Assembly (NCBI GenBank): GCA_048939995.1
Contig: JBHLOY010000009.1
Span: forward strand, 1-64,000
Source: Promethearchaeota archaeon
GTDB taxonomy: Archaea > Asgardarchaeota > Lokiarchaeia > Sigyniarchaeales > SOKP01
DNA length: 64,000 nucleotides
Direction: 5' to 3'
Shown: piece by piece, positions 1-64,000 of the stretch
How positions within the stretch are numbered: position 1 is the stretch's first letter
How the letters are laid out: each line of letters begins with the position of its first letter
Notes under the pieces: model-generated
Seen by the model: the letters and a program-made list of their open reading frames with translations, nothing else
Databases searched by the model: none
Told to the model about the DNA's origin: nothing
Position numbers and translations under genes: made by a program

Positions 1-179
1 TTTTTTATTTTTACTCCCGGTACAATTCCTAAGTTAGCAAGACGCATTTTTGCCATACGACCAGCATTTACATTTACTACTGTTACGATTTCACCTTTCT
101 CACATTCAGTTAAACATTTTATTAATGATGCTTCTTTTAGAGGGCTCTGGACCTTGTCTTCAAATTTAAAATTTGTTAT
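1..179 (-). CDS. feoA: Ferrous iron transport protein A (FeoA), partial, runs off the window start
   Basis: Manual translation gives ITNFKFEDKVQSPLKEASLIKCLTECEKGEIVTVVNVNAGRMAKMRLANLGIVPGVKIK, with the FeoA signature RL..LG..PG..I. SD AGGTGA lies at 191-186. There is no canonical start upstream of the domain; the probable start is ATA at 179. Confidence 0.85.
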   Translation of the reverse strand, partial: MTNFKFEDKVQSPLKEASLIKCLTECEKGEIVTVVNVNAGRMAKMRLANLGIVPGVKIK

Positions 180-236
180 TCTTTATCACCTAAACGATGA
201 ACTGTCAAATAATATTAAGTATTCATTAAATATAAA

Positions 237-252
237 TTTAGCCTAAACAAAA
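237..252. promoter_or_regulatory. Putative DtxR/MntR-type operator upstream of feoA
   Basis: TTTAGCCTAAACAAAA with a perfect TTTAG-C-CTAAA core. It resembles DtxR/MntR boxes and sits at the promoter of an iron-uptake gene. Confidence 0.45.
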
Positions 253-531
253 TATAACTTTTTTATTGTAAAGAATTGAGGATCTTTTTAGGAATTATTT
301 AGCATTTGAAGCATTAATTGGGGAATTTAATATCTTAAAATTTAAAACGATAATTCAGTAGATTAAATTATACTATTGCCAAAATAAGAGTAGTAGATGT
401 GCAGATCTTTTTTATAGATTTTTATATTTATAGAGTATAATTTAATTAAATTTGAATGGATTATCACTACTTATATTGGAATTTTAGTTTAAGTTTTTCC
501 TATTTTAAAAGTATTTTGAGGAGACCTAATT

Positions 532-1632
532 TTGAAAGATGTCATTGATCAGATATTAAAGCATTTAATTCCGTTTCCAAAAAATATTGGCTTAGCGGTG
601 GGCGTGATAAATAGAGAGCATTCAAATTTTTTTGGATATGGTAAAGTGAAAGAGTTTGGTCTAGTATCACCACAGGGAAACACCATATTTGAGATAGGAT
701 CAGTTACTAAATGTTTTACAACTGGTTTGCTATCATTACTCATTTCGGAGGCAAAAGTTAATCTTAATGATCAGGTTCGTGATTTAATGCCCGAATTGTC
801 AAATTTTTCTCCAGACATTACGCTCGAACGACTTGCAACCCACACATCAGGCCTACCAAAAATGCCACCAAATATATTCTGGACAATGCTTCGACACAGA
901 AAGAATCCATTTGCCTATTATCCTGCTAAGAAGGTTTATCAATATCTCTCAAGATATCACTCAAAGCAAACAATTGATAGAAAAATCAAATATTCAAATC
1001 TCGGTATGGCGTTATTGGGACATATTTTAGCTAACAATTTAGATTTGTCATATGAACAAGCAATTATAAATAATTTATGCGATAGACTTAATATTCAAGA
1101 TACGAGAATTACATTAAACTCTGAACAAACGCAAAGATTAGCGATTCCTCATTCTGCTAAGGGAAGAGTCTCCCAGAATTGGGATCTTAACGCTTTTGCT
1201 GGTGCAGGAGCTCTACGTTCTACGGTAAATGACTTAATGGTATTTCTTAAAGCACAAATAGGAATCTTGCAAATAGATCTAAGTGAAAAATTGAAGTTAT
1301 GTCATGAAAAGTATTTAGGAACATTTTCAAAACCAAGTAAAGTTTTAAGTTTATTTCCAGACCTAGTTAAAAAGAGAAAAAAATTTAAACCTTATTTTCA
1401 GGTAATTGGTTTAGGCTGGATTATTGGTAATTTGGGATTAGAAGGTCCAACATTACATTGGATTCATGGAGCTACAGGAGGTTATATGGCATTTATAGGT
1501 TTCATTAAAAGCTCTAAGGCGGGAATTGTTATTCTCGCTAATAGAGGGCTCAATTTCTCGGAAGAGATTAGTGGAATATCAATTGCTGATGAGATTGGTT
1601 TTAAGCTATTGGAATACCTCAATTCTATATAA
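532..1632 (+). CDS. Beta-lactamase-related (class C/serine hydrolase) protein
   Basis: SxxK (GSVTK), YSN, LATHTSGLP and HGATGG motifs; no signal peptide. Confidence 0.9.
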   Translation: MKDVIDQILKHLIPFPKNIGLAVGVINREHSNFFGYGKVKEFGLVSPQGNTIFEIGSVTKCFTTGLLSLLISEAKVNLNDQVRDLMPELSNFSPDITLERLATHTSGLPKMPPNIFWTMLRHRKNPFAYYPAKKVYQYLSRYHSKQTIDRKIKYSNLGMALLGHILANNLDLSYEQAIINNLCDRLNIQDTRITLNSEQTQRLAIPHSAKGRVSQNWDLNAFAGAGALRSTVNDLMVFLKAQIGILQIDLSEKLKLCHEKYLGTFSKPSKVLSLFPDLVKKRKKFKPYFQVIGLGWIIGNLGLEGPTLHWIHGATGGYMAFIGFIKSSKAGIVILANRGLNFSEEISGISIADEIGFKLLEYLNSI

Positions 1633-1676
1633 TTAATAGAATAAAAGAAAAAGATAAAAAAAATCTGATGCAGAGA

Positions 1677-2183
1677 TTAGAAAAAAGTAAAAAACTGGCG
1701 CTTAATAATTCCACCTGAATAACGGCTTTCAAGTTCATTCCATACATCAATAATAGTGGTCTTATCGTATCCAAATTGTTCTTTCTCTGCTTTAAGTTGC
1801 TTGTAGTATTTATTCCACAGATTCACTATTTCACTATTCTGTTCAAAATAATATTCTATCTTTTCTAGTAAGGGTTTAATTGTATTTTCGCGATCGAAAA
1901 GCAGCTTTGCATTGCATAGAATGTGGAGTAAATATGGGACTTCTTCTATACTTTGACTAAGAATTTCATAAGTAAAGAAGAGTTTTCCAACTTTTATACC
2001 ATCAATCATTGTATTTTCCATCCCTGAAGTTGGCGTGGACTTTCTTAAAATTTCAATTATATCAATATCTGATTTCTCATGCTGAGTTCCTAAAGCTACA
2101 GATCCGAAAACGATAAAACCAAGAATATTCTTATTGGCTTTGGCTTTTATTAGCAGTTCTTCAAGTATTTGATCTTGTTTCAT
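1677..2183 (-). CDS. Nucleotidyltransferase domain protein (Pol beta superfamily, MNT-like)
   Basis: FGSVALGTQHEKSDIDII matches GS-x10-DxD. Confidence 0.85.
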   Translation of the reverse strand: MKQDQILEELLIKAKANKNILGFIVFGSVALGTQHEKSDIDIIEILRKSTPTSGMENTMIDGIKVGKLFFTYEILSQSIEEVPYLLHILCNAKLLFDRENTIKPLLEKIEYYFEQNSEIVNLWNKYYKQLKAEKEQFGYDKTTIIDVWNELESRYSGGIIKRQFFTFF

Positions 2184-2318
2184 GTTAGGTCTCTTCCTTT
2201 TGAATTATTTACCAAAATAGTAATGGACATTTATTTGTTCAGATTATAATTTCAAAACATACTGAAGCAATAACTTATAATAAATTAATTTATTATTTAC
2301 TTTTTATTCCTTTGAATC

Positions 2319-3230
2319 ATGGATGAAATAGATATAGAAATCATTAAATTGCTTATTATCAATTCACGTTTATCATACCGAGAAATGGCAGATTATTTAG
2401 AGTTATCTATCAACGCGATATATAGACGAATCCAGATTCTGATAGATTTAGATATCATTCAAAAATTTACAGCAAAAATTAATCCCAATGCAGTAAATGC
2501 GATTTATGTGTTCATCTTTGGTGAGACTAAAGCTCGAGATTTGAATGAGATGATTTCAAAACTAGGAGACCATGAAAATACATATAATGTAATGTTATCA
2601 AGTAGAAATCATATATATGTGGGAGCCCTCCTTCGAAATATACACGAATTAGATGATTACAGTTCATTCATAGCTCAAACTGCTGAGATCCAATCCTTAA
2701 CTCTTGGTTTATTACATGAAGTATACTATTCATCCCCGACACGTTATAAGAACCCTATTTCTAAAATGATAAATCTTGATAAACTAGATTTAGATATTAT
2801 AGGTTCTCTAGCTAATGATTCACGAAAAACAATATCTGAAGTTGCAGAAGATGTCAATAGTACTTCAAAGACGGTCCGTCGGCGTTTGTCTCGTATGACG
2901 AATGAGGGACTGATTAGATTTACGATCAATTTTAATCCTTTCGCATCTGATTATATTTTTGCTCTGCTTCAAATTAATTTAAAACCAACAATGAATAAGG
3001 ATGAAATTGCTAATTCTTTTCTCATTAAATATTCACCAAATATGTTTTTTTGTTGGACATTCAGTAATGTTCCAAATTTTCTATTATGTTATGTTTGGAG
3101 TAAAACTGTAAATGATCTTAATGATCTGATAAATAAAATACAAAAAGAAAAAGTAGAATCAGTTTTAGCAGACGTTCTTTTTAAGGAACTCTATTATGAT
3201 ACATGGAGAGATAAACTATTGCGTGAATAA
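2319..3230 (+). CDS. Tandem (double) Lrp/AsnC family transcriptional regulator
   Basis: Two AsnC HTH units: DEIDIEIIKLL..NSRLSYREMA and LDKLDLDIIGSL..DSRKTISEVA. Confidence 0.9.
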   Translation: MDEIDIEIIKLLIINSRLSYREMADYLELSINAIYRRIQILIDLDIIQKFTAKINPNAVNAIYVFIFGETKARDLNEMISKLGDHENTYNVMLSSRNHIYVGALLRNIHELDDYSSFIAQTAEIQSLTLGLLHEVYYSSPTRYKNPISKMINLDKLDLDIIGSLANDSRKTISEVAEDVNSTSKTVRRRLSRMTNEGLIRFTINFNPFASDYIFALLQINLKPTMNKDEIANSFLIKYSPNMFFCWTFSNVPNFLLCYVWSKTVNDLNDLINKIQKEKVESVLADVLFKELYYDTWRDKLLRE

Positions 3231-3255
3231 AGTAATAGAAAATTGATACATTTAA

Positions 3256-3603
3256 TCAATTCTTATTTATCAAAGTTTTATATTTTAGGTATAATACTGA
3301 ATTTTTTGCTTTTCTTACAAGATATTTCCGTAATTTCAGCAGAAGTATAAATCCAATAAACGAGATTCCGAATAAAATTACTGTACTAAATGGTGCAAAA
3401 GAGCATGTTGAATAATAGCCTAAGTAACTTGCTTTAGAAACTTCCCAACCAAAAGCCTCCGCAGGAATTACTGTCCATATCCCAGCTACAAGGGATCCAA
3501 ATGATAAAGCGAAAATAAACGTAATATAAAATATAACTATAAATAATTTAATCGATTTTTTCAACAAATTTACCATAGAAAATTTTCTTTTACCCAATTT
3601 CAT
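3256..3603 (-). CDS. Small two-TM membrane protein
   Basis: Two hydrophobic segments around a LGYYSTCSFAP loop; SD GGAGGTGA; co-oriented with the flavodoxin. Confidence 0.7.
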   Translation of the reverse strand: MKLGKRKFSMVNLLKKSIKLFIVIFYITFIFALSFGSLVAGIWTVIPAEAFGWEVSKASYLGYYSTCSFAPFSTVILFGISFIGFILLLKLRKYLVRKAKNSVLYLKYKTLINKN

Positions 3604-3630
3604 TCACCTCCTTTTAATTTTTATTGTTTA

Positions 3631-4125
3631 TTATACTCTTTTATTCAACTTTTCGGCAATATCTATTCCTATTTCTTCCATTTTTGAGAGTGTGTTTTCT
3701 TCTAAAGGACCTTCCTTTCCAATAACAATCCCTGTAATTATAGGATAGGATACTTCAATCTTCATCTTTTTAAGAGATCTTATAATTTTCCGTCCTGCTG
3801 ACCCTGATAACGGGAATGAAGCTTTTGTTTCAAATGCAAAACCCTTTTTACTTTTCAGTTTAGTGTGCTTGATTTTAGATAAAAATATTTTCATAGATTT
3901 TGATAGCCCTCGCATATGGGTTGGACCTCCAATGCCAATTATACTGTAATTTTTTAATTCACTTGTATCAAAGTCTTGAATGGAAAGTGTATCCACATGC
4001 AAACCTCCTGCTTCTAATCCACGATTTATAGACATAGCTACTTTTTTTGTATTACCAAATAGGGAGTCATAAAGTATTATGACACTTTTCTTGTCCTCAA
4101 CTTCTTTCAAATATTCTTTATTCAA
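3631..4125 (-). CDS. Flavodoxin
   Basis: YDSLFGNTKKVA phosphate loop and GGPT motif; TTG start after SD GGTGA. Confidence 0.9.
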   Translation of the reverse strand: MNKEYLKEVEDKKSVIILYDSLFGNTKKVAMSINRGLEAGGLHVDTLSIQDFDTSELKNYSIIGIGGPTHMRGLSKSMKIFLSKIKHTKLKSKKGFAFETKASFPLSGSAGRKIIRSLKKMKIEVSYPIITGIVIGKEGPLEENTLSKMEEIGIDIAEKLNKRV

Positions 4126-4307
4126 TTATTTTCACCAATTTTATTAATTATCTTTTAATATCTTGGAAGAAGTGATAGAGTTATAATTCCATGTTTAAAC
4201 AAGCTGAGAAAAATTTAGTAATAACAATAATTGCAATGGATTTTTCTTATGCTATCTGGTTGAAAAATAGGCTCATACTAGTACTCAAATTTTTTTCTTC
4301 GAGTGGA

Positions 4308-4323
4308 AAAAATGATCATTTTT
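4308..4323. promoter_or_regulatory. Perfect palindrome between divergent flavodoxin genes
   Basis: AAAAATGATCATTTTT. Confidence 0.35.
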
Positions 4324-4359
4324 CTCCTTAAATTTTAATATTATATCCAAGCTTCTTCA

Positions 4360-4380
4360 AACATCAATATAAATGATGTT
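4360..4380. promoter_or_regulatory. Inverted repeat straddling a TATA-like element upstream of the iron-sulfur flavoprotein gene
   Basis: AACATCA-atataaa-TGATGTT. Confidence 0.45.
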
Positions 4381-4410
4381 GGTACATGTCATATCATAAA
4401 GGAAGATTAG

Positions 4411-5208
4411 GTGATCAGAATAAAAATTCTAAGTATTATAAGCAGTGGAAGAAAAAATGGACATACATCTAAAATAATCTCATTATTGGAAGAAGAAGTT
4501 AAACAACTTGTTGAAAAAAGTCTTGAATATTTACACTTCGAAACTCTCTTCTTGAGTGATTATGAAATTGAGCATTGTAAAGGATGTCGAGCATGTATGG
4601 ATTATGGAGAGGATAAATGTCCCATAAAAGATGATATCCCCATAATTAAAGCAAAAATAAAAGAAGCTGATGCAATAATCCTGGCAAGTCCTGTGTATGT
4701 GGGTGATGTGAACTCAACGATGAAGGCCTTAATTGATAGATTAGCATATATTTGTCATCGCCAGGAATTTTACGATAAATGCGTCATAATTATTGCTACT
4801 ACTAATGCAACAAGCTTAAAAAGAACTATTCATACAATGGGTGCCGCTGCATATAGTTGGGGATTTAAAATTGTTGGAACAAAAGGTTTTAAGACTAATA
4901 GTTCAAATGATCCATTAGAAAGTCTAAGGCAAAGGTATTGTAAGGATATCTTACGACTCGCAAGAAAATTATATTCAGCAATAAAAGAAAAGTCATATTT
5001 AGATCCATCAGCTATAGGAATAGCATCCTTTAGAATTCAACAAAAATATCGGAGCAATCCAGAATTATCAAGTAAAATTGATTATAATTACTGGAATGAA
5101 CGTGGTTGGACTAATTCAAAAAGAAGTTATTACATTGATATTAGAGTTGGAATTCTGAAAAAAATATTATCTCAGATTTTATATAGAGTTTTTTTACTTT
5201 TTATCTAG
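4411..5208 (+). CDS. Iron-sulfur flavoprotein / multimeric flavodoxin (NADPH-dependent FMN reductase family)
   Basis: SGRKNGHT, CKGCRAC-x7-C, ASPVY and MKALIDR motifs. Confidence 0.88.
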   Translation: MIRIKILSIISSGRKNGHTSKIISLLEEEVKQLVEKSLEYLHFETLFLSDYEIEHCKGCRACMDYGEDKCPIKDDIPIIKAKIKEADAIILASPVYVGDVNSTMKALIDRLAYICHRQEFYDKCVIIIATTNATSLKRTIHTMGAAAYSWGFKIVGTKGFKTNSSNDPLESLRQRYCKDILRLARKLYSAIKEKSYLDPSAIGIASFRIQQKYRSNPELSSKIDYNYWNERGWTNSKRSYYIDIRVGILKKILSQILYRVFLLFI

Positions 5209-5454
5209 AACCTCTTAAAATGAATTGAGCAATCGATTGTAATGATTACTAGTTTAAAATATTAATTTAGTTAAGAGTATATAAAACCCTATTTTGCGGT
5301 TTCTTCAAAATTAATGATAATTATTGTAAGATTTCTAACAGCTTATCTGTATTAATGAAATTCTAAATTAGTGTTATAGGGTATAAATATAATCCATAAA
5401 TATGCTATTTTGGGAGATTATTATAAAAATTAATTATAATTAAGTGATTTAGAT

Positions 5455-5625
5455 ATGCCAAAATTTGCGTGTTCTGACATAGGTATGAAATGCGGCTTTA
5501 AAGTGGAAGCTGGGACAGAGGATGAATTAATGAATCATATTGGCAATCATGCTAAATGGGCTCATAATCTGGATCCTATCCCAACAGATACTCTTAATGC
5601 CGTCAAGAAAGCAATACAAAAATAA
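5455..5625 (+). CDS. DUF1059-family small metal-binding protein (56 aa, not in ORF track)
   Basis: MPKFACSDIGMKCGFKVEAGTEDELMNHIGNHAKWAHNL... shows the C-x6-C...H-x4-H pattern; a T-tract follows. Confidence 0.85.
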   Translation: MPKFACSDIGMKCGFKVEAGTEDELMNHIGNHAKWAHNLDPIPTDTLNAVKKAIQK

Positions 5626-5700
5626 TTTTTTTTCCCTTTTTTATGTAGAACTTCACTTAAAACTTAAAATTGAAAAGTTTTAAATTGTAATTTTTCTCTT

Positions 5701-5948
5701 AAAAAACTAAAAGGAACTAAGTTATCTCTGAAACATATTATTACTATTTCCTCTATTGTCTCTTTATATGGAATTTTTTTTCAGCTTCTTATGGATCCGA
5801 CAGCAGCCGCTATTGGACTTCATTATTATCTAAATCCCCCCTGATTAACATTTTTGGATTTCCAATATGGTTTATAACATAATTTGCGATTTATGGTCTG
5901 TATTCATTTATTTTTTTGCTAGTTGAGCGTCACTATCTAGAAAATTAA
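5701..5948 (+). pseudogene. Decayed fragment of a membrane protein, CruF/DUF422 (carotenoid biosynthesis)-like
   Basis: ...FFQLLMDPTAAAIGLHYY.. then a frameshift at the C6 run (5836-5841), then ..NIFGFPIWFIT*FAIYGLYSFIFLLVE. Internal TAA at 5880; no 5' end. Confidence 0.55.
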
Positions 5949-6088
5949 AAGTATGGAGATTGAGGCAAATAGACCTGAGAAAGACTTCTTCAAGTTAATT
6001 ATTTTATCAATTATTAAAATGTAATACTAAAAGTGTAGATTTTTAACTATAGCCTTTTATTACATATGCAAAATCAAACTGAATGTGA

Positions 6089-6622
6089 ATGAAAATGGAT
6101 ATTGAGCGAGTAACTAATGCAATAAAGGTTGGGGATTTTATTTTAAGAAATGACGATAGTCCTAATCATATAGATATTAGATGGTTACCTGAAATAGGAA
6201 ATGATATATTAAGAGACGAATCAGGGCGCGTCTATATCATGACATCTAATGGTATCATAAAAAAAATAGGTGGCTCTCAATCAAGAGGGGGGCTTAGAGC
6301 AACAATTTCATTTTATGTATCATCAATGCAAGGCCGTCCGAGTATCAGAAGTTATGGTATTCACCTTTTAATCAAAGGGGAGCTTGAAAGAGGAAATAGA
6401 GTTGAATTATATGTAATAAGAGCAGAGAAAGTATATGCCCCAATTGTTGGTTTGTTTGACACAGAAGAAGGCGAGGTTTCTCCTTTTAAAGAAATGGAAA
6501 ATAAATGTAAGGCTGATTTTTTAAGGGAGGAAGAAAATTATCCGGAATGGAATTTCCAAGAGAGAGGACAAGCTTGGCCCTTAGAAATTCAGAGGAGTCA
6601 TGAGGATCAAAGAAGAAGATAA
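6089..6622 (+). CDS. GIY-YIG type II restriction endonuclease (Hpy188III-like)
   Basis: RVYIM-x5-IKKIGGSQ (GIY-YIG variant), GRPSIRS, E..C and PEWN.QE motifs; adjacent to an adenine MTase. Confidence 0.75.
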   Translation: MKMDIERVTNAIKVGDFILRNDDSPNHIDIRWLPEIGNDILRDESGRVYIMTSNGIIKKIGGSQSRGGLRATISFYVSSMQGRPSIRSYGIHLLIKGELERGNRVELYVIRAEKVYAPIVGLFDTEEGEVSPFKEMENKCKADFLREEENYPEWNFQERGQAWPLEIQRSHEDQRRR

Positions 6623-6691
6623 ACCAAATCCTATTGAAGATTATTTTCTATAAAATATATTTTTAATCTACCTTATTGCTTAAGATTGATT

Positions 6692-7735
6692 TTATGAATT
6701 TCTTGGCGGACGCACTATAATAATTTCATGGGACTTCTTAATATTATCTATTTTTTCTTTAGCTAACCTATTTTTCCCAATTCTTGTTTCTCCTTGACCA
6801 TATGAGTACTGCCAGGTCGGGAAATATTGATCATACTCTTTGTACATTTCTCTAATATCACTGCAGTCATTATAGGTAAGAATAAATCCTGCATCATGTT
6901 TCCTCAATAAATCTCTTAATAATTCATGATCAAAACCTTTATGATGAATTGCAAAATTACTATTAGGATAAATGCCCTTAAACATTTTTGAATCACCTTC
7001 TAAGTAATATGGAGGATCTGCATATATGAAATCATTCTTATGTTCTTTGAAAACGTTCTCAAATGAATCACATTTTACGGTGACATTTCCAGCTTTAAAG
7101 TTCTTCACTTTTTCTAAAATAGTATTATATCTACTCTGGTTTAAATAGACAGAGGAGCCCCAACCTAAAAACATGGGACCATAGGATAGTTGGTGATTAT
7201 AATAATAGTAGGCAGCTCGTTTCAATTCATTATCATCAAGTAGCGTTTTTTCCTCCTCAGTAAGGGGAACCTTTCTTTTTGTAATATATTCAAGAGTTTC
7301 TGGTTTGACTTTATCCCAATAGTGTAATAAAATATGCCTATTTCTAGTGTAATTCTTTTTGTCAGGAATAAGAAGTTTTAATTCTTCATAAAGTTCTTGA
7401 GGTTTATTAATTTGATAATGCCAATAATTTATTAGAATTTCAAAAATATCATACCCAATAATTTCAAAATCTAAATTAATACTTAAAGCAAACTCGAATG
7501 AACCTCCACCAAAGAAAGGAGAAACAATTTTTTTATCAATATTTTCAGGCAGATGCTCTAAAATATAGCCAACTGCCCGCGATTTTCCCCCAGCATACCT
7601 AAGCGGAGAGAGTGTGACCATTTTATATTTATTATTAGTCCTCTCATCTTCACTTTTGAGAGAATCTAAATAGAGTTTAAGCTTAAGATTTCTTTTTTTC
7701 CTCTCGCTTAAACCAATATAATCTAGAAGGTTCAT
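6692..7735 (-). CDS. DNA adenine methyltransferase, Dam/D12 (alpha) class, cognate of the adjacent REase
   Basis: LRYAGGKS, SPFFGGGS and DPPY motifs. Confidence 0.93.
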   Translation of the reverse strand: MNLLDYIGLSERKKRNLKLKLYLDSLKSEDERTNNKYKMVTLSPLRYAGGKSRAVGYILEHLPENIDKKIVSPFFGGGSFEFALSINLDFEIIGYDIFEILINYWHYQINKPQELYEELKLLIPDKKNYTRNRHILLHYWDKVKPETLEYITKRKVPLTEEEKTLLDDNELKRAAYYYYNHQLSYGPMFLGWGSSVYLNQSRYNTILEKVKNFKAGNVTVKCDSFENVFKEHKNDFIYADPPYYLEGDSKMFKGIYPNSNFAIHHKGFDHELLRDLLRKHDAGFILTYNDCSDIREMYKEYDQYFPTWQYSYGQGETRIGKNRLAKEKIDNIKKSHEIIIVRPPRNS

Positions 7736-7847
7736 TTTTTCAAATTTGTAGTAAAATTCTTTACTGTTATTAGTTCCCTTTAATATTATAATTTTACGAT
7801 TATTAGGTTATTATTAATTTAATTTCACTTTCAGAGGATATTATCTT

Positions 7848-8471
7848 TTATTTTATTAAAGAAAGTACACCCTCGACTAATTTCTTAATTTCCTCAAATT
7901 TGCCCTCAGAAATTAAATCTTGTTTAACTAACCAGCTTCCACCACAGGCAAGAACATTTGGTAATTCCAAATATTGGCTTAATGAATCTTGATTTATCCC
8001 TCCAGTCGGTACAAATTTCATCTCTGGATATGGCCCTGACAAACTTTTAAGCATTTTAGGGCCTCCTGAAAGATCGGCAGGGAAAAATTTTACAACTTTT
8101 ATACCCCTATCAAGCGCCCATTCTACCATTGTTGGAGTATTTACTCCTGGAATAATAGGAATCTTTTCCATTAAGCAATAATCTACAACTTTTGGGTTGA
8201 ATCCGGGAGTTACAATAAATTGAGCGCCAATATTTATGGCTTGTTTCACTTGTTCAATTTTAAGAATAGTACCCGCTCCAATAAGAAGATTAGTATATGT
8301 TCTGGCAAGATTTTGAATAGACTCAGCTGCAACTTCAGTTCTAAATGTGATTTCTATAATTGGAAGTCCTGCTTCAATTAAAGTCCTTCCTAAAGGAACA
8401 GCGTCATTTACTTTATGAATCACGGCAATGGGTATTATTTTTAATTCCTTAATTTTATCAAATACTTTCAT
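7848..8471 (-). CDS. eda: KDPG/KHG aldolase (bacterial type)
   Basis: EITFRT, GAGT, TPG, KFFPA, PTGGI and GGSW motifs. Confidence 0.95.
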   Translation of the reverse strand: MKVFDKIKELKIIPIAVIHKVNDAVPLGRTLIEAGLPIIEITFRTEVAAESIQNLARTYTNLLIGAGTILKIEQVKQAINIGAQFIVTPGFNPKVVDYCLMEKIPIIPGVNTPTMVEWALDRGIKVVKFFPADLSGGPKMLKSLSGPYPEMKFVPTGGINQDSLSQYLELPNVLACGGSWLVKQDLISEGKFEEIKKLVEGVLSLIK

Positions 8472-8544
8472 GTTAAAAATGGTAGATTATTTCCAATAAG
8501 CTAATTATAGGAATTATTTTTAGTTTTTTAAAGTATCATAACTT

Positions 8545-9417
8545 TTATGTATTACGTCCTATTAGGAATCTAAAAAATGTTCTGATCTTCTTCGGATTAA
8601 GAAAAAGCGCAGGAACCTGTTTCTTATACTCAAGATAAGAATCACCAAACCTCTGAATAAGTTCTTTTTCCTCAACGAAGTGTATAAGAATTAAGATGAA
8701 AGTGTGGAATAAACATGTCGAGATTAAAGAATAGATTGAAAAACGTATAATGAAGCTTCCTATATTAATCATAAAAACTGCTGTATAGGCGGGATGTCTC
8801 AAGATAGAATAGATCTTGTGTTGTTGAACTTCAGATTCTTCAGGATAATAAAGATATACTAATGCCATATAATCAATTCCAAACGTAAATAAAGCTTGAG
8901 CCGCGGTTATCACTCCAAGGACGATAAATATAGTACCACCAATTAATCTAATTAATAAATCATAATATGAGACTATAGGGATTAGAGAAATTAAAGAATC
9001 AGAGAAAAAATTTGTAATAGGATTTACAGCAGGGATTAGATAAAGAGTATTAATGGGTATATATGAATACACTATAACTGAAATAGCAAATGGAATCCCA
9101 AAGAGTCCATATTGAAGTGCCTTTTGATATGCTAATTTCTTATATTTAGATTTCAATTTCTCCTTTTTAATCCACACACTAAAAATGCTCAGAAACCCCA
9201 TTACTACGCAGAAGAATATTGCAAATATTGGGATCACAGGCTCTAAGGCAACAAGAATGTAAATGGTTGGATATAACCGAGGTAAGAGAAAAGATATGGA
9301 GATAACTACTAATCCCAGAATTAGCGCGCCTAAAAATAATAAAAGAAGTCGATATATTTTTGCTCCTTGTAATCGGGGCAATTTTTCTCGAAATGTTTGA
9401 AGACCTTTTAAATTCAT
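8545..9417 (-). CDS. Isoprenylcysteine carboxyl methyltransferase / PEMT family membrane protein
   Basis: Multiple TM segments; IYSILRHPAY and EEKELIQRFGDSYLEYKKQVP motifs. Confidence 0.85.
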   Translation of the reverse strand: MNLKGLQTFREKLPRLQGAKIYRLLLLFLGALILGLVVISISFLLPRLYPTIYILVALEPVIPIFAIFFCVVMGFLSIFSVWIKKEKLKSKYKKLAYQKALQYGLFGIPFAISVIVYSYIPINTLYLIPAVNPITNFFSDSLISLIPIVSYYDLLIRLIGGTIFIVLGVITAAQALFTFGIDYMALVYLYYPEESEVQQHKIYSILRHPAYTAVFMINIGSFIIRFSIYSLISTCLFHTFILILIHFVEEKELIQRFGDSYLEYKKQVPALFLNPKKIRTFFRFLIGRNT

Positions 9418-9466
9418 AGTAGAATATAGAAATTATTTTTGGTTTTAATTATTTGTCACTACATCT

Positions 9467-9664
9467 CTATAAGAAGTCTTCAATCAAAACCTGTTTTTTC
9501 TTCAACCTCTTAACCGTGAATTTCAAATTTTTGATTGTATCCTCTGCATGATCAATTGCGATTCTTTTCGCCTCGTCTTCATTCTTAGCATTTATTTTCA
9601 ATTTTCGATAAGGAAAAATATGGAATTTAATCTCAGCTTCATATTCTGGCAATAAATTCACCAT
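9467..9664 (-). CDS. Small hypothetical protein
   Basis: Fills an intergenic gap; plausible composition (I.A.NE.EA..IA beta-alpha pattern). Confidence 0.6.
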   Translation of the reverse strand: MVNLLPEYEAEIKFHIFPYRKLKINAKNEDEAKRIAIDHAEDTIKNLKFTVKRLKKKQVLIEDFL

Positions 9665-9834
9665 AATTATTATAGTATTAAGGAATAAAGAATTCTTTTA
9701 CATAAATATATTTTCACTGAACAAATGCTTATTTGATTTATCTGTTTTCTTAGTTAAATTAAGGATCAATTAAAGAAAGCTTTATTAATAATTAGATTAA
9801 AATGAAATTTATTAGATAATGGTTTATAAGTATA

Positions 9835-10944
9835 ATGGTAAATGAATCAACAATATATAATGAATTAAGAGAACATCTTGATTCTTTTCCTATAGGATTT
9901 CCATCCACTAAATCGGGTGTAGAGATGGAAATTTTGAGGTATTTCTTTACTCCTGAAGAAGCGAAGATTGCTGTCAAGTTAAAGTTTTCTTGGTCAAGGC
10001 AATTTGAACCCTTAGAGGAAATTTTTGAACGACTTAAAGATATAGGTCTCACTCTAAAACAATTAGAGATGCACTTAATTACAATGGCTAAGAAAGGGTT
10101 AGTACATTATAAGGAAGAAGGTGGAAAGATGTATTATGGTAACGCTCAACTTATGATTGGAATACATGAATACCAAGTAAATAGACTTAATAAAGATATT
10201 ACTAAGAAAATATATCAATACATGGGTGAAGGGTTTGGGTTAGAAGTATTTGGTACTAAAATTTCCCAGTTTCGGACGGTTCCAGTAGAAAAAAGTATCT
10301 CAGCTGAACATCATATCGCTAATTATGATGATTTAAAGACAATTATCGAAAAAGTAGAAGGGCCATTTGTAACTATAAATTGTGTTTGCCGTCAGGCTAT
10401 GGATCTTTTCGGTCAACCTTGTAAGGCTACAGATAGACGAGAAGTTTGTATGGGATTTGGTTCTATGGCCCAACGGTACATTGATCAAGGTTGGGGGCGC
10501 GAAATCTCACGAGAAGAAGCTCTTGAAATACAACGTAAAAATGAAGATGATGGATTAGTACTTCAAGTAGGAAATTCAATTAGACCTGAATTTATTTGTA
10601 GTTGTTGTGGATGCTGTTGCCCCGTACTAAAAGGTACAAAAACTTTTCCTAGACCAGTGAAATTCTTTTCTACTAACTTTTATGCTGAAGTCGACTCTGA
10701 TAGATGTTCTGGATGCGGAACTTGCTTAGATCGTTGCCAAATGGAAGCTATAAAATTAATTAATGATATTTCTAAGGTGAACAGAAAGAAATGCATCGGA
10801 TGTGGAAATTGTGTTCCAACCTGTCCTGAAAATGCTATGATTCTAAAAAAAAAAGACAAGGAACTTGACTTACCCGAAACTATGGATGATTTATACGATA
10901 GAATTTTAGAACGTAAATTGGAATTAAAATCAAAGAAGTATTAA
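9835..10944 (+). CDS. 4Fe-4S dicluster ferredoxin-domain protein
   Basis: CVCR, ICSCCGCCC and two CxxCxxCxxxC motifs. Confidence 0.9.
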   Translation: MVNESTIYNELREHLDSFPIGFPSTKSGVEMEILRYFFTPEEAKIAVKLKFSWSRQFEPLEEIFERLKDIGLTLKQLEMHLITMAKKGLVHYKEEGGKMYYGNAQLMIGIHEYQVNRLNKDITKKIYQYMGEGFGLEVFGTKISQFRTVPVEKSISAEHHIANYDDLKTIIEKVEGPFVTINCVCRQAMDLFGQPCKATDRREVCMGFGSMAQRYIDQGWGREISREEALEIQRKNEDDGLVLQVGNSIRPEFICSCCGCCCPVLKGTKTFPRPVKFFSTNFYAEVDSDRCSGCGTCLDRCQMEAIKLINDISKVNRKKCIGCGNCVPTCPENAMILKKKDKELDLPETMDDLYDRILERKLELKSKKY

Positions 10945-11336
10945 GTTAGTGCTCAGTGCTTCACTAAAGAAAATTAAGTGGGTTAATAATCATATTATAT
11001 TCCAGAATGAATGGAAGCATTCTCTTAGGTGGATTTTCTAATTTAATCCTACTAGATTTGGGAGGGGTAAATATAACCAATCCCATAGATACTAAGTATA
11101 CAGCTTACTATTAGTCTATTTTCATCAGCTATAGGAGCTACATTGAATTAAAGTCAATTGCTCTTTCAGACTTCAATAATCTAATTTTCTTTATTTTTTT
11201 AAGTTTGTATTGGAATAAAGTTTTAATAAGGTCTTATCATAATTACTTATTGGAAAGCAGTCTCATGATTGCGAAATTCTCTTAAAATGAGATGTAGATC
11301 AAAAATAATTTAAATTTAGATAGGAGGAATGAAATA

Positions 11337-11720
11337 TTGAAAGATTTAACGGTTATTGTTAAAAATGAACCGGGTTCATTAGCAGATATGGGAGAATCAT
11401 TAGGCAAAATGGGTATAAACATGATAGGTTTATGTGGATATCCTCAAAAAGATGAAGGCGTAATTCATATTCTAGTTGAAGATGATACTACAGCGCGCTG
11501 GGCACTGGAAGATGCTGGTTTCCAAGTGCGTGCAGTACGTGATGTATTAGTCGTAGATATAGGGAATATTGTGGGAAAACCAGGCACAGGAGGCAAAATG
11601 GCACGAAAGATAGGGAATGCTGGTGTCAATATTGACTTAATCTACTTTGCTGAAAACAATAGAATAATTATCGGAGTTGACAACTTGGAAAAAGCTCGGA
11701 ATGCTTTAGGAATTAAATAA
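11337..11720 (+). CDS. ACT domain pair protein
   Basis: NEPGSLA..GIN and KPG..AGVNIDLIY repeats; SD AGGAGG with TTG start. Confidence 0.9.
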   Translation: MKDLTVIVKNEPGSLADMGESLGKMGINMIGLCGYPQKDEGVIHILVEDDTTARWALEDAGFQVRAVRDVLVVDIGNIVGKPGTGGKMARKIGNAGVNIDLIYFAENNRIIIGVDNLEKARNALGIK

Positions 11721-11920
11721 TAAAGCTTTCTTAAAACTAATATCAATAAGATTTAAATTTAAGTAATAATTACGCTTAAATTAAAACTATATTTAACGTG
11801 CCTTGCCTAAGAATAAAATTAGAGTTAATCAACTCCTATATACAATGCCTGTGGCTCTAATAGGTGCAAATATAAGAAGTATTAATAAGGGTTAGATTTA
11901 AAAAATAAAAGATGATGTAA

Positions 11921-12289
11921 ATGGGAAGAATTGTTCATTTTGAATTGAATGTAAAGGATGTAGAAAAAGCAAAAAAGTTTTATGAGAAAGTATTTGATTG
12001 GGAAATTAAAAAGTGGGAAGGTCCCATTGATTATTGGCTTGTTATGACGGGGAAAGAAAGTGAACCGGGAATTGATGGTGGTCTCGGTTTTGCTGAAGAA
12101 GATTTTCCAAACATAGTAAATACCATTGATGTTGATGATGTTGATGTAGTCATCAAAAAGATTAAAAATAATGGTGGAAAAATAATACGCCCCAAACATG
12201 CAGTTCCTGGAGTGGGCTGGTTGGCATATTTTGAAGACCCTGAAGGAATTGTTACTGGAATAATGCAGGAGGATCCTAACGCAAAATAA
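11921..12289 (+). CDS. VOC/glyoxalase family protein
   Basis: HFEL..KAKKFY..VFDW and DPEG motifs. Confidence 0.92.
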   Translation: MGRIVHFELNVKDVEKAKKFYEKVFDWEIKKWEGPIDYWLVMTGKESEPGIDGGLGFAEEDFPNIVNTIDVDDVDVVIKKIKNNGGKIIRPKHAVPGVGWLAYFEDPEGIVTGIMQEDPNAK

Positions 12290-12308
12290 ATTCTCTCTAT
12301 TTTTTTTA

Positions 12309-13943
12309 TTATTGTAATTTTTCTTTTTCTTGTTGAACTAATTCACGTCGCAAGATTTTTCCCGAACCAGATTTGGGAATACTGTCTACAAATTCAACCT
12401 CCCGTATTTTCTTATACGCAGAAATCCTTTCAGCAACCCAATCCATAATATCTTGTTCGGAAACTTTCCCTTTAGATTCTGGTTTTAGAATGATAATAGC
12501 TTTCGGAATTTCACCCACATCTAATTCTTTGGATGGTTTACCTATTACCGCTGCATCAAATATATGAGGATTTTTAAACAATAAATCCTCAAGCTCTGCG
12601 GGTGCGATACTCCAACCTTTATACTTTATCATCTCTTTTATGCGATCAAGTAAATGTTCATAACCTTCGTCATCAATATACGCCATATCACCCGTTCTTA
12701 ACCATTTTTCATCTGATTGTGGGTCAATCCAAAACGCTCCTTCTGTAGCATCAGGTTTATTCCAATAACCTTTCATAACCTGAGGACCTTTAATCACCAA
12801 TTCACCAACCTGTCCGCTTTCGGATAATTCTTTACCAGTCTCGAGATCGATAATCTTATGAAATGTATCAGGAATTAAAGTCCCTTGGGATTCCATCTTG
12901 CGGCGATACATTGGATTTACTGCCACAACTGGAGAAGCTTCGGTTAGTCCCCAACCATGTTGAACTGTTACGTTCTTCGCATTACATTTTTCTTTTGCTA
13001 ATTCATCGAATCTTTCAAGAAGTTCAAGAGCTATGGGAGCTGCTCCGTTATTGAAGATTTTAAGGTTAGACCAATCATATCCTTTCACAATTTCATCTTC
13101 TAAATGACGAACTACTGCAAGAAATATGGGAGGGACACATAAACTATAAGTAACCTTATACTTTTCAATGAGTTCACAGAATTCCTTAACCTCAAATCGT
13201 GGAGTAATTACTTGCGCTGCGCCTAACCACACAGCCTGATTCATACATACACTTAAGCCATAGATATGGTAGAGCGGGAGTACTGCCATAGCAATGTCTA
13301 ATTCACTTAATTCAAAGATTTGGGATATTTGAAGTACGTTGGATACTAGATTATAGTGCGTTAGCATCGTTCCTTTTGGTAGCCCTGTTGTACCACTTGT
13401 ATAAACTAATGTAGCGAGATCTTCTTTAGGATTGAAGTTATAATTTGGGGGATTTGGTTTGGTTCTTTTCATTACGTCTGAGAATCCAATAGTTAAATCA
13501 GGTATTTTTAGATTTTTTTCTGATTCGAGAATAATTATATTGTTAAGTTTTGTTTTATCCTTAATTGCCGCCACATTAGAATAGAGTGGTTGAAAAACTA
13601 TTATAGTTTCTGCTCCAGAATCATTTAACTCGTATTCTACTTCAGTTTCTTTGAATAATGGATTCATTGGAACTAGAATACCGCCTGCTTTTTCTAATCC
13701 ATAAAAACATATTGCCCATTGGATTGAATTTGGAGCATATAAAGCAATTCGATCTCCTTTCTCCACTCCAAGGTTTTTTAAAACAGTTGCAAAAGTATCA
13801 ACTTGTCCTTTAAATTGTTTGAAAGTCATTTCTTCTGGATATAAGAAAGCTAATCGCTCTGGAAACCTTTCTGTTGTATCTTCTAATATTTCGTAAATTG
13901 GAATTTCTGGATAGTAAAGATGACCACGTTTAAATTTGACCAT
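12309..13943 (-). CDS. Long-chain fatty acid-CoA ligase (AMP-binding)
   Basis: YTSGTTGLPKG, GWGLTE, RTGD and PKSGSGKI motifs. Start moved to the ATG after SD GGTGA. Confidence 0.93.
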   Translation of the reverse strand: MVKFKRGHLYYPEIPIYEILEDTTERFPERLAFLYPEEMTFKQFKGQVDTFATVLKNLGVEKGDRIALYAPNSIQWAICFYGLEKAGGILVPMNPLFKETEVEYELNDSGAETIIVFQPLYSNVAAIKDKTKLNNIIILESEKNLKIPDLTIGFSDVMKRTKPNPPNYNFNPKEDLATLVYTSGTTGLPKGTMLTHYNLVSNVLQISQIFELSELDIAMAVLPLYHIYGLSVCMNQAVWLGAAQVITPRFEVKEFCELIEKYKVTYSLCVPPIFLAVVRHLEDEIVKGYDWSNLKIFNNGAAPIALELLERFDELAKEKCNAKNVTVQHGWGLTEASPVVAVNPMYRRKMESQGTLIPDTFHKIIDLETGKELSESGQVGELVIKGPQVMKGYWNKPDATEGAFWIDPQSDEKWLRTGDMAYIDDEGYEHLLDRIKEMIKYKGWSIAPAELEDLLFKNPHIFDAAVIGKPSKELDVGEIPKAIIILKPESKGKVSEQDIMDWVAERISAYKKIREVEFVDSIPKSGSGKILRRELVQQEKEKLQ

Positions 13944-14162
13944 ATTTTCACCTTTTTTAATCAATAATTTAAAGTATATGTGAAATCTCTATTAATAAGT
14001 TTCGCCCATAACTATTAACTTTTTTGAGGTAAAAATCAACCCATTGAAGATTTTTTTATATTTGTCGTGTATCTAAAATAATTTATAATATATTTTTTGA
14101 AGATCATTATAAATCGTAAATCCAACTAATTTAAGTGTAGATTAGTATAACGTTACTATATT

Positions 14163-14288
14163 ATGGAAGAAGAAAGACTATTAAAAAAAAATTTTGAAGC
14201 ATCTATGGGATTTAGTAAATGTTTTGATGAAAAATCAAATAAAGAAAGTAGATTTCTAGATATGGAGAAAATTGCGAAGAAATTGTAA
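14163..14288 (+). CDS. Possible 41-aa hypothetical peptide
   Basis: MEEERLLKKNFEASMGFSKCFDEKSNKESRFLDMEKIAKKL, directly upstream of the SRPBCC gene; no recognisable motif. Confidence 0.3.
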   Translation: MEEERLLKKNFEASMGFSKCFDEKSNKESRFLDMEKIAKKL

Positions 14289-14313
14289 ATATAATAAAAT
14301 AGAGGTTAAGTAA

Positions 14314-14715
14314 ATGAAAGAAAAAAACATAATTCAAGAAGAAATAATAATTAAAAGTTCTCCTCATGAAATCTATGAGGTTTTTATGGATTCAAAAAAA
14401 CATTCAAGGTTAACAGAAAGCAAAGCGAAAGTTAATCGTGAAATTGGTGGAAGCTTTTCTATCTATGAAGGTACTATAACAGGGAAAAATATTGAATTAA
14501 TAAAAGATAAGAAGATTGTACAAACATGGCGTAGTGAGGATGAGAACTGGCCAAAAGGTTATTATTCTACTATTACAATAATCCTTGAGCCGGTTGACAA
14601 TGGAACGCTAATTAAATTCAAACAAATTGATATTCCTGAATCATCTTGTGAATCCCTAAAAGAAGGATGGGATTTATTTTATTGGGAGCCACTTAAAAGT
14701 ATGTTAGAAAAATGA
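14314..14715 (+). CDS. SRPBCC / AHA1 C-terminal-like domain protein
   Basis: GGSFSIYEG.ITG, KIVQTWR and GW..FYWEPL motifs. Confidence 0.9.
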   Translation: MKEKNIIQEEIIIKSSPHEIYEVFMDSKKHSRLTESKAKVNREIGGSFSIYEGTITGKNIELIKDKKIVQTWRSEDENWPKGYYSTITIILEPVDNGTLIKFKQIDIPESSCESLKEGWDLFYWEPLKSMLEK

Positions 14716-14833
14716 AACACTTCCGAGAATTTTGGTATTAATAATTATTGAATGAACTATACTAAAATTCTTAATTAAACAAAGATTTTTATTTATAATT
14801 TTGGGGATTCAAGTTATAAATTAAATCAAGTTT

Positions 14834-15901
14834 GTGAAAATTATTAGTTCTGAAAAACCTCAAATGGGATGGGTGTGTTCATATACTCCTTTAGAATTAA
14901 TATATGCGGCAGGATTTCTTCCTTATCGGATAGTAGGTCATTCAAATCCAGTAATAGATGCTGATGCATATATCCATACGAATTTTTGTCAATTCGTAAG
15001 ATCTACAGTTGATAATGCGATTGAAGGAAAGTATGATTTTCTTGAAGGTGTAGTGTTTGTCAATTCTTGCGATGCTATGAGAAGGCTTCATGACCTTTGG
15101 AAAAATTATATTCCTTCTAAATTTATCTATATTTTAGATATTCCTATGGGTTATTCATTATTAGGTTCAGATTATATCCGGGAGGAATTTGAAAAATTAA
15201 AAGTTGCATTAGAAAATTATAATTCAAAAACTATTCAAGATAAGGCCATTGAAGAATCAATAGATATTTATATGGAATCACGTTCTTTATTCCATAGACT
15301 TAATTCTTTGAGGTTGGAAAATCCACCTCTTATAAAGGCAAGTGAAATCATTAGTGTTATATCACACTATTTCGAGTCAGACCCTAAAGTATGGAACAAA
15401 GATGTAAAGAAAATGTTATTAGAAGGATGGGAGGCTTCATGCTCTCCACAAAATATAAAACCTAGAGTAATTCTTTCTGGAAGTCCTATTCATGATAGTA
15501 ATTTCATATCTTTTATTGAGGAGTGTAATTTGGATGTTGTATATGAGGATTTGTGTTCTGGAAGCAAATTTTTTGATGTAAAAGTAAATAAAGGCAAAGA
15601 TTTAATTAAATCATTGAGTGAAGCTTACTTAAATAGAGTGCCTTGTGCTCGGATGATGAAAATAGAAGAACGAGCGAAGAATCTAATGACAATATCAAAG
15701 CAAAGTAAGGTAAATGGAATTATTCATCATTCCTTGAAATTTTGTGATACATATTTATATGATGTACCAAAACTAAAAGAACTTTTAATGGAAAATGGTT
15801 TAAATGTCTTATTTATAGAAAGTGATGGGACATTGGGAAGCATTAATCAATTAAAGACCAGAATCGAGGCATTTTCAGAAATGCTGAAAAGGGGGATGTA
15901 A
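14834..15901 (+). CDS. 2-hydroxyacyl-CoA dehydratase subunit (HGD-D family)
   Basis: CSYTPLELI.AAG, CDAMRR, KFCD and TRIEAF motifs. Confidence 0.9.
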   Translation: MKIISSEKPQMGWVCSYTPLELIYAAGFLPYRIVGHSNPVIDADAYIHTNFCQFVRSTVDNAIEGKYDFLEGVVFVNSCDAMRRLHDLWKNYIPSKFIYILDIPMGYSLLGSDYIREEFEKLKVALENYNSKTIQDKAIEESIDIYMESRSLFHRLNSLRLENPPLIKASEIISVISHYFESDPKVWNKDVKKMLLEGWEASCSPQNIKPRVILSGSPIHDSNFISFIEECNLDVVYEDLCSGSKFFDVKVNKGKDLIKSLSEAYLNRVPCARMMKIEERAKNLMTISKQSKVNGIIHHSLKFCDTYLYDVPKLKELLMENGLNVLFIESDGTLGSINQLKTRIEAFSEMLKRGM

Positions 15902-15903
15902 AA

Positions 15904-17124
15904 ATGGTAGATAATAGTATGTTAAAACAATACTTTTTTCAATTAGAGGCAACTCTTAAAAAGAAGATAGACTCCAAATTGACTGCTCGTAGGAAATTCG
16001 TTTACGAAATAGCACGTATTGGTTCTCGTATTTTCGATGATAATTGGTCAATTGGGTGGACAACGGTATTTGTTCCATATGAAATTTTAAATTCTATGAA
16101 TGTGTCAGGAATGTTTGTAGAATTTTTTGGAGCAATGCTTTCTGGCGCGGGGTTATCTCAAAAATTTTTTGAAATAGCCGAAAGTAAAGGATATTCAACA
16201 GATAGTTGCTCATATCACAGAACTATAATCGGAGCTGCAATGGATGGTCTACTTCCTGAGCCGGATGTTCTTATAGGAGCGAGTATCCCATGTAATGGAG
16301 GAGTTAAAGCATTAAAGCGTATAGGTGAAATCTTTAATAAAGAGGTTTTTATTCTTAATATTCCTATTGAGGTAACCTCGAAATCAGTTGATTATTTAGC
16401 AGAAGAATATAACCAAATGATTGATTATATTGAAGAAAATACGGGACGTAAGTTAGATTATCAGAAGCTTAAAAAAGCAATAGAGTATAATAATCAAGCA
16501 AGAGATTATCTTATAGAAGTAAACAATCTCTGCAAAAATGTTCCTAGTCCTTCAAATTCTAACGATTTAAAAAATTTCATTATGTTTGTTCTACTTTTAG
16601 GAACTAAGGAAGGAATCGAAGTAGCAAAACTTTATCGGGATGAATTTCAAGGTAGAATTAATAACAATTTAATTGGGTTATCAAAAGAAAAATATCGATT
16701 ACTCTGGATTCAGAACAGAATCCAGTTTAAGACAGACCTTCTAGATATACTGGAAGAAAAATATGGAGCTAATGTTGTAATTGATGAATTGAATCATATT
16801 TGGTGGGATCCGCTAGATGAAAGTGACCCTTTGCGGAGTATTGCCTATCGTATGATCACTCATCCTCTGGTTGGACCTGTGGAGCGTCGTCTTAAAGTAT
16901 TGACACAGTTGGCAAAGGAGTTCAAAGTAAATGGGGCAATAAACCCTGCTCATTGGGGTTGTCGTCAATCAGCAGGAGCAAGGGCGTTATTTAAGGAGGC
17001 ATTGCAAAAGGTAGGTGTTCCACTGATACATCTGGATGTTGATTGTGTTGATGAGAGAAATTATTCACATGGTCAAATATTAACCCGCCTTGAAGCCTTT
17101 ATGGAAATGTTAACAGCAGATTGA
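15904..17124 (+). CDS. 2-hydroxyacyl-CoA dehydratase subunit (HGD-D family)
   Basis: DSCSYH, PCNG, HWGCRQ and DCVD..TRLEAF motifs; 2 nt from the partner gene. Confidence 0.9.
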   Translation: MVDNSMLKQYFFQLEATLKKKIDSKLTARRKFVYEIARIGSRIFDDNWSIGWTTVFVPYEILNSMNVSGMFVEFFGAMLSGAGLSQKFFEIAESKGYSTDSCSYHRTIIGAAMDGLLPEPDVLIGASIPCNGGVKALKRIGEIFNKEVFILNIPIEVTSKSVDYLAEEYNQMIDYIEENTGRKLDYQKLKKAIEYNNQARDYLIEVNNLCKNVPSPSNSNDLKNFIMFVLLLGTKEGIEVAKLYRDEFQGRINNNLIGLSKEKYRLLWIQNRIQFKTDLLDILEEKYGANVVIDELNHIWWDPLDESDPLRSIAYRMITHPLVGPVERRLKVLTQLAKEFKVNGAINPAHWGCRQSAGARALFKEALQKVGVPLIHLDVDCVDERNYSHGQILTRLEAFMEMLTAD

Positions 17125-17145
17125 AGATTGTAACAACTACTTAAT

Positions 17146-17544
17146 TCATTCAGTAAGCCTTGGTTCTGACACTATTTGAACTCTATTCCCTTCTGAATCT
17201 GTCATATTGAAGTAAGAGACCATATTTGGAATATCAGTTATATCAGTAGTTGCAATACCTTTATCTTCTAAATATTTCTTGGTTTGCTCTAGATTTTTTA
17301 CTGAAATAGTAAATGTACCTGAATCCGAGGTGACTTTATCATCTTCAGCTACAGTATTTAATCCTAGTCGCGGAGTCCCACCTGGTAGATCAAATTCACA
17401 CCATCCAACCTCAGGAGACATATACCAAGAGATATTAAAATTGAATGTATCCTCGTAAAACTTTTTAGCTCTTTCAATATCAGCTACTTTAATCTGAAAG
17501 TACATTCTTTCAAATAAAATAGGATTTTTCTTTTTTTTAGCCAT
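17146..17544 (-). CDS. VOC/glyoxalase family protein
   Basis: VADIERAKKFY and DSEGN motifs. Confidence 0.9.
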   Translation of the reverse strand: MAKKKKNPILFERMYFQIKVADIERAKKFYEDTFNFNISWYMSPEVGWCEFDLPGGTPRLGLNTVAEDDKVTSDSGTFTISVKNLEQTKKYLEDKGIATTDITDIPNMVSYFNMTDSEGNRVQIVSEPRLTE

Positions 17545-17660
17545 AACTTATCTTAAATTTCATTATTTTATAAGGATTCGCAAAAAAATTAAGGGTTAAG
17601 GTAATTCTACTTTTATTTTATTAAATTAAAACTTATAAGGCGCTTTTAATCTATTTCTAT

Positions 17661-18398
17661 ATGGATAACAATTTAGATGCTTTTGGAGATAATTTTCAAC
17701 AAAAATCAAAATATATTCGCAATAAGTTGCCCCAACATCGATTAGATTGGTCAAATAAACCAGAGACTTATAAAACGTATCCAGCTGCGATAAAAACTGT
17801 AAAATTGCCTAAACCGGAATTTGACAAAAATATAAGCTTCTGGGATGTTATTTTAAATCGGAAGTCTGTTCGAAAGTTTTCGAATAATCCTATTACACCC
17901 TCTGAAATTAGTCTTCTATTATTTGGAATGTCAGGTCTAACTCGTATTTTTCCCCAATTTGCTTTTAGAACAGTACCTTCAGCAGGAGGTTTATATCCTA
18001 TCGAGACATATCCAGTAATCAATAATGTTGAAGGGATAGAAAGAGGGATTTATCACTATAATATCTCAAAACACAGCCTTGAATTATTGAAGAGAGGGGA
18101 CTTTCGTTCAGATATAGCAAAAGGGTGTTTAGATCAACAAATGGCGTTCAATTCCGCTGTAAATTTTGTATGGACATCTATTATTGAACGCTCTAAATGG
18201 AAATATCTTCAGAGATGTTATCGCTATGTGTATATGGATGCAGGTCATATTGGACAGAACTTTTATTTGGTCGCTGAAGCATTAGGGTTAGGAGCTTGCG
18301 TAATTGGCGCAATTTTTGATGATGAGATTAATAATTCAATTGGAATTGATGGAATTAATGAAACAGCAATCTATGTAGGTGTTCTAGGTAAATATTAA
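17661..18398 (+). CDS. SagB/ThcOx-family nitroreductase
   Basis: RKSVRKF, RTVPSAGGLYP and DAGHIGQN motifs. Confidence 0.92.
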   Translation: MDNNLDAFGDNFQQKSKYIRNKLPQHRLDWSNKPETYKTYPAAIKTVKLPKPEFDKNISFWDVILNRKSVRKFSNNPITPSEISLLLFGMSGLTRIFPQFAFRTVPSAGGLYPIETYPVINNVEGIERGIYHYNISKHSLELLKRGDFRSDIAKGCLDQQMAFNSAVNFVWTSIIERSKWKYLQRCYRYVYMDAGHIGQNFYLVAEALGLGACVIGAIFDDEINNSIGIDGINETAIYVGVLGKY

Positions 18399-18406
18399 AA
18401 AAAAAA

Positions 18407-18781
18407 TTAGATAAAGCTCAAAATCCCTAGAATTAGAGCAATTAGGGCAAATACATAGATAACGCGACTAGTCCAAATATGTGCTTTTCGTAGATTTTTA
18501 TTTTTCAAGTTCCGAGCGACAATACCTACTACTACCGCATACACCAAGAAAATTATCGCAAGTAAGCCCACTATTCCATGTGGGATCGTCAATATGAGTG
18601 TACCTAGAAGAATAATCCCAATTATTGCTAATATGGTTCCACCAATCGCAGTTATCCAATGTAGTAAGAACCACTTTTTCGGTTTATGGAAATTAACGAA
18701 AAATAATGAAAGAGAAAGTAAGATGATGCCTATCAAAATGAAGATAAAATGAGGGAATAGAAATAGATCAACTATTGACAT
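18407..18781 (-). CDS. Stand-alone four-helix cytochrome b561-like protein
   Basis: Four TM helices, each with one His (FPHF, LLHW, IPHG, KAHI), matching the di-heme b561 core. Confidence 0.7.
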   Translation of the reverse strand: MSIVDLFLFPHFIFILIGIILLSLSLFFVNFHKPKKWFLLHWITAIGGTILAIIGIILLGTLILTIPHGIVGLLAIIFLVYAVVVGIVARNLKNKNLRKAHIWTSRVIYVFALIALILGILSFI

Positions 18782-18790
18782 ATTATACTT

Positions 18791-19267
18791 TCACTTTTTT
18801 CTCTTAGATATGAATATGGTAATTAGAATTATTGAAATAGACGTTGGGATTAAGAACCCAATAAAACCTGGGATTATTTCATTGGTTGTGGTGGTACCAG
18901 CTGTAACTGTCAATGACTGCTCACGAAAACCAGAAATACTGCACTCTGCCCTCACAAAGATTATTGCTCCAATGTTAGCAGTTACATTATATATATAAGT
19001 AAACATAGAAGGATTTGGTTGACTAGTGTATACATGAGTATCTACAATGCTTCCATTCACCATTATAATTACTGTTTCTATATAATGAGATGGATCACTG
19101 CCCACATTATGTGTAATTGTTACGCTAAGTTCGTTTGTATTTGTAGAATAAGTTAGGCTCATGTTAGAAGGTGTATGTGCTCTGACAATCGAACCGGCAT
19201 ATATTATGCAAATAAGGGAAAATAAACAGAGACTTAGATATATACTTTTTTTTGACATTCGCATCAA
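18791..19267 (-). CDS. Exported, C-terminally anchored desulfoferrodoxin/SOR-like beta-sandwich protein
   Basis: Signal peptide ..VRA|HTP; H..HYI and AECSISG motifs; Thr linker; IPG + TM + KRKK anchor (Loki-CTERM-like). Confidence 0.65.
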   Translation of the reverse strand: MMRMSKKSIYLSLCLFSLICIIYAGSIVRAHTPSNMSLTYSTNTNELSVTITHNVGSDPSHYIETVIIMVNGSIVDTHVYTSQPNPSMFTYIYNVTANIGAIIFVRAECSISGFREQSLTVTAGTTTTNEIIPGFIGFLIPTSISIILITIFISKRKK

Positions 19268-19435
19268 TTTTAGTTTTTTAAAGATTTGATAGAAGTTGAT
19301 TGGTTTTATCTGATATTTAATTTTATTCCTTTTGAATAATAATATTACAAACTTTAAATTAACTTCAGAACTCTAAACTATAAATGAGCTAGACTCTTTT
19401 ATTTATACATTATCAAGAATTAAATTTGAGTAATT

Positions 19436-20227
19436 ATGGAGACCTCGATATATTTTTTTACTGGAACAGGTAATTCACTAAAAATAGCTAAACTACTCTC
19501 AGAGGAGTTAGGGAATTGTGAACTTATTCCCATTGCAAAAGTATGGCAAATAGAAAAAGTTAGCTCAATTAGTAGAAATATTGGGTTTGTATTTCCACTT
19601 TATTATTTCGGTTTACCAAAAATTGTTTATGAATTTATAGAAAAATTAATTCCTGATAAATCAGATTATTTTTTTGCAGTTGTGACTAGTGCTGAAGATA
19701 AAAATGAATTACCCTTCCAACAAATAAACAATATTCTCAAATTGAAAGGTAAAAAGCTCAGTTCTGGTTTTACTATTAATATGCCAAATAATTATATTAT
19801 GGGATATGATGTCTCGTCAGAAACACATAAAAAGAAAGTGTTTGATGATATACCTTACCAAATTCAATCCTTTATTGAAATCGTTAAGGAAAAGAATGAA
19901 AACTTAGTTAAGGAGTCCTTTGAGAAAGAAAAAGAAAGAGAGAAAAAGGTTAACAGTTCATTCCATACCGAAGTCAATGAAATGGATAAATCATTTTATA
20001 CTACTGATAATTGTAATAGTTGTGGGATATGTGAAAAGGTATGTCCTGTAAATAATATAAAACTTATTAATGAAAAGCCAAAATGGCATCATAAATGCCA
20101 ACTTTGCTTAGCTTGTATGCATTTTTGCCCAGAAGTAGCAATCCAATTTGGAAGTGATACATTAGAAGCGGGGAGATATCATCATCCTGAAATTTCAATT
20201 CAAGAAATAATTAATCAAAAATTGTAG
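19436..20227 (+). CDS. EFR1-family flavodoxin-ferredoxin fusion
   Basis: FTGTGNSL, FPLY, MPNNY and two 4Fe-4S motifs. Confidence 0.92.
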   Translation: METSIYFFTGTGNSLKIAKLLSEELGNCELIPIAKVWQIEKVSSISRNIGFVFPLYYFGLPKIVYEFIEKLIPDKSDYFFAVVTSAEDKNELPFQQINNILKLKGKKLSSGFTINMPNNYIMGYDVSSETHKKKVFDDIPYQIQSFIEIVKEKNENLVKESFEKEKEREKKVNSSFHTEVNEMDKSFYTTDNCNSCGICEKVCPVNNIKLINEKPKWHHKCQLCLACMHFCPEVAIQFGSDTLEAGRYHHPEISIQEIINQKL

Positions 20228-20295
20228 TAATTTACTTATTCTATTTATAGTTTGAAATCACAATTTATTTATGGTTTTAATTATTTAGATCCATA

Positions 20296-21003
20296 ATGAA
20301 GACAGAAATTGAAAAAGGCGACATAGAGTCGTGCCAATCCACTATTAATCCCAGCGAGTGGAATGGAAGAACAATAGAAATTGATGACGCTGGGACTGGA
20401 GACCTTGTTGGAGATGCTTTTATTGGTTTTCGAGATACGCAAACCGGAAAGGTAATATTTCAATCGGTCCCCGTAGGGCTCTATAACGAGGATAATAAGG
20501 ATGAGGATCGCCCGAAAAAGCGTATATTTAACATAGTAATAAAGACACTTCGATTACTTAATTATAGTGATGAAGATAGGATATTATTATGTAGGGGGAA
20601 TTGTTTTGATCCAGTTAGAGATTACTTTAACGAGAATAAAATATATTACGAGCCCGCAATTATAGAGGGAGCACTGCAAGATGCTGTAGAAGGTCGATAT
20701 GTCCAACACCTTCGAAAACTTGGAGTAACTTCTAATAAATTAACGAAAGAGTCAGGAGCACAACGCTATTTTGTCTTGTTTGATTGGGTTTGCCAAGATT
20801 TTCCAAATCGTGAACGATTTGTTAAGACTGGATTTCCTTCGTGGAAAAAAAAATGGCGAAAGATTGCTATAAAAAGATACAAAAAATACAAGAAAATTAA
20901 GCGCCATAGCACGAAAACGATTATGAAACGGGCAAATGAGATCTATAAGCTTATGTTTGAGAAACCCGATTCTTTAAAGAAATATCCTCTTAAAGTAAAT
21001 TAA
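20296..21003 (+). CDS. Hypothetical protein with RNase HII/HIII-like N-terminal motif
   Basis: IEIDDAGTGDLVG resembles the DEAGRG/DEVGTGD motif; basic C-terminal tail. Confidence 0.55.
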   Translation: MKTEIEKGDIESCQSTINPSEWNGRTIEIDDAGTGDLVGDAFIGFRDTQTGKVIFQSVPVGLYNEDNKDEDRPKKRIFNIVIKTLRLLNYSDEDRILLCRGNCFDPVRDYFNENKIYYEPAIIEGALQDAVEGRYVQHLRKLGVTSNKLTKESGAQRYFVLFDWVCQDFPNRERFVKTGFPSWKKKWRKIAIKRYKKYKKIKRHSTKTIMKRANEIYKLMFEKPDSLKKYPLKVN

Positions 21004-21174
21004 AAGGAAAAATTTTTTCTTGCGAAATTTAATTTTTTTCGCACTATATATAAAAGGCTATTATTCTTATTATAATATTAATTGAGATTTTTATTTTATA
21101 AGTAATATCAAGTTATTTACAGTTATCCTATACCTTATAACTTAATTTGAGATTTCTTTAAAAGAGAGAGAATT

Positions 21175-21336
21175 ATGACTGAATGCGAGTTCTGTGGAAA
21201 AAAAATTCTAAGAAATACGTGGAATAAGAAATATCATCACATAAATATATGTCAAATACCAGAAAAAAGATTTTTTTGTTCCTTGAAATGCAAATTTGGT
21301 TGGATTTTTAAGAGTACGGAAGATTCTGTCTTTTAA
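21175..21336 (+). CDS. TRASH/zf-FCS-like small metal-binding protein (53 aa, not in ORF track)
   Basis: MTECEFCGKKI...RFFCSLKC matches CxxC...FCSxxC. Confidence 0.7.
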   Translation: MTECEFCGKKILRNTWNKKYHHINICQIPEKRFFCSLKCKFGWIFKSTEDSVF

Positions 21337-21368
21337 GAGGTGATCTTAATAATTTTTTAGCAGAGTTC

Positions 21369-22037
21369 GTGAAAAATTTACAAGTAAAAATGGAGGCTAT
21401 TCCAAATCCAGGTGTCATCTTTTACAATTCATTCGTAAAAAGAATTTTAAGTAAGTCTGAATTAGAAATATCTCAAGAGGTAGTTCACAGTATAAATAGG
21501 GGAGTTTTAGTAGATGTGGGCTCTGGTACGGGATTTCTTTCTATAGAAATTGCTAAAAAAGCACCAGAGCTATCTATTTATGGAATTGATCTGAGTAAAA
21601 AAATGGTAGAGATTTCTTCAGGTCATGCTAAAAGATTTAATAATGTCCAATTTCAATGGGCTAATGCAACTCAACTTCCTTTTGAAGAAAATTCTATTGA
21701 TTTAATTATTAGTACAGGCTCATTTCATCATTGGAAACACCCTTTCAAGGTGTTCAATGAATGTTACCGAATTTTGAAAAATAATCGAGAAGCATGGATA
21801 TATGATGGGTGTTATAATCCTCCTTCTAGAGAGAGAGCAAAGTTAAAACGAGAGTATGGCATATTGAAATACTTTATTCTCACTCGCATCCAAAAATTGC
21901 ATGGATTTGAATGGATTGACTATAAAACTAGGATTAAAAGACTTCTTGAGCAAACAAACTTTAAAACAAATTTTAGAATGGAATTAAAGAATGGATGGAT
22001 GAAATTAATTCTTAAAAAGAGGGGGATTTTATCCTAA
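21369..22037 (+). CDS. Class I SAM-dependent methyltransferase
   Basis: VDVGSGTG, GIDLS and SFHHW motifs. Confidence 0.92.
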   Translation: MKNLQVKMEAIPNPGVIFYNSFVKRILSKSELEISQEVVHSINRGVLVDVGSGTGFLSIEIAKKAPELSIYGIDLSKKMVEISSGHAKRFNNVQFQWANATQLPFEENSIDLIISTGSFHHWKHPFKVFNECYRILKNNREAWIYDGCYNPPSRERAKLKREYGILKYFILTRIQKLHGFEWIDYKTRIKRLLEQTNFKTNFRMELKNGWMKLILKKRGILS

Positions 22038-22954
22038 CTCCCCATTATTTCTTTAAAACCATCTATATCTTTTAAATTTTGGAGTAAGTTTTCTTCTTCA
22101 TCTAGGATTAGCACAAGATCTTTATCAATACTAACTGCTCTTTCTAATGCATTCAAAGCTTCCTTGTTATTACCTTTCTTTTGGTAGATAATTGCAATAT
22201 GAATTAATGTCTCTACATCTTCAGGTTCAAGATCTAAAACGCTTGTATATGCTTTTATAGCTTCCTTAAGATCATCTACCTTTTCGAATGTAAAACCTAA
22301 ACCAAAAAATGCCACACTTAACTGTGGGTCGATTTGAATGGTTTCTTTAAAACATTGAATTGCTTTTTCAAAATTATTGTTATTAAGTGAGGTTAAGCCC
22401 AAGTTGAACCAAGCTATCTCATTTTGAGGATCTATTTCTATAGCTTTTTCAAATGAGCTTACTTCTGCCTCAGTATTACCGAGCATTCCGAAAGCTCTAC
22501 CAAGATTATTCCATACCTCAGAATCATTAGGATTTATTGCTAGTGATTTTTTAAAGTATCCAATCGCTTCTTTATAATCTTCCGACTTTCCAACTGCTAC
22601 TCCCAGATTATATAATGTATCTGCATCATTAGGGTCTAGTTCTAACGCCTTTCTGTAGGCATCAATTTCAGCCTTAACGTCATCCTTTTGCCCATATGCC
22701 ACTCCTAAATTAACCCAAAGTTCAGCATTACTAGGTTCCAATTCTAAGGCTTTTTTGTAAGATTTGATTTCCTCATTAGTATTTTCCAACATGCTGTATG
22801 CTAATCCTAAATTAACCCATGCTTCTACATTGTTCGGATTAATTTCTAATGCTTTCTTAAATGCTGCAATTGCTTTCCTTATATCTCCATCTTGTATGTG
22901 AGTAAGTCCACGACTAAACCATCCTTCAGCAGAATCAGGATCTAATCTTTTCAT
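22034..22954 (-). CDS. Tetratricopeptide repeat protein (about 8 TPRs)
   Basis: 34-aa repeats W.NLG..Y....A...Y.KALE.DP. Confidence 0.95.
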   Translation of the reverse strand: MKRLDPDSAEGWFSRGLTHIQDGDIRKAIAAFKKALEINPNNVEAWVNLGLAYSMLENTNEEIKSYKKALELEPSNAELWVNLGVAYGQKDDVKAEIDAYRKALELDPNDADTLYNLGVAVGKSEDYKEAIGYFKKSLAINPNDSEVWNNLGRAFGMLGNTEAEVSSFEKAIEIDPQNEIAWFNLGLTSLNNNNFEKAIQCFKETIQIDPQLSVAFFGLGFTFEKVDDLKEAIKAYTSVLDLEPEDVETLIHIAIIYQKKGNNKEALNALERAVSIDKDLVLILDEEENLLQNLKDIDGFKEIMGS

Positions 22955-23030
22955 TCTATCAAGTTTGTTCTTTTAGAGAGTTAAATAATTAATAAGAATT
23001 CAAAATAATTAAATCAACCGTAATTTGATT

Positions 23031-24218
23031 TTATTTTTTATTTAGTATTCTGGAAAAAAACTCTTTTGAAGGAATCGAGAGCGTTGTAGAAGTGAAAATG
23101 TCTATAACTTGGCTTTTAAATTCCGGATCTTTTTCTGTCAACGCTAACATTCTATTGAGATTCTGCCCCTTATTTTCATAAAAAAAGTTGGCCATCGAAT
23201 ATGTTAATTTAAAATCTCTTGTAACAGTTTTAATTTCGGGATGTGATTTATATTCCTTTAGAGTGTTTTTGGAATAACTTTCCTGTTCTAATGCGGCAAT
23301 TGCAGTTTCTGCAGCAATTTTCCCAGATATTATTGAAGTATGAATGCCCTCACCACTTATAGGGGAAATAAAGCCTCCAGCGTCTCCTACAATCATTAAA
23401 TTATCATCATAAAGGCTTTTTTGGAGAACACCTTGAATTGGAAATAGATAACATGCTGTCCAGATTGTTTTATAATCTGATGCAGATATATACTTTCTTA
23501 CTTGGGGATCATTTAAAAATCCATCATATATCTCAAGTATATTATACCTCCGATTATCTTCGCCAAATGTATAAATTCCTATATTAAAATGATGAGTATC
23601 TAGAGGAAAAATCCAGCCATATCCTTTATAAGGCCGGAAGAAGATATAGGCATTATGTTCGTCAAGTTGATGGCTTCCCTGTAATATGGAGCATTTAGCT
23701 AATGCTATCTCATCAAGTTTCCATTTGGTTCGTAATCCTGATCTTATCGCCAGTTTAGAGCTCATACCATCAGCTATGATGATTATTTTTCCGAAATATT
23801 CTTTGGTTCCTATTGGTGTTTTTGATTTAACCCCAATCTTTTGATTACCTTTGACAATTAGATCAAAGGTAATATTTTTATTGAATATTTCTGCTCCAGT
23901 TTCAATAGCAATTTTTCTGATGAAATTATCAAAAGTTAATCGATCTATAATCGCTCCAGGTGGCCCTCCTCCGGAATATTCAAGATAATGATAATCAGCT
24001 GAATGCATGACTATGCCTTTGAGTTGCAGCAGACTTAACTTCTTTAATTGAGGATAATGCTCAATAACTATGGGATTTAAAGCACCTCCACATGGTTTAC
24101 GCCAATTTATATCTTTTTCTAATAAAGCAACCTTATAGCCTGCCTTTGCCAATATTTGGGCAGATTTTGAACCAGAGGGCCCCGCACCTGAAATAATTAC
24201 ATCATACATTAGATTCAA
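23031..24218 (-). CDS. Geranylgeranyl reductase family (DGGGPL reductase-like)
   Basis: GAGPSG, KPCGG, ADG, GYGWIFP and GDAGG..P..GEGI motifs. Confidence 0.9.
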   Translation of the reverse strand: MNLMYDVIISGAGPSGSKSAQILAKAGYKVALLEKDINWRKPCGGALNPIVIEHYPQLKKLSLLQLKGIVMHSADYHYLEYSGGGPPGAIIDRLTFDNFIRKIAIETGAEIFNKNITFDLIVKGNQKIGVKSKTPIGTKEYFGKIIIIADGMSSKLAIRSGLRTKWKLDEIALAKCSILQGSHQLDEHNAYIFFRPYKGYGWIFPLDTHHFNIGIYTFGEDNRRYNILEIYDGFLNDPQVRKYISASDYKTIWTACYLFPIQGVLQKSLYDDNLMIVGDAGGFISPISGEGIHTSIISGKIAAETAIAALEQESYSKNTLKEYKSHPEIKTVTRDFKLTYSMANFFYENKGQNLNRMLALTEKDPEFKSQVIDIFTSTTLSIPSKEFFSRILNKK

Positions 24219-24449
24219 CCATGCACTTCTTAGAATTTTTTATAGTTTGAAATCCAACTTTTACTTATGCATTCTTTAATAATTAATTAAATATCTATTA
24301 AGGATTAAAAATAATTAAATCAAGCACATTATAATGTAAAATTTTCGATTTACTTATTAACTATTAGGACTGTTTTATTAAACCTAGAAAATTTCTATTT
24401 AGTTAGATGCATTTCAATTTAAATAAATGAAAAGATGAGGCTGATTTGA

Positions 24450-24602
24450 GTGAATTGTCCAGATTGTGGAAACCAAGTAAGAAATAACGAGCAAAAATAT
24501 TGTGAATTTTGTGGTAAGGAATTACTCAAGATTGATAGCTCTACTAAGCAAAGAGTAGATTCGACTTTTAAACCATCGCAATTTAAAAGAAGATGTTGTT
24601 AA
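24450..24602 (+). CDS. Zinc-ribbon peptide ending in KRRCC (50 aa, not in ORF track)
   Basis: GTG start; MNCPDCGNQVRNNEQKYCEFCGKELLKIDSSTKQRVDSTFKPSQFKRRCC*; SD-like GAGG upstream. Confidence 0.75.
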   Translation: MNCPDCGNQVRNNEQKYCEFCGKELLKIDSSTKQRVDSTFKPSQFKRRCC

Positions 24603-24701
24603 GAATTAGATTCCTAATCTTAAATTAGATTTATTTATTATTTATAATTTTAAAGTATAGTCATTTTTTGAATCTTAAAAGTCAGATAAAAGGTATTGTG
24701 A

Positions 24702-25199
24702 ATGGATCGTATAATAATTTTTATAGATAATAGCAATATCTTCAAGGGATTTAGGAAGTATAATATAAAAGCAGATTATGAAAAATTGAAATACATTATT
24801 ACTAAAAATCGAAAATTAGAAGGTATATTTTTATACGAGGGGGCTATATATCCTATGAGTCCGGAAAAAAAGAAGTGGTATGAAGATTTGAATGTTAAAA
24901 GCGGATATACAATTAGAGTTAGTTTTGATAAGATCGTGTTAAATGAAACTTTCGAAAAAAAAGTTGACATTATAATTGCAATTGATATTATATCTCTCGC
25001 ATATGAGAATGCCTACGACACCGCAATATTAGTATCTGGAGATGGGGATTTCATACCTGTGGTTAAAAAAGTAAAAGAATTAGACAAGAAGATCGAATTA
25101 TGGGCTTTCAAATATTCCTTATCGAACGCGTTAAAAGAGGAGCTCAGACATGAAGATATAAATTATCTTGATGATATACTAAATGAAATTAAGATTTAG
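24702..25199 (+). CDS. NYN (LabA/DUF88) PIN-like domain protein
   Basis: FIDNSN, EKKVD..IAID and LVSGDGDF motifs. Confidence 0.93.
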   Translation: MDRIIIFIDNSNIFKGFRKYNIKADYEKLKYIITKNRKLEGIFLYEGAIYPMSPEKKKWYEDLNVKSGYTIRVSFDKIVLNETFEKKVDIIIAIDIISLAYENAYDTAILVSGDGDFIPVVKKVKELDKKIELWAFKYSLSNALKEELRHEDINYLDDILNEIKI

Positions 25200-25200
25200 C

Positions 25201-25689
25201 TCAGGAATCTGCTTTTTCTTCTTTACCAGTAATGGTACTTATATCTAATCTTAACATTCCTGAATTATCGTAGGTTTCATCCTTTTTCAAAAATTTATTT
25301 TTAATTAATTGAGGATCCTTTTCTAACTGCTTTAATAATATTTCGAAGCCATACTTTTTTTCCTCCAAATCTTTCACAATTTCCATTGTCCCTCTAAACA
25401 CAACTGAGCGAAATGCTTGCCCACACCCTTCTTGATAACCGTTATCTTCTATTACGATACCACACACTTGTGGATTTGCTTTAATAAAATCGATTTTCTG
25501 CCCTTCTTTAGCGCAATGAAAATAGAGAGCTTGTTTTGCTTCATCGTATCCATAACTTAATGATACTAAATATGGTTCATTCTCTTTACACATTGAAATT
25601 ATGGCGAACTTTTCCTTTTTCAGTATTTCAAGGATGGTTTCTCTGTCTGAAAGTTCCTTTTCGACTCTTCTTAAATGATATTTAGCCAT
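25201..25689 (-). CDS. Pyridoxamine 5'-phosphate oxidase-like flavin-binding protein (NimA-like)
   Basis: PYLVSL.YGY, YFHCA.EG.K, SVVFRG and ITGK motifs. Confidence 0.9.
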   Translation of the reverse strand: MAKYHLRRVEKELSDRETILEILKKEKFAIISMCKENEPYLVSLSYGYDEAKQALYFHCAKEGQKIDFIKANPQVCGIVIEDNGYQEGCGQAFRSVVFRGTMEIVKDLEEKKYGFEILLKQLEKDPQLIKNKFLKKDETYDNSGMLRLDISTITGKEEKADS

Positions 25690-25776
25690 CTTAAATATTT
25701 TAATGATTAATTAAATAAATAATCAGACGTAAAGATTTATTAAAAGAAAAATGAATATAATGTTAAATTTCTACTA

Positions 25777-26547
25777 TTATATCTCGTGACTCTCGCTTTT
25801 AAATAACACAGAATTAATCTTGTCTGCCATCCGATTTAAATGATTATATCTTCGCAGTTCTCTTTCATTTAACATATCAAGATAATTTAAATTCTCCTGT
25901 TTTTCAATATAACGTTCTTTAGCAATGTTCCTGATTTGGTCGATCTCATTTAAGATATCACGATATGTCATATTTAATTTATTGATTCTTTGGGCAGCTG
26001 GTGGCAAGACAAATACTCCAAGAATCTTATTGTAATTAAATTGAATATAAATAATTCCAGCCAAAATCAAACCAACCGCAAAAAAAATGCCAATGAGCCC
26101 AAAAGAAGGTGAAAATATGTCCCAAATGTTATTATACCCCATCTCGATGAGTTCTTCTGGTAATATGCCGAAAGCTCGAGTGAATTGTACTATCCAAATG
26201 ATAGTCGAAATTAAAAGTGCTAAAGCATTAAACAACAAAAAATACCTTATATTTAAAACCTTAAAATTCTTGATATCTTTCATTAAACGGGATGTCAGAA
26301 TCGAGAGCGTGAAAAGACTAATTACCAATATGCTTACGGTGAATACTGCGGGAGTCATAACTTCTGGATTGGTTATCGTGCCACTTGAGGTGCCGTATCC
26401 ATAAATGATTATAACCACAGCCCCCCAAAGGTATAGAGAAATAGACCCCGCTGGATTGATATACCATGCGGCAGGTGTAATTAATGCAATAAATAGTAAT
26501 ATCACCGAGACTAAAAATGGTGCCCATGCATATCTTTTTTTTTCCAT
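25777..26547 (-). CDS. Hypothetical four-TM membrane protein with C-terminal coiled coil
   Basis: Hydropathy pattern; SD GGGTGA. Confidence 0.75.
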   Translation of the reverse strand: MEKKRYAWAPFLVSVILLFIALITPAAWYINPAGSISLYLWGAVVIIIYGYGTSSGTITNPEVMTPAVFTVSILVISLFTLSILTSRLMKDIKNFKVLNIRYFLLFNALALLISTIIWIVQFTRAFGILPEELIEMGYNNIWDIFSPSFGLIGIFFAVGLILAGIIYIQFNYNKILGVFVLPPAAQRINKLNMTYRDILNEIDQIRNIAKERYIEKQENLNYLDMLNERELRRYNHLNRMADKINSVLFKSESHEI

Positions 26548-26880
26548 TAGAGATTCACCCTCTGTTTACATGTGATATAAATTCAACTTTTATTTATATG
26601 GATATCCATCCCCTTCTCGGTTCATGATACATTTTCCAAAAATTTTCTAAAAAATGAAAGCGGTATATGAAATATACTATTTTATTATACTATTTTAGTT
26701 TAATTTGATTTTAATCTGATGCTATTAATCAAAATATTGCCAAAGTAAAATTAACAAAAGATGAATTCATGGAGGGAGCAAAAAGATTATTGATGCATCT
26801 TAATCTCAATTTAAGTTATTAATGAAAAAAGAATTTATAAACTCCTACAGAGACTATGACAGATAAAAAGACTTGGCTAA

Positions 26881-27078
26881 TTATATTGTTCTAATTAAAC
26901 TTATTTCTTCGATTGGGAGATACATGCGAATATCATGTTCCTCGTCATACAATACAATCAAATGCTCAGTAACTGTCTCAATTTTTCCCGTTTGAACACA
27001 GTGAGGGTCTGGTAAGGTTTTCACAAATATTCTAATGCGTTTATCTTTTAATTCTTCAAATAAAGATCGTGGAATCAT
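26881..27078 (-). CDS. Small protein, possible Sm/Hfq-like fold
   Basis: Helix followed by KRIRIFV..GKIETVTEHLIVL..YLPIEEISLIR. Confidence 0.55.
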   Translation of the reverse strand: MIPRSLFEELKDKRIRIFVKTLPDPHCVQTGKIETVTEHLIVLYDEEHDIRMYLPIEEISLIRTI

Positions 27079-27200
27079 ATGTATTATTAGTTATTTCATT
27101 CTAATTATTATTTATCACTTTTCTATAATCTATAATCAGATCTTAGTTCTTTTAAAAATTTTAATAAAAAATAATGATTTTAAAAATTAGATATACTCTT

Positions 27201-28202
27201 TTATTCTGGTTGTTCGACTTCTTTTTCCTTCAAAAGCTTAGCCTTAATTTCTTTAATTTCCTTTTTGATTTTTTTAATTGTAATTCCCTTAAGTTTGGCA
27301 AATCGATATATAAATACAAACCCCGAAATGAGAATCCCAGCTAAATAGAAGATTTGAATAGTCCAAAATAATGGTTGAATTGATACGTAAAATTCTAGAT
27401 TTAAAATATAAGATAGAGTTGAGATTGTTGTAATCCAGATCAGAGATATGATTAAAACGACTCTTTCATAAAATTTTGGTTCGTCCCAATCAAGAACAAA
27501 TATTTTTAACCAAAAAATTAGACAGATAAAAGTTATAGGGGTAAAAATCAGCGAACCTATTGCAATTGGGATTAATAAATAAACAGCAAATCGATCTCTC
27601 CAAATATCTAATACCTCGCCTAACGTCATTTGATCTTGAATTTGAACTTTTGCGTATTTTCCCCTCCAATTAAAATACTTCTTCTTAATTCCTCGTCCAA
27701 CTTTTTTTACACCACCTTTAACGCGTTTAATTAATCCAGTCTCTACAACTTCTTGAAATTCTGCTCTTATTAAAGGAAGGAGATATAAAGTGATCATTAA
27801 AGAAATAATTCCATAAAGAAATATTAAAAGATCAATCCAATACTCCACACCAGTTGGTGGAGTACTAGGTGGTAGATTGGAAAAAATTGTATAAATAGCA
27901 TAGCCAGCTAAAATTCCGGGAATGATTACTTGAAGGATTACAAGAATTTGGATATGTTTTTTAGTAAATTTTTCAGTAAATCGATTCAATATCCATAAAA
28001 TTCCATTTGCGATAGTAATGATCAAACCAAAGCCAGAAAGAAGTTTCATTGTCCAGAAGAAAATTAAAAATGTGAAATTAAGCGAGAAAAATCCAAAAAG
28101 TAATTCCAGTATCATAAAAACTGTCGTTGCAATTAAACCAATTATATAAAATATGTCAAATTTTTCAAGATTTAGTTTCATAATTATAATAAATCGCAAC
28201 AA
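27201..28202 (-). CDS. Hypothetical multi-pass membrane protein
   Basis: About 7 TM segments; the true start may be the ATG about 7 codons in. Confidence 0.75.
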   Translation of the reverse strand: MLRFIIIMKLNLEKFDIFYIIGLIATTVFMILELLFGFFSLNFTFLIFFWTMKLLSGFGLIITIANGILWILNRFTEKFTKKHIQILVILQVIIPGILAGYAIYTIFSNLPPSTPPTGVEYWIDLLIFLYGIISLMITLYLLPLIRAEFQEVVETGLIKRVKGGVKKVGRGIKKKYFNWRGKYAKVQIQDQMTLGEVLDIWRDRFAVYLLIPIAIGSLIFTPITFICLIFWLKIFVLDWDEPKFYERVVLIISLIWITTISTLSYILNLEFYVSIQPLFWTIQIFYLAGILISGFVFIYRFAKLKGITIKKIKKEIKEIKAKLLKEKEVEQPE

Positions 28203-28361
28203 ATTTTAAGAATTTTTGTTTCCTTTATTTTTTTTGATTAATTTTGAAATTACTTTTTAATTCGAAAGGGTTTATTTCATTTAGAATAAATGCAATATAC
28301 ATTTAATGAACCCGTATTTCCCTTTTATTTTATAAATAATTACTGATTTGTTGAAAATAGC

Positions 28362-30302
28362 ATGAAATATAAATGGATTATTGATGGGAGTCCTGGAGAT
28401 GAAAGATTCTTTTTAGGAAATGAAGCTATAGTTAGAGGAGCTTTAGAAAGTGGTATAGATATTTATACGTTTTATCCAGGTACACCTAGCTCAGAAGTAG
28501 GAGAAATTTTTACAGAAATTTTTAATGAAGTTGGAATGAAATGGGTAGAGAGTAGTATTAATGAAAAAGTCGCTATAGAGGTTGCTGGTGCTGCCTATGC
28601 TAGAGGAGCAACTGCAATGGTTGGTATGAAAAATGCTGGGTTAAATGTCGCTTCAGATCCTTTATTTGCTTTAGCTACAACCTATCCAAAAAATAAAAGT
28701 TCAGCGATTGTAATTTTTGTAGCGGATGATCCAGAACAACATTCAAGTGCTGTAGAGATGGACTCAAGATATTATCTTAGTCTATTTAAAATACCCGCAT
28801 TAGAACCTAGTAACCCGCAAGAATGTTTAGAATTTGTTAAATCAGCATTTGAAATGTCAAGAGAATTAAAACTTCCAGTGATTTTAAGAACAGTTACAAT
28901 GGTATCTCATGCAAGGAGTAATGTGGTTATTGGAAAAATGAGGACTTCAGAAATTGAAGATGAATTCAATTTATCAAAGGAGGTGAATACAGCTTCAAGA
29001 CTTTATTTTTTAAAATTGAAAGAAGATCAGATATATAATCGAATGAATCAGGCATTGAAACTTTCAGAGAAGAGTTCGTTGAATAGAATTGAACATGAAA
29101 ACGTGAAGAATGAATTTGGGTTAGGAATTATAACGAGTGGAGTATCTTATAGCTATGTAAATGAAGCATTAGATTTCCTTGAACTTCATGTTCCTGTACT
29201 CAAAATTGGTATTATAAATCCCCTTCCTGAACGAAAAATTGTCAGATTTCTTGAACAATTTAAAGAGGTATTGGTAGTAGAAGAGAATGATGCATTTATA
29301 GAGACTCAAATATTAGCTATAGCACATAAAAATAGCCTTAACGTAAAAATTCATGGAAAAAGTCCCTTTTCTTACTCCAAAGAAGCTTTATTTTCTTTTG
29401 TTGGAGAGTTAAATCCCACTAAAGTTGCGCTCGCACTAATTAAATTAACCAATATAAAATCAAGTATAGACTTAAATCAATTAAGCAACATGGATTATCA
29501 AATTTTACCAAGAATCCCAAGATTATGTGCTGGATGCCCGCATAGGACAACAGGGTTTGCATTAAGACAAGCGATTAAAAAAATCATATCAAAGACTGGA
29601 AAAAAGATCTACTTTTTTCAAGATATAGGATGTTATACACTCTTAGCTTACCCTCCCATCTCGTTTGCTAACGTTAAATATTGTATGGGCTCAAGTATAG
29701 CATTAGCTCAAGGAGTTGCTCGTACAAGTGAAAGTTTGAATATTGCAATAATAGGAGATGGGACTTTTTTTCATTCTGGAGTACCTGCCTTATTAAATAC
29801 GATTCATAATAAAACTCCAGTTATGATTTTAATATTGGATAACGGATGGATCGGAATGACGGGACAACAGCCTCATCCCGGAAGTGATACTCGTCATTAT
29901 GAGGGAGGTGATTTTAAGGCGAATATAGATTTAGAAGCTTTTCTAAAAGGAACTAGTATTCATGTCAATATACTGAAACATTACGAATGTGCTGAAGGAA
30001 CCTACTTCAATGAATTAAAACAAACAATCTATGAGAATGGGATGGATGTGCTGAAACAAAAAAGTCCACATGTTATTGTCGTGAGAGACGAATGTATCCA
30101 GAAATACAACTCAAGATATAAGTCAAAAGTTAGGTATATTAAGGAAGAGCTTTGTAATAATTGTGGTATATGTTATAGTGAATTCTTGTGTCCTGCAATC
30201 TATGCCGACAATGGTACTGTTTACATTAGACCAAATGTATGTTTAGGTTGCGGTATCTGCGAGCAGATATGTCCAAATAATGCTATTAAAAAAGAGGGTT
30301 GA
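28362..30302 (+). CDS. iorA: Indolepyruvate:ferredoxin oxidoreductase alpha subunit
   Basis: LGNEAIVRG, YPGTPSSE, NEKVA.E, CAGCPHR, GDGTFFHSG and C-terminal ferredoxin motifs. Confidence 0.95.
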   Translation: MKYKWIIDGSPGDERFFLGNEAIVRGALESGIDIYTFYPGTPSSEVGEIFTEIFNEVGMKWVESSINEKVAIEVAGAAYARGATAMVGMKNAGLNVASDPLFALATTYPKNKSSAIVIFVADDPEQHSSAVEMDSRYYLSLFKIPALEPSNPQECLEFVKSAFEMSRELKLPVILRTVTMVSHARSNVVIGKMRTSEIEDEFNLSKEVNTASRLYFLKLKEDQIYNRMNQALKLSEKSSLNRIEHENVKNEFGLGIITSGVSYSYVNEALDFLELHVPVLKIGIINPLPERKIVRFLEQFKEVLVVEENDAFIETQILAIAHKNSLNVKIHGKSPFSYSKEALFSFVGELNPTKVALALIKLTNIKSSIDLNQLSNMDYQILPRIPRLCAGCPHRTTGFALRQAIKKIISKTGKKIYFFQDIGCYTLLAYPPISFANVKYCMGSSIALAQGVARTSESLNIAIIGDGTFFHSGVPALLNTIHNKTPVMILILDNGWIGMTGQQPHPGSDTRHYEGGDFKANIDLEAFLKGTSIHVNILKHYECAEGTYFNELKQTIYENGMDVLKQKSPHVIVVRDECIQKYNSRYKSKVRYIKEELCNNCGICYSEFLCPAIYADNGTVYIRPNVCLGCGICEQICPNNAIKKEG

Positions 30303-30304
30303 GT

Positions 30305-30868
30305 ATGTTTTTTGATAGTTATACAATAGTCATGACAGGTATTGGAGGTCAAGGTTTAATAACCCTATTAGAAATTTTAGGCAGGGCTTTAGTGAATGAA
30401 GGGTATAAAGTTGCTACCTCTGAAACCCATGGTCTTAGCCAGAGAGGGGGAAAAGTCGTGTGTTTTCTTCGTTTCGGTACTAAAATGAGTGCTCCAATAC
30501 CCATAGTGGGATCAGCAGATATAATTATTGCCTTTGAGAAAAATTGCATTGCTGATGTTTTAAAATTTACAAAACCAGACAAAAGTACAATTTTAGTTAT
30601 TTCCACTTATGAGGAAGGTCTCTCAGATAGAACATTATTTAATTCTATTAAGGATTTTTCTAGCCGTATTTATTTTATTCCTATTAATAGCATTTCAAAT
30701 AAGTTAAATTTTGACCTTAAAAAAACTAATATGCTTTTACTAGGTTATATTTTAAGGTTTCTACCCTTAAGTGAAAAGAGTATTGAGCAGACTCTAATAC
30801 AGAGATTTTCGGGAGATAAATTGGCAATAAATGTTGAAATATTAAAAGAAGGAATAAAATTGGAATAA
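30305..30868 (+). CDS. iorB: Indolepyruvate:ferredoxin oxidoreductase beta subunit
   Basis: GIGGQG and SETHGLSQRGG motifs; follows iorA. Confidence 0.93.
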   Translation: MFFDSYTIVMTGIGGQGLITLLEILGRALVNEGYKVATSETHGLSQRGGKVVCFLRFGTKMSAPIPIVGSADIIIAFEKNCIADVLKFTKPDKSTILVISTYEEGLSDRTLFNSIKDFSSRIYFIPINSISNKLNFDLKKTNMLLLGYILRFLPLSEKSIEQTLIQRFSGDKLAINVEILKEGIKLE

Positions 30869-30951
30869 TTTAAAATTTTTAAAAAAGATTAAATACCCTT
30901 ATTTTTATTTAATTACTGTTAAGATAGTTTTCGACAAAATTATCTAGTATA

Positions 30952-31509
30952 TTGGGTTTAAAAAACACAAGTAAGATGTATAACGCCATTTTTAAAGTAG
31001 TCATTGTTGGGGATGCTGGATGTGGTAAGACCACACTAGCAAAGAGATACTTAACTGGTAAATTTTTGCCGGATTCGCAAATGACAATCGGAGTTGATTT
31101 TGAAACTAAGGATATTTATTTAAATGGAATTCACGCAAAGTTGATGGTCTGGGACTTTGCTGGTGAAGAAAGATTTCGATACATGCTACCTAAATATATT
31201 CATGGGGCAATGGGAGGAATTTTACTGTATGACACCACAAATAACACTTCTTTCTCTCATGTATATGATTGGTTATCTGTCATAAAAGAAACCAATGAGA
31301 ACTTTCCAATTTTTTTGGTTGGAAGCAAAATTGATCTCAATTCGCTTCGAAAAATAAGTTATAAAGAAGGGAAAAATTATTATAAATCTAGTGGTTTAGA
31401 TGGATTTATTGAGTGTTCTAGCAAAACTGGAGAAAATGTAGAAAGGGTTTTTGAAAGTTTAACAAAGATGATGTTAAATATTGCCTGTTTGGAATTGAAA
31501 ACAAAGTAA
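30952..31509 (+). CDS. Rab-like small GTPase
   Basis: G1 GDAGCGKT, G2 TIGVDF, G3 WDFAGEERF, G4 GSKID, G5 CSSKTG. Confidence 0.93.
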   Translation: MGLKNTSKMYNAIFKVVIVGDAGCGKTTLAKRYLTGKFLPDSQMTIGVDFETKDIYLNGIHAKLMVWDFAGEERFRYMLPKYIHGAMGGILLYDTTNNTSFSHVYDWLSVIKETNENFPIFLVGSKIDLNSLRKISYKEGKNYYKSSGLDGFIECSSKTGENVERVFESLTKMMLNIACLELKTK

Positions 31510-31521
31510 ATTATGATAGAA

Positions 31522-32781
31522 TCATATGTTATTCTTTATATTTCTTGAGAGATAAATTATAGGGATTAAAAGACCAATTCCAAAAATTATAATGAATCCA
31601 AAAATTGCATAGAGATTTAGTTCTGCAATATATCCCGCAGCAATAGGTAACAATCCAAACCCTAATCCTTTTAATACCTCATTTATAGTTGAATATTTAC
31701 CCTTATTTTGCTCAGCACCATAGTCGATCATAATTTTTAATGAAACTCCTTGAATAAGACCCACATATAAACCGGTAGTGGCACTTATTATCGAAATAAA
31801 AAATAAATCATGAAATAAAATAATTAGTAGAGCGCTTAAAATCACCAAAGTAAGACTAATAAGTACAGATATCTTTCTTGTATGGATTTTCATATAATTA
31901 GTCCAAGTCAAACCAACTAACTGCCCTATTTGCACTGCAAGTTGAATTAAATAAGCATAATAGGAGGGCCCTCCAAAAGCTTTAAGAAAAATAGGGTAAT
32001 TAAATCGAAAGAGAGATTTTGCCATAGTATACCCGATTAATGCCAACCAAGAAAATAAGATAGGAAAAACAATCATCTTATTATTTGATTTTTGTCCTAA
32101 TTTATCTTCTGAATTTATGAAAATAGTAGCATTTTGGTCTGAGGATTTTAAATCTGTGTCTTTTTTAATGAAAAAGGCAAATGGTATTAAAAAAAAAGAA
32201 AGCATCCATGCTAAAAACATTGTAAAATATTCATTTAATGAAAAAGCCCAGAAATATCCGAAGAGAAGTCCAGTAATAAACCCAATATTCCATGAGAAGT
32301 TAAAAGTTCTAAAATTTTTCGTAGATTTTTTTTCATTACTTACACTTTGCCATTTACTTAATAGATTATAGCAATTAGGCCAATATATTCCCAATTGAAT
32401 ACCGCTTATGATACGTATAAATATTAAATAAATTGGATCAAAGTAAATCATCTGAGTCACTAATATAACAGGGGTAGTAATACAAGATAAGATAATAGAA
32501 TTTCGCACACCAAACTTATAGGTAATTAATTGACCAACAATCGGTCCAAGAATGTAAGCAACTGCAGGAGCGGAATTAATATACCCGAAAATACTTTCAC
32601 TTACATTCTGATAAAAATAAATATAGTTTAGAAAAGCTCGTTCAAAAATTGAAATTGAAAATAATCTTATAAAGGAAAGAAGAAATATTGGCCATGCGCG
32701 ATAAGAAATGATAGCATTACATTCAGTAGCAGGTGTTTTAAATGGAATTGGTGGAGAAAATTCTGACAAATCCCGAATCAA
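31522..32781 (-). CDS. MFS transporter
   Basis: About 12 TM segments in two halves; overlaps the upstream lyase stop by 4 nt. Confidence 0.85.
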   Translation of the reverse strand: MIRDLSEFSPPIPFKTPATECNAIISYRAWPIFLLSFIRLFSISIFERAFLNYIYFYQNVSESIFGYINSAPAVAYILGPIVGQLITYKFGVRNSIILSCITTPVILVTQMIYFDPIYLIFIRIISGIQLGIYWPNCYNLLSKWQSVSNEKKSTKNFRTFNFSWNIGFITGLLFGYFWAFSLNEYFTMFLAWMLSFFLIPFAFFIKKDTDLKSSDQNATIFINSEDKLGQKSNNKMIVFPILFSWLALIGYTMAKSLFRFNYPIFLKAFGGPSYYAYLIQLAVQIGQLVGLTWTNYMKIHTRKISVLISLTLVILSALLIILFHDLFFISIISATTGLYVGLIQGVSLKIMIDYGAEQNKGKYSTINEVLKGLGFGLLPIAAGYIAELNLYAIFGFIIIFGIGLLIPIIYLSRNIKNNI

Positions 32782-34115
32782 CTGATTTTATATTGAGTTT
32801 TTAAGAAATTAATAATGAAATTTTTGACTCTACTACGATCAGGTAAACTTGCAATCATCCCATACATAGCGGCTTCACCATCAGAAACCTTCTCTGGATG
32901 TTTACGGACCGCTTCAATTGCATCTTTAAGGTCATTTAAAAATTCATCAATAACGTCTGCATGATGTGGATTAACCATCATATGGAGAGCAGAAGGAAAT
33001 TGGATTCTATCTAAATGCCACCCTCTTTTATCTAATTCGTCTCCTAACTGAAAGATAGAAATTATATCAGAAGTAAAAGAAAACACGCTCATTACAGGTT
33101 CTGCGATAACATAGAGTTCAGGTATGCGATTAATGCCTTCAATTAATTTTTTAGTCGCATCCATTACAATATTAGCTAATTTTAAATAACCATCCATCCC
33201 TAAAGATCTCATAGCGACCCAGGCTGCCGCAATTGCACCTCCAGGCCGTGTTCCACGCATGGTAGTAGATATATATACTCCCCCTGACCAGTCAGTATAC
33301 ACAGAAAATTGATGTTTCCAATATTTATCATTGCGATATAATATAGCGGATGCACCTTTAGCTCCATATCCATATTTATGAATATCAGCAGATATAGAAG
33401 TAACACCAAGTACTGAAAAATCAAAATCTGGTACATTGTAGCCAAGTCTTTTAACAAAAGGCAACATGAAACCTCCAAGGCAACTATCAACATGCATACC
33501 AATACCTTTACTCTGAGCCAGAGTAGCCAATTCTGAGATTGGATCGACAACGCCTCGCGGAAAATCGCATGCTGAACCAACTATTAGAATAGTGTTTTCA
33601 TTTAATGCTTTTTCCATAGCTTCTACATCTGCTCGGTGAGTATCTTTATCTACTGGAATTATTATAGCCTTTACATCAAAATAATCTGCGCCTTTATAAA
33701 ATGCTGGATGTGCTGAGCTAGGTAATAACATTTCTGGATATTTAATCTCAGGAAATTTTTCCCTTGCCCAATCTCTATAAGTTTTGACTGCCATTAGAAT
33801 ACTCTCAGTCCCTCCTGAGGTCAGGCTCCCACAACACCTTTTATCTCCATTAAATAAATCCACAGTCATTGAAACTACTTCAGTTTCAAATTTTTTTAAA
33901 CTTGGAAAAGCTAATGGGCTCAATGCATTTTTCTCGAAAAATAATTGATAACTCCTTTTAAGTAATTCTGTATGTTCATCTGAAGCATGATATACTAAGC
34001 TCCAAACCTTTCCTTCTTTCCAATCTACATCATCTTTCGCAATGGCATTCATTTCATCTATTAGTTTGTTACCAGCTATACCATTTTCAGGTAAGACTAT
34101 TTTTGGTCTAACCAT
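32778..34115 (-). CDS. Sphingosine-1-phosphate lyase-like PLP-dependent enzyme (group II decarboxylase fold)
   Basis: TSGGTESILMA, SAHPAF, HVDSCLGGF, SISADIHKYG (PLP Lys) and WSGGVY..T..GTRPG motifs. Confidence 0.85.
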   Translation of the reverse strand: MVRPKIVLPENGIAGNKLIDEMNAIAKDDVDWKEGKVWSLVYHASDEHTELLKRSYQLFFEKNALSPLAFPSLKKFETEVVSMTVDLFNGDKRCCGSLTSGGTESILMAVKTYRDWAREKFPEIKYPEMLLPSSAHPAFYKGADYFDVKAIIIPVDKDTHRADVEAMEKALNENTILIVGSACDFPRGVVDPISELATLAQSKGIGMHVDSCLGGFMLPFVKRLGYNVPDFDFSVLGVTSISADIHKYGYGAKGASAILYRNDKYWKHQFSVYTDWSGGVYISTTMRGTRPGGAIAAAWVAMRSLGMDGYLKLANIVMDATKKLIEGINRIPELYVIAEPVMSVFSFTSDIISIFQLGDELDKRGWHLDRIQFPSALHMMVNPHHADVIDEFLNDLKDAIEAVRKHPEKVSDGEAAMYGMIASLPDRSRVKNFIINFLKTQYKIS

Positions 34116-34316
34116 TTCGATTCAAAACCTTTTTAATTTTTTGATAGTATTTATTTTTTTATTATTATTAATAAGAATTCAATGTTTCCTTTTGACAAAA
34201 TTATCTATATATTGATTCTTAAATTAAACTTCTATTGAACATCATTAGTTTAAACTACTTAAGATTTAAATCAATTATATATACAAAAGAAAGATTATAG
34301 GTACTCTATAGAAAGA

Positions 34317-35240
34317 GTGATGAATATAAAGAAATTAATTGATAACATTTATAGTATTAATCCTTCTAGCGGTCCCCTTTTTGATAGCTCAAAATATTTA
34401 ATTAACACGAGAGGTGTTGAAGGCCTAGTTTTGATTGATCCTGGTCTTTATATAGAATTTCTTAAAGAGATCAAAGAAGAGGGCTTTTCTTCTAAGAATA
34501 TTAACCATTGCTTAATAACACATGGCCATATAGATCATTTTGGTGCATGTTACAAACTTCAAGAGCTTAATCAAAAAATTAAGTTCTATGCACATGAATT
34601 GGATGCGAACAGTATTGAACTAAAAAATGTGGAAGAAATGAAGGCTAGTTATCCTGGATATGATTATACTCCAATTAAATTAACGAAGAAGATTAAAATT
34701 CAAAATGAAATATTAACCTTTGGGGATTATTCATTTGAATGTATTCATACACCGGGGCATTCACCAGGGGCAGTAGCATATCTTTTAGAGATAGATAAAT
34801 CCAAGATTTTATTTGCTGGAGATATCGCGGGACTTAGTTTAAAAATTTATGGTGGTGACTTTAATGATTATTCTGACTCTATGAAGAGATTGGAAGAATT
34901 AGAAGTTAATATATTATGTGATGGTCATTCAGGTCCCATTAAACCAGCTAAAAAAGTTTCAGAGTATATAAAGGGGTATCTAAAATTAAATGAGCTTATT
35001 CACCTCACAATAGAAGAAGAGGTAACTGATATTAAAATTTGGAATGAACTTGCCTTCGTATTATTTGAATTGAAGGAATATCCTCTCGCATTAGATTTCT
35101 GTAATTATATATTAGAGATTGACCCTAATAATAATGATATGAAGCAACTATTACCAAAAATTAAAGAGTTTGATTTCCCAAAAATTGATTTCATTAAACC
35201 GTTGCTTAAAAAAATTTCATCAGCTAAAAGTAAAAATTAA
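34317..35240 (+). CDS. MBL-fold metallo-hydrolase with C-terminal TPR
   Basis: THGHIDHFG, TPGHSPG, AGD and DGH motifs; TPR W..LA..LF...EY..AL. Confidence 0.9.
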   Translation: MMNIKKLIDNIYSINPSSGPLFDSSKYLINTRGVEGLVLIDPGLYIEFLKEIKEEGFSSKNINHCLITHGHIDHFGACYKLQELNQKIKFYAHELDANSIELKNVEEMKASYPGYDYTPIKLTKKIKIQNEILTFGDYSFECIHTPGHSPGAVAYLLEIDKSKILFAGDIAGLSLKIYGGDFNDYSDSMKRLEELEVNILCDGHSGPIKPAKKVSEYIKGYLKLNELIHLTIEEEVTDIKIWNELAFVLFELKEYPLALDFCNYILEIDPNNNDMKQLLPKIKEFDFPKIDFIKPLLKKISSAKSKN

Positions 35241-35348
35241 GATAGCTCCTCAATTCCTCAAATTGCAGAAAAATATAAAGAATTAAAAAGAAAGTATTTC
35301 TTAGGGTAATTAGGGTAAATTACTAGATTTTTAACAATTTTTAAGAGT

Positions 35349-35729
35349 ATGTCTGAAGAAGAACTTAGAGACCAGATAAATAAAATAGCAAATAAGATTA
35401 TGGTAGTAGAAGAAGGAGCAAAGAAAAAAGAAATATACGTTTTAAACAAGATTAATGAAGAATTTGATGCCAAGATAGGTGAAGTTAAAGGAAATCTAAA
35501 AAGTAATCAAGATAAATTAAAACAGTTAAATGAAACTGTTGAAAAATTAATTTTAGAACAAAAGAGACTAAAAAAAGTAGTAAAAGATTTAGAAAAACAC
35601 GATAAAGAATTAGGGAAAGAGAAAGAAAAAGCTTTAAATCAAAAATTAAAATCCATTTCTAGCGAAAAGAACTCTCGGATGAAAGAAATTAATCGGGAAA
35701 TCCAGATTCTGGAAAAAAAATTAAAGTAA
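35349..35729 (+). CDS. Coiled-coil hypothetical protein
   Basis: K/E-rich heptad pattern. Confidence 0.7.
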   Translation: MSEEELRDQINKIANKIMVVEEGAKKKEIYVLNKINEEFDAKIGEVKGNLKSNQDKLKQLNETVEKLILEQKRLKKVVKDLEKHDKELGKEKEKALNQKLKSISSEKNSRMKEINREIQILEKKLK

Positions 35730-36383
35730 AGACTCTATCCTCTCCTCATTTAAAAAAAATAGAATGGAACGAGAATGCTTTTCTTTATTTATTACTTCAA
35801 TATTTTTAAGTACTTTTAGATACTTACTCACGGTATTTATGTGCATATTTAAATCGGTAGAAATTCGAGTTTTAGAGACTCCTATATTATTTTCTTTCAA
35901 ATAATTAATTATTTTCTGGCTATTTGCTTTATAAATATAATAGAGTTGATGAACCTTTTGCTTATTGATATCTGGCGTGTAATAGATCTCTCGGTTTTCA
36001 ATTTTTTCTTTTTTAATATATCCAAATTTTTGGAGAATATTGAGGTGCCAGACAACAACATGGCTACTAATTTTCAATTTTGATACAATTCTATTAAAAT
36101 GAGTTCCTGGATAATTTAGTATGAATTTATGGATTTTTCTACGTTTATTATTATTTAAGATATCATCATGAGTTAATTTTGAGGCTTTTACAATGAGTTT
36201 TTTTTCTTGTAGTGATTTGAGGATTAATTGAATCCCATAAGTGGTCAATCTTTTTGACTTCTCTCTTAAACGTGATTGGATAATAGGGACAATTTTATCC
36301 ATATCTAAGACTCTATTTTTATTTAAGTAATCCTGAATTATTCCTAACACGGCTTTTTCTAATCCAGCTAACTGTTCCGTCAT
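35721..36383 (-). CDS. Multi-winged-helix transcriptional regulator
   Basis: RRKIH.FI..YPG.HFN.I...L...VVWHL..L plus a second wHTH (HINTVSKYL). Confidence 0.85.
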   Translation of the reverse strand: MTEQLAGLEKAVLGIIQDYLNKNRVLDMDKIVPIIQSRLREKSKRLTTYGIQLILKSLQEKKLIVKASKLTHDDILNNNKRRKIHKFILNYPGTHFNRIVSKLKISSHVVVWHLNILQKFGYIKKEKIENREIYYTPDINKQKVHQLYYIYKANSQKIINYLKENNIGVSKTRISTDLNMHINTVSKYLKVLKNIEVINKEKHSRSILFFLNEERIESLL

Positions 36384-36413
36384 TTTAGAATTGAATCCTT
36401 ATTTTATAAACAA

Positions 36414-37655
36414 TTAATAACCGTTATTTGACTGGTTTTTGTCCTGCATTTCATTTATTATTTTATTGCGTTCCTTTGGGGTTAATGATGACATTTCTCT
36501 GATAAACTCTTCTTTTTCATTAGGGTCCCATTCAAATTTTTCAATGATGGTATAAAAGTCTTCTGTAAATGCGGTAATCTCGACTTTTTTTACTTCAGAC
36601 TTTTTTTCAGTGCTTTTTCTTTTCGAATAAGCGTTCTTCTTGGAGTAAAAGAAATAAATAGGAACCACGATACTAACACTAATCGCTCCAATAATTAAGA
36701 ATACATTTAACAAATACCAAGGGAATTGATCAATATAAAAGATAAATATTCCTTCTAAACCAATTTTCGGATCATGTGAAATATCTGCTCCATGAGGGTA
36801 TATTAAATATATTTTTTGATAATCATTATCATAATCATCCATTCCAAGATTAGTTGCATTTACAGCTTTTAAAAGTCCATCAACTAGTACATTTTGATTC
36901 CAAGAGAATATTCCGATGAATGAGTTATTAAGGGTTGAGACTGCTTTTTCATTAAAGGCATATCCAAATTCTTCATCTTCCGTTTCCTCAATTTCATCAT
37001 AATTTGTTTCTGACTCTAGGCTAATATATAATGCTAGTTTTGATAAAGTATTATTAAAGGGAAAGTTGATATCAAAATCAATCTTTGGTTTAGTTGGAAT
37101 CATCAATGCATCATCTCTTATAACAAATTCTTCTGGAATATAAAGATGCATGGTAAAAATACTGTCACTTGAGTTAATGATGAAATGATGCACAGAGGTT
37201 TGAGCTGTGATAACCTCTTGTTGATATTCTGCCGGATCGAAGCTGTCTAATTCGATTTCTTGTATGTTATTATCAATGGTTGGATCAAATATACCATTAT
37301 CGTTAATATCTACAAATTCAATAAGTTTTCTAATAATAACACTAAACTCTATTTCAAATTCAGCTTCGCTCTCACTAGTATATTCCGATTCGTAGCTCAC
37401 CTCAAATCTTATTCCTTCACTATTATATCTCACTCTTAATTCTATTTCATCTCTTTTTGTTCCCTGTCTTAACAGAGATTGGACTTCAATTTCATTAGAA
37501 GAAAGTGTAATGTCAGTATCTCTCAGATTTAACTCTTCAAAATCGTCATCAACGTGATCGTCATCATCGTCAGAACCTAATACCGAATTTGAATTAAGCA
37601 TTAAAGTAAACACGAATAATAATATAATTCCCGCTATTAGATTCTTTTTTTTCAT
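36414..37655 (-). CDS. Single-pass surface protein with acidic Ca-binding-like motifs and a cytoplasmic helical tail
   Basis: Signal peptide, DDDDDHVDDDFE, EFVDINDNGIFD, HDP, TM segment and an about 75-aa tail. Confidence 0.8.
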   Translation of the reverse strand: MKKKNLIAGIILLFVFTLMLNSNSVLGSDDDDDHVDDDFEELNLRDTDITLSSNEIEVQSLLRQGTKRDEIELRVRYNSEGIRFEVSYESEYTSESEAEFEIEFSVIIRKLIEFVDINDNGIFDPTIDNNIQEIELDSFDPAEYQQEVITAQTSVHHFIINSSDSIFTMHLYIPEEFVIRDDALMIPTKPKIDFDINFPFNNTLSKLALYISLESETNYDEIEETEDEEFGYAFNEKAVSTLNNSFIGIFSWNQNVLVDGLLKAVNATNLGMDDYDNDYQKIYLIYPHGADISHDPKIGLEGIFIFYIDQFPWYLLNVFLIIGAISVSIVVPIYFFYSKKNAYSKRKSTEKKSEVKKVEITAFTEDFYTIIEKFEWDPNEKEEFIREMSSLTPKERNKIINEMQDKNQSNNGY

Positions 37656-37731
37656 GGCTTTTTTAACAAATTATATTCAATTCTAAAATATATTAAAATT
37701 TTGATTAAAATTTAAAAAAAAAATTGAAAAA

Positions 37732-38754
37732 TTATTTTATTCTTCGCTTTCTATAGATAAGGATACTACTAGCACTAATAACTGCAACAACACCTATTAT
37801 AACCCCGATCAACACAAATGGTAACCAATCAGTTCCAGCCTGTATAGAATAAATACTCATTGTTGGGTCATGGTAAATATAATCTCCCCTAGGATAATTA
37901 AGGTAAAATTTCTGCTCACTTTCATCATCATCATCAGTTTCTATTTCACTTGCTAAAACTTGTTTCGAAATTCCATCAATGGTTGCATTTTCCTTCCAAG
38001 TAAAAGCCCCTATAAAATTATTTAGTTCAGTTTTTACACCTGATTCATTGGATGTATATCCATCTTTCTCATCCTCAGTTTCTTCCTGGTATTCATATTC
38101 ACTACTTGAACTAAGTTTAACATATAGAGCTAATTGTGAGTTTCCATTAAGATAGTTGAAATTATTTATCTCAATGTCAATTTTCAAAGAGGTTGGTGCG
38201 ATAAAGGTTCCGTTTACTATTGCAAATTCTTCAACAACGTATAAGTGAGCTGCAAAAGTACCATCAGTACTATTTATAAATATATAGTGTAAGGTTGTAT
38301 CGGTAGATATATTAGATGAAGTGTAAACTGCTGGTTTGAAACTATCTAAAGGAATTTCTTGAATTGTGGTATCAATTAAAGGCTCATAAATACCATTACT
38401 ATTTAGATCAACAAATTCGATTAATTCTCGAAAGTTTGCTTCAAATTCGATTTCAAATTCTGTTTCATTCTCAGCTATGTATTCAGACTCATAGCTAACT
38501 TTAATATCAACGCCATTATTATCGTATTTAACATTTAATTCAATTTGATCAATTGGACCCTCGCGTAATAACGATTCTACCTTAATTTCATCTGATAAAA
38601 GCTCGACTTCAATGTGACGTTTAGTTGATTCTTCATAGTCATCATCAATTCCATCACTGTCTTCATCTGTGGAGGCTGTGACATTTAATGAAGAACTAAA
38701 AGCTACTAATGAAAGTATCATTATCAATAAGAACCCATAATTCCTTATTTTCAT
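37732..38754 (-). CDS. Paralog of 36414..37655 lacking the cytoplasmic tail
   Basis: DEDSDGIDDDYE, EFVDLNSNGIYE, HDP and TM-RKRRIK; collinear with its neighbour. Confidence 0.8.
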   Translation of the reverse strand: MKIRNYGFLLIMILSLVAFSSSLNVTASTDEDSDGIDDDYEESTKRHIEVELLSDEIKVESLLREGPIDQIELNVKYDNNGVDIKVSYESEYIAENETEFEIEFEANFRELIEFVDLNSNGIYEPLIDTTIQEIPLDSFKPAVYTSSNISTDTTLHYIFINSTDGTFAAHLYVVEEFAIVNGTFIAPTSLKIDIEINNFNYLNGNSQLALYVKLSSSSEYEYQEETEDEKDGYTSNESGVKTELNNFIGAFTWKENATIDGISKQVLASEIETDDDDESEQKFYLNYPRGDYIYHDPTMSIYSIQAGTDWLPFVLIGVIIGVVAVISASSILIYRKRRIK

Positions 38755-38806
38755 GTATATATCACTCCATAATGGTAACTAAAATTTTTGATTAGAATTA
38801 TTATGT

Positions 38807-38828
38807 AATAGATTTTTTATCATCTATT
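38807..38828. promoter_or_regulatory. Inverted repeat upstream of the surface-protein/wHTH operon
   Basis: AATAGAT-N8-ATCTATT. Confidence 0.35.
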
Positions 38829-39136
38829 TAAATCGATATTGCATGAAATTGAAGTAGTATTTTTCGTAATCATAGTTTTGATAAGATATTTATGCCAAAC
38901 TTTAGATTAAGGTCTTTTTTATAACTTATACGAAGGAAGAGGATACATCCAGATAGGAAGGGCAAATGCCTCTTAATTATGAGAAAAAGAATTATAAAAG
39001 AAAAGGAATCTTCAAATTTATTAACATTAGGAAGACGAGCATGAAATAAAGAGTTAGTCTTTATTTTAGGAAAATATAAGCATTTATCTAGAAAAAAATA
39101 GATAATATTTATAATCATCAATAAAAGAGGAGAGAG

Positions 39137-39337
39137 ATGACTCAGCAATTTAAAGTTTAAACATATATATTAACCTTAAGGATTTCAAAAAAGGAATATC
39201 ACCCATATGAGGTTGAGGAAATTATCAATAAACATCTTCAAGACGGTTGGAGAGTTGTAAATTGTTAATCAATTTATTTGGGAGGAGTTAATCCTGAAAA
39301 TGGGATGCACTATACTGCATATCTCCATAAAGAATAA
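39137..39337 (+). pseudogene. DUF4177-like small ORF with two in-frame TAA
   Basis: MTQQFKV*TYILTLRISKKEYHPYEVEEIINKHLQDGWRVVNC*SIYLGG...YTAYLHKE*. SD GAGGAG; the IN.hl..GW.VV motif is DUF4177-like. Confidence 0.6.
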
Positions 39338-39659
39338 ATCTAGTAATTAAATAAAAACGTTTTTTTTTTTATTTATTTGGTTTATTAAGCTGGTATTAAT
39401 TATACTATTTTTATTAAATCATTTACCGGATTGAATTATTATCTATTAAATATAAATTCATACTTTTTTATGATTTTTCCATGGAAACATTTCTTTTCTG
39501 CTAAATCTTAGAGCTGTTAAAAGTTTATTCTTAAATAAAGAGAATAGATAAGAACTAGGATTTCTAAGCTAAATGTTTATATTTAAGTTTTGTATATATT
39601 TTTTCATATTTTTACGATTATATAAAAAAAGTAGTGAAACACAGGAAAAGGGAAGGATA

Positions 39660-39779
39660 ATGGCAAAAAAGAAAGCTCCTAAGAAAAAACCAGCACCTAA
39701 GAAAAAAGCAGCCCCCAAAAAGAAACCAGCTCCAAAAAAGAAATAAACTCCTAAAAAGAAAACCGCTGCTAAGAAATAA
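39660..39779 (+). CDS. Histone-H1-tail-like Lys/Ala/Pro repeat peptide; internal TAA at 39744-39746
   Basis: MAKKKAPKKKPAPKKKAAPKKKPAPKKK*TPKKKTAAKK*. TATA-like TTATATAAAA at 39618, SD GGAAGGA, T-tract at 39803-39811; synonymous variation between the 18-bp units. Confidence 0.75.
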
Positions 39780-39848
39780 TACATATGAAAGAATAACTAT
39801 TATTTTTTTTTAACTTTAGTTTTTTAAAGCTTAACGATATAGCATATT

Positions 39849-40697
39849 TTATTCATGTGGTAGAAGTATTACCATAGATATAATAAGTAATAGCCCAATT
39901 ATGAATATAATTGCCTGAATGATCGATTTTTTTAAATTTTTTTCTTTTATTAATTCTGGCATAAGTTCAGTACTTGCTATATATAAGAATCCCCCACCAG
40001 AAAAGGCTAGAAAGAACAAGTTAAAGACACTTATGAATCCAGATAGTAGATAAGCTAATAAGCCTCCTAATAACGCCACCATAGCGCTTGCAAAGTTAAA
40101 TAAGAGTGCTCTTCTTTTAGAAAATCCTCCGTAAACAAGGATCCCAAAATCACCAATTTCTTGAGGCAATTCATGAAATAACACAGCAAGTGTAATTACT
40201 AAGCCAGTACTTATTCCATTCAAAAATGCAACCATTATAATAATACCATCTAGAAAATTGTGTAAAGAATCTCCTATTAAGTTAAGAACAGCGAAATTTT
40301 TTATCTTCCCACCCTTTTCCAAAATTTTACTACTTCCTTCAGTAATCGTATCATAACAAACTAAGCGATCTTCTTTCTCATGAGCATGTCCATGAAACCA
40401 ATAAATAAATCTTTCAATTATAAAAAAAATTACAAATCCCATTATGATAAAGGAAAATAGAAGAAATTCACTAATTCCAGCACCACCCGCGTTTAATTCT
40501 TCAAGATGGTGAACCGATTCTGGAATCAAATCAAACAATGCTGTAGCAAGAATCGTGCCAGTTGCAAATGCAACTAGAATAAACAAAAATTTATCCATTG
40601 TTTTTTCTTTGATTGAAATCATAAATAAACCAAATAGACTAAGAGAACCGATAAGAAATATAATAAAAAATCCTAAAATTGCTTCCAATTTTACCAC
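39849..40697 (-). CDS. ZIP family metal transporter
   Basis: HNFLDG and HELPQEIGDF motifs; His-rich loop. Confidence 0.93.
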   Translation of the reverse strand: MVKLEAILGFFIIFLIGSLSLFGLFMISIKEKTMDKFLFILVAFATGTILATALFDLIPESVHHLEELNAGGAGISEFLLFSFIIMGFVIFFIIERFIYWFHGHAHEKEDRLVCYDTITEGSSKILEKGGKIKNFAVLNLIGDSLHNFLDGIIIMVAFLNGISTGLVITLAVLFHELPQEIGDFGILVYGGFSKRRALLFNFASAMVALLGGLLAYLLSGFISVFNLFFLAFSGGGFLYIASTELMPELIKEKNLKKSIIQAIIFIIGLLLIISMVILLPHE

Positions 40698-40909
40698 GAC
40701 ATTTTTGTTTTATAAAGATAAAAAAGAATATAGATCAAAATTTAGGAACCATTTTAAATATAATTTATAAAATAGTTTCATCCCTAATCTTCATATAAGC
40801 TTTATTAGAGTGAGTAATATATTTAATAATTATTAATGAAAATCTTTATGTAGCAGAATTAGTTTATATAGTTTAATTAAGGTTGAGATGATTACTTAGA
40901 TTAAGCACT

Positions 40910-41434
40910 ATGTATGACGCAATTTTCAAAGTTGTTATTTTTGGTGATGCTGGGAGTGGTAAGACGGCTCTAACTAAGAGATTTATGACAAACTTATTTA
41001 TATCAGATACACAAATGACGATTGGAGTAGATTTCATAGTTAAAACCATCGAAGTTGATGGGAAAGAGATAAAACTCCAGATTTGGGATTTTGGTGGTGA
41101 AGAAAGATTCAGATTTCTCCTTCCAAGATATATTCGTGGTGCGAGCGGAGGACTTTTGATGTATGATATTACTAGCTATCCTTCCACCTTTCATATTGAA
41201 GATTGGTTATCTGTTATACGTAGAACAGAGGAAACATTTCCGATTATTCTTGTAGGAGGTAAAGCAGATTTAGAGGAATTCCGTCAAATTTCTTTTGATG
41301 AAGGATTAAAAATTACTATTTCACAAGGTTTAAATGACTTTATAGAATGTTCTAGTAAAACAGGACTAAATGTTGAAAAGATTTTTGAAAGCCTTGCTAG
41401 CATAATGCTTAAAATATCAAATGATAAGTATTGA
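40910..41434 (+). CDS. Rab-like small GTPase
   Basis: GDAGSGKT, TIGVDF, IKLQIWDFGGEERFR, GGKAD and CSSKTG motifs. Confidence 0.93.
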   Translation: MYDAIFKVVIFGDAGSGKTALTKRFMTNLFISDTQMTIGVDFIVKTIEVDGKEIKLQIWDFGGEERFRFLLPRYIRGASGGLLMYDITSYPSTFHIEDWLSVIRRTEETFPIILVGGKADLEEFRQISFDEGLKITISQGLNDFIECSSKTGLNVEKIFESLASIMLKISNDKY

Positions 41435-41439
41435 ATCTA

Positions 41440-43713
41440 CTAATCTTTATTATTTTTAATAGGAACAAAAATTCCTTTTTTAATCAAATTTAATAGGGCT
41501 TCATAATCCTTTGGTCCACAAACATTATCTGGAAGTAGATATATAGCATAAAAATAAGTTAGATTATAATCCTTCATAAAATTAGTTGCTTTTTTGACCA
41601 TCTCTTTTTCATTTTGGTTTAGTTTTGCCTCTTTAGGAATTGAGACTCTTAATGGATAACGAAATGAAACATTTAAATCACTATCAATCAGTTTCTGTAT
41701 ACTACGGAATGGTCTTAGGTCACCTTCAAAACTTTCGATTAATTTGCTGTAATATTTGTAAATATGATAAGCCAATGATTCAATAGAATAAAGAAAATTT
41801 TTAGAAGGATTACTCTTCATAATAACGATTACCCGCAAATTGATAAATTCTGTCATTAATATAATAGAATTTTTATATTCTACTTTAACAGTTCGCGATT
41901 CCTTTGCACCATCTATTACTTCAACCCCAAAATTATGAATAGCTTGAAGAAATCCAGATATTAAAGTGGGATCTAATTGTTTTTCCTCAAAGGATTGGGA
42001 ATATAAATCGATTCCGGTTTTTGTATGCAATACAATTATATATTTTAAATTCAAAACATCATTACATTGTTCTAAAAATGTTTGCAGCTTATCTCTTTTT
42101 CGAGATTCCCTCTTCTTAACCACTACATAACTCGAGTAACCTATAGTCATACCACCAATAACAATACTTCCAATTATTATAAATAACGTGAAATCTAGCT
42201 CATTCGGGATTAGATTCGCTTCTATAAAAAATGTCTGAGATTGAACACCCGCATCAGTTTCATTATTCCAAAAAATATAAGCAATATAATCCCCCTCAAT
42301 TGCATTTGTTGGAATTATATATGAAAATTCTAATGGTGATGAAGGTTCTTCTAGTATTTGTTTAGTAGTTTGGTATTTTACTATATCAGCTGGATTGAAA
42401 AGTAATAGCGTGTAATTACCGGCTAAAGGAGATAAAATTGAAAAGCTTAATTCCTGCCCTGCTTGATATTCAGTTATAGGAGCATTTATAATAAATTCTA
42501 TATTTGGAGAATTCGCTCTTATTTCCCATTCAGCACTATTTTCTATAGTGGAATTTGGGATTATTAAATAATTAGTAACGGGGTCAATTATAATGTCTGA
42601 AGAAATATTTATACTATTCTTTATTATATTCAGGTTAGTCCAACTTCTTGGTAAGAGGAATTTTATCGTGTGATTATTAGAAACTCTTGTGATTATAGGA
42701 TTAACAACCCAGACAATAGAATCGTTGAACTGGATATTAACAGAACTTTCAACATTAAATAAATTATTGATATGAAGGGTATAATCAAGTTTAAAATTCA
42801 AGCTCTCAGTTTTATTATTTTCAATCTTAAAGCTAACAATTTCATTATTAGGATGATAATTGATATCACTCCTCTTTAGATATCCATTTCCCTCACCGTA
42901 TCCATTTGATACTTTATAAAAATTACCATTGATTTGAGTAGTCATATTGATTTCTTCTGGAAAAACAGATGAATTAATTTTTTGAATTAATCTATATAGA
43001 AAGGTTACTCCTTGAGAGCCCATCGACCAAGAACCACCATTGAAAGAAGAGCTATACAAATCGGGATTTTTAGGGTTTATATCATTTTTATACCAGAAGT
43101 AATCTGATTTAGGACTAGTTCCTATGGATGATCCATCTATGATAATATAATAATCCCCAATAGGAAGAAAAATAGGGCTAGAAAAAGTTTGGCGATGCCA
43201 AGAGGGTAAAAGAGAAAATGACATATTTAAATTTCTTAATGGGCTATAAGTTTGAGTATTTGGGGCTTTAGTTAAATCATCATAACCTTTTATCTGAAAA
43301 TAAATAGGTTTACTTTCAGAGGATTCATTATTACCATATATTTCGATACCATAGATTATAGTGGGGTCTATGATTTTTAGTTGTACTCCTAAACCATCCT
43401 TAAATTTATTAATAATAGCATAATTAGCGGGAATATCTTCAATTGCTTTTATCTCAGACCCAAACTCTACCTTGCTAAAATTTAGGTTTATATCTTCAAT
43501 AGCCCAAGAGGAGCTAGGTAAATTGAAGTCAAATGAACTTAAATTGTTATAAGTTCCTTTGTTAACTGAATATTCGAAAAAGTCAAATTTGGTATTTATA
43601 TTTAAAGTACTGCTTGTTTTGACTAAAGAAATCCCATTTTCACTAATAAAACTAAAACCTAAAAACAATGCAAATACCAAAATTGAAAAGAAAAATAATT
43701 TTTTTGATTTCAT
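41440..43713 (-). CDS. Receptor-like protein: signal peptide, beta-rich ectodomain, TM, cytoplasmic longin-like domain
   Basis: Many NxS/T sites in the ectodomain; TM FIIIGSIVIGGMTIGYSSYVVV; then YIIVLHTKTGIDLYSQSF..DPTLISGFLQAI..F (longin/profilin-like). Confidence 0.8.
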   Translation of the reverse strand: MKSKKLFFFSILVFALFLGFSFISENGISLVKTSSTLNINTKFDFFEYSVNKGTYNNLSSFDFNLPSSSWAIEDINLNFSKVEFGSEIKAIEDIPANYAIINKFKDGLGVQLKIIDPTIIYGIEIYGNNESSESKPIYFQIKGYDDLTKAPNTQTYSPLRNLNMSFSLLPSWHRQTFSSPIFLPIGDYYIIIDGSSIGTSPKSDYFWYKNDINPKNPDLYSSSFNGGSWSMGSQGVTFLYRLIQKINSSVFPEEINMTTQINGNFYKVSNGYGEGNGYLKRSDINYHPNNEIVSFKIENNKTESLNFKLDYTLHINNLFNVESSVNIQFNDSIVWVVNPIITRVSNNHTIKFLLPRSWTNLNIIKNSINISSDIIIDPVTNYLIIPNSTIENSAEWEIRANSPNIEFIINAPITEYQAGQELSFSILSPLAGNYTLLLFNPADIVKYQTTKQILEEPSSPLEFSYIIPTNAIEGDYIAYIFWNNETDAGVQSQTFFIEANLIPNELDFTLFIIIGSIVIGGMTIGYSSYVVVKKRESRKRDKLQTFLEQCNDVLNLKYIIVLHTKTGIDLYSQSFEEKQLDPTLISGFLQAIHNFGVEVIDGAKESRTVKVEYKNSIILMTEFINLRVIVIMKSNPSKNFLYSIESLAYHIYKYYSKLIESFEGDLRPFRSIQKLIDSDLNVSFRYPLRVSIPKEAKLNQNEKEMVKKATNFMKDYNLTYFYAIYLLPDNVCGPKDYEALLNLIKKGIFVPIKNNKD

Positions 43714-43919
43714 ATCTAATTTTTATTGATTTCTAATTAAAAATCATAATAGTTTAATTAAAAAATCTTTGGGTTTTAGATTATTACATTAAAAATATTT
43801 TACTTATTAATAATGCAAATTAAATTTTTTTTTTTAAATTGGACTCCTATTATTTTATAAAAAATAAAAGCTATTTTATATTATTAATTCAAGTTATCAA
43901 TGAATAAGAATAGGTTATT

Positions 43920-44831
43920 TTGATGACATTTAAGGAGAAAATAAAAGCATATGTAGATTTGACTAGAGCTCATTTTGCACCCGTTTGGCCATTATTGTTT
44001 TGTTCTGGCTTATTACTTGCATTTAAAAATTATAATTATTTTTCTTGGAGTTTTCTTTTACTAGCAATTTTCATTGGACTTTTTGGATTTGAAGCTGGAA
44101 TGGTATTGAATGATATTATTGATTACCACATAGATGAATTAGATGTCGATGATACACTTACAAATTATTGGAGACCATTCAAGGAACGCCCAATTCCTTC
44201 TGGAAGGGTTTCTTTAAAAGAAGCAGTAGCTGTATTTATTATTTTTGTTTTAATTACCACCATTTTAATAGCCTTTTTACCCTTTCCAAATCTTATATAT
44301 ATATACATTATTATGGTGTATGCTTACTCCATGGAAGTATTCTATCAAATAGTGAAAAGAAAACAGAGATTTCCAATTGCTCAGTTACTTGGAAGGACTG
44401 ATTTACTATTATTCCCAATTGCGGGTTATTTATGTTTTGGATACTTTGATTTTACAGTTATTCTTTATCTTTTATTTATGTATCCTTGGGCTCTTGCACA
44501 CCTTGGAGCGAATGACATTGTTGATGTTAAAAATGACGAGGCAAAAAATCTTAAAACTATTACGGGGTTATATGGTGTTAAAGGAAATATTATATGGATT
44601 AATGTTTTCTCTCTGATCCAAATAATAACTTCTATGGTATTCGCTTTTATTGATTTAGGGATTATAGCACAAATAGGATTTGCTATTGGTTGGGTAATTA
44701 TTATAGGAGCCAATTTGATTATTATTAAGGCTAAAGACTTAAAAGCGAGATTGAAGGCATTGCCTTTATTCCATGCTACTCTTTTGATCTACATTTTAGC
44801 AATAATAATTGACTCTGCTATGGCCATCTAG
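43920..44831 (+). CDS. UbiA-family prenyltransferase
   Basis: NDIIDYHID, RPIPSG and NDIVDVKND Asp-rich motifs; multiple TM segments. Confidence 0.9.
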   Translation: MMTFKEKIKAYVDLTRAHFAPVWPLLFCSGLLLAFKNYNYFSWSFLLLAIFIGLFGFEAGMVLNDIIDYHIDELDVDDTLTNYWRPFKERPIPSGRVSLKEAVAVFIIFVLITTILIAFLPFPNLIYIYIIMVYAYSMEVFYQIVKRKQRFPIAQLLGRTDLLLFPIAGYLCFGYFDFTVILYLLFMYPWALAHLGANDIVDVKNDEAKNLKTITGLYGVKGNIIWINVFSLIQIITSMVFAFIDLGIIAQIGFAIGWVIIIGANLIIIKAKDLKARLKALPLFHATLLIYILAIIIDSAMAI

Positions 44832-44867
44832 AATTGTTTTTCATTAATTTTATTATTTTATTTATTC

Positions 44868-45668
44868 TTATAGACCTTTTACTTTCTTATGGGAACGTGG
44901 TGGACAACGCATAAACTCAATATCTGGATACCCAATAGTAATAACGCCCCAGCTTTTGCCTACAATCTTAGCAATTTTAAGCAATTTAGGATTACTTTCA
45001 AAAGCTATTTGAGCATATCCAATATAACATGTTCCTAAACCTAATGATTGAGCTGCGATTCTACCATATGTAACTATATTACCGATATTAAAATGATCTA
45101 AGGGAGAGTTCCCTAAAGATGAAACAATTATTATATGGGGAGCATCATGGAAAATAGGATGCTTATAAATTTTTCTTAGTGTCTCAAAGTGCTCTCCACT
45201 GCGAGATTTGATGGAAGGATTTTTAAGAAGTTCACCAATAATTCCTTCTGAAAGAGTACTTAACTGTACTGAGTCTGATATAATAGCAATCTTTTCAGCT
45301 CTAACATTAGCTCCTGTAGGTGCAAATTCCATAACTCTAATAACTTTTTCCAAGGTCGATTTGGGTACTGGTTTGTCTTTATAATGACGAATTGAACGAT
45401 TTGCCCTCAAAAAGTTAGAGATAGTCTCATAGGGAATATAATTTTCAAGATCTTCTATCCCTTCAAAATAGAAAGGATCATCTCCTAAATTTTCAAAAAT
45501 TATTGCTTCGGATGGGCACACAGCAATACAGTGTCCACATAAGTTACATCTTCCATTAATATCCTCAAAAATAACTTTATTCTCTTGTTTTACAAATAAC
45601 CATCTGCACTCTTTGCTACATAACCCGCATTGAGTACATTTCTCATAATTAATTCCTACTATTGGCAT
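44868..45668 (-). CDS. Nitroreductase with N-terminal 2x[4Fe-4S] ferredoxin
   Basis: Two CxxCxxCxxxC motifs, RSIRHY, APTG.N and LGLGTC. Confidence 0.92.
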   Translation of the reverse strand: MPIVGINYEKCTQCGLCSKECRWLFVKQENKVIFEDINGRCNLCGHCIAVCPSEAIIFENLGDDPFYFEGIEDLENYIPYETISNFLRANRSIRHYKDKPVPKSTLEKVIRVMEFAPTGANVRAEKIAIISDSVQLSTLSEGIIGELLKNPSIKSRSGEHFETLRKIYKHPIFHDAPHIIIVSSLGNSPLDHFNIGNIVTYGRIAAQSLGLGTCYIGYAQIAFESNPKLLKIAKIVGKSWGVITIGYPDIEFMRCPPRSHKKVKGL

Positions 45669-45738
45669 CTTACATCGATTTTAATTAGTTTTATCTATTC
45701 ATTTATTATTTTGAGTAAATTTAGTTTAAAAAAGACAA

Positions 45739-46077
45739 TTATTTTTCCTTAATCATTATCAGTATCATCTTGAACTTTTCAAGAGCTTTCAAAGCATGAG
45801 GTTCATTCGCAGGCATAATTATCATTTGCCCTGTATTAAGGATATAGTCTTTTTTAGAAATTGTAATTTTTACTTTTCCATCTAATATATGCACCATCGC
45901 ATCAAATGGGGCTGTATGCTCGCTTAAGCCTTGATCTTTATCAAAAGAAAAAAGGGTTACCGTCCCTTGATTCTTTTCAATTAAAGTTCTACTAACAACA
46001 GAGCCCTCTTGATAATCTAGCATCTCATTTAAGCTCTGAACTTTTACGAAATCTTTAATCTTTATGTTTTCTGTCAT
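45739..46077 (-). CDS. Cupin domain protein
   Basis: LSEHTAPFDA and MPANEPHAL motifs. Confidence 0.92.
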   Translation of the reverse strand: MTENIKIKDFVKVQSLNEMLDYQEGSVVSRTLIEKNQGTVTLFSFDKDQGLSEHTAPFDAMVHILDGKVKITISKKDYILNTGQMIIMPANEPHALKALEKFKMILIMIKEK

Positions 46078-46237
46078 AATTTTCCCATCTTCTTTAATTA
46101 GTTTATTAAGTTTATAAAGAACCGAACTGATTTAAAGCTAAATGCGAACATGTTATTTTTAAAATACAAAATTATAAAATTGTTATTTGTTATTAGTTAC
46201 TCAAAAATCCATTATTGACTGGAACTTCTATTAGAAT

Positions 46238-47125
46238 ATGCAGAATTTCTGCACCAATTGTGGAAAACCACGACAAACTAGCTGGAAAGTATGCCCATAT
46301 TGTGGAAAATCATTTATTCATATAGTTACTTCTCTCCAGCCAGTAGAATCTAAACCACAATTTGATATAGTGGAAAAAAAAAGGATTTGGTTCACTAAGA
46401 AGAAGATAGCTATATTAATTGTATTATCTGTGATCGTTTTAGCTGGAATTTTAACTCCCGTAATAATCTTATTTACTAATTATCAAATTAGAAATATAAA
46501 TTATTATGTTAGCTACGGAACAATATCCAAATCATATAATTGTATGATTCCTCGTGAGACATATAATTACTATAATGATCTCTACCATCCTTCTCATGGA
46601 AGTAACGATTGGGATGTTGTTGCATCAGTCATAGCGTCCTACTGTACTCCAGATGAGCCAGAAATGGTAAAAATCGCTCAAGAAGTTAAGTCTCAATGCA
46701 TTAATCAAAATGATGAGGAAGAGGTAATTAATGCCCTATTGAGTTTCACCCAAGGCATCACTTACGAATCTGAAATAGTTGATAGAGCAAGTTATCCTAT
46801 AGAAACATTGATAGACAAAGGTGATTGTGAAGATTTATCCATCTTTTTTGGCTCACTGGTAGAATGTTTAGGCTATGAAGCAATTATAATTTGTGTACTC
46901 ATATTTGATAATGGTGATTGGGTTGGACATGCTGTTGTAGGGATTCATTTGGATTTTACTCCTTCCCATCATTCAAGTTATCCTCCAAGCCATTATTTAG
47001 ACATATCAGAAGATAGTAATCAATATTGGTATTGTGAAACTACCTCACAAGGGTGGATGGTTGGAGAATTACCTGTTTCAGATCCTTCTGATTTTCAAGT
47101 ACAGAGTTATGCATTTATTGAATAA
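46238..47125 (+). CDS. Zinc ribbon + TM + transglutaminase-like domain protein
   Basis: CTNCG..CPYCG, a TM segment, then YPIETL..KGDCED, GHAVVG and YCETT. Confidence 0.85.
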   Translation: MQNFCTNCGKPRQTSWKVCPYCGKSFIHIVTSLQPVESKPQFDIVEKKRIWFTKKKIAILIVLSVIVLAGILTPVIILFTNYQIRNINYYVSYGTISKSYNCMIPRETYNYYNDLYHPSHGSNDWDVVASVIASYCTPDEPEMVKIAQEVKSQCINQNDEEEVINALLSFTQGITYESEIVDRASYPIETLIDKGDCEDLSIFFGSLVECLGYEAIIICVLIFDNGDWVGHAVVGIHLDFTPSHHSSYPPSHYLDISEDSNQYWYCETTSQGWMVGELPVSDPSDFQVQSYAFIE

Positions 47126-47140
47126 CCCTTTTTTTAATTT

Positions 47141-47674
47141 TTACTCAATATCATTCAAATGTACTTTAATATAACCAGAACATTTTTCCTGGGAGTAAAG
47201 TAAGCATTTGGTAAATTGGGGATCAATTTCGTATTGGATTCCTAAAGCTTCCAACCAACAGCAAACGCGAATTAAAACTCCACATTCATAATTTTCTTTC
47301 ACTCCAATGAGTTTCATTCCTTCAAACGCAAAACATCTATCCATTTCCCAATAAATGTAATTTCTTTTAGGATACGAGTAGGTAAATTTCATAAAATCCC
47401 CTTTTAATATACTAAATGCGTCATCAATAAATTTTTTCAATTGTTCAAAGGTTGTTATTTTAGAATAATCCATCCCCAGGGCTTTTTTGATTCTTCTTAC
47501 TTCCAAGGGGGCAAGATTTCTAATAGCTCCTTTATTTAGCTTATTAGCCGCATCAATACCAAATAGTTTTACAGAATTATAAAACCAAGAACCATCATGA
47601 GTCATCCAACATTTAACTATCAGTTCTTTTAATTCTTTTTTATTAAGTTGCTCCAATAAATTCAATATGATCAC
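47141..47674 (-). CDS. DUF6125-like (V4R/H-NOX-related fold) protein
   Basis: WMTHDG.WF and C....C..W..C patterns; paralog of the genes at 59556 and 60056. Confidence 0.75.
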   Translation of the reverse strand: MIILNLLEQLNKKELKELIVKCWMTHDGSWFYNSVKLFGIDAANKLNKGAIRNLAPLEVRRIKKALGMDYSKITTFEQLKKFIDDAFSILKGDFMKFTYSYPKRNYIYWEMDRCFAFEGMKLIGVKENYECGVLIRVCCWLEALGIQYEIDPQFTKCLLYSQEKCSGYIKVHLNDIE

Positions 47675-47697
47675 TTCAATTTTTAATGGATAATTGA

Positions 47698-48126
47698 TTA
47701 AATTTTAAAGCCTTCATTATCTAACTTCTCATTACACAAAGAATCACATTTTTGAATATAAGGATTATTTCTTTTAACGTGGAAAAATTCAGTCTTTTCA
47801 AATTTCTCTTTAAGTTGATAAACTTGATTATATAATTTTAATAAATGGGGGACATTAACTCTCCATTTGCGATTAATCTGTTGGATTACCAAATTACTAT
47901 CAGAATATACTCGAATATGCCTTGGTTGAAATTGTCCGACCGCTTTTAATGCATTAATAATTGCTTGATATTCAGCTTGATTATTAGTAGCAGTTCCAAT
48001 GAAATTTACACCATTATGAATAATATTATTATTAAGAACAAAAACAAATGCACTTGCAGCAGGTCCTGGATTACCACGCGCGGCACCGTCTGTATAAATT
48101 TTTAAAATATCTTCCTTTAAATTCAA
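47698..48126 (-). CDS. rnhA: Ribonuclease HI
   Basis: TDGAARGNPG, TNNQAEY, DSNLV and HVKR..N..CD motifs. Confidence 0.93.
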   Translation of the reverse strand: MNLKEDILKIYTDGAARGNPGPAASAFVFVLNNNIIHNGVNFIGTATNNQAEYQAIINALKAVGQFQPRHIRVYSDSNLVIQQINRKWRVNVPHLLKLYNQVYQLKEKFEKTEFFHVKRNNPYIQKCDSLCNEKLDNEGFKI

Positions 48127-48359
48127 AATTTTACTCCTAACTAAATAATTGAATTAGAAAATTTCCTGTAAATATTATTTTTTCCCTTTAAGTCTATTCA
48201 CGTATCATAAAATTTAAATTAAGTATAAAAACAATTTAAGATGAAATTATTTTTTTTATAAGAAGTAAGTGATCTATATAAAAGAGTATTTAAGATAAGA
48301 TTTGTTTCATTTTTGGGGAGATAATAGTCTTTCTATTGTCAAATCTAAACTTTAAAACG

Positions 48360-48629
48360 CTAAACCTTAATATGAATGGAGTCATACTTATTAAGCTTAA
48401 AACTAAACGTTTTTACTTTTTTAAGCATCCAAATTAGATATTGGATTCTGGTTAGCAAAAGAATTCCAGCAAAAAGAAAAGCTATTCCAATAGCTAGTAA
48501 TGCTTGCAATTCTTTTCTGGAAGTGTATATAAAATAAATCAGCCAAAATATAAGAAGGATCCCAGCTATTAAAATAAGTATTAATGCGATATTCCTAATT
48601 TTTAAATAAGGCTTATCAAAATTTTCCAT
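48360..48629 (-). CDS. Small two-TM membrane protein
   Basis: Two hydrophobic segments. Confidence 0.6.
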   Translation of the reverse strand: MENFDKPYLKIRNIALILILIAGILLIFWLIYFIYTSRKELQALLAIGIAFLFAGILLLTRIQYLIWMLKKVKTFSFKLNKYDSIHIKV

Positions 48630-48734
48630 ATTTTTATTGATTAAATATAAGTGTTACAAGAAATACAAGAATGTTTAATATAATAATTTCATGATTATAA
48701 TTCAATATCCTAATTAATATTTAGTAGATTTAAT

Positions 48735-49151
48735 ATGATAAAAGTTAGTACAAATCTACATCACGCTCATCTCTTTGCATCAAGCATAGATAAGAGTTTA
48801 AATTTTTATAGCGAAATGTTTGGTGCAGAGACATTATTCGATTTAGAGATGGCAGGTGCTCGTAATGTTATGATATCCATTGGAACATCAAGGATAAATT
48901 TCTATGATCAATCGCCAAGAGACACAGGAAGAGGTGCTATACATCATCTTGGCATCGAAACTGATAATCTTGAAAAACTTATAGAACAAATGAAAGAAAA
49001 GGGCTATGAATTTAAAAATAAAATTAAAACCTATGGATTGTGGAAATACGTTATGGTGGAGGGTCCTGACAATGTACTTTTAGAACTATTTGAAATTGTA
49101 AGAGATAGAATCCCTCAAGAACAACTGAAAAAAATATCATCTCTATACTAA
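48735..49151 (+). CDS. VOC/glyoxalase family protein
   Basis: HHAH, HHLG and GPDNVLLELFE motifs. Confidence 0.9.
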   Translation: MIKVSTNLHHAHLFASSIDKSLNFYSEMFGAETLFDLEMAGARNVMISIGTSRINFYDQSPRDTGRGAIHHLGIETDNLEKLIEQMKEKGYEFKNKIKTYGLWKYVMVEGPDNVLLELFEIVRDRIPQEQLKKISSLY

Positions 49152-49186
49152 AAAAGAAATAAAAAAAATAAATTTATTTTTACTTA

Positions 49187-50224
49187 TTACAGTGAATATC
49201 TTTGATTAATAGCAGTTTGAAATTGTATTTGTGACTGCTTACCAGCTTGGTATCCACCTCGCTTTGAAACTAAATAGAATTGTATTATTGTTCCATTGTA
49301 TTCTAATGCTATCCCTCTCCATTTATTATCTGTAGAATCGAGCTCGATTACATTACCAAGACCAATTCCCTCGCGTGAAGAGTAATTAAAGCTTAATTGT
49401 TGTAGGATCGAGATTAGAATATCATGAAATTCACTTGAAATTTCTTTCATAGGTTTATTTTTGAATCTTATTGCTTCAATGGCAAATGCTTTAAAGATAT
49501 CCCCACTCATGTATCTCCATACATTAGGATTTGCATAAAATTCGATTCCTATAAATTCTTTATTAATAAAAACTGCAATTCCGCATTGATTTTCAACATT
49601 TTTAAAAGCTCTTATGAATTTTTCGGTTTGCTTATCTGAAATCTTTGTCATTTCAAGATAACTTTGAGTAGGTGCTATATTCATTGCGTACTTCATTTCA
49701 GCTCGATGAGCTTGAATTTCTTGCCATACTGCTCCTTGACCTGCTGTAGAAATTGCCTCAAACGCAACATTTGGATGGATTCTCGTGCTTGATGATTTGA
49801 ATCCCTTCCCTTTTGTATAGGTCCATCGTGATTGTTCAATACATTTAGCAGGGATCACATACTTTCGACTTGGATTCCCCGGATTTCTATTAAATACCTT
49901 TTGTTTTCCTCCAACTGGAAGTAAAATGGGTTCCCAAATAGTACGATCTTGCTTCCCACCATGAACAGTCATTCCAAATGGGATTAATATTTGTTTATCG
50001 CTTTTATTTATTACTTCTAATTGACTTACTGCTTCAGTTTCTATAATTTCTATTAAGCTTTGTTCCTCTGCTTGTTTAACACTAATGAAATCTATAAATT
50101 TATCATCTTGAATTATAATAGGTATAACTGTCATATTTTCATAAACTTGAGGAGTACTCAATCTAAGAAAACCCAATGGATTTTCAAATATGGATTCAAC
50201 AATCTTAATACTTTCACTTTTCAA
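49187..50224 (-). CDS. ARPP-1 (DUF6569) domain protein
   Basis: GGKQDR, CIEQSRW, Q..VW..I and Q.GIAVFIN motifs. Confidence 0.75.
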   Translation of the reverse strand: MKSESIKIVESIFENPLGFLRLSTPQVYENMTVIPIIIQDDKFIDFISVKQAEEQSLIEIIETEAVSQLEVINKSDKQILIPFGMTVHGGKQDRTIWEPILLPVGGKQKVFNRNPGNPSRKYVIPAKCIEQSRWTYTKGKGFKSSSTRIHPNVAFEAISTAGQGAVWQEIQAHRAEMKYAMNIAPTQSYLEMTKISDKQTEKFIRAFKNVENQCGIAVFINKEFIGIEFYANPNVWRYMSGDIFKAFAIEAIRFKNKPMKEISSEFHDILISILQQLSFNYSSREGIGLGNVIELDSTDNKWRGIALEYNGTIIQFYLVSKRGGYQAGKQSQIQFQTAINQRYSL

Positions 50225-50226
50225 AA

Positions 50227-50631
50227 TTAATCATCCTCCAATTTTTTATTTTTCCCACTTTTGTTTTTATCATTCTCGTATAGAGGTTCTATGAATTGAT
50301 TCACTATATTTTTTCCATTTTTGGTTAGCTCCACTCCTTGAGAGACTTGAAGTTTTCCTTTCTCGGTTACTCCATTTATTCTTAAACCCCTTTCTGCTTG
50401 AAATTCTGTTTCTGATAACTCTTCTTTATGCGCCTTAATTAAACCACCTCTTTTAAGGGCATTTAGATGATAATTCAAGTTTTGCTTTTGGATTCCTATA
50501 TTGTCTGCGATTTCTATTGGCTTTTGGGCTTTTTCGGAAAGCTCCTTCATAATATCCACCCTTACAGGGCTCCTAAATACGAGGCCGACTTTATCAAAAA
50601 TCGGTTTTTTCTTTTCTTTCTTTTTGGTCAT
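50227..50631 (-). CDS. ArsR-like wHTH regulator
   Basis: SPVRVDIMKEL..IA..IGIQKQNLNYHL..L. Confidence 0.85.
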   Translation of the reverse strand: MTKKKEKKKPIFDKVGLVFRSPVRVDIMKELSEKAQKPIEIADNIGIQKQNLNYHLNALKRGGLIKAHKEELSETEFQAERGLRINGVTEKGKLQVSQGVELTKNGKNIVNQFIEPLYENDKNKSGKNKKLEDD

Positions 50632-50647
50632 ATAATCACTTTATTTT

Positions 50648-50683
50648 TAGTAAAAATTTTTATGGTAAAAATCCTTTTTACTA
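50648..50683. promoter_or_regulatory. GTAAAAA/TTTTTAC inverted repeats upstream of the ArsR-ARPP-1 operon
   Basis: TAGTAAAAATTTTTATGGTAAAAATCCTTTTTACTA. Confidence 0.4.
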
Positions 50684-50822
50684 TAAAATTATATATTTAT
50701 TCGAGTATTTAAAGATTTGTATTTCGTTATCTTTAGTCTGAAGATTGATAAACCACCTTAGGTTCACTAATATTTAATTCTTTAATTATAATTATAATAT
50801 ATAAAGGTCTAAATAAGATAAT

Positions 50823-51326
50823 ATGAGGGATCTAATGTCAGATAATACCAAAAAGAATGAGGAACAAAAAAGGAGTGTTGCAGAAGATGAAGAAGACATT
50901 TTCAAATCTCTAAATCACAAAATTCGAAGAGATATTATTAAAATTGTAGGTAATAGGACCCTAAGTTTTACGGAAATTAAGACTCATTTAGAACCTATAG
51001 ATAGTCCAACTCTTTCTTACCATCTAAAAAGTTTACAATCTATGCTAAATCAAAAAGAAAATAAATATGAATTATCTGAAATTGGAGAAGCAGCAGTTAA
51101 TTTATTAAGTAAAACTGATCAATCAATTAGAATATCAAAATATAAAAAAAAATTCTTATATGCTTATTGTGTGACTGTAGTATGCTGGGTTAGTGCTTCA
51201 ACGTTAATACCTCTTATTTTAAGTTTAAATCTTGGAAATTTAACAGTCATTTTAGTCCAAATTGTTATTAGCATTATCTCTTCAATAAATTATATAATGA
51301 TCTGGACTTTAAGAAAAAAATCTTAG
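50823..51326 (+). CDS. Membrane-anchored ArsR-like wHTH regulator (HTH + 2 TM)
   Basis: IFKSLNHKIRRDII..LSFTEI..LSYHL followed by two C-terminal TM segments. Confidence 0.85.
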   Translation: MRDLMSDNTKKNEEQKRSVAEDEEDIFKSLNHKIRRDIIKIVGNRTLSFTEIKTHLEPIDSPTLSYHLKSLQSMLNQKENKYELSEIGEAAVNLLSKTDQSIRISKYKKKFLYAYCVTVVCWVSASTLIPLILSLNLGNLTVILVQIVISIISSINYIMIWTLRKKS

Positions 51327-51345
51327 TATATTTAATGTTAAAAAC

Positions 51346-51367
51346 TTAGTAAAAAAATTTTTACTAA
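51346..51367. promoter_or_regulatory. Inverted repeat upstream of the ABC operon
   Basis: TTAGTAAAAA-aa-TTTTTACTAA. Confidence 0.45.
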
Positions 51368-51429
51368 AACTCTCTTCACTGATTCATTAAAATTTCTCAA
51401 AATATACTTCTTAATTAACCAATTTTTGA

Positions 51430-52380
51430 GTGATTAAAATGAGTGTTGTTATTGAAACTAAAAATTTAACGAAAAATTTTGATGGGAGAATTGTTGTGGA
51501 TCATCTTAATCTTAGGATTTATCGTGGGGAAATACTCAGTTTGCTTGGTCCCAATGGTGCAGGTAAAACTACAACCATTAAAATGCTAACTACTATACTT
51601 AAACCTGATCAAGGTTCAGCATATATTAATAGATATGATATACAAAAAAATAAGAAAGATATCAGAAAATTAATTAGCATTGTACCTCAAGAGATAGTTT
51701 TATATGATGATTTATCAGGGTTAGAAAATCTCCTTTTTTTCGGTAAATTGCATAATATACCTATAAGTAAATTAAAAACCGAAGCTGAAAATATACTTAG
51801 GGCCCTAGGACTTGCAAAAAGAAGTGATAAAGTAAAGAATTATTCAGGAGGCCTTAAAAGGAGATTAAATTTTGGAATCTGCACTATTATGAATACTGAG
51901 ATATTATTTTTGGATGAACCTACAGCTGGTTTAGATCCTCAAGCACGGAATATTATATGGCAAATGATTAAAGATAAGAAGAAGGAAGGAAAAACTATCA
52001 TTTTAACAACACATGACATGTATGAAGCTGAAATATTGAGTGATAGAGTTCTGATTATTGATAATGGTAAAATTATTGCTGAAGGTTCACCAAATGAACT
52101 AAAAGATAGATATAGTGAACATAATATTTTAGAACTTAAATATAAGTTAAATAGCCCTAATTTAAAGAAAATACTGACAAGTTTAGATTTTGTGAGAGAT
52201 GTTATTATTAATGGTGATGTGAGCACAACTATTTATTTTGATGGAACTATGATTAACTTTATAGAAATTTTAAATCAAAAGATAATAAATGATGTATCTG
52301 AGCTTGAATATATGCGATTAAGACAGAATACTCTTGAAGATGTATTTTTAAAATTAACTGGAAGGAGGTTAAGAGAATAA
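51430..52380 (+). CDS. ABC-2 type exporter ATP-binding subunit
   Basis: GPNGAGKTT, YSGG, FLDEPT and TTH motifs. Confidence 0.95.
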   Translation: MIKMSVVIETKNLTKNFDGRIVVDHLNLRIYRGEILSLLGPNGAGKTTTIKMLTTILKPDQGSAYINRYDIQKNKKDIRKLISIVPQEIVLYDDLSGLENLLFFGKLHNIPISKLKTEAENILRALGLAKRSDKVKNYSGGLKRRLNFGICTIMNTEILFLDEPTAGLDPQARNIIWQMIKDKKKEGKTIILTTHDMYEAEILSDRVLIIDNGKIIAEGSPNELKDRYSEHNILELKYKLNSPNLKKILTSLDFVRDVIINGDVSTTIYFDGTMINFIEILNQKIINDVSELEYMRLRQNTLEDVFLKLTGRRLRE

Positions 52381-53207
52381 TGAAGATTCATTCTATAATT
52401 GAAATCACTATGAAAAACTTAAAGATAAGGTTGCGACAACGTCAAACATATTTCTTTTCTTTTGGATTTCCTTTAATCTTTACATTTGTTTTTTATTTTA
52501 TATTTGGAACGCAAGAAATTATTTCTGGGTTTTCACTTTTCACTCTTTCAATATCAGGTTTGCTTATCTACACAGCTTCTTTTGGAACAATAAACACGGC
52601 TGTAGTTTTTTGCTCTGAAAAACAAACAGGTACTTTAATCAGAATTGATACCACTCCCTGTAAAAGATCAAATATATTCATCGGTACGTTGTTATCGGAG
52701 TCATTTTTCTTAATGATTCAATTGATCATTATGTTTATAGTAGGCTACGGAATATTAAGGTTGAAATGGGGATATGATATCTCTAAAGGAGTGTTTAATC
52801 AGGATCTAATTCTATTGATAATAGGTTTTTTCATAGTATTTATATTTGGGCTCTCGACACTAGGATTAGGAATTATTATTTCTGCTTATGCTAAAACAGT
52901 AGAAGCAGGGTTAGGTATAGCTATGGTATATGTTATGCCTGTACTCTTTTTAAGCGGAGCAATGGTACCATTTGAAAATCCAATCGTTTATGCTTTTCCA
53001 CCATTCTGGGCTAATCAACTATATCAACAAGTTGTCATCTTAGGACATAATCTACTGACAGATTCACTATTAACTAATTCTGATAATATTTTAAATGCGG
53101 TCGCGACTAGAATTCCTTTGTGGGGTGCTTTGATCATAATTATTGCTTTTTTGGCTATCACACTAATGATCGGGATATTATTGTTTAATAAAAAAACACT
53201 TTCCTGA
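52380..53207 (+). CDS. ABC-2 type exporter permease
   Basis: EKQTGTL and FLSGAMVP motifs; about 6 TM segments; translational coupling. Confidence 0.92.
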   Translation: MKIHSIIEITMKNLKIRLRQRQTYFFSFGFPLIFTFVFYFIFGTQEIISGFSLFTLSISGLLIYTASFGTINTAVVFCSEKQTGTLIRIDTTPCKRSNIFIGTLLSESFFLMIQLIIMFIVGYGILRLKWGYDISKGVFNQDLILLIIGFFIVFIFGLSTLGLGIIISAYAKTVEAGLGIAMVYVMPVLFLSGAMVPFENPIVYAFPPFWANQLYQQVVILGHNLLTDSLLTNSDNILNAVATRIPLWGALIIIIAFLAITLMIGILLFNKKTLS

Positions 53208-53220
53208 TTTTTCCTTAAAA

Positions 53221-54597
53221 TTAGCTTTTTCTAATAAATTCTAAATATATTTTATTAAAAAGTGATTTTTCTTGTTCTCTCCATTTTTCAAATGGTTTAA
53301 CACTATTAGGATAGTTTTTGTAGAGAGTAGTGACTTTATTCATATAATTCTTTAGGGATTTTAATTCAAGTAATAATCTTGGTCGAGTGATTCCCCTAAG
53401 GGATTTCTTAATTATTGCTTTAAAATCTAAATCTAACTCCCCTTGAAACCAAAGTTTACTTATATCACTACTGGTTAAAATTTTCTTTTTAATGACGAGA
53501 TTTAGATATTTTGAAGGCTTATATTGAAAGAATAGTCTTATGATGTCTGAAGCAGCATGTTTTGCTCCAAAATCAGACATAATTATAGAATTGTATTCCC
53601 ATAAGGTATTTAGGGATGGATCATTTGCATAAATGGCCTTTTCAGCTACATTAGCGGCATAGTAGCCAGCTCTCATTCCAACATCAATGCCTCCGCCATT
53701 AGCAGGGTGTACATGACATGCCGCATCTCCAATAAACATGATTCCATTATCAGCGCAGGATGGTAATGGTCTTCTTAAAGGTACAAGGCATCCTGCTGAA
53801 GAAATTATATTAATGTTAGTTTGGGGAATAAAGTAATCAAAAACGTATTTTTTAAAGTACTGCTTTATTGATGACTTATATTGTAAGAAAGTTCCTAGAC
53901 CAATATTGATAGTATTTTCACTTTTAGGAAAATACCAAATGAATCCTCCTGGAGATCGTTTATCGGGGTCAATAATTAGGGTACAATAATCCAAATCCTG
54001 AGGTAATTTCATTTCAGAAGGAAGCTTAATTATGCTACGATAGCATAGTACAAGATCTCTCTTAGAAATTTCGTTTAATATAAAAGTGCTTTTTATTTTT
54101 CTTCTTAATGTAGAATGATAACCGCTCGCATCAATGACAACTTTTGCCTTCAAATCAATTTTTGAACCATTTTTAAGCCTGACTTTAATACCATCAACAC
54201 CTTGCTTATTATAAGTCAGATTTATAGCTCTTGTCTTTTCTAAAAACTGGTCAACACCAGCATTTATTGCCTCGTTGAGCAATCTTTGGCCAAACTTTAA
54301 CCGATCAACAAGATACAATGGTGTTTTTATTGTTAATGAACTTTTTTGATCAGGTGAGTAAAGTCGAAAACCACATTTAAGGCTTAATAATTCTTCTTCG
54401 GGAGGATTGATATGCAAAAAATCAAAGATCGTCGCAAGGACAGCATCACCACAAATCTTATTTCCTATATCATTTTTGGCATTACTATCAATTAAGCAAA
54501 CATTTAAATGTTTTTGAGCAGCAAATTTGGCCGCAATTGCCCCTGATGTTCCAGCACCAACAACAATTACATCGAAGCTAGGTGTTACATTCTCCAT
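53221..54597 (-). CDS. Geranylgeranyl reductase family (DGGGPL reductase-like)
   Basis: GAGTSG, KICGD, DASG, GFIWYFP and GDAA..P..GGGI motifs. Confidence 0.9.
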   Translation of the reverse strand: MENVTPSFDVIVVGAGTSGAIAAKFAAQKHLNVCLIDSNAKNDIGNKICGDAVLATIFDFLHINPPEEELLSLKCGFRLYSPDQKSSLTIKTPLYLVDRLKFGQRLLNEAINAGVDQFLEKTRAINLTYNKQGVDGIKVRLKNGSKIDLKAKVVIDASGYHSTLRRKIKSTFILNEISKRDLVLCYRSIIKLPSEMKLPQDLDYCTLIIDPDKRSPGGFIWYFPKSENTINIGLGTFLQYKSSIKQYFKKYVFDYFIPQTNINIISSAGCLVPLRRPLPSCADNGIMFIGDAACHVHPANGGGIDVGMRAGYYAANVAEKAIYANDPSLNTLWEYNSIIMSDFGAKHAASDIIRLFFQYKPSKYLNLVIKKKILTSSDISKLWFQGELDLDFKAIIKKSLRGITRPRLLLELKSLKNYMNKVTTLYKNYPNSVKPFEKWREQEKSLFNKIYLEFIRKS

Positions 54598-54706
54598 GTT
54601 ATTTTATATAAATCCATATTAAAAATAAATAACTTGCAGTATTACAAAATTTAATTGGAATTAAATATTTTCAGCTTAATTCAATCTAATTAAAGAGGTG
54701 AATTGA

Positions 54707-56419
54707 ATTAAAAACAATGAGATCGCTGCTATGCTTTCCAAAATCGCAGACCTTTTAGAACTACAAGGAGTTCAATTCAAACCAATGGCATATCGACGAG
54801 CTGCTGGGAATATTCAAGAGTTATCGGAAGACATTGAAGAAATCTATAAAAAAGGAATGGTAGAAGAAATTGAGGGTGTGGGGAAGAGTATTGCTTCTAG
54901 AATAAGTGAATACCTTAAGACTGGAAGAGTTGAGTATTTAGAACAATTAAGAGAGGAACTTCCTGAGGGCATGGAACAATTAGTAGAAGTCGAAGGGATT
55001 GGCCCCAAAACTGCTTTTAGGTTAAGTAAAGAATTTGGATTCAAAACAGTTGAAGAACTAGAAAAAGCAATTAATAATGGAACTCTTGAGGGATTATCAG
55101 GGTTTGGGAAAAAAAAAGCACAAAATATTCTACGAGGAATTGAGTTATATAAAGCCTCAAAAGGTAAGCTTTTGTTAGTAGATATCTTACCAATAGCTAA
55201 TTCCATAGAAAAACAGTTGAGGAAACTAAATTTCATTCAAGAATTAAATGTTGCAGGTTCAATAAGGAGAAAGAAAGAAACAATTCGTGATATCGATATA
55301 CTTGTAAGCACAAATGAACCAATTAAAGTGATGGATGCTTTCACTAATCTTAAAGATGTGAAAGACATAATCTCAAAAGGAGAAGATAAATGTACTGTAA
55401 CTTTATACAATAATATTCAGGTGGATTTAAGAGCTATAAATAAAAATAGTTACGGATCGGCTTTGTTGTACTTTACTGGTTCAAAAGAACATAATATAAA
55501 ATTACGAAAGATTGCTCGGAAAAAAAATTGGAAGTTGAATGAATATGGTCTTTTTGATAATGCTACTAATGATAAATTAGCGGGAACAGAAGAATTAGAA
55601 CTATATAACAAATTAGGATTAGATTACATAGTCCCTGAATTGCGAGAGGAACGAGGAGAAATTGAAGCTGCTGCAGCTGGAACATTGCCTAAGTTGGTTG
55701 AGCGGAATGAAATCAAAGGGGACCTTCACATTCATAGTAAATGGAGTGATGGGATGAATACTATTGAGGAACTGTGTAAAGAAGCAATAAAGTACGGCTA
55801 TGAATATATAGCCATTTGTGATCATTCTCATGGACTGCCGGTAGTAAAAGGCTTAAATGAGAGTGATATTCGAAAACAAATGAAGGAAATCGAACTGATA
55901 AATCGTAAAACCGACAACCTCACAGTTTTATCTGGAATCGAGTTAAATATTGATAAAGATGGAGGATTAGACATAAAAGATAACGTGTTAAAAGATTTAG
56001 ACGTAGTGATAGCAAGTGTCCATTCTGGCTTTAAAGCTGATGAAAAAGCTATTACAGAAAGAGTGATAAAAGCAATGCATAATGATTATATAACCATCTT
56101 AGGACACCCCTCAGGAAGAATAATCAATAGAAGATCTCCTTTGCAACTGAATTTGATAAAAGTATTTGAAAATGCTGTAGAATTAGGAACAATCATGGAG
56201 ATTAACGCCTATCCTGATCGGCTTGATCTTTCAGATGTGAATTGTTATAAGGCACGTGAATTCAACCTTAAATTTTCGATAAATACAGATACTCATCGGT
56301 TAGATGAGCTTGGCTTTATTGATTTTGGAGTATTTACAGCACGGAGAGGCTGGTTAGAGCAAAAAGATGTCGTAAACACACTCTCGAATAAAGATTTAAA
56401 GAAAATCATTAATCTTTAA
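54707..56419 (+). CDS. polX: DNA polymerase X / PHP exonuclease
   Basis: AYRRAA, GSIRR, RDIDIL, FTGSKEHN; PHP motifs HIHS.WSDG, DHS and NTDTH. Start extended to ATT at 54707 (SD GAGGTGA; restores xKNNEIAA). Confidence 0.95.
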   Translation: MKNNEIAAMLSKIADLLELQGVQFKPMAYRRAAGNIQELSEDIEEIYKKGMVEEIEGVGKSIASRISEYLKTGRVEYLEQLREELPEGMEQLVEVEGIGPKTAFRLSKEFGFKTVEELEKAINNGTLEGLSGFGKKKAQNILRGIELYKASKGKLLLVDILPIANSIEKQLRKLNFIQELNVAGSIRRKKETIRDIDILVSTNEPIKVMDAFTNLKDVKDIISKGEDKCTVTLYNNIQVDLRAINKNSYGSALLYFTGSKEHNIKLRKIARKKNWKLNEYGLFDNATNDKLAGTEELELYNKLGLDYIVPELREERGEIEAAAAGTLPKLVERNEIKGDLHIHSKWSDGMNTIEELCKEAIKYGYEYIAICDHSHGLPVVKGLNESDIRKQMKEIELINRKTDNLTVLSGIELNIDKDGGLDIKDNVLKDLDVVIASVHSGFKADEKAITERVIKAMHNDYITILGHPSGRIINRRSPLQLNLIKVFENAVELGTIMEINAYPDRLDLSDVNCYKAREFNLKFSINTDTHRLDELGFIDFGVFTARRGWLEQKDVVNTLSNKDLKKIINL

Positions 56420-56538
56420 TCTTTTATTAAAGACTCATTGTCTCATATCCATGAGAATTAATAGAAAATAAATGTAAATTTCATTTAATTTGGATGCATT
56501 GTAAAATCAACAGATATTGATTTTATTGTGATATATGA

Positions 56539-57006
56539 ATGTCCAACCTAGATAAAGAGAAATTACATGTAAGTTGTAAGGAGTCTTTAGAGCCCGAAAA
56601 AGAGTTTATTCCTCGTAAATATACTCTAACTCACTCAGATAAAACAGGAGACTTGTTTTTAACGGTTGATTGTGATTATGATTATGAGCAAATCTCGGGC
56701 TTATATACTCGATTTATGAGAGATGAAGTAGTGGCGGAATGGAAGAAGGATCAGGATCAGTATAGACTGCATGTTTATGTTCATGTTAGTGGAGGTTTAG
56801 TTTTTGGTTGGGCAAGCATGAGGTATAGGATATTTCAGCACCATATGCCTTTAGTTCTTAAAACAATTCGAAATGGAGATTATAGATTATTTGAATTATT
56901 TCCCGAGTTAGATCAATCTCCGATTTTTATCCACTTTGAATCAAATCGAAAGAAATATAATAAAATTGAAAGATTTGGGATTCTAAAGGATTATATTCAA
57001 CATTAA
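56539..57006 (+). CDS. Staygreen (SGR) family protein, Mg-dechelatase homolog
   Basis: PRKYTLTHSD.TG.LFL, RDEVVAEW, LHVYVHVSGG and RY.IF...MPLVL..I..GD motifs. Confidence 0.92.
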   Translation: MSNLDKEKLHVSCKESLEPEKEFIPRKYTLTHSDKTGDLFLTVDCDYDYEQISGLYTRFMRDEVVAEWKKDQDQYRLHVYVHVSGGLVFGWASMRYRIFQHHMPLVLKTIRNGDYRLFELFPELDQSPIFIHFESNRKKYNKIERFGILKDYIQH

Positions 57007-57443
57007 TTTTCTGTATTTTCCTTATTTTGAGATTCCTCAACTTCACAGTAACAATTAGGAGCGTTAGTTATTTCAACACCACAATTACACGTTTTAGGAT
57101 GATTATATTTTTCACAGATCTTATTAATTGTGTTACACGAGAATAAAAGATTAAATTTCTCACTTTCAAGATGAGCTTGTTCAACTGTTAGACCTAATTC
57201 ATTATAAAGGAATAATTCAAGTAAATGAGCATGTCGAGCTAATTCAATTGCTAAATTTTTCCCTTTTTTGGTGAGTTCAACCTCTTGATATCTTTTGTAG
57301 CATACTAGTCCTACTTCTTCCAACCTTTTAACAGAACTTCCAACTGTAGAGTGAGCCATATTTAAATGCTTAGCAATATATCCAACTTTTTGCTTTTGTA
57401 TTTTATCTATGTATCGCAATACTTTGTAATCAATCTCTTGCAT
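57003..57443 (-). CDS. DtxR/MntR family metal-dependent regulator
   Basis: IA..LN....TV...VKRL, LT.KG, RH..LLE.FL...LG and P..C..G motifs. Confidence 0.9.
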   Translation of the reverse strand: MQEIDYKVLRYIDKIQKQKVGYIAKHLNMAHSTVGSSVKRLEEVGLVCYKRYQEVELTKKGKNLAIELARHAHLLELFLYNELGLTVEQAHLESEKFNLLFSCNTINKICEKYNHPKTCNCGVEITNAPNCYCEVEESQNKENTEN

Positions 57444-57472
57444 TTTTTAAAACCTTATGAATTTCTTTTGTG

Positions 57473-58228
57473 TTAATGCTGATGTCCAAAGAGTATAATA
57501 GTTAATGCCATTGTTATAATGCCTATCAAGATTAAAAGAATTTGACGTACAATGTGCTTAACTTCAGTTTTTTTGTGTAATTCTGGAGTTAGATCTGTTA
57601 ATGCTATATATATAAAACTGGCTGAGGAAATTGCTAATAAATAAGGAACCGCTACAGAGAATACCCCTAATACATAGAAGCTTATAATAGCTGAGGGAAT
57701 TGTTGAAAGACTAGAAAGTGCATTAAGCAGAAGCGCTTTTTTTCTTGAATAACCTTGATGGAGCAAGATTCCAAAGTCTCCCGTTTCTTGGGGGATTTCA
57801 TGAATTAGTACAGAAACTCCGACTACAATTCCGATTGAGAAATTGGTTAAAAATCCTGCAGCTATGACAATTCCATCAGTAAAATTATGGAATGCATCAC
57901 CTACTAACACAAGGGGACCAGCAGCACTATGCACTTCACAAGCATCGCTTTGACAATTACGCCATATTATAATTTTCTCTAAGATAAAAAAGAACAGAAC
58001 CCCTCCTAAAACAAATAACATTATGAAATGAGGTTCTCCACCTGAACTTTCTATTGCTTCAGGGATTAAACCAAATAGAGAGGCTGTAAGTAATATCCCT
58101 ATGGCGTATGAAATCAAAATAGATACAAGAATTTTCTGAAGCTTTTCACTTAATAAAATGAAACCAGCAGCGGCACATATGGCACCTAGACTACCTAAAA
58201 TACTGAAAAGTAAAATCCAACCTAGAAT
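57473..58228 (-). CDS. ZIP family metal transporter
   Basis: HNFTDG and HEIPQETGDF motifs. The frame extends 5' of the TTG call through TM1 to ATT at 58228, behind SD AGGAGGT. Confidence 0.92.
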   Translation of the reverse strand: MLGWILLFSILGSLGAICAAAGFILLSEKLQKILVSILISYAIGILLTASLFGLIPEAIESSGGEPHFIMLFVLGGVLFFFILEKIIIWRNCQSDACEVHSAAGPLVLVGDAFHNFTDGIVIAAGFLTNFSIGIVVGVSVLIHEIPQETGDFGILLHQGYSRKKALLLNALSSLSTIPSAIISFYVLGVFSVAVPYLLAISSASFIYIALTDLTPELHKKTEVKHIVRQILLILIGIITMALTIILFGHQH

Positions 58229-58293
58229 TTTAAAATTTACCTCCTAAAAAGCATCTATTTATAATGCCATTAAGTTTTAATATATTTTAAATT

Positions 58294-58309
58294 TTACGAG
58301 ACATCGTAA
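58294..58309. promoter_or_regulatory. Palindromic operator upstream of the ZIP-DtxR operon
   Basis: TTACGA-gaca-TCGTAA, GC-containing in an AT-rich spacer. Confidence 0.55.
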
Positions 58310-58383
58310 TTTTTATTTTATAAAAAAAAAGCTGAAAGATAATAAAGCTTTAATGGATTGGATTAATCTTTATTTTTTGAGAA

Positions 58384-59199
58384 ATGGATAAAAAAGAGAT
58401 TATTTCTGATTATAAAATAATTATTGGGGATATTTTAGACGTTTTAGATCAATATAAATCTTGGTTTGATTTAATCATTGCTGACCCTCCCTTTGGTATT
58501 GATTTTGATAAAAGCTACCATGAATATGGTGCGGAAGGTTTTATTCTGTATGATGATAAATTTGAGGGCAATGATTATGAAGAATTTTCATATGATTGGA
58601 TTTCCAAATGCTATGACGCTCTTAAGCCAAATGGGGCTATGTATATTATTAGTGGCTGGACTAATTTGGATAGGATTCTTAATGCAATCAAAAAAACAAA
58701 ATTCATATTAAAGAATCATATCATCTGGTTTTATGAATGGGGTGTGTTTGCAAATAAGAAATATATTACAAGCCATTATCATATTCCATTTCTTGTGAAA
58801 GATGAAAAAAAGTATACATTTAACCCACAATATTCGAATCCAAAGACTAAGAGGAAAGGGTTCAAATATGAAAAAGATGTGTGGTATTGGCCTAAATATA
58901 ATAGAGGAAATGATCCAGAACACATCAAAGGACATCCTTGTCAATTACCAATATTTTTAATGAAAAAAATGATCAAAATTTCCTCACTTCCAGGAGATTG
59001 GGTAGCAGATCTATTTTCTGGAAGCGGAGGTACTTTATTGGCATGTAGAGAATTAGGACGTAATTGCATTTCGATTGAAAAGAATCCAGATTATCTTGAA
59101 ATTATAAATAAAAAAGCTAAAATAAAACAAAATATTATCTATAAACCTCCTGAAAGTGAAAAAACTTTACAAACCGGATTAAATAATTTTAAATTATAA
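58384..59199 (+). CDS. Orphan N4/N6 DNA methyltransferase (beta class)
   Basis: IADPPF precedes HPCQLP and DLFSGSGGT. Confidence 0.92.
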   Translation: MDKKEIISDYKIIIGDILDVLDQYKSWFDLIIADPPFGIDFDKSYHEYGAEGFILYDDKFEGNDYEEFSYDWISKCYDALKPNGAMYIISGWTNLDRILNAIKKTKFILKNHIIWFYEWGVFANKKYITSHYHIPFLVKDEKKYTFNPQYSNPKTKRKGFKYEKDVWYWPKYNRGNDPEHIKGHPCQLPIFLMKKMIKISSLPGDWVADLFSGSGGTLLACRELGRNCISIEKNPDYLEIINKKAKIKQNIIYKPPESEKTLQTGLNNFKL

Positions 59200-59213
59200 T
59201 TCAATTATATATA

Positions 59214-59537
59214 TTGGTTCAGATGATGGTTGAATTTTCTAAGAAAGTAAAAGAATTAATAAAGCAAATACCTTATGGAAAAGTTGCAACTTATGGTCAA
59301 ATTGCTGCTCTTGCGGGAAATCCTAGAGGCGCACGACAAGTGTCTTGGATTTTACATTCTTGTACGAAAAAGGATAACTTACCGTGGCATCGAGTTATTA
59401 ATAGTAAAGGAGGTATTTCTTTGCCTATTGGTGGTGGTTATGAAACACAAAGGAGCCTTTTGGAGTTAGAAGGAATTTCCTTTAAAGCAAATAATTCAAT
59501 AGATTTAAATGTTTATCTTTGGAATTTTAAAGTGTAG
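59214..59537 (+). CDS. Alkyltransferase-like protein (ATL, MGMT family)
   Basis: IPYGKVATYGQIA and PWHRV (Trp replaces the catalytic Cys). Confidence 0.92.
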   Translation: MVQMMVEFSKKVKELIKQIPYGKVATYGQIAALAGNPRGARQVSWILHSCTKKDNLPWHRVINSKGGISLPIGGGYETQRSLLELEGISFKANNSIDLNVYLWNFKV

Positions 59538-59555
59538 ATTTTCACAGATAATCAG

Positions 59556-60068
59556 TCATTTAAAATAGAACTGGAATTTCCTATAACATGAATTCTCTTC
59601 CTTCATCATGCAACCATTAATTTGTGGGGCTATATCATACTCAATATTTAATTCATCAAACCATCCTTTAAGCCGTTGAAAGATACCACAACTATATTTT
59701 TCTATATAACCCATTCGCACAATCCCATCATATGCAAAACATTTATTCATAGTGAAGATTAATATATTTTTAGCCGGGAATTCAAATTTGAAATCCATAA
59801 AATCTGCTTTTACCACAGAGAATATTATCCTCATGACTTTTTTGAACTCTTCAAAAGATTCAAGTTGTTTTATCCCAATTGCTTTCTTAAACCTTTGCAT
59901 TTCAATTTTAGCCATTGATTTTACTGCCGCTTTGTTAATTTTGTTGGTTTTTTCAATTCCACACTCTTTAGCACAATGATAAAACCACATTCCATCATGA
60001 GTCATCCAATTTTTGATTAAAATTTCTTTTACCTGCTTAAATTCCAAATTTGGGCTTAACTTTTCCAT
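59556..60068 (-). CDS. DUF6125-like (V4R/H-NOX-related fold) protein
   Basis: WMTHDGMWF, C, CG...R..GW and C..C patterns; start moved to the ATG after SD GGTGA. Confidence 0.75.
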   Translation of the reverse strand: MEKLSPNLEFKQVKEILIKNWMTHDGMWFYHCAKECGIEKTNKINKAAVKSMAKIEMQRFKKAIGIKQLESFEEFKKVMRIIFSVVKADFMDFKFEFPAKNILIFTMNKCFAYDGIVRMGYIEKYSCGIFQRLKGWFDELNIEYDIAPQINGCMMKEENSCYRKFQFYFK

Positions 60069-60580
60069 TTCTTCACCGCAATTAAAACTCTGCATTCTTT
60101 ATCACCATCTTTGAGACAATTAAGACATTTTTCCTCTGCATCTACTCCTAATGCCTTATACCATCCTGATCGCATCGAAAAGCAACCACATTCATAATTA
60201 TCTTCCATTTTGATACGCTTTACTTGATTTATAACTGCACATTTTTTCACAATTCCTAAAAGTTCATTATCAGATACCTTTTGGAATTCATATGACATTG
60301 TAGGAGGGGGATAATAAAATTCCATGGCAGCTAAGCATACATCATGCAGAGTTTGAAGATTTTTTACTTCAGAAATTTTTAAAGCATTAATGAAACGATA
60401 CATCATAACTTTCCCCATCTCTGCTATGATACTTTTGTTTAACTTATTCCCCTTTTCCCATCCAAACTCCTTAACTATTGCCATTTGAGCTCTTGCGTCA
60501 TGAGACATCCAATTTTTCCGCAGAATATCAATTTTCTGCTGGTCAGTAAGAGCATCCAAATATAAGATTTGTTTTTCCAT
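60056..60580 (-). CDS. DUF6125-like (V4R/H-NOX-related fold) protein
   Basis: WMSHDA, C, CGC...R.GW and CLKDGDKEC (V4R-like end). Confidence 0.75.
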   Translation of the reverse strand: MEKQILYLDALTDQQKIDILRKNWMSHDARAQMAIVKEFGWEKGNKLNKSIIAEMGKVMMYRFINALKISEVKNLQTLHDVCLAAMEFYYPPPTMSYEFQKVSDNELLGIVKKCAVINQVKRIKMEDNYECGCFSMRSGWYKALGVDAEEKCLNCLKDGDKECRVLIAVKKWKS

Positions 60581-60624
60581 ATGTAATTCATCTCTTGGTT
60601 AATTTTTAATATTTTTCGATCTAT

Positions 60625-60645
60625 TACAACCTTTTTATAGTTGAA
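60625..60645. promoter_or_regulatory. Operator copy 1, CAAC-N9-GTTGAA
   Basis: TACAAC-ctttttata-GTTGAA upstream of the DUF6125 pair. Confidence 0.6.
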
Positions 60646-60696
60646 AGATGGAAAACATAAATATGGGTGTTAATAATTATGAATTATTATACTATA

Positions 60697-60717
60697 TTCA
60701 ACTTAATTTAAGTTGAA
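60697..60717. promoter_or_regulatory. Operator copy 2, perfect 10-1-10 palindrome upstream of trmB
   Basis: TTCAACTTAA-T-TTAAGTTGAA. Confidence 0.7.
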
Positions 60718-60730
60718 GTGAGAATACAAA

Positions 60731-61618
60731 ATGAGTGATGAATTAATAAAACAAATTAGACAGTTTCTAAAGAATGGCGATCTCTCAAATTATGAAGTTA
60801 GTGCTTTTATTGAACTTTTACAATCAAACTACTTAACAGCTCGAGAATTAAGTAAGAAGTCTGAAGTCCCTACAGGCAGAATTTATGAGATTTTAGAACA
60901 ATTAAAAGATAAAGGAATGATTGAAATTCAAGATTCTCGCCCTAAAGTTTATAGAGCAATACCTTTCAATACTGCTTTTCAAAATCTCATATCTTATTTA
61001 GATAATAAACGTAAAAATAAAGTTACATATTTATACGATCAAGTTAAGATTTTAGAACGTAATATCTTAAATTCTGAGATGTTTATTAAAAAAAATGATT
61101 CTCAACTATTTTGGTCAACAACTTTCGGTGCAATACCAATCTTGTCTTTATATGAACAGAAAATGAAGGAAGTTCATGAAGAACTTTTAATGACTGGTTT
61201 TATTAATGAAAATACTATAAAAGTACTCCCTTACGGAAAAGTTATATACAATGGAATTAGAAATGCTTTATCGCGAGGAGTTCAAGTGAAATATTTATGG
61301 AGTTTTGATTTTGATAATAGAGAGTTATCTAATGATTTAATAGAAAAAAATGAAGAACTTTATAGTGATATAAAGAATAAATTGAAGGAATTATTTGATA
61401 TTTCGGATGATATTAAAGGGTTTGAAATGAAATATATGCATAAGCGAATTCCATCTTACTATGATATTTTTGATACTAAACAAGTTTTATTGAAATTACA
61501 AAATCCCATTAATATATCTCAAATATATGCTTCAATAAATATAATCGATATTAATTTAGCTGAGGACTTGAAAAAGAGATTTCATCAGCTCTGGGTATTT
61601 GAAGGATTAAATATCTGA
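60731..61618 (+). CDS. TrmB family transcriptional regulator
   Basis: LSNYE..AF..LL, TARELSKKS.VP.GRIY.IL..L..KG and RPKVY motifs. Confidence 0.92.
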   Translation: MSDELIKQIRQFLKNGDLSNYEVSAFIELLQSNYLTARELSKKSEVPTGRIYEILEQLKDKGMIEIQDSRPKVYRAIPFNTAFQNLISYLDNKRKNKVTYLYDQVKILERNILNSEMFIKKNDSQLFWSTTFGAIPILSLYEQKMKEVHEELLMTGFINENTIKVLPYGKVIYNGIRNALSRGVQVKYLWSFDFDNRELSNDLIEKNEELYSDIKNKLKELFDISDDIKGFEMKYMHKRIPSYYDIFDTKQVLLKLQNPINISQIYASINIIDINLAEDLKKRFHQLWVFEGLNI

Positions 61619-61659
61619 GAAAATAAACTATATTAGAATTTCTATTATTATTATACTTA

Positions 61660-62085
61660 ATGAGTGCAAAGGAAGAACTTTCAATTGCTGCAATCGTATA
61701 TTTTAATGATGAATATCTAATACTAAAGTATGGATTAGGGCACTGGGAGTTCGTTAAAGGACATAAAGAAGATGATGAAACTGATGAAGAAACGATAATG
61801 AGGGAATTATTGGAGGAAACTGGTATTACTGACGCTGAAATTGTTAATGGTTTTAAAGGAAAATATGAGTATAACTTTACATTCAAGAAACAGAAAATCC
61901 ATAAATTAGTTTACTGTTATTTAATAAAGTCTAACTCCAAGGATGTTAGCTTAAGTTATGAACATGATGCCTTCAAGTGGCTACCTTTCGATAAAGCTAT
62001 TAAACAATTAACATACAGTAATGCTAAAAGGTTATTGAAAAAAGCTGAAACCTTTCGTAAATCCTCTTTAGCATCCTTCTATTAA
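61660..62085 (+). CDS. NUDIX hydrolase (Ap4A hydrolase-like)
   Basis: HWEFVKGH.E..E....T..RELLEETG and LSYEH motifs. Confidence 0.9.
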   Translation: MSAKEELSIAAIVYFNDEYLILKYGLGHWEFVKGHKEDDETDEETIMRELLEETGITDAEIVNGFKGKYEYNFTFKKQKIHKLVYCYLIKSNSKDVSLSYEHDAFKWLPFDKAIKQLTYSNAKRLLKKAETFRKSSLASFY

Positions 62086-62137
62086 CAAATTTTAAATTTG
62101 GGTTGCTTTTTAAATTTTAAATGTTTTCTATTTAATT

Positions 62138-62881
62138 ATGAATTTTATATTTTTAGTTGTTTTTGGTGTAATCATTATTTTAATCCTAATATTTGGTTTA
62201 CCTCGTAAAAACAACAAAAGAAAACCAAGTATAGAGGGAATTGATGATCCTGATGTGGCAAAAGCATTTGAAAGGATGTCAAACATACTTCCTTTTAAGT
62301 TATTAAGGAGAAAGATAGTCAATAAGTTGAAGAAGTATGATTTAAAAGGATTAGTAATTGATATTGGATGCGGTTCTGGAAACTTGATTATCCAAATTGC
62401 TAAAAATTTTAATGGTATTGAACCTTTGGGTATAGACATCTCTGATGAAATTTTGGAATTAGCCAAAAAAAGAGCTGCTTTAAATGGGGTTAATGATAAA
62501 GTAAAATTTAAAACTGGAAATGTAGAAAGTCTTCCGTTATCAGATAATTCAGCAGAATTTATTGTAAGCTCATTTTCATTGCATCATTGGATTTCTCCTA
62601 AAAAAGCCCTTAGTGAAGTTACTCGAGTTTTAAAAAAGGATGGTATTTTATTAATTTTTGACTTTCGAAGAGATTCCCGAAGATTTTTTTATGGTTTATT
62701 AAAGTTCGCTACTAAAATCGTTGCTCCTAAAGCATTAAAAAAGATTAATGAACCATTAGGATCGTTAAAAGCAAGCTATACAAAAGAGGAAGTAAGAGCT
62801 ATTTTATCAGATATAAATATCAGTGAAGTAAAAATAGAGTCTTTTTTAGCTTGGATGTTCATTATTATAAAAAAAGACTAA
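62138..62881 (+). CDS. Class I SAM-dependent methyltransferase with N-terminal TM anchor
   Basis: IDIGCGSG, GIDIS and SLHHW motifs. Confidence 0.92.
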   Translation: MNFIFLVVFGVIIILILIFGLPRKNNKRKPSIEGIDDPDVAKAFERMSNILPFKLLRRKIVNKLKKYDLKGLVIDIGCGSGNLIIQIAKNFNGIEPLGIDISDEILELAKKRAALNGVNDKVKFKTGNVESLPLSDNSAEFIVSSFSLHHWISPKKALSEVTRVLKKDGILLIFDFRRDSRRFFYGLLKFATKIVAPKALKKINEPLGSLKASYTKEEVRAILSDINISEVKIESFLAWMFIIIKKD

Positions 62882-62886
62882 AAATG

Positions 62887-63678
62887 TTAAAGAACAAATA
62901 TTTTTAATAATAAATAAACCCCTATGCCAAAAGCATAAATTGGAATCAAATATTTCCATATTTTGTTTGGTAATACCCTAACTAAGTAAGGAGCTAAGAT
63001 TGCGGCAAAAAAACCACCCGTAAAAATTGAGGGCAATATAACCAAATCGACATTAACTCCAGCAAAACTAATACCAAAAAATACTATTATTCCTGTTATC
63101 GATACTAAACCTTCTGCAAAAGAAACAATTGCTGTGGCACTTTTTTCGTAGATACCTGAAAAAATTTGTCCTAAAGTCACTACTGGACCATATCCTCCTC
63201 CACCGATCCCTTTATTGAAGCCAGCAAGTGCTGAAAAAGCGAATAACATTTTAGGCTTGTATTTATATGCTTTAATATTCTTCAATTTTAATCTTAATAA
63301 ACCAAGCATTCCCATAAAAACTACTAGCACTGCCACATAGATTTTAATCACATCTTCAGGAAATACAATCGCATAGTAGGAAAGAAAAACTGAGGTGAAA
63401 GTTGCTACACAACCAAAAAGCGCAATGTAAAGAGTAACCCTAGTAGTATCATTTAATGGTCGAAATGAAAATTGAACATTCTTGAACTCATGATCAAATA
63501 CAGCATCCATTATACCTGTAATAGCTTCAGAAATTAAAAGTGCTGGAACGACCTGAAGTGAATTATATCCCATAGATAACAATAATGGAGACAATCCTGT
63601 TCCAAAACCCATCCCAGCAGCTGAATCCAATGTTTCAAATATAAACGCTAGGATAATTATTATTAAGATTAGCTCCAT
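62887..63678 (-). CDS. TauE/SafE (TSUP) family transporter
   Basis: DSAAGMGFGT..SP and KGIGGGGYGP motifs; about 8 TM segments. Confidence 0.9.
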   Translation of the reverse strand: MELILIIIILAFIFETLDSAAGMGFGTGLSPLLLSMGYNSLQVVPALLISEAITGIMDAVFDHEFKNVQFSFRPLNDTTRVTLYIALFGCVATFTSVFLSYYAIVFPEDVIKIYVAVLVVFMGMLGLLRLKLKNIKAYKYKPKMLFAFSALAGFNKGIGGGGYGPVVTLGQIFSGIYEKSATAIVSFAEGLVSITGIIVFFGISFAGVNVDLVILPSIFTGGFFAAILAPYLVRVLPNKIWKYLIPIYAFGIGVYLLLKIFVL

Positions 63679-63686
63679 ATTTACAC

Positions 63687-63839
63687 CTATAAAACGAAAA
63701 AAAACAGAGTCATAATAGCAACGTATACAATAATTGCTCCAAATATCTTTCTAAAAGATGTCTTATTTATTCTTATCCTCTCAGAGATGCTTTTTTCATC
63801 TAATTCTTGCGCTTCCTTTCCTATTGTACAAGATTCCAT
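63687..63839 (-). CDS. Small tail-anchored membrane peptide (50 aa, not in ORF track)
   Basis: MESCTIGKEAQELDEKSISERIRINKTSFRKIFGAIIVYVAIMTLFFFVL*; ends 8 nt before the tauE start. Confidence 0.6.
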   Translation of the reverse strand: MESCTIGKEAQELDEKSISERIRINKTSFRKIFGAIIVYVAIMTLFFFVL

Positions 63840-64000
63840 TCTTATAAACTTTTAATGTTATTTAGTGATATTTAATGATTCTTAATTATGAGTAATTATA
63901 TGTTATTATTTAAACTTTTTGAAAAAAAAAAGATTATTGGCCTAAAAAATATACGTGTTTATAATAATTGGACTATAGAATAAATAAATTGGATAAAGCC

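Follow-up and report, generated by a model that had tools for sequence, protein, structure and literature searches.

Superoxide reductases (SOR; neelaredoxin and centre II of desulfoferrodoxin, PF01880) are found in anaerobes and bind iron on an Ig-like beta-sandwich through four histidines and a cysteine, the last His following the Cys in a C-x-x-H motif, and they receive their electrons from rubredoxin. Tat-exported, periplasmic SORs have been catalogued in anaerobic bacteria as the TAT-SOR class of SORGOdb, e.g. Gmet_2613 of Geobacter (PMC3116461). In the histidine-brace binders (LPMO, CopC, YcnI and the anglerases), cleavage exposes a His as residue 1 of an Ig-like sandwich, and such domains are appended to, or encoded beside, membrane proteins. 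The anglerases Ang-1 and Ang-2, bacterial and analogous to the family treated here, are N-terminal-His Ig-like domains fused to metal permeases; they bind Cu or Ni, and a role in metal capture has been proposed for them (PMC12537917). Electron supply across a membrane is represented by Dcytb and the CYBDOM (DOMON-b561) proteins, in which a dihaem b561 core serves an extracytoplasmic beta-sandwich redox domain or substrate.

The locus described here lies in a stretch of 64,000 nucleotides from a Promethearchaeota archaeon, referred to below as the window. It consists of two minus-strand genes, P1 and P2, situated 9 nt apart (18791-19267 and 18407-18781), which would form one transcription unit for a transmembrane electron-delivery module. 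As judged from the sequences, this two-gene operon probably delivers electrons from the cytoplasm to an extracellular metal centre, and we regard such a device as probable because other archaea fuse both parts into one protein. The features of the locus are as follows.

18791..19267, minus strand: P1 gene, encoding a protein of SOR/SoxZ fold ("SORL"), predicted to be exported and C-terminally anchored (from the ORF and its translation)
19178..19267, minus strand: predicted signal peptide of P1, residues 1-30 (...IVRA), from the family-wide -3/-1 rule
18899..19177, minus strand: mature Ig-like beta-sandwich of P1, residues 31-123, with the putative metal ligands (AF2 model, conservation and fold matches)
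18794..18898, minus strand: Thr-rich linker, IPGF, one TM helix and KRKK tail of P1 (from the sequence)
18407..18781, minus strand: P2 gene, predicted minimal four-helix cytochrome b561 of 124 aa (PF03188, AF2 and Foldseek)
18751-18749 and 18580-18578, minus strand: His11 and His68 of P2, putative haem ligands of the outer face, in helices 1 and 3, at their outer ends
18661-18659 and 18481-18479, minus strand: His41 and His101 of P2, putative haem ligands of the cytoplasmic face, in helices 2 and 4, at their inner ends
18397..18406, minus strand: run of ten T directly 3' of the P2 stop codon, terminator-like

The co-orientation and the 9-nt gap, reported earlier in a sequence-only reading of this DNA, are borne out by the ORF coordinates: the TGA of P1 occupies 18793-18791 and the ATG of P2 18781-18779. 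The T10 run looks like an archaeal oligo-T terminator at the end of the two-gene unit. Downstream of P2, and convergent with it on the opposite strand, is a nitroreductase gene (17661-18398), and the unit is bounded by opposite-strand genes together with the T10 run. The nitroreductase and a flavodoxin-4Fe4S protein, both neighbors in the window, are encoded on the opposite strand, and neither is conserved together with P1 and P2. Names attached to close homologues indicate an Asgard host (Lokiarchaeia/Promethearchaeota-type), as had been proposed.

Counted from its TTG, the P1 ORF is 158 aa long; since relatives start with MSKKS, translation probably begins at the ATG of 19258 instead, for a protein of 155 aa. 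Along the protein, the order is ...IVRA / H31-T-P ... T-H53-x7-H61-Y-I ... A-E-C109-S-I-S-G ... TAGTTTTNE-IIPGF-TM-KRKK. The signal peptide, the His/Cys motifs, the Thr linker and the IPG-TM-KRKK anchor all read as had been claimed. The codons of His31 (19177-19175) and Cys109 (18943-18941) were checked directly; those of His53, His61 and Gln83 are at 19111-19109, 19087-19085 and 19021-19019. Signal peptidase is predicted to cleave just before His31, exposing it as residue 1. This cleavage, and hence the proposed export, is upheld by the small residues found at position -3 (V/A/T/S/G/I/C in 167 of 167 relatives) and position -1 (A/G/S in 166 of 167). The conserved His sits at median position 29, in 96% of the members 10 or more uncharged residues in a row precede it, and mature residue 1 is His in 153 of 171. 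The C-terminus, IIPGF-IGFLIPTSISIILITIFIS-KRKK, with its PGF motif, TM helix and basic tail, appears to be a membrane anchor and resembles a PGF-CTERM sorting signal in layout, and IPG[FY] is conserved across the family. Membership in the PGF-CTERM/ArtA system was considered and found to be unsupported. P1 has no match to TIGR04126, its sole C-terminal match being Heimdall-CTERM at 8.4 bits (cutoff 24), the best TIGR04125 (ArtA) match in the genome reaches 28.6 bits against a cutoff of 75, and a PGF-type tail occurs in only 3 ORFs of the whole genome.

P2 is a minimal dihaem cytochrome b561, with two-haem binding and electron transfer predicted from sequence and model. It passes the Pfam cutoff (PF03188, 26.1 bits vs 23) and scores 24 bits in a six-frame scan of the genome, while the b561 part of fused P1 relatives reaches 28-41 bits. 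The AF2 model (pLDDT 93.4) has helices at residues 10-31, 37-59, 67-92 and 95-123. Its best Foldseek matches are the Arabidopsis b561 structures 4o6y and 4o7g (TMq 0.74-0.76, rmsd ~3 A, identity 21-22%), with an E-value of only 0.03, which is expected of a short helical protein, and human Dcytb is also among the fold matches. Four TM helices with one His each had been proposed. The helices stood, as did one conserved His per helix, but the total is five (H11, H32, H41, H68 and H101), H32 not being conserved. The other four are invariant in 19 stand-alone and fused b561 domains and pair 1+3 and 2+4 at matching depths. With a score above the cutoff, invariant His and b561 structures as top fold matches, P2 can be taken as a genuine b561 core. 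Its N-terminus is placed outside on account of the Lys/Arg-rich loops HKPKK and RNLKNKNLRK. Unlike Dcytb and the CYBDOM proteins, P2 lacks the six-helix architecture of eukaryotic b561, having the four-helix core only, and ascorbate cannot be assumed as its cytoplasmic donor. It further differs from CYBDOM in being a polypeptide separate from P1, and in that its acceptor would be a non-haem His/Cys domain, whereas DOMON binds haem.

P1 itself gave no Pfam, NCBIfam or PDB sequence match, and PDB sequence searches with both P1 and the family profile returned chance C2-domain matches only. The family, for which no Pfam or NCBIfam model exists and of which a literature search found no description, comprises 1513 clusters at 50% identity, mostly archaeal, with members in Methanobacteriota, Promethearchaeota and Thermoplasmatota; its structural neighbors include bacterial clusters from Thermodesulfobacteriota. 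Two sets of relatives were considered as b561 fusions and rejected, i.e. L087-L096, Asgard SORL ORFs of greater length (212-256 aa), and L048-L056, paralogues bearing an insert; these instead carry extra extracellular segments, anchors or tails. The insert-bearing paralogue clade adjoins a large polytopic membrane protein of 460-490 aa without any Pfam, NCBIfam or PDB match; the label "cytochrome oxidase subunit I profile" on the Atlas cluster nearest to it (score 0.90) serves as a lead only.

The AF2 model of P1 has an Ig-like fold with a core pLDDT of 88-92. Using VIA-align, the closest structure was SoxZ of the SoxYZ sulfur carrier (2ox5_Z; Z 10.3, 93 residues aligned, rmsd 2.7 A, ~11% identity). 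The SOR structures 4d7p and 6gq8 followed at Z 8.9 and 8.5, among many FnIII/Ig matches at Z ~9, and Foldseek also lists neelaredoxins (E ~3e-3). The structural comparison suggested earlier returned both SoxZ and neelaredoxins, the SOR matches standing among generic ones. SoxZ being the best structural match, with sub-threshold SoxZ Pfam matches in a few relatives, one may ask whether the invariant Cys of P1 carries sulfur as in SoxYZ, or whether its His and Cys ligate haem in the manner of DOMON, a precedent of a haem-binding beta-sandwich beside b561, with electrons arriving from b561 in either case. We find this very improbable. The carrier Cys of SoxYZ is located in a C-terminal GGCGG motif on SoxY, not on SoxZ, the invariant residues of P1 coincide in order with the iron ligands of SOR, and none of the eight paired loci has genes of sulfur metabolism beside the pair. 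SoxZ also differs from P1 in lacking the H/H/C/Q constellation, the membrane anchor and the b561 association.

The likeness to SOR is remote, as the sequence-only reading had it, and collinear. Besides the Ig-like sandwich, it consists, in order, of an H-x-P at the start of strand 1, an H-x(5-7)-H-[YI]-I and, last, a Cys with a small residue or Gly turn at +3. In hhalign, the AH-x-P, H...HYI and C of the P1 family are collinear with the KHVP, H...H-I-WI and C of SOR, and the alignment against 24 canonical Asgard SORs is not significant (P = 0.025, probability 1.9%). PF01880 does not match P1 even at E <= 10; sub-threshold matches (16-20 bits vs the 22.2 cutoff, covering profile positions 7-93 of 98) occur in 17 of 84 relatives. 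As measured by sequence, homology to SOR is therefore weak and sub-threshold. Out of the four His and the Cys that bind Fe in SOR, three His positions and the Cys are kept, and in place of the catalytic Glu and Lys ahead of the first His of SOR (E-K-H-x-P), P1 has V-R-A, the end of a signal peptide whose predicted removal would take these residues away. Also missing, as had been noticed for P1 alone, is the fourth equatorial His: position C+3 is G, S, A, T or V in all 180 family members and never His. Other differences are an extra invariant Gln, the predicted export and membrane tether, and the likely donor, a transmembrane b561 rather than rubredoxin. The TAT-SORs share with P1, as predicted, a SOR-type domain outside the cytoplasmic membrane of anaerobes, but have a complete active site and a Tat signal (PMC3116461), whereas the P1 family has a Sec-type A-x-A signal exposing His1, is one ligand short, and has a C-terminal anchor and b561 partners. 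The same genome encodes a canonical cytoplasmic Dx-SOR, and P1 is therefore not the housekeeping enzyme.

Among 180 family members, His53 is kept in 178 of 178, His61 in 178 of 179, and Gln83 and Cys109 each in 179 of 180; by strand order in the AF2 model, the conserved positions all map to loops on a single pole of the sandwich. Together with the conserved, cleavage-made N-terminus, the invariant His/His/Cys/Gln set points to a metal centre likely derived from the SOR scaffold. Residue 1 is more variable, with Asn, Asp, Thr or Ser in its place in parts of the family; Thr or Ser is found in distant Asgard members and Asn in the b561-paired orthologues L069, L070 and L076 of a sister genus. Imidazole is thus dispensable in some members and, going by these sequences, the b561-coupled form can do without an N-terminal His. 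Of the proposed ligands, His53, His61 and Cys109 accordingly held up as near-invariant, while His31 did so only in part. As predicted for P1, the histidine-brace binders expose a His1 by cleavage on an Ig-like sandwich, but P1 has no Pfam or NCBIfam match to these families, nor has any of the 84 relatives scanned. The P1 family differs from them in its invariant Cys and two further invariant His, in a His1 that can be replaced, and in a partner that is a redox protein and not a permease.

The association of SORL with b561 was followed through fusions and gene neighborhoods. An Atlas cluster of 196 archaeal proteins of ~267 aa matches the P1 fold, and 68% of its members carry PF03188. Within the best 150 of the 1513 family clusters, 12 contain a b561 homologous to P2, namely seven direct fusions, four of the type SORL-(Ig)n-DOMON-b561, i.e. 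literal relatives of CYBDOM, and one SORL-b561-PQQ dehydrogenase. Eight Asgard genomes, from 4 genera, have the adjacent P1-P2 pair, the flanks being unrelated in every case, and no conserved third gene or cytoplasmic donor emerged from these 8 loci. Co-evolution of SORL and b561 is weak (mirror-tree r = 0.17) and SORL has joined two distinct b561 lineages, which points to a repeated, independent association. Fusion, adjacency and motif recurrence are more than chance, and the functional link proposed between P1 and P2 is strongly supported by the recurrent fusions, including the DOMON-b561 forms.

The two are not obligate partners, each also occurring alone. A partner SORL is present at 8 of ~25 evaluable b561 loci, and out of 400 genomes 120 have SORL and 28 have b561. 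A perfect genome-level co-occurrence among 61 relatives (SORL in 7 of 7 b561 genomes) had to be given up, as it fell to 13 of 27 in the 400 genomes, the other 14 b561-positive genomes having no SORL at E <= 1e-8. The conservation of the pair across Asgard genomes, suggested earlier as a check, is thus real in the eight genomes but partial. That both genes are often alone, and that Ig-like folds are common in surface proteins, would fit a P1 with a structural or adhesive role at the surface and a functionally separate membrane redox protein P2 that is downstream of it by coincidence. This is barely credible in view of the fusions, which recur in three or more architectures and involve two b561 lineages; the pair is moreover kept in four genera despite changing flanks, and one pole of the domain carries an invariant set of two His, Cys and Gln.

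Five SORL orthologues from a single Lokiarchaeial genus are instead situated directly upstream of a ZIP permease gene (PF02535, E = 3e-47). This bears on the main rival to an oxidant reductase, i.e. metal capture and reduction for uptake, where the His1 sandwich would bind Fe3+, Cu2+ or Ni/Zn, b561 would reduce it and a permease would import it. The anglerases are a precedent (PMC12537917), Dcytb, among the fold matches of P2, is a b561-family ferric/cupric reductase, the SORL domain of one relative (P0121) tops a four-Ig stalk much like a fishing rod, and many SORL genes have no b561 at all. We nevertheless rate uptake as unlikely. The ZIP adjacency is one lineage-specific event among close orthologues, and none of the 8 paired loci has a transporter. 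Four or five invariant ligand-like residues with a Cys thiolate look like a permanent cofactor and not a hand-over site, the DOMON-b561 and PQQ dehydrogenase fusions point to a terminal redox centre, and in sulfidic anoxic habitats Fe is already Fe(II), making reductive uptake less needed.

The same company of haem relays, i.e. b561, DOMON and PQQ dehydrogenase, could also be read as a sign of electron export, with SORL acting as a non-catalytic, cupredoxin- or rubredoxin-like carrier to extracellular acceptors or syntrophic partners. Stellacyanin-type blue copper centres have a ligand set similar to the invariant 2 His + Cys + Gln of the family, a resemblance that is a lead only, and the oxidase-like Atlas label beside the paralogue clade would fit such a chain. 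A relay of this kind is nonetheless improbable, as fold and ligand order follow SOR and not cupredoxin, strict anaerobes have little copper available to them, no acceptor partner is encoded near the paired loci, and the Atlas lead found no confirmation in Pfam, NCBIfam or PDB searches.

We are left with an extracytoplasmic redox-metal module fed by b561, a reading we hold with considerable confidence; SOR-type oxidant-reductase chemistry at the P1 centre is put forward more tentatively, a little short of an even chance. What we infer about metal binding, metal identity, the course of the electrons and the substrate would combine as follows. The inner haem of P2 (His41/His101) would take electrons from a cytoplasmic reductant and pass them to the outer haem (His11/His68). 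P1, exported, cut before His31 by signal peptidase and held to the membrane through its C-terminal helix, would carry on its SOR/SoxZ-like sandwich a mononuclear metal centre with His53, His61 and Cys109 as the core and Gln83 nearby. In the subfamily of P1, the amine and/or imidazole of His31 may join the site, standing in for the missing SOR His. Given that anaerobes are the main hosts of the family, iron would be likelier than copper. Once reduced, the centre would most likely act as a surface reductase of superoxide or of an oxidant related to it, and P1 would be the outward-facing counterpart of the cytoplasmic SOR of the genome.

The strictest version of this mechanism is a "His1-SOR", in which the amine freed by cleavage and the imidazole would replace the fourth His of [Fe(His)4Cys], making a new class of extracytoplasmic non-haem metal enzyme powered from the cytoplasm by a dedicated four-helix dihaem b561. 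We consider it doubtful. If true, it would provide archaea that are strict anaerobes, among them the Asgard relatives of eukaryotes, with an outward superoxide or oxygen defence, and would define a family of more than 1500 clusters. The repeated fusion with b561, DOMON-b561 and PQQ dehydrogenase suggests how the SORL centre would be supplied with electrons. If confirmed, the module would be a prokaryotic counterpart of the eukaryotic b561/CYBDOM electron relays, and would offer a concrete, testable explanation of how strict anaerobes that have no periplasm shield or maintain redox chemistry at their surface, a question that bears on the oxygen tolerance of Asgard archaea.

P1, an exported protein, and P2, a cytochrome b561, are encoded 9 nt apart (P1 TGA to P2 ATG), with a run of ten T directly past the P2 stop codon. 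The genes of this region are:

15904-17124, plus strand, 2-hydroxyglutaryl-CoA dehydratase D-component-like gene
17146-17544, minus strand, glyoxalase-fold gene
17661-18398, plus strand, nitroreductase, flanking the pair on the opposite strand
18407-18781, minus strand, P2, 124 aa
18791-19267, minus strand, P1, 158 aa counted from TTG
19436-20227, plus strand, flavodoxin-4Fe4S protein, flanking the pair on the opposite strand
20296-21003, plus strand, 235-aa ORF without Pfam match

Since the flanking genes are situated on the other strand, P1 and P2 form a self-contained two-gene unit, and none of the window neighbors (15904-17544, 17661-18398 and 19436-21003) was kept beside such a pair in other genomes. 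An ATG at 19258 is, judged from sequence, a likelier start of P1 than the TTG, because close homologs begin with MSKKS; the names of close homologs place the host in Promethearchaeota/Lokiarchaeota. The P1 motifs picked out in the sequence-only reading, i.e. VRA ahead of H31-T-P, T-H53-x7-H61-Y-I and A-E-C109-S-I-S-G (numbered on the 158-aa ORF), were all recovered in place, as was the tail of Thr-rich linker, IIPGF, helix and KRKK. Only two other ORFs of the host genome (C31:33432-34148 and C37:11935-12456) have a similar tail (IPGY, helix and Lys-rich end), and the best archaeosortase A match there (C17:463282-463623) is weak (28.6 bits, cutoff 75). At most, the anchor of P1 is a candidate for a processed sorting signal.

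P2 scores 26.1 bits against PF03188 (cutoff 23) and is the sole gene of this type in the 3.75-Mb genome. In an alignment of 19 domains, seven from stand-alone Asgard proteins and 12 fused, exactly four His were invariant (H11, H41, H68 and H101, one per helix). The earlier count of four His thus holds for the conserved ones; P2 has five in total, H32 not being constant. In the AF2 model (pLDDT 93.4; helices 10-31, 37-59, 67-92 and 95-123), H11 and H68 lie at the same end of helices 1 and 3, and H41 and H101 at the opposite end, on helices 2 and 4. The two haems of b561 are ligated by a 1+3 / 2+4 helix pairing, and the modeled His arrangement of P2 is this pairing. The 1-2 and 3-4 loops are Lys/Arg-rich (HKPKK, RNLKNKNLRK), which argues that they are cytoplasmic and the N-terminus outside. 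The top structural matches were the Arabidopsis b561 structures 4o6y and 4o7g (TMq 0.74-0.76, rmsd ~3 A), followed by NOX transmembrane domains and human Dcytb. Cutoff, His pattern and fold together bear out the identification of P2 as a stand-alone b561, although it has four helices where eukaryotic b561 has six. In one ortholog (L083:1252-1632, in genome G281) the outer pair of His is gone (H11 to F, H68 to Y) and the inner pair is kept; another (L084, G197), a probable pseudogene, contains TGA and TAA stops that interrupt it.

P1 had no match in Pfam, NCBIfam or PDB sequences. A profile run against 1.8 billion cluster representatives matched 1513 clusters with P1-type (SORL) domains at E <= 1e-3, of which 618 also passed E <= 1e-10. 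The Atlas clusters of P1 are all labelled 'hypothetical' and share no Pfam family; the nearest are 100% archaeal (Methanobacteriota, Promethearchaeota, Thermoplasmatota), and the structural neighbors include bacterial Thermodesulfobacteriota clusters. SORL was found in 120 of 400 Asgard genomes, distributed over 22 of 85 genera. A literature search found no paper on the family or on its pairing with b561. SORL also stands at the N-terminus of some very large surface proteins without b561, namely P0120 (1915 aa, Thermoplasmatota MAG), P0055 and P0118; it is joined in one to cadherin-like domains, beta-helix/NosD-like repeats and an S8 peptidase, in others to PKD or invasin-like repeats. A paralogous clade of 175-260 aa (L048-L056 and L019-L022, e.g. 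L049:1115-1798 and L019:1474-2004) is set apart by a large insert, located after the HYI strand and before the Cys loop, and by another type of C-terminal anchor (G-x-PYYNPH...). In repeated cases these paralogs have an MFS transporter on one side and a polytopic membrane protein of 440-490 aa on the other; the latter has no match in Pfam, NCBIfam or PDB, and the label of its nearest Atlas cluster (score 0.90), 'cytochrome oxidase subunit I profile', is a lead only.

Foldseek placed P1 near neelaredoxins and SoxZ (E ~3e-3 to 1e-2), amid C2 domains, and an exhaustive structure aligner gave SoxZ (Z 10.3), Giardia SOR (Z 8.9) and Nanoarchaeum SOR (Z 8.5), surrounded by many FnIII domains also at Z ~9. 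PF01880 does not match P1 itself; in 17 of 84 relatives it scores 16-20 bits, under the 22.2 cutoff, with coverage of positions 7-93 in a profile of 98. When 24 canonical SORs of related genomes were aligned by hhalign under relaxed settings, KHVP was paired with AH-x-P, H...H-I-WI with H...HYI and C-N-x-H-G with C-x-x-G, at a score that is not significant (P = 0.025). The proposed SOR-likeness is borne out as a remote resemblance with collinear motifs, not by profile or alignment scores. In our reading, SORL diverged from within the SOR/SoxZ fold group, retaining the Cys and three of the four SOR His positions but neither the final His nor the Glu-Lys pair; as the SOR family is delimited, SORL lies outside it. 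That P1 is a sulfur-carrier or haem-binding variant appears less likely. A canonical cytoplasmic Dx-SOR of 135 aa is present elsewhere in the host genome (contig 11, 532956-533216; L046:1366-1773), with CxxC...CC at its N-terminus and, in addition, EKHVP, HPM...H-I-WIE and CNIHG.

Residue conservation in SORL, counted over 180 members:
-3 to the conserved His: V/A/T/S/G/I/C, 167/167
-2: variable
-1: A/G/S, 166/167
31 (predicted mature residue 1): His 153, Asn 13, Asp 4, Thr 1
33 (+2): Pro, 161/172
53: His, 178/178
61: His, 178/179
83: Gln, 179/180
109: Cys, 179/180
112 (place of the fourth SOR His): G/S/A/T/V, never His
113: Gly, 176/180

The -3/-1 pattern, with the hydrophobic stretch ahead of it, matches the signature of signal peptidase I, which makes residue 31 the predicted mature N-terminus family-wide; cleavage just before His31, as first proposed, is thereby predicted, and the proposed loss of the fourth SOR His agrees with position 112. 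The N-terminal His itself (153 of 171) fared less evenly: mature position 1 is Asn in b561-paired orthologs of genus g28 and Thr or Ser in more distant Asgard members, so that the invariant core is H53/H61/Q83/C109 and His1 a majority feature. The AF2 model of P1 is an eight-strand sandwich, with a pLDDT of 79 overall and of about 90 for the core. The order of the strands puts residue 31, the YTSQP loop, the 52-61 loop and the C109-G113 turn at one and the same pole, and the opposite-pole loops hold no conserved residue; in the model this is the pattern a single putative metal site would give. P1 resembles both SOR and His-brace proteins, and in membership tests it fell outside the families of both. 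It is possibly a 'His1-SOR', in which the amine and imidazole of the cleaved N-terminus would stand in for the fourth His.

The link to b561 is seen in fusions as well as in adjacency. An Atlas structure search retrieved a 196-member archaeal cluster (~267 aa) with a P1-like fold and PF03188 in 68% of its members. With an HMM of P2 orthologs, a C-terminal b561 was found in 12 of the top 150 SORL clusters, above the Pfam cutoff in seven. By architecture, the 12 clusters are:

SORL-b561 (245-267 aa): P0069, P0067, P0126, P0104, P0056, P0110, P0141
SORL-(Ig)n-DOMON-b561: P0057, P0121, P0136, P0132
SORL-b561-PQQ glucose/sorbosone dehydrogenase: P0093

The exported domain precedes helix 1 in all fusions, in agreement with the predicted N-out topology of P2. 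P2-like b561 occurs in 28 of 400 Asgard genomes, in two families only, and eight of these genomes (G000, the host, and G013, G237, G251, G256, G270, G050 and G051) have SORL directly upstream on the same strand, in four genera and with unrelated surrounding genes each time. The b561 domains form two lineages, with 36-64% or 18-29% identity to P2, whereas SORL domains hold at 35-59%, and the mirror-tree correlation is r = 0.17; SORL has therefore been combined with b561 on more than one occasion, and the case for a functional link is the stronger for it. That P1 and P2 have no link at all is less likely.

Conservation of the pair is nevertheless partial, with SORL absent from the vicinity of b561 at 17 of ~25 loci that could be evaluated. 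SORL is missing (E <= 1e-8) from 14 of 27 b561-positive genomes, three entire genera among them, and the majority of SORL genes lie in genomes without a P2-like b561. The two are modular, not obligate, partners. Five same-genus SORL orthologs (L005-L009, e.g. L006:2105-2944) are followed, after 90-240 nt, by a metal permease of the ZIP family (PF02535, E = 3e-47) and not by b561. This adjacency speaks for the main rival explanation, metal capture and reduction for uptake, as does the precedent of anglerases, Ig-like N-terminal-His domains fused to permeases (PMC12537917).

In all, P1 and P2 probably constitute a transmembrane electron relay module, working in like manner to b561/CYBDOM relays. 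A cytoplasmic reductant would donate electrons to the inner haem of P2, from which they would pass to the outer haem and on to a putative mononuclear metal centre on the tethered P1 domain. An electron-export carrier is a less likely role. As to the chemistry, our favored, though tentative, reading is that a SOR-derived iron site would reduce superoxide or another oxidant related to it. It is favored because of the apparent SOR ancestry of the ligands, because the hosts are anaerobic, with iron obtainable and copper not, and because Tat-exported SORs set a precedent (PMC3116461). Furthermore, a SOR outside the cell would need exactly such an electron supply.

Follow-up and report, generated by a model that had tools for sequence, protein, structure and literature searches.

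A selected lysine-, alanine- and proline-rich peptide gene in a family of Lokiarchaeia and its plausible role in chromatin

Introduction

The window, a stretch of 64,000 nucleotides from a Promethearchaeota archaeon, harbors a genuine gene under strong purifying selection, which encodes a free-standing polycation of 28 residues and recurs as 44 distinct complete loci, one per genome (approximately 45 genomes), in two genera of a single Promethearchaeota (Loki) family. The TAA codon that interrupts its repeat is real as well, though seemingly of little interest, and a role of the peptide in chromatin is plausible. The explanation as a whole, according to which a selected polycation gene would provide a DNA-neutralizing and DNA-bridging tail in trans while the stop codon represents a tolerated trim, is given somewhat better than an even chance.

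According to a review, archaea have yielded no linker histones with homology to H1 (PMC6136690). No description of the peptide was found in the literature, and it goes unmentioned in the searched passages of the latest Asgard chromatin proteomics (bioRxiv 10.64898/2026.07.02.735847). An all-lysine peptide of 3 kDa would escape tryptic proteomics as well as the usual gene-length cut-offs, and it is plausible that its gene is invisible to ORF callers. Eighteen family peptides were absent from a collection of 15 billion proteins, which contained the 44-aa and 77-aa controls and may lack entries below 40 aa. On the opposite strand, an antisense shadow ORF (window 39569-39784, minus strand; 71 aa of Phe, Leu, Gly and Ala) arises as a by-product of the repeat and might be picked by a gene caller instead.

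Layout of the Peptide Gene

The features of the locus are compiled in Table 1. Only Met, Lys, Ala and Pro occur in the 28-codon ORF, and the resulting peptide of 3.1 kDa has a pI of 11.1 and a charge of +15. Re-reading of the sequence bore out the composition given in the first-pass annotation (15 K, 6 P, 6 A), together with the closing TAA and the in-frame continuation of the repeat beyond it. In all six frames of the whole 3.75-Mb genome this is the sole K/A/P repeat of its type, and its lysine codon usage resembles that of the histone gene.

Table 1. Features of the peptide locus in the window; positions are those of the whole stretch, and offsets are relative to the ATG.
Feature	Position	Strand	Remarks
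Probable TATA box TTTATATT	39576..39583	+	-84 from ATG; family-conserved position
Second AT-rich, TATA-like stretch	39618..39627	+	equivalent at -55..-32 in only 14/44 loci
Shine-Dalgarno (SD)-like purine tract GGGAAGGA	39650..39657	+	SD-like tract in 42/44 family loci
CDS of the 28-aa Lys/Ala/Pro peptide	39660..39746	+	ATG 39660, closing TAA 39744-39746; purifying selection vs seven relatives
Decaying remnant of the former C-terminus	39747..39779	+	10 in-frame codons and ancestral stop (second TAA, 39777-39779); G019, G010 and G021 run through with Ala/Pro codons
T9 tract, probable archaeal transcription terminator (predicted function)	39803..39811	+	run of at least 6 T at most 90 nt downstream in 44/44 loci

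The complete mini transcription unit proposed at first pass withstood scrutiny with respect to the SD tract, the start codon and the T9 tract, but probably not with respect to the TATA box, which had been placed at the second AT-rich stretch, while the box conserved in the family is the upstream one and lies outside the coordinates given at first pass. A TTTAWA motif lies at -95 to -72 in 31 of the 44 family loci, most often at -81, compared with 20% of the genes in the genome of the window. Use of this box would imply a leader of roughly 55-60 nt, counted from a predicted transcription start, and the second stretch is probably situated inside this 5' leader. As for the SD-like tract, about 12% of the genes with a free upstream region in the same genome feature a strict SD, a motif defined differently from that of the family count. 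A bacterial promoter and terminator scan yielded nothing above shuffled sequences, the promoter type scanned being the wrong one for an archaeon.

On one side of the gene, which stands alone, lies a divergent membrane-protein gene and on the other a convergent ZIP transporter gene (PF02535), which is followed by a Ras-family GTPase. Neighboring genes differ from clade to clade, and hence the peptide unit is self-contained. A functional link with the adjoining ZIP transporter or the Rab-like GTPase was considered and rejected, since the ZIP neighbor is common to the two closest relatives only and 18 other ZIP loci are devoid of the peptide. Further upstream, the window contains two tandem paralogues on the minus strand (36414-37655 and 37732-38754), which are secreted or membrane-anchored and in which the signal peptide is followed by an acidic DDD/EE motif; a Pfam scan of one of the two gave no match. 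Just upstream of the peptide gene, two relatives (G010 and G350; L003:2292-2696 and L104) encode a low-complexity protein of about 135 aa, which is made of K/D/E repeats with alternating charges.

Distribution and Selection of the Gene Family

Family loci were gathered by DNA and pattern searches over the genus, the class and the phylum, followed by translation. The search of relatives for homologues suggested at first pass thereby yielded all 44 loci. The gene is present in 17 of the 42 genomes of the window's genus, while the second genus contributes 27 complete loci, or 28 of 54 genomes if one locus cut by a contig end is included. A record assigned to a third genus is identical to one family locus and may be mis-binned. 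L099 (G336:C50) and L128 (G376:C16) are identical in the peptide gene and its upstream region despite assignment to two genera, which makes a mis-binned contig probable. The window's genome groups with Promethearchaeota (Lokiarchaeia), since the named GTDB records in which the gene recurs are MAGs of Promethearchaeota/Promethearchaeia, a few of them carrying other Asgard labels.

The family peptides comprise 27-38 aa (median 34) with 12-19 lysines each, and their overall composition across the 44 loci is 50% K, 28% A, 18% P and 2.5% G, that is 95% K/A/P, with Arg at only 0.3% and neither Asp nor Glu. Comparison of the window's gene with seven close relatives yields 65 codon differences that are synonymous and 13 that are non-synonymous, even though 79% of the sites are non-synonymous; the pairs share ancestry, which makes the P value no more than indicative. 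The selection on the peptide claimed at first pass is thus corroborated. In the single pair with G018 the ratio is 16 synonymous to 1 non-synonymous, with synonymous sites near saturation. Because homologues occur in approximately 45 genomes and are under purifying selection, the gene is genuine and not a product of chance, and it is very probably translated. Charge, K/A/P alphabet, a minimum length of about 27 residues and the free MAKK start are evidently kept by selection, whereas the exact register is not. Since alphabet and length are kept and register is not, the peptide would be a disordered polycation that works by charge and spacing rather than by fitting a pocket. A single-sequence structure model of a 38-aa homologue contained neither helix nor strand (pTM 0.17).

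More than half of the family's genomes, several near-complete ones among them, yielded no copy of the gene, where it should be considered that short-read assemblies can break at such repeats; on account of these absences it is probably dispensable. It was likewise not seen in 14 genomes of the neighboring family, which holds large single-contig genomes and in which histones were the only matches. In G269 a neighbor gene is present without the peptide, in a locus that is rearranged. A phylum-wide profile search was insensitive, missing known family members. A second metagenome scan retrieved two intact 33-aa relatives, while viral contigs contained no match and a search of solved structures with the peptide returned nothing. 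One of 31 genomes of another Asgard family encodes a look-alike of 32 aa (L163/L190; G318:C82:3171 onward), a free K/A/T/P peptide that has an SD of its own, contains three TPAKK motifs and is probably of independent origin.

Relation to the Tailed Histone HLoB

Within these cells, the peptide is matched best in sequence by the HLoB-type tailed histone, namely by its N-terminal tail, which begins with the same residues. HLoB occurs in 105 of the 134 family genomes and is intact on contig C21 of the window's genome. Such tailed histones of Lokiarchaeia (bioRxiv 10.64898/2026.07.02.735847; fold NCBIfam NF043032) share first residues, K/A/P alphabet and host organisms with the peptide. Moreover, the promoter layout is similar, with the TATA element at -81 for the peptide and at -89 for HLoB and with an SD and a T-tract in both. 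On the other hand, the peptide lacks the histone fold, occupies a separate locus and is two to three times as long as the HLoB tail of the same genomes. In the neighboring family, the HLoB tail has about the length of the peptide and a similar make-up.

A histone-fold remnant was detected in no frame between 39000 and 40700 (best E 1.5), and since no such remnant follows the peptide, its gene is not a broken histone gene. All homologues end at 27-38 aa.

With regard to common descent, the promoters are suggestive of kinship: among 2333 upstream regions, that of HLoB comes 2nd (3rd without the SD) when the upstream regions of seven close homologues serve as queries. With the other two peptide groups as queries, its rank is 20 and 47 if the SD is included and 193 and 956 if it is left out. 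A stricter, TATA-anchored profile test gave weak kinship, the median percentile being 88, 75 and 50 in the three groups. A promoter motif common to HLoB and four peptide loci was defined post hoc and is not counted as a test. On these grounds, an origin of the peptide gene from a copied HLoB promoter and first codons, followed by repeat expansion, is about an even proposition. It speaks against descent that 16 ORFs in the genome begin with MAKK, that K/A/P repeats are also found on RNA polymerase, Alba-like, Rpo5-like and initiation-factor-like proteins of Asgard genomes, that free peptides and HU tails of bacteria are near-identical, and that lysine-rich tails have been argued to arise de novo easily (PMC10919886). 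Because such repeats are cheap to evolve and occur on other proteins, sequence likeness proves neither descent nor target.

Covariation of the peptide with the histone tail of the same genomes is not evident. The idea that the peptide makes up for short HLoB tails was abandoned, since within the family G011, G016, G035, G239 and G347 combine longer tails with the peptide. In the window's genome, a 65-aa ORF beginning with MAKKPTQ (contig C13) features the GGAGGAAT leader, as do all five histone genes, and may encode a short divergent histone-like protein; this leader occurs in 12 genes of the genome.

Candidate Targets of the Peptide

DNA, or chromatin, is somewhat favored as the main target by analogy with known systems. 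Expression of the single-gene transcription unit would yield a small, unfolded and strongly positive (+15) peptide, presumably in abundance, which would bind the DNA backbone irrespective of sequence and neutralize and bridge DNA between or around histone-wrapped stretches. In effect, the peptide would be a histone tail supplied in trans and act as a supplementary, non-essential factor. The C-terminal domains of AlgP and PhaF are K/A/P tails that bind DNA (PMC11894788), and tail-only H1-like proteins organize chromatin in Toxoplasma and kinetoplastids (PMC9769792). Loki DNA is packaged mainly by histones, with alternative chromatin proteins largely missing, and the tailed histones occur in abundance, bound to the nucleoid and methylated at lysines (bioRxiv 10.64898/2026.07.02.735847). 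If the peptide is indeed a chromatin component, Loki chromatin possesses, in addition to tailed histones, a compaction factor that consists of a tail only.

A more far-reaching version seems unlikely from the sequences at hand, namely that one Loki family copied off the modifiable tail of its histone as an abundant micro-protein, which compacts or bridges histone-wrapped DNA in trans and bears the same lysine marks, as an independently evolved archaeal functional analogue of H1. If true, nature would here provide a model for the possible emergence of a tail-only H1 from a core-type histone.

Charge alone cannot separate DNA from RNA as the partner of a polycation. Hence, the peptide could instead mainly bind RNA or the ribosome, as a counter-ion, an RNA chaperone or a tiny accessory ribosomal protein, a category for which eL41 and bS22 are the models. 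Similar K/A/P extensions on Asgard translation and transcription proteins are consistent with such a target, and ribosomal proteins also associate with the H1-like protein of Toxoplasma (PMC9769792). However, length (27-38 aa), register and repeat type vary freely and Arg is scarce (0.3%), unlike in peptides that occupy rRNA pockets; moreover, at the loci seen, the gene never lies beside ribosomal genes, and its presence is patchy. This alternative is rated as rather unlikely, though as the most probable of the rivals.

Improbable, by comparison, is a decoy function, in which the free peptide would imitate the HLoB tail, sequester the writers, erasers and readers of tail marks or compete for them, and thereby tune histone modification. 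The N-terminal residues are the same as those of HLoB, the window's genome contains three SIR2 genes, Loki tail lysines are methylated, and synthetic tail peptides are acted upon by LoHAT2 and LoSIR2b (bioRxiv 10.64898/2026.07.02.735847). For such a purpose about ten first residues would do, but selection keeps at least 27 residues with 12-19 lysines, and the peptide does not evidently covary with the histone tail within genomes.

Binding or sizing of polyphosphate or another stored polyanion is highly improbable. It is suggested by the KPAA-repeat protein AlgP, whose K/P/A tail ties polyphosphate granules to the nucleoid (PMC11894788), but AlgP requires a folded N-terminal domain that is missing here, and neither PPK1 nor PPK2 was found in the 98%-complete genome in a search with working controls. 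Finally, patchy presence, recurrent nonsense changes and shifting neighbors could be taken to indicate a non-functional by-product, such as a decaying duplicate of a histone 5' end or a slippage repeat, which is scarcely credible given the very low non-synonymous rate at near-saturated synonymous sites (16 versus 1 with G018), the conservation of signals across two genera and the absence of a nearby histone-fold remnant; for the family as a whole, the selection signal refutes it.

The Internal Stop Codon

The TAA at 39744-39746 is real and not an assembly error. This check, called for at first pass, rests on assembled contigs: a 914-nt contig of run X4, which stems from the same study as a possible source sample, bridges the stop with 0 differences, and a contig of run X8, from another study and another strain, also reads the stop, its six differences all lying outside the peptide gene. 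A contig of run X10 bridges it too, with no difference at the stop among the 8 of 9 that are listed. Thereby the read error proposed at first pass as one of three accounts of the stop is dismissed, while another, a recent truncation, is supported by Ala codons at the stop position in the two closest relatives, whose peptides continue to 36 and 38 aa. By this comparison the TAA is the derived state, and the remnant behind it is, as judged from its drift, now untranslated.

Strain variants fall into the remnant, namely Pro to Thr at 39750, which converts TPKK to TTKK in one strain, Pro in place of the second Thr at 39762 in two strains, and Lys to Arg at 39775, while no strain change is among the differences listed for long contigs in the 28 coding codons. 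Comparison of the sequences indicates that both Thr codons of the remnant are derived and that TPKK is a mutation subsequent to the stop.

Premature stops followed by a K/A/P remnant occur in five loci (the window's, G018, G367, G201 and G224). On the tree they require five independent events, or four at the least if only well-supported branches are counted, and they are unlike in codon, position and context. All five lie at codons 28-33, for which the rough chance is 0.016, with a search pattern able to catch stops from about codon 14. Residues outside the alphabet make up 5 of 35 in the remnants versus 32 of 1440 in the coding parts (P 0.0014), and the enrichment persists if the final ten residues of intact peptides serve as the reference (P 0.011). 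In all probability, the stop is a neutral, tolerated truncation, and the comparisons can be read such that the final one or two repeat units are dispensable while about 27 residues are needed. In this respect the natural truncation series amounts to a structure-function result, in which about 27 residues appear to be enough.

The third account, a programmed readthrough switch adding a phosphorylatable TPKK unit, draws on the in-frame continuation and on the four further loci in which a stop is followed by the repeat, but has hardly any likelihood left: 39 of the 44 loci lack an internal stop and the five stops differ, TAA is the main stop codon of the genome (1524 of 2205), the Thr codons are derived with TPKK itself lost in one strain and the second Thr being Pro in two, and S/T-P occurs in only 2 of the 44 coding parts. 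Stop codon, context and downstream extension, on which readthrough genes are judged, are not conserved among relatives. A metagenome scan returned no match with a sense codon at the stop position, and there was no suppressor tRNA among the 20 tRNAs found, a set too incomplete to count.

Comparison with Linker Histones and H1-like Proteins

The first-pass annotation had regarded the gene as that of a free-standing linker-histone-like peptide in an Asgard archaeon. A stand-alone, selected K/A/P polycation gene it is, but the affiliation to linker histones does not hold, as the globular domain is absent and the HLoB tail is the closest match. With canonical linker histone H1 (PF00538) the peptide shares the composition of the C-terminal tail (95% K/A/P), which in H1 is roughly 100 aa long, compared with 27-38 aa for the entire peptide. 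Unlike H1, it features neither a winged-helix domain nor the tripartite layout nor conserved S/TPxK motifs: the peptide has no Pfam match, 28-38 aa are too short for a winged helix, S/T-P is confined to 2 of the 44 coding parts, and the TPKK of the window lies behind the stop and varies between strains. A genome-wide PF00538 search was blank, as were its controls. Based on its sequence, the peptide is a member neither of the linker histone H1 family nor of the histones.

The tail-only H1-like proteins of kinetoplastids (kinetoplastid H1) and Toxoplasma (TgH1-like, 91 aa; PMC9769792) are likewise basic, K/A/P-rich repeat proteins that stand alone without a globular domain. In contrast to them, the peptide is archaeal, about one third as long and devoid of conserved S/T-P sites, and the likeness is one of composition; a nucleosome linker is not known in Loki chromatin. 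By analogy, it is most likely best filed beside these polycations, as a much shorter archaeal variant that would work likewise.

Lys-rich penta- or hexamer repeats in variable copy number also connect the peptide with Chlamydia Hc2/HctB (165-237 aa, PMC2848022; PF07382), the C-terminal domains of AlgP and PhaF (PMC11894788) and mycobacterial Rv3852, all of which are far longer. No curated profile (PF07382, NCBIfam) matched above threshold, the best being Rv3852_fam with 12.7 bits against a cut-off of 100, in a search limited by the short, low-complexity query. The likeness to bacterial H1-like proteins is most likely convergent. Bacterial look-alikes comprise free peptides of 27-28 aa in Chloroflexi and Dormiibacterota (L066, L073, L074) and a 118-aa protein in a Gemmatimonadetes MAG (L065); they share start, alphabet, size and a strong SD with the peptide but belong to another domain of life and have other promoters. 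HU tails in bacteria are also near-identical to the peptide. Because it is restricted to two genera, probably dispensable, not seen in the neighboring family and matched by bacterial look-alikes, the peptide is not the ancestor of eukaryotic H1.

Lysine-Rich Tails on Other Asgard Proteins

In the family that holds the peptide, the end of the RNA polymerase subunit Rpo1N (G000:C11 near 186500-186900, minus strand; L262-L351) consists of a Lys-rich linker, which is about 40-100 aa long and in some genera made up of pure PxKK repeats, and of a small conserved domain behind it, which comprises about 35 aa and has an AIWRGK motif. A few genomes suggested that the peptide is complementary to this linker, a notion that was discarded, since within genera length, charge and PxKK count are alike (all P >0.16). 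The small AIWRGK domain also ends or forms other proteins in the window's genome (contigs C17 and C28). Elsewhere it constitutes a free protein of 44 aa that begins with a short MAKKK stretch (L049:1441-1575, G011), and it opens a 116-aa protein whose tail is K/T-rich (L018:1345-1695); there was no Pfam match. Further K/A/P extensions were observed in other Asgard families on proteins resembling by eye Alba, Rpo5, initiation factor 2 gamma and tailed histones (L151, L153, L154; L152, L162; L169, L171, L175; L173, L174).

Follow-up and report, generated by a model that had tools for sequence, protein, structure and literature searches.

Two convergent genes lie at positions 40,910 to 43,713 of the window, the 64,000-nucleotide stretch of contig JBHLOY010000009.1 (assembly GCA_048939995.1, a Promethearchaeota archaeon of the Lokiarchaeia) that was analysed here. 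They encode a 757-aa protein and a Rab-like GTPase (Table 1), and their tail-to-tail arrangement with stop codons 5 nt apart is as the first-pass annotation of this DNA had reported it. Such tight spacing is ordinary in this genome, where 26% of the 658 convergent gene pairs have a gap of at most 5 nt or overlap, and it was therefore rejected as a sign of coupling. Scanning the locus for promoters and terminators gave results at chance level, with a model that is sigma-70 based and uninformative for an archaeon.

Table 1. Features of the convergent gene pair, with coordinates in the window and the basis of each assignment
Feature	Coordinates	Strand	Basis
757-aa single-pass protein, predicted at the surface, with cytoplasmic longin and helical tail	41440..43713	-	ORF, homologues, model
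Rab-like small GTPase, 174 aa	40910..41434	+	Pfam Ras, motifs
Gap between convergent stop codons	41435..41439	.	5 nt
Predicted signal peptide or anchor at the N-terminus (residues 1-26), with a basic start and a hydrophobic core	43636..43713	-	Hydropathy, model
Lectin-like jelly-roll domain, residues ~85-247, set into a broader beta-sandwich region (36-402)	42973..43461	-	Structure search
Ig-like domain of macroglobulin (MG2) type, membrane-proximal, residues ~403-500	42214..42507	-	Structure search
TM helix, residues ~507-531, then basic KKR cluster	42121..42195	-	Hydropathy; TM in family representatives
Predicted longin domain, residues 555-684	41662..42051	-	Model, structure search, conservation
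C-terminal three-helix tail, residues ~687-754, tentatively winged-helix-like	41452..41655	-	Structure search

The 757-aa protein is predicted to be a type-I archaeal surface glycoprotein, with an N-terminal signal, an ectodomain that is rich in sequons across the family, one transmembrane (TM) helix and basic residues on the inner side. Hydropathy marks an N-terminal hydrophobic stretch (residues ~6-24) and a single TM (~506-530) followed by KKR. The AlphaFold2 model (mean pLDDT 85, 84 sequences) is all-beta from residue 36 to 498 and has a longin topology at 555-684. Both results bear out the beta-rich ectodomain of ~480 aa and the one TM that had been read from the sequence; the signal peptide proposed in the same reading coincides with the N-terminal hydrophobic stretch, which may also be a signal anchor. 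The claim of many glycosylation sequons holds for the family but not for this protein by itself, in which 13 sequons against 9.1 expected are unremarkable and were rejected as significant on their own. Across the 84 homologues, 1444 sequons were counted outside against 683 expected (2.1-fold), while the inside has 121 against 125 expected, and sites N78, N256 and N484 are kept in 75, 81 and 70 of the 84 homologues, respectively. Because the family-wide excess occurs outside and is lacking inside, the N-terminal part of the protein is predicted to face outwards.

Structure searches with parts of the ectodomain gave defined matches. Residues 85-247 align with Cwp84, a cysteine protease with lectin-like domains (PDB 4ci7, chain residues 333-497; Z 13.0, rmsd 3.0, 149 residues aligned), as well as with the tail tip of phage Bxb1 (Z 13.5) and a CBM (Z 9.5), and a Lectin_like cluster provides a weak lead for the ectodomain (0.77). 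Residues 403-500 resemble an MG domain of alpha-2-macroglobulin (Z 12.5, rmsd 2.0, 90 aligned), and MG2 clusters also match. Foldseek with the whole model returned diffuse beta-sandwich matches at high rmsd (Eph ectodomains, complement C3, baseplate), which were not taken as homology, and a Pfam search of the whole protein gave no match.

Folded alone, the cytoplasmic part (pLDDT 84) adopts at residues 555-684 the longin order beta-beta-alpha-beta-beta-beta-alpha-alpha, in which a five-stranded sheet carries one helix on one face and the two C-terminal helices on the other. Numbered along the tail, its strands (E) and helices (H) are E19-26, E32-37, H45-58, E70-76, E79-86, E89-95, H101-123 and H130-143. 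The best match of this domain in a structure search is SRX (Z 11.0, rmsd 3.0, 121 aligned), with VAMP7 (Z 10.6), Sec22 (10.4) and AP mu (10.0) next, followed by synbindin and a Lokiarchaeota longin. MglB and the Roadblock protein of MK-D1 (Z 7.2) and profilin (7.0) rank lower, and longins fill ranks 1 to 25 except for one EGO-complex subunit. Foldseek with the cytoplasmic part lists AP sigma, COPI zeta, SRX and Ragulator subunits among its matches. The predicted model and the structure searches, including the Foldseek run that the first-pass annotation had suggested, agree with the longin-like domain proposed there, and the cytoplasmic domain is predicted to have the longin fold. No meaningful Pfam or PDB match was found for the cytoplasmic tail at the sequence level.

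The longin is also the most conserved region of the protein (56% compared with 45% for the ectodomain, among 84 homologues), and its helix alpha1 (L584-G596) is near-invariant. According to the available text of PMC12290439, GAP-type longins are marked by a GP motif, located before strand beta2. This motif is absent from all 84 homologues, position 567 being G or S and position 568 I, L or V, and membership of the GP-type GAP longins (FLCN, NPRL2, SMCR8, C9orf72 and the Asgard GP-longins) was rejected on this ground. The candidate position for an arginine finger, residue 627, opens strand beta5 just behind a tight turn and outside any extended loop; it is arginine in 68 and lysine in 16 of the 84 homologues. 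Membership of the DENN-domain GEFs was likewise rejected, since the ~70 residues after the longin form a small helical domain and the central and downstream DENN modules are missing. The 757-aa protein has no sequence features that point to GEF activity.

The helical tail that closes the chain, about 65 residues long (687-754), had escaped the first reading of the sequence. It is modelled as three helices and one strand, and may tentatively be called winged-helix-like. It was folded together with the longin, and its winged-helix-like matches, among them a methionine aminopeptidase (2dfi, residues 205-267; Z 7.6, rmsd 2.7, 62 aligned), reach only Z 6.9-7.6, which is within the noise range. One chain of the GATOR1 complex aligns across longin and tail, but with an rmsd of 12.3.

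Nearly all homologues of the 757-aa protein are hypothetical proteins from Asgard genomes, most of which carry the label Promethearchaeota, and a match was found in 86 of 101 genomes of the same family; the protein belongs to an expanded family of the Promethearchaeota (Lokiarchaeia). The same genome encodes four further full-length paralogues, unnoticed in the first pass, three of which are clustered 25-37 kb away on the same contig. In about seven more proteins, this tail is preceded by different N-terminal regions, among them Ig, laminin-G and DUF2341 domains. With ~12 TM-longin proteins and ~67 small GTPases in one genome, the expansion of both longins and Rab-like GTPases noted in the earlier annotation is evident here. 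Beyond this genome, a profile of the tail matches 1,507 proteins of a library of 50% representatives; a TM directly precedes the tail module in 113 of the 115 assessable top-match representatives, and the regions ahead of it range from fewer than 100 to more than 1100 aa. Given the position of the TM and the number of profile matches, the longin tail is a reusable membrane-anchored module found behind many ectodomains. A search for longer homologues with the tail region returned none, which reflects insensitivity, as the profile search and a genome scan did find them. Similarly, a metagenome scan with the single protein as query gave no matches, and the metagenome loci described below come from a scan with an alignment.

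The 174-aa protein matches Pfam Ras (154.9 bits, compared with 34.1 for Arf) and has Rab-type switch motifs. Its GTPase motifs (G1 GDAGSGKT, G3 WDFGGE, G4 GKAD and G5 CSSK) are invariant in 16 homologues, and it is a close paralogue of the gene at position 30952. The G3 motif has Glu for the catalytic Gln, as do 12 of the 47 small GTPases of the genome; this change and that of Asn to Gly in G4 were both missed at first reading. Eukaryotic Rabs have a hypervariable tail with C-terminal cysteines for geranylgeranylation, which is absent here: the protein ends a few residues past helix 5 with no C-terminal Cys, and a Cys in the last four residues was found in 0 of the 47 small GTPases of the genome. 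The designation as a Rab-like GTPase without a prenylation tail is therefore upheld. Prediction of a complex between two copies of the longin and this GTPase scored 0.61, and a control in which an unrelated protein replaced the longin scored 0.45, a result that was counted neither for nor against binding.

The genome has ~67 small-GTPase genes among ~3,340, and 3.7% of other genes have a small GTPase as direct neighbour, so that the probability of a GTPase adjoining one or more of 12 TM-longin genes is 0.37. Around 80 family loci of other genomes, 13 GTPase-like matches were counted in 775 kb of flanking DNA against 14-16 expected, and the tail-to-tail order was seen at one of the 80. Around 79 metagenome loci, 391 kb contained three GTPase matches and one fragment at a contig edge against ~7 expected. 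The two sets of loci overlap and are kin, and are to be read as counts rather than as independent tests. Synteny statistics had been suggested as a check, with linkage no better than chance speaking against the proposed pair, and this is largely what was seen: the GTPase density near the 159 family loci matches the genome average. In the genome itself, 11-23 genes separate each of the four full-length paralogues from the closest GTPase. The commonest neighbours of the family are a sulfatase (35/80 loci), an alkyl-sulfatase-like hydrolase (20/80), TauE (15/80) and an MFS transporter (11/80). According to the available text of Tran et al. (PMC10933270), GTPase genes of MK-D1 are generally not in operons with longin genes.

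Within the clade of 25 orthologue loci, a clear GTPase occurs within 6 kb at 9-10 loci against 4.7 expected. Three of these GTPases are the present Rab and six are a Rab-like gene of the C3:102472 type, which lies upstream of the receptor, co-oriented and at 0.2-3.5 kb. An ARPP-1/ArsR pair is found near 10 of the 25 loci and is a commoner neighbour than either type of GTPase. The GTPases around this clade look like parts of an inherited and reshuffled neighbourhood; there may be a loose functional link between receptor and Rab, despite the two GTPase subfamilies and the kinship of the loci.

The fate of the pair in relatives was followed on midpoint-rooted FastTree trees, which kept all rows of at least 44% identity and every fourth of the remaining ones. 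Four relatives (G000, G051, L150 and L229) show the tail-to-tail order, and, because these carriers are all 74-84% identical, the arrangement represents one event. The caution, already voiced in the earlier annotation, that the adjacency may be chance gains weight from this confinement to one clade and by the lack of family-wide enrichment. In the sister clade (G029, G072 and G042), the receptor is located in a paralogue cluster beside a sulfatase, and in two of these genomes, G029 and G042, the Rab orthologue has other neighbours on a different contig. In the next clade (G014 and G076, with L151 and L156 placed by gene order), the Rab is upstream and divergent, directly adjacent or ~1-1.5 kb off, and within two genes of the receptor in all four. 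ZIP, UbiA and varying genes make up the other neighbours, in an order that is not conserved across relatives. In G001, the flanking genes are unchanged and the Rab is 84% identical, but the place of the receptor is taken by a gap of only 308 bp, which holds a frameshifted relic of the last ~45 receptor codons. No close receptor orthologue was found elsewhere in this genome, which is 91% complete, while the Rab is intact, with a dN/dS of about 0.1 and a normal branch length. In G001, then, purifying selection has preserved the Rab although the receptor was lost, and the Rab can do without this particular receptor. Other receptor paralogues remain in G001, however, so the case shows independence from this receptor and not from every receptor. 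The first-pass annotation had proposed the adjacent Rab as a possible partner of the receptor; the separation of the genes in sister lineages and the loss in G001 speak against this, and the neighbouring Rab-like gene is likely not a dedicated partner.

Several known systems resemble parts of this protein. The SRX longin of the SRP receptor alpha subunit, in complex with the SR-beta GTPase (PDB 5ck3 and 1nrj), is the best match (Z 11.0 and 10.6) and, like the longin described here, is a single longin; it binds a small GTPase at the membrane. However, identity is 12-13%, SRX has no ectodomain and the anchoring is reversed. In the eukaryotic SRX system, the TM is on the GTPase and the longin is soluble. 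TRAPP (Bet5/Trs23, synbindin) and Mon1-Ccz1 have the longin fold in common with the 757-aa protein (Z 7-10) and act on Rabs at membranes, but both are soluble heterodimers that include additional subunits and work on prenylated Rabs, and their scores fall short of those of the SRX, SNARE and AP longins. In NPRL2/NPRL3 of GATOR1 and in Asgard NPRL2-like longins, a small helical domain comes after the longin at the C-terminus, as in the 757-aa protein. Asgard NPRL2-like longins are fused to many domains, as described in the available text of 10.1101/2020.10.19.343400 and PMC12290439, where the descriptions include no TM with a lectin/Ig ectodomain. The 757-aa protein further differs from them in lacking the GP motif (0/84) and an evident arginine-finger loop.

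Bacterial Group 1 Rup proteins are Rab-like GTPases that lack the G3 glutamine and are encoded near a single-pass protein (PMC4316618), as in the present pair. Rup1 belongs to a conserved four-gene neighbourhood, with a membrane protein containing a domain of unknown function first and OmpA last (PMC4316618), whereas here the membrane protein has a type-I topology, the two genes converge and their linkage is not maintained. Membership of Group 1 Rup was rejected, as the conserved neighbourhood with coiled-coil, membrane and signalling proteins is missing and ZIP, UbiA and varying genes are found instead. OmpA-family clusters match the longin region in an Atlas structure search (TM 0.56-0.58), which is a lead only.

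The Asgard longin of PDB 8yqg shares both fold and lineage with the present one (Z 9.0). The longin fold of Asgard archaea, its expansion and its fusions to GTPases or signalling domains are already known from what is available of PMC4917890, PMC10933270 and 10.1101/2020.10.19.343400; the first two describe 41 longins in Lokiarchaeum and fusions to GTPases, Roadblock and TRAPPC3 domains. Unlike the fusions described in those texts, the 757-aa family is membrane-anchored and has a large, sequon-rich ectodomain. A literature search largely confined to openly available papers found no paper on an ectodomain-TM-longin protein in Asgard archaea.

The account we lean towards, with modest confidence, is that of a membrane-anchored longin docking platform for which the Rab neighbour is incidental. 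The type-I surface glycoprotein would tether the longin to the inner face of the membrane, while the lectin-like tip may bind a glycan or another ligand at the surface. Through its conserved alpha1 face, the longin would dimerise with itself or with a paralogue and thereby offer cytoplasmic partners a docking platform. If SRX, TRAPP, Mon1-Ccz1 and MglB are a guide, these partners would most plausibly be provided in trans, by some of the ~67 small GTPases. The orientation in which longin and Roadblock dimers hold small GTPases is conserved from bacteria to eukaryotes, according to the available text of PMC10933270, and SRX was solved bound to its GTPase; hence, small GTPases are the leading candidates, although whether any of them binds the tail is put, on this analogy, at slightly below an even balance. 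Receptor and Rab would share a rearranging chromosomal neighbourhood, in which the tail-to-tail order would have arisen once, in the ancestor of a small clade. Against this account stand the excess of GTPases near the 25 orthologue loci, the closeness of this Rab to the receptor in G014, G076, L151 and L156, and the fact that many longins among the top structural matches (VAMP7, Sec22 and AP mu) are not GEFs.

That the two genes form a dedicated receptor-GEF pair, in which an outside ligand activates the longin, which then recruits and GTP-loads the adjacent unprenylated Rab-like GTPase, is quite improbable. The longin fold common to subunits of TRAPP and Mon1-Ccz1 (Z ~8), the lack of a lipid tail on the Rab and the proximity of the genes, which are no more than two genes apart in two sub-lineages, would suit such a pair. 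However, the genes are convergent and therefore not co-transcribed, their order and spacing are not kept, there is no family-wide GTPase enrichment, this type of Rab is near just 3 of the 25 receptor orthologues, the full-length paralogues are far from any GTPase (11-23 genes) and the Rab of G001 was unaffected by the loss of the receptor. The top structural matches, which include VAMP7, Sec22 and AP mu/sigma, would fit a GTPase-independent adaptor, an adhesin or glycan-capturing protein whose longin and helical tail, like the longins of SNAREs and AP sigma/mu, would have other tails, sorting peptides or components of the cytoskeleton and ESCRT as binding partners. The absence of the GAP-type GP motif and the preference of the paralogues for sulfatase, hydrolase, TauE and MFS transporter neighbours over GTPases point the same way. 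The sulfatase neighbourhood may nevertheless be inherited synteny, the best single match, SRX, binds a GTPase, and Asgard longin-GTPase fusions tie the fold to GTPases in this lineage (in the available text of PMC10933270), leaving the adaptor a somewhat unlikely alternative. Still less probable than either is a membrane-tethered one-component regulator, with the tail serving as a winged helix that binds DNA, either at the membrane or once freed by proteolysis, and the longin as a dimerisation or relay domain. Its three helices and strand with weak winged-helix-like matches, HTH-bearing Asgard clusters among the Atlas look-alikes and the fusion of NPRL2-like longins to prokaryotic signalling domains in Asgard archaea (available text of 10.1101/2020.10.19.343400) are set against a putative recognition helix (734-745) that is mostly hydrophobic, a chain that ends without a full wing, the lack of an HTH Pfam match in the query and a tail that is less conserved than the longin.

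A wider hypothesis is that TM-longins are ligand-controlled surface receptors which draw Rab-like GTPases without lipid tails to particular patches of membrane and activate them there. This is unlikely as it stands, but, if true, it would represent a receptor-GEF route to membrane identity predating prenylation, with partners supplied in trans or encoded loosely nearby (such as 40910 or C3:102472). The general idea that TM-longins recruit unanchored GTPases draws no support from the adjacency described here, which is weak evidence in genomes with ~67 GTPases and ~12 such receptors. The locus provides a well-modelled member of the family and a natural knockout (G001), but not the identity of a partner. 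According to the available text of PMC10933270, Thor-Rab showed no membrane localisation in eukaryotic cells that expressed it. How Asgard Rab-like GTPases without lipid tails reach membranes is the question at issue, and TM-longins with variable ectodomains would be a concrete candidate for that route.

The Rab-like GTPase gene that lies tail-to-tail with the receptor gene (window 40910-41434) shares with its close paralogue in the window, and with 12 of the 47 small GTPases of the genome, a glutamate at the G3 catalytic position. This suggests that intrinsic hydrolysis is slow or that a residue is supplied in trans. In 6 of 25 loci, the orthologue of a second and different Rab-like GTPase, encoded on contig C3, is found 0.2-3.5 kb upstream of the receptor orthologue and in the same orientation. 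Should any linkage to the receptor be functional, this GTPase would be preferred as a candidate over the 40910 gene. In the close relative G001, the receptor gene is reduced to a frameshifted 3′ relic, which is a natural deletion, and the adjoining Rab is intact. Directly upstream of this Rab stands an unmatched 454-aa ORF; by eye only, its start resembles an IS-type TnpB.

Coordinates of features in the window, its genome (contigs C3, C11, C27 and C28) and G001
Feature	Locus	Window or contig	Strand
Three full-length receptor paralogues, interleaved cluster	L146:4248-16629	C3:68248-80629, just outside window	
ARPP-1-domain protein and ArsR-type HTH pair		window 49187-50631	-
Two tandem surface proteins, paralogous to each other, then winged-helix regulator		window 36414-38754 and 35721-36383	both -
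Close paralogue of 40910 gene (10 kb apart, ~58% identity)		window 30952-31509	+
Second Rab-like GTPase	L149:2473-3012	C3:102472-103011	
379-aa family member	L145:1-1140	C11:118437-119576	
459-aa soluble protein, same longin-plus-tail module, no TM	L148:1-1380	C27:1959-3338	
1567-aa TM-longin protein	L142:1-4704	C28:40266-44969	
Receptor relic, G001	L051:9388-9695		
454-aa ORF, G001	L051:10412-11776		

The longin module recurs elsewhere in the genome. The 459-aa soluble protein is a possible heterodimer partner; in 4/25 loci its orthologue is found close to that of the receptor. The 379-aa member carries a TM after a very short ectodomain, a longin approximately 65% identical to that of the receptor and, in place of most of the helical tail, a C-terminal zinc ribbon. 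The 1567-aa protein has a weak TPR match at its C-terminus, and two genes away is encoded a 362-aa protein with an N-terminal extension followed by a GTPase domain.

The most frequent neighbours of the receptor orthologue are the ARPP-1/ArsR-type pair (10/25 loci). The tandem surface proteins, which have a signal, an Asp-rich start and a C-terminal TM, gave no Pfam match; their genes and the winged-helix regulator are found in G001 and at locus L150 and are absent from the same site in G051, another close relative. Genes for an alkyl-sulfatase-like hydrolase, an MFS transporter, a TauE protein and a sulfatase are interspersed among the three receptor paralogues. Of 80 family loci from other genomes, 35 have this sulfatase nearby and 26 have a membrane protein of 196 aa and unknown family. 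These ties are stronger than those of the receptor family to any GTPase and possibly hint at the handling of sulfated glycans.
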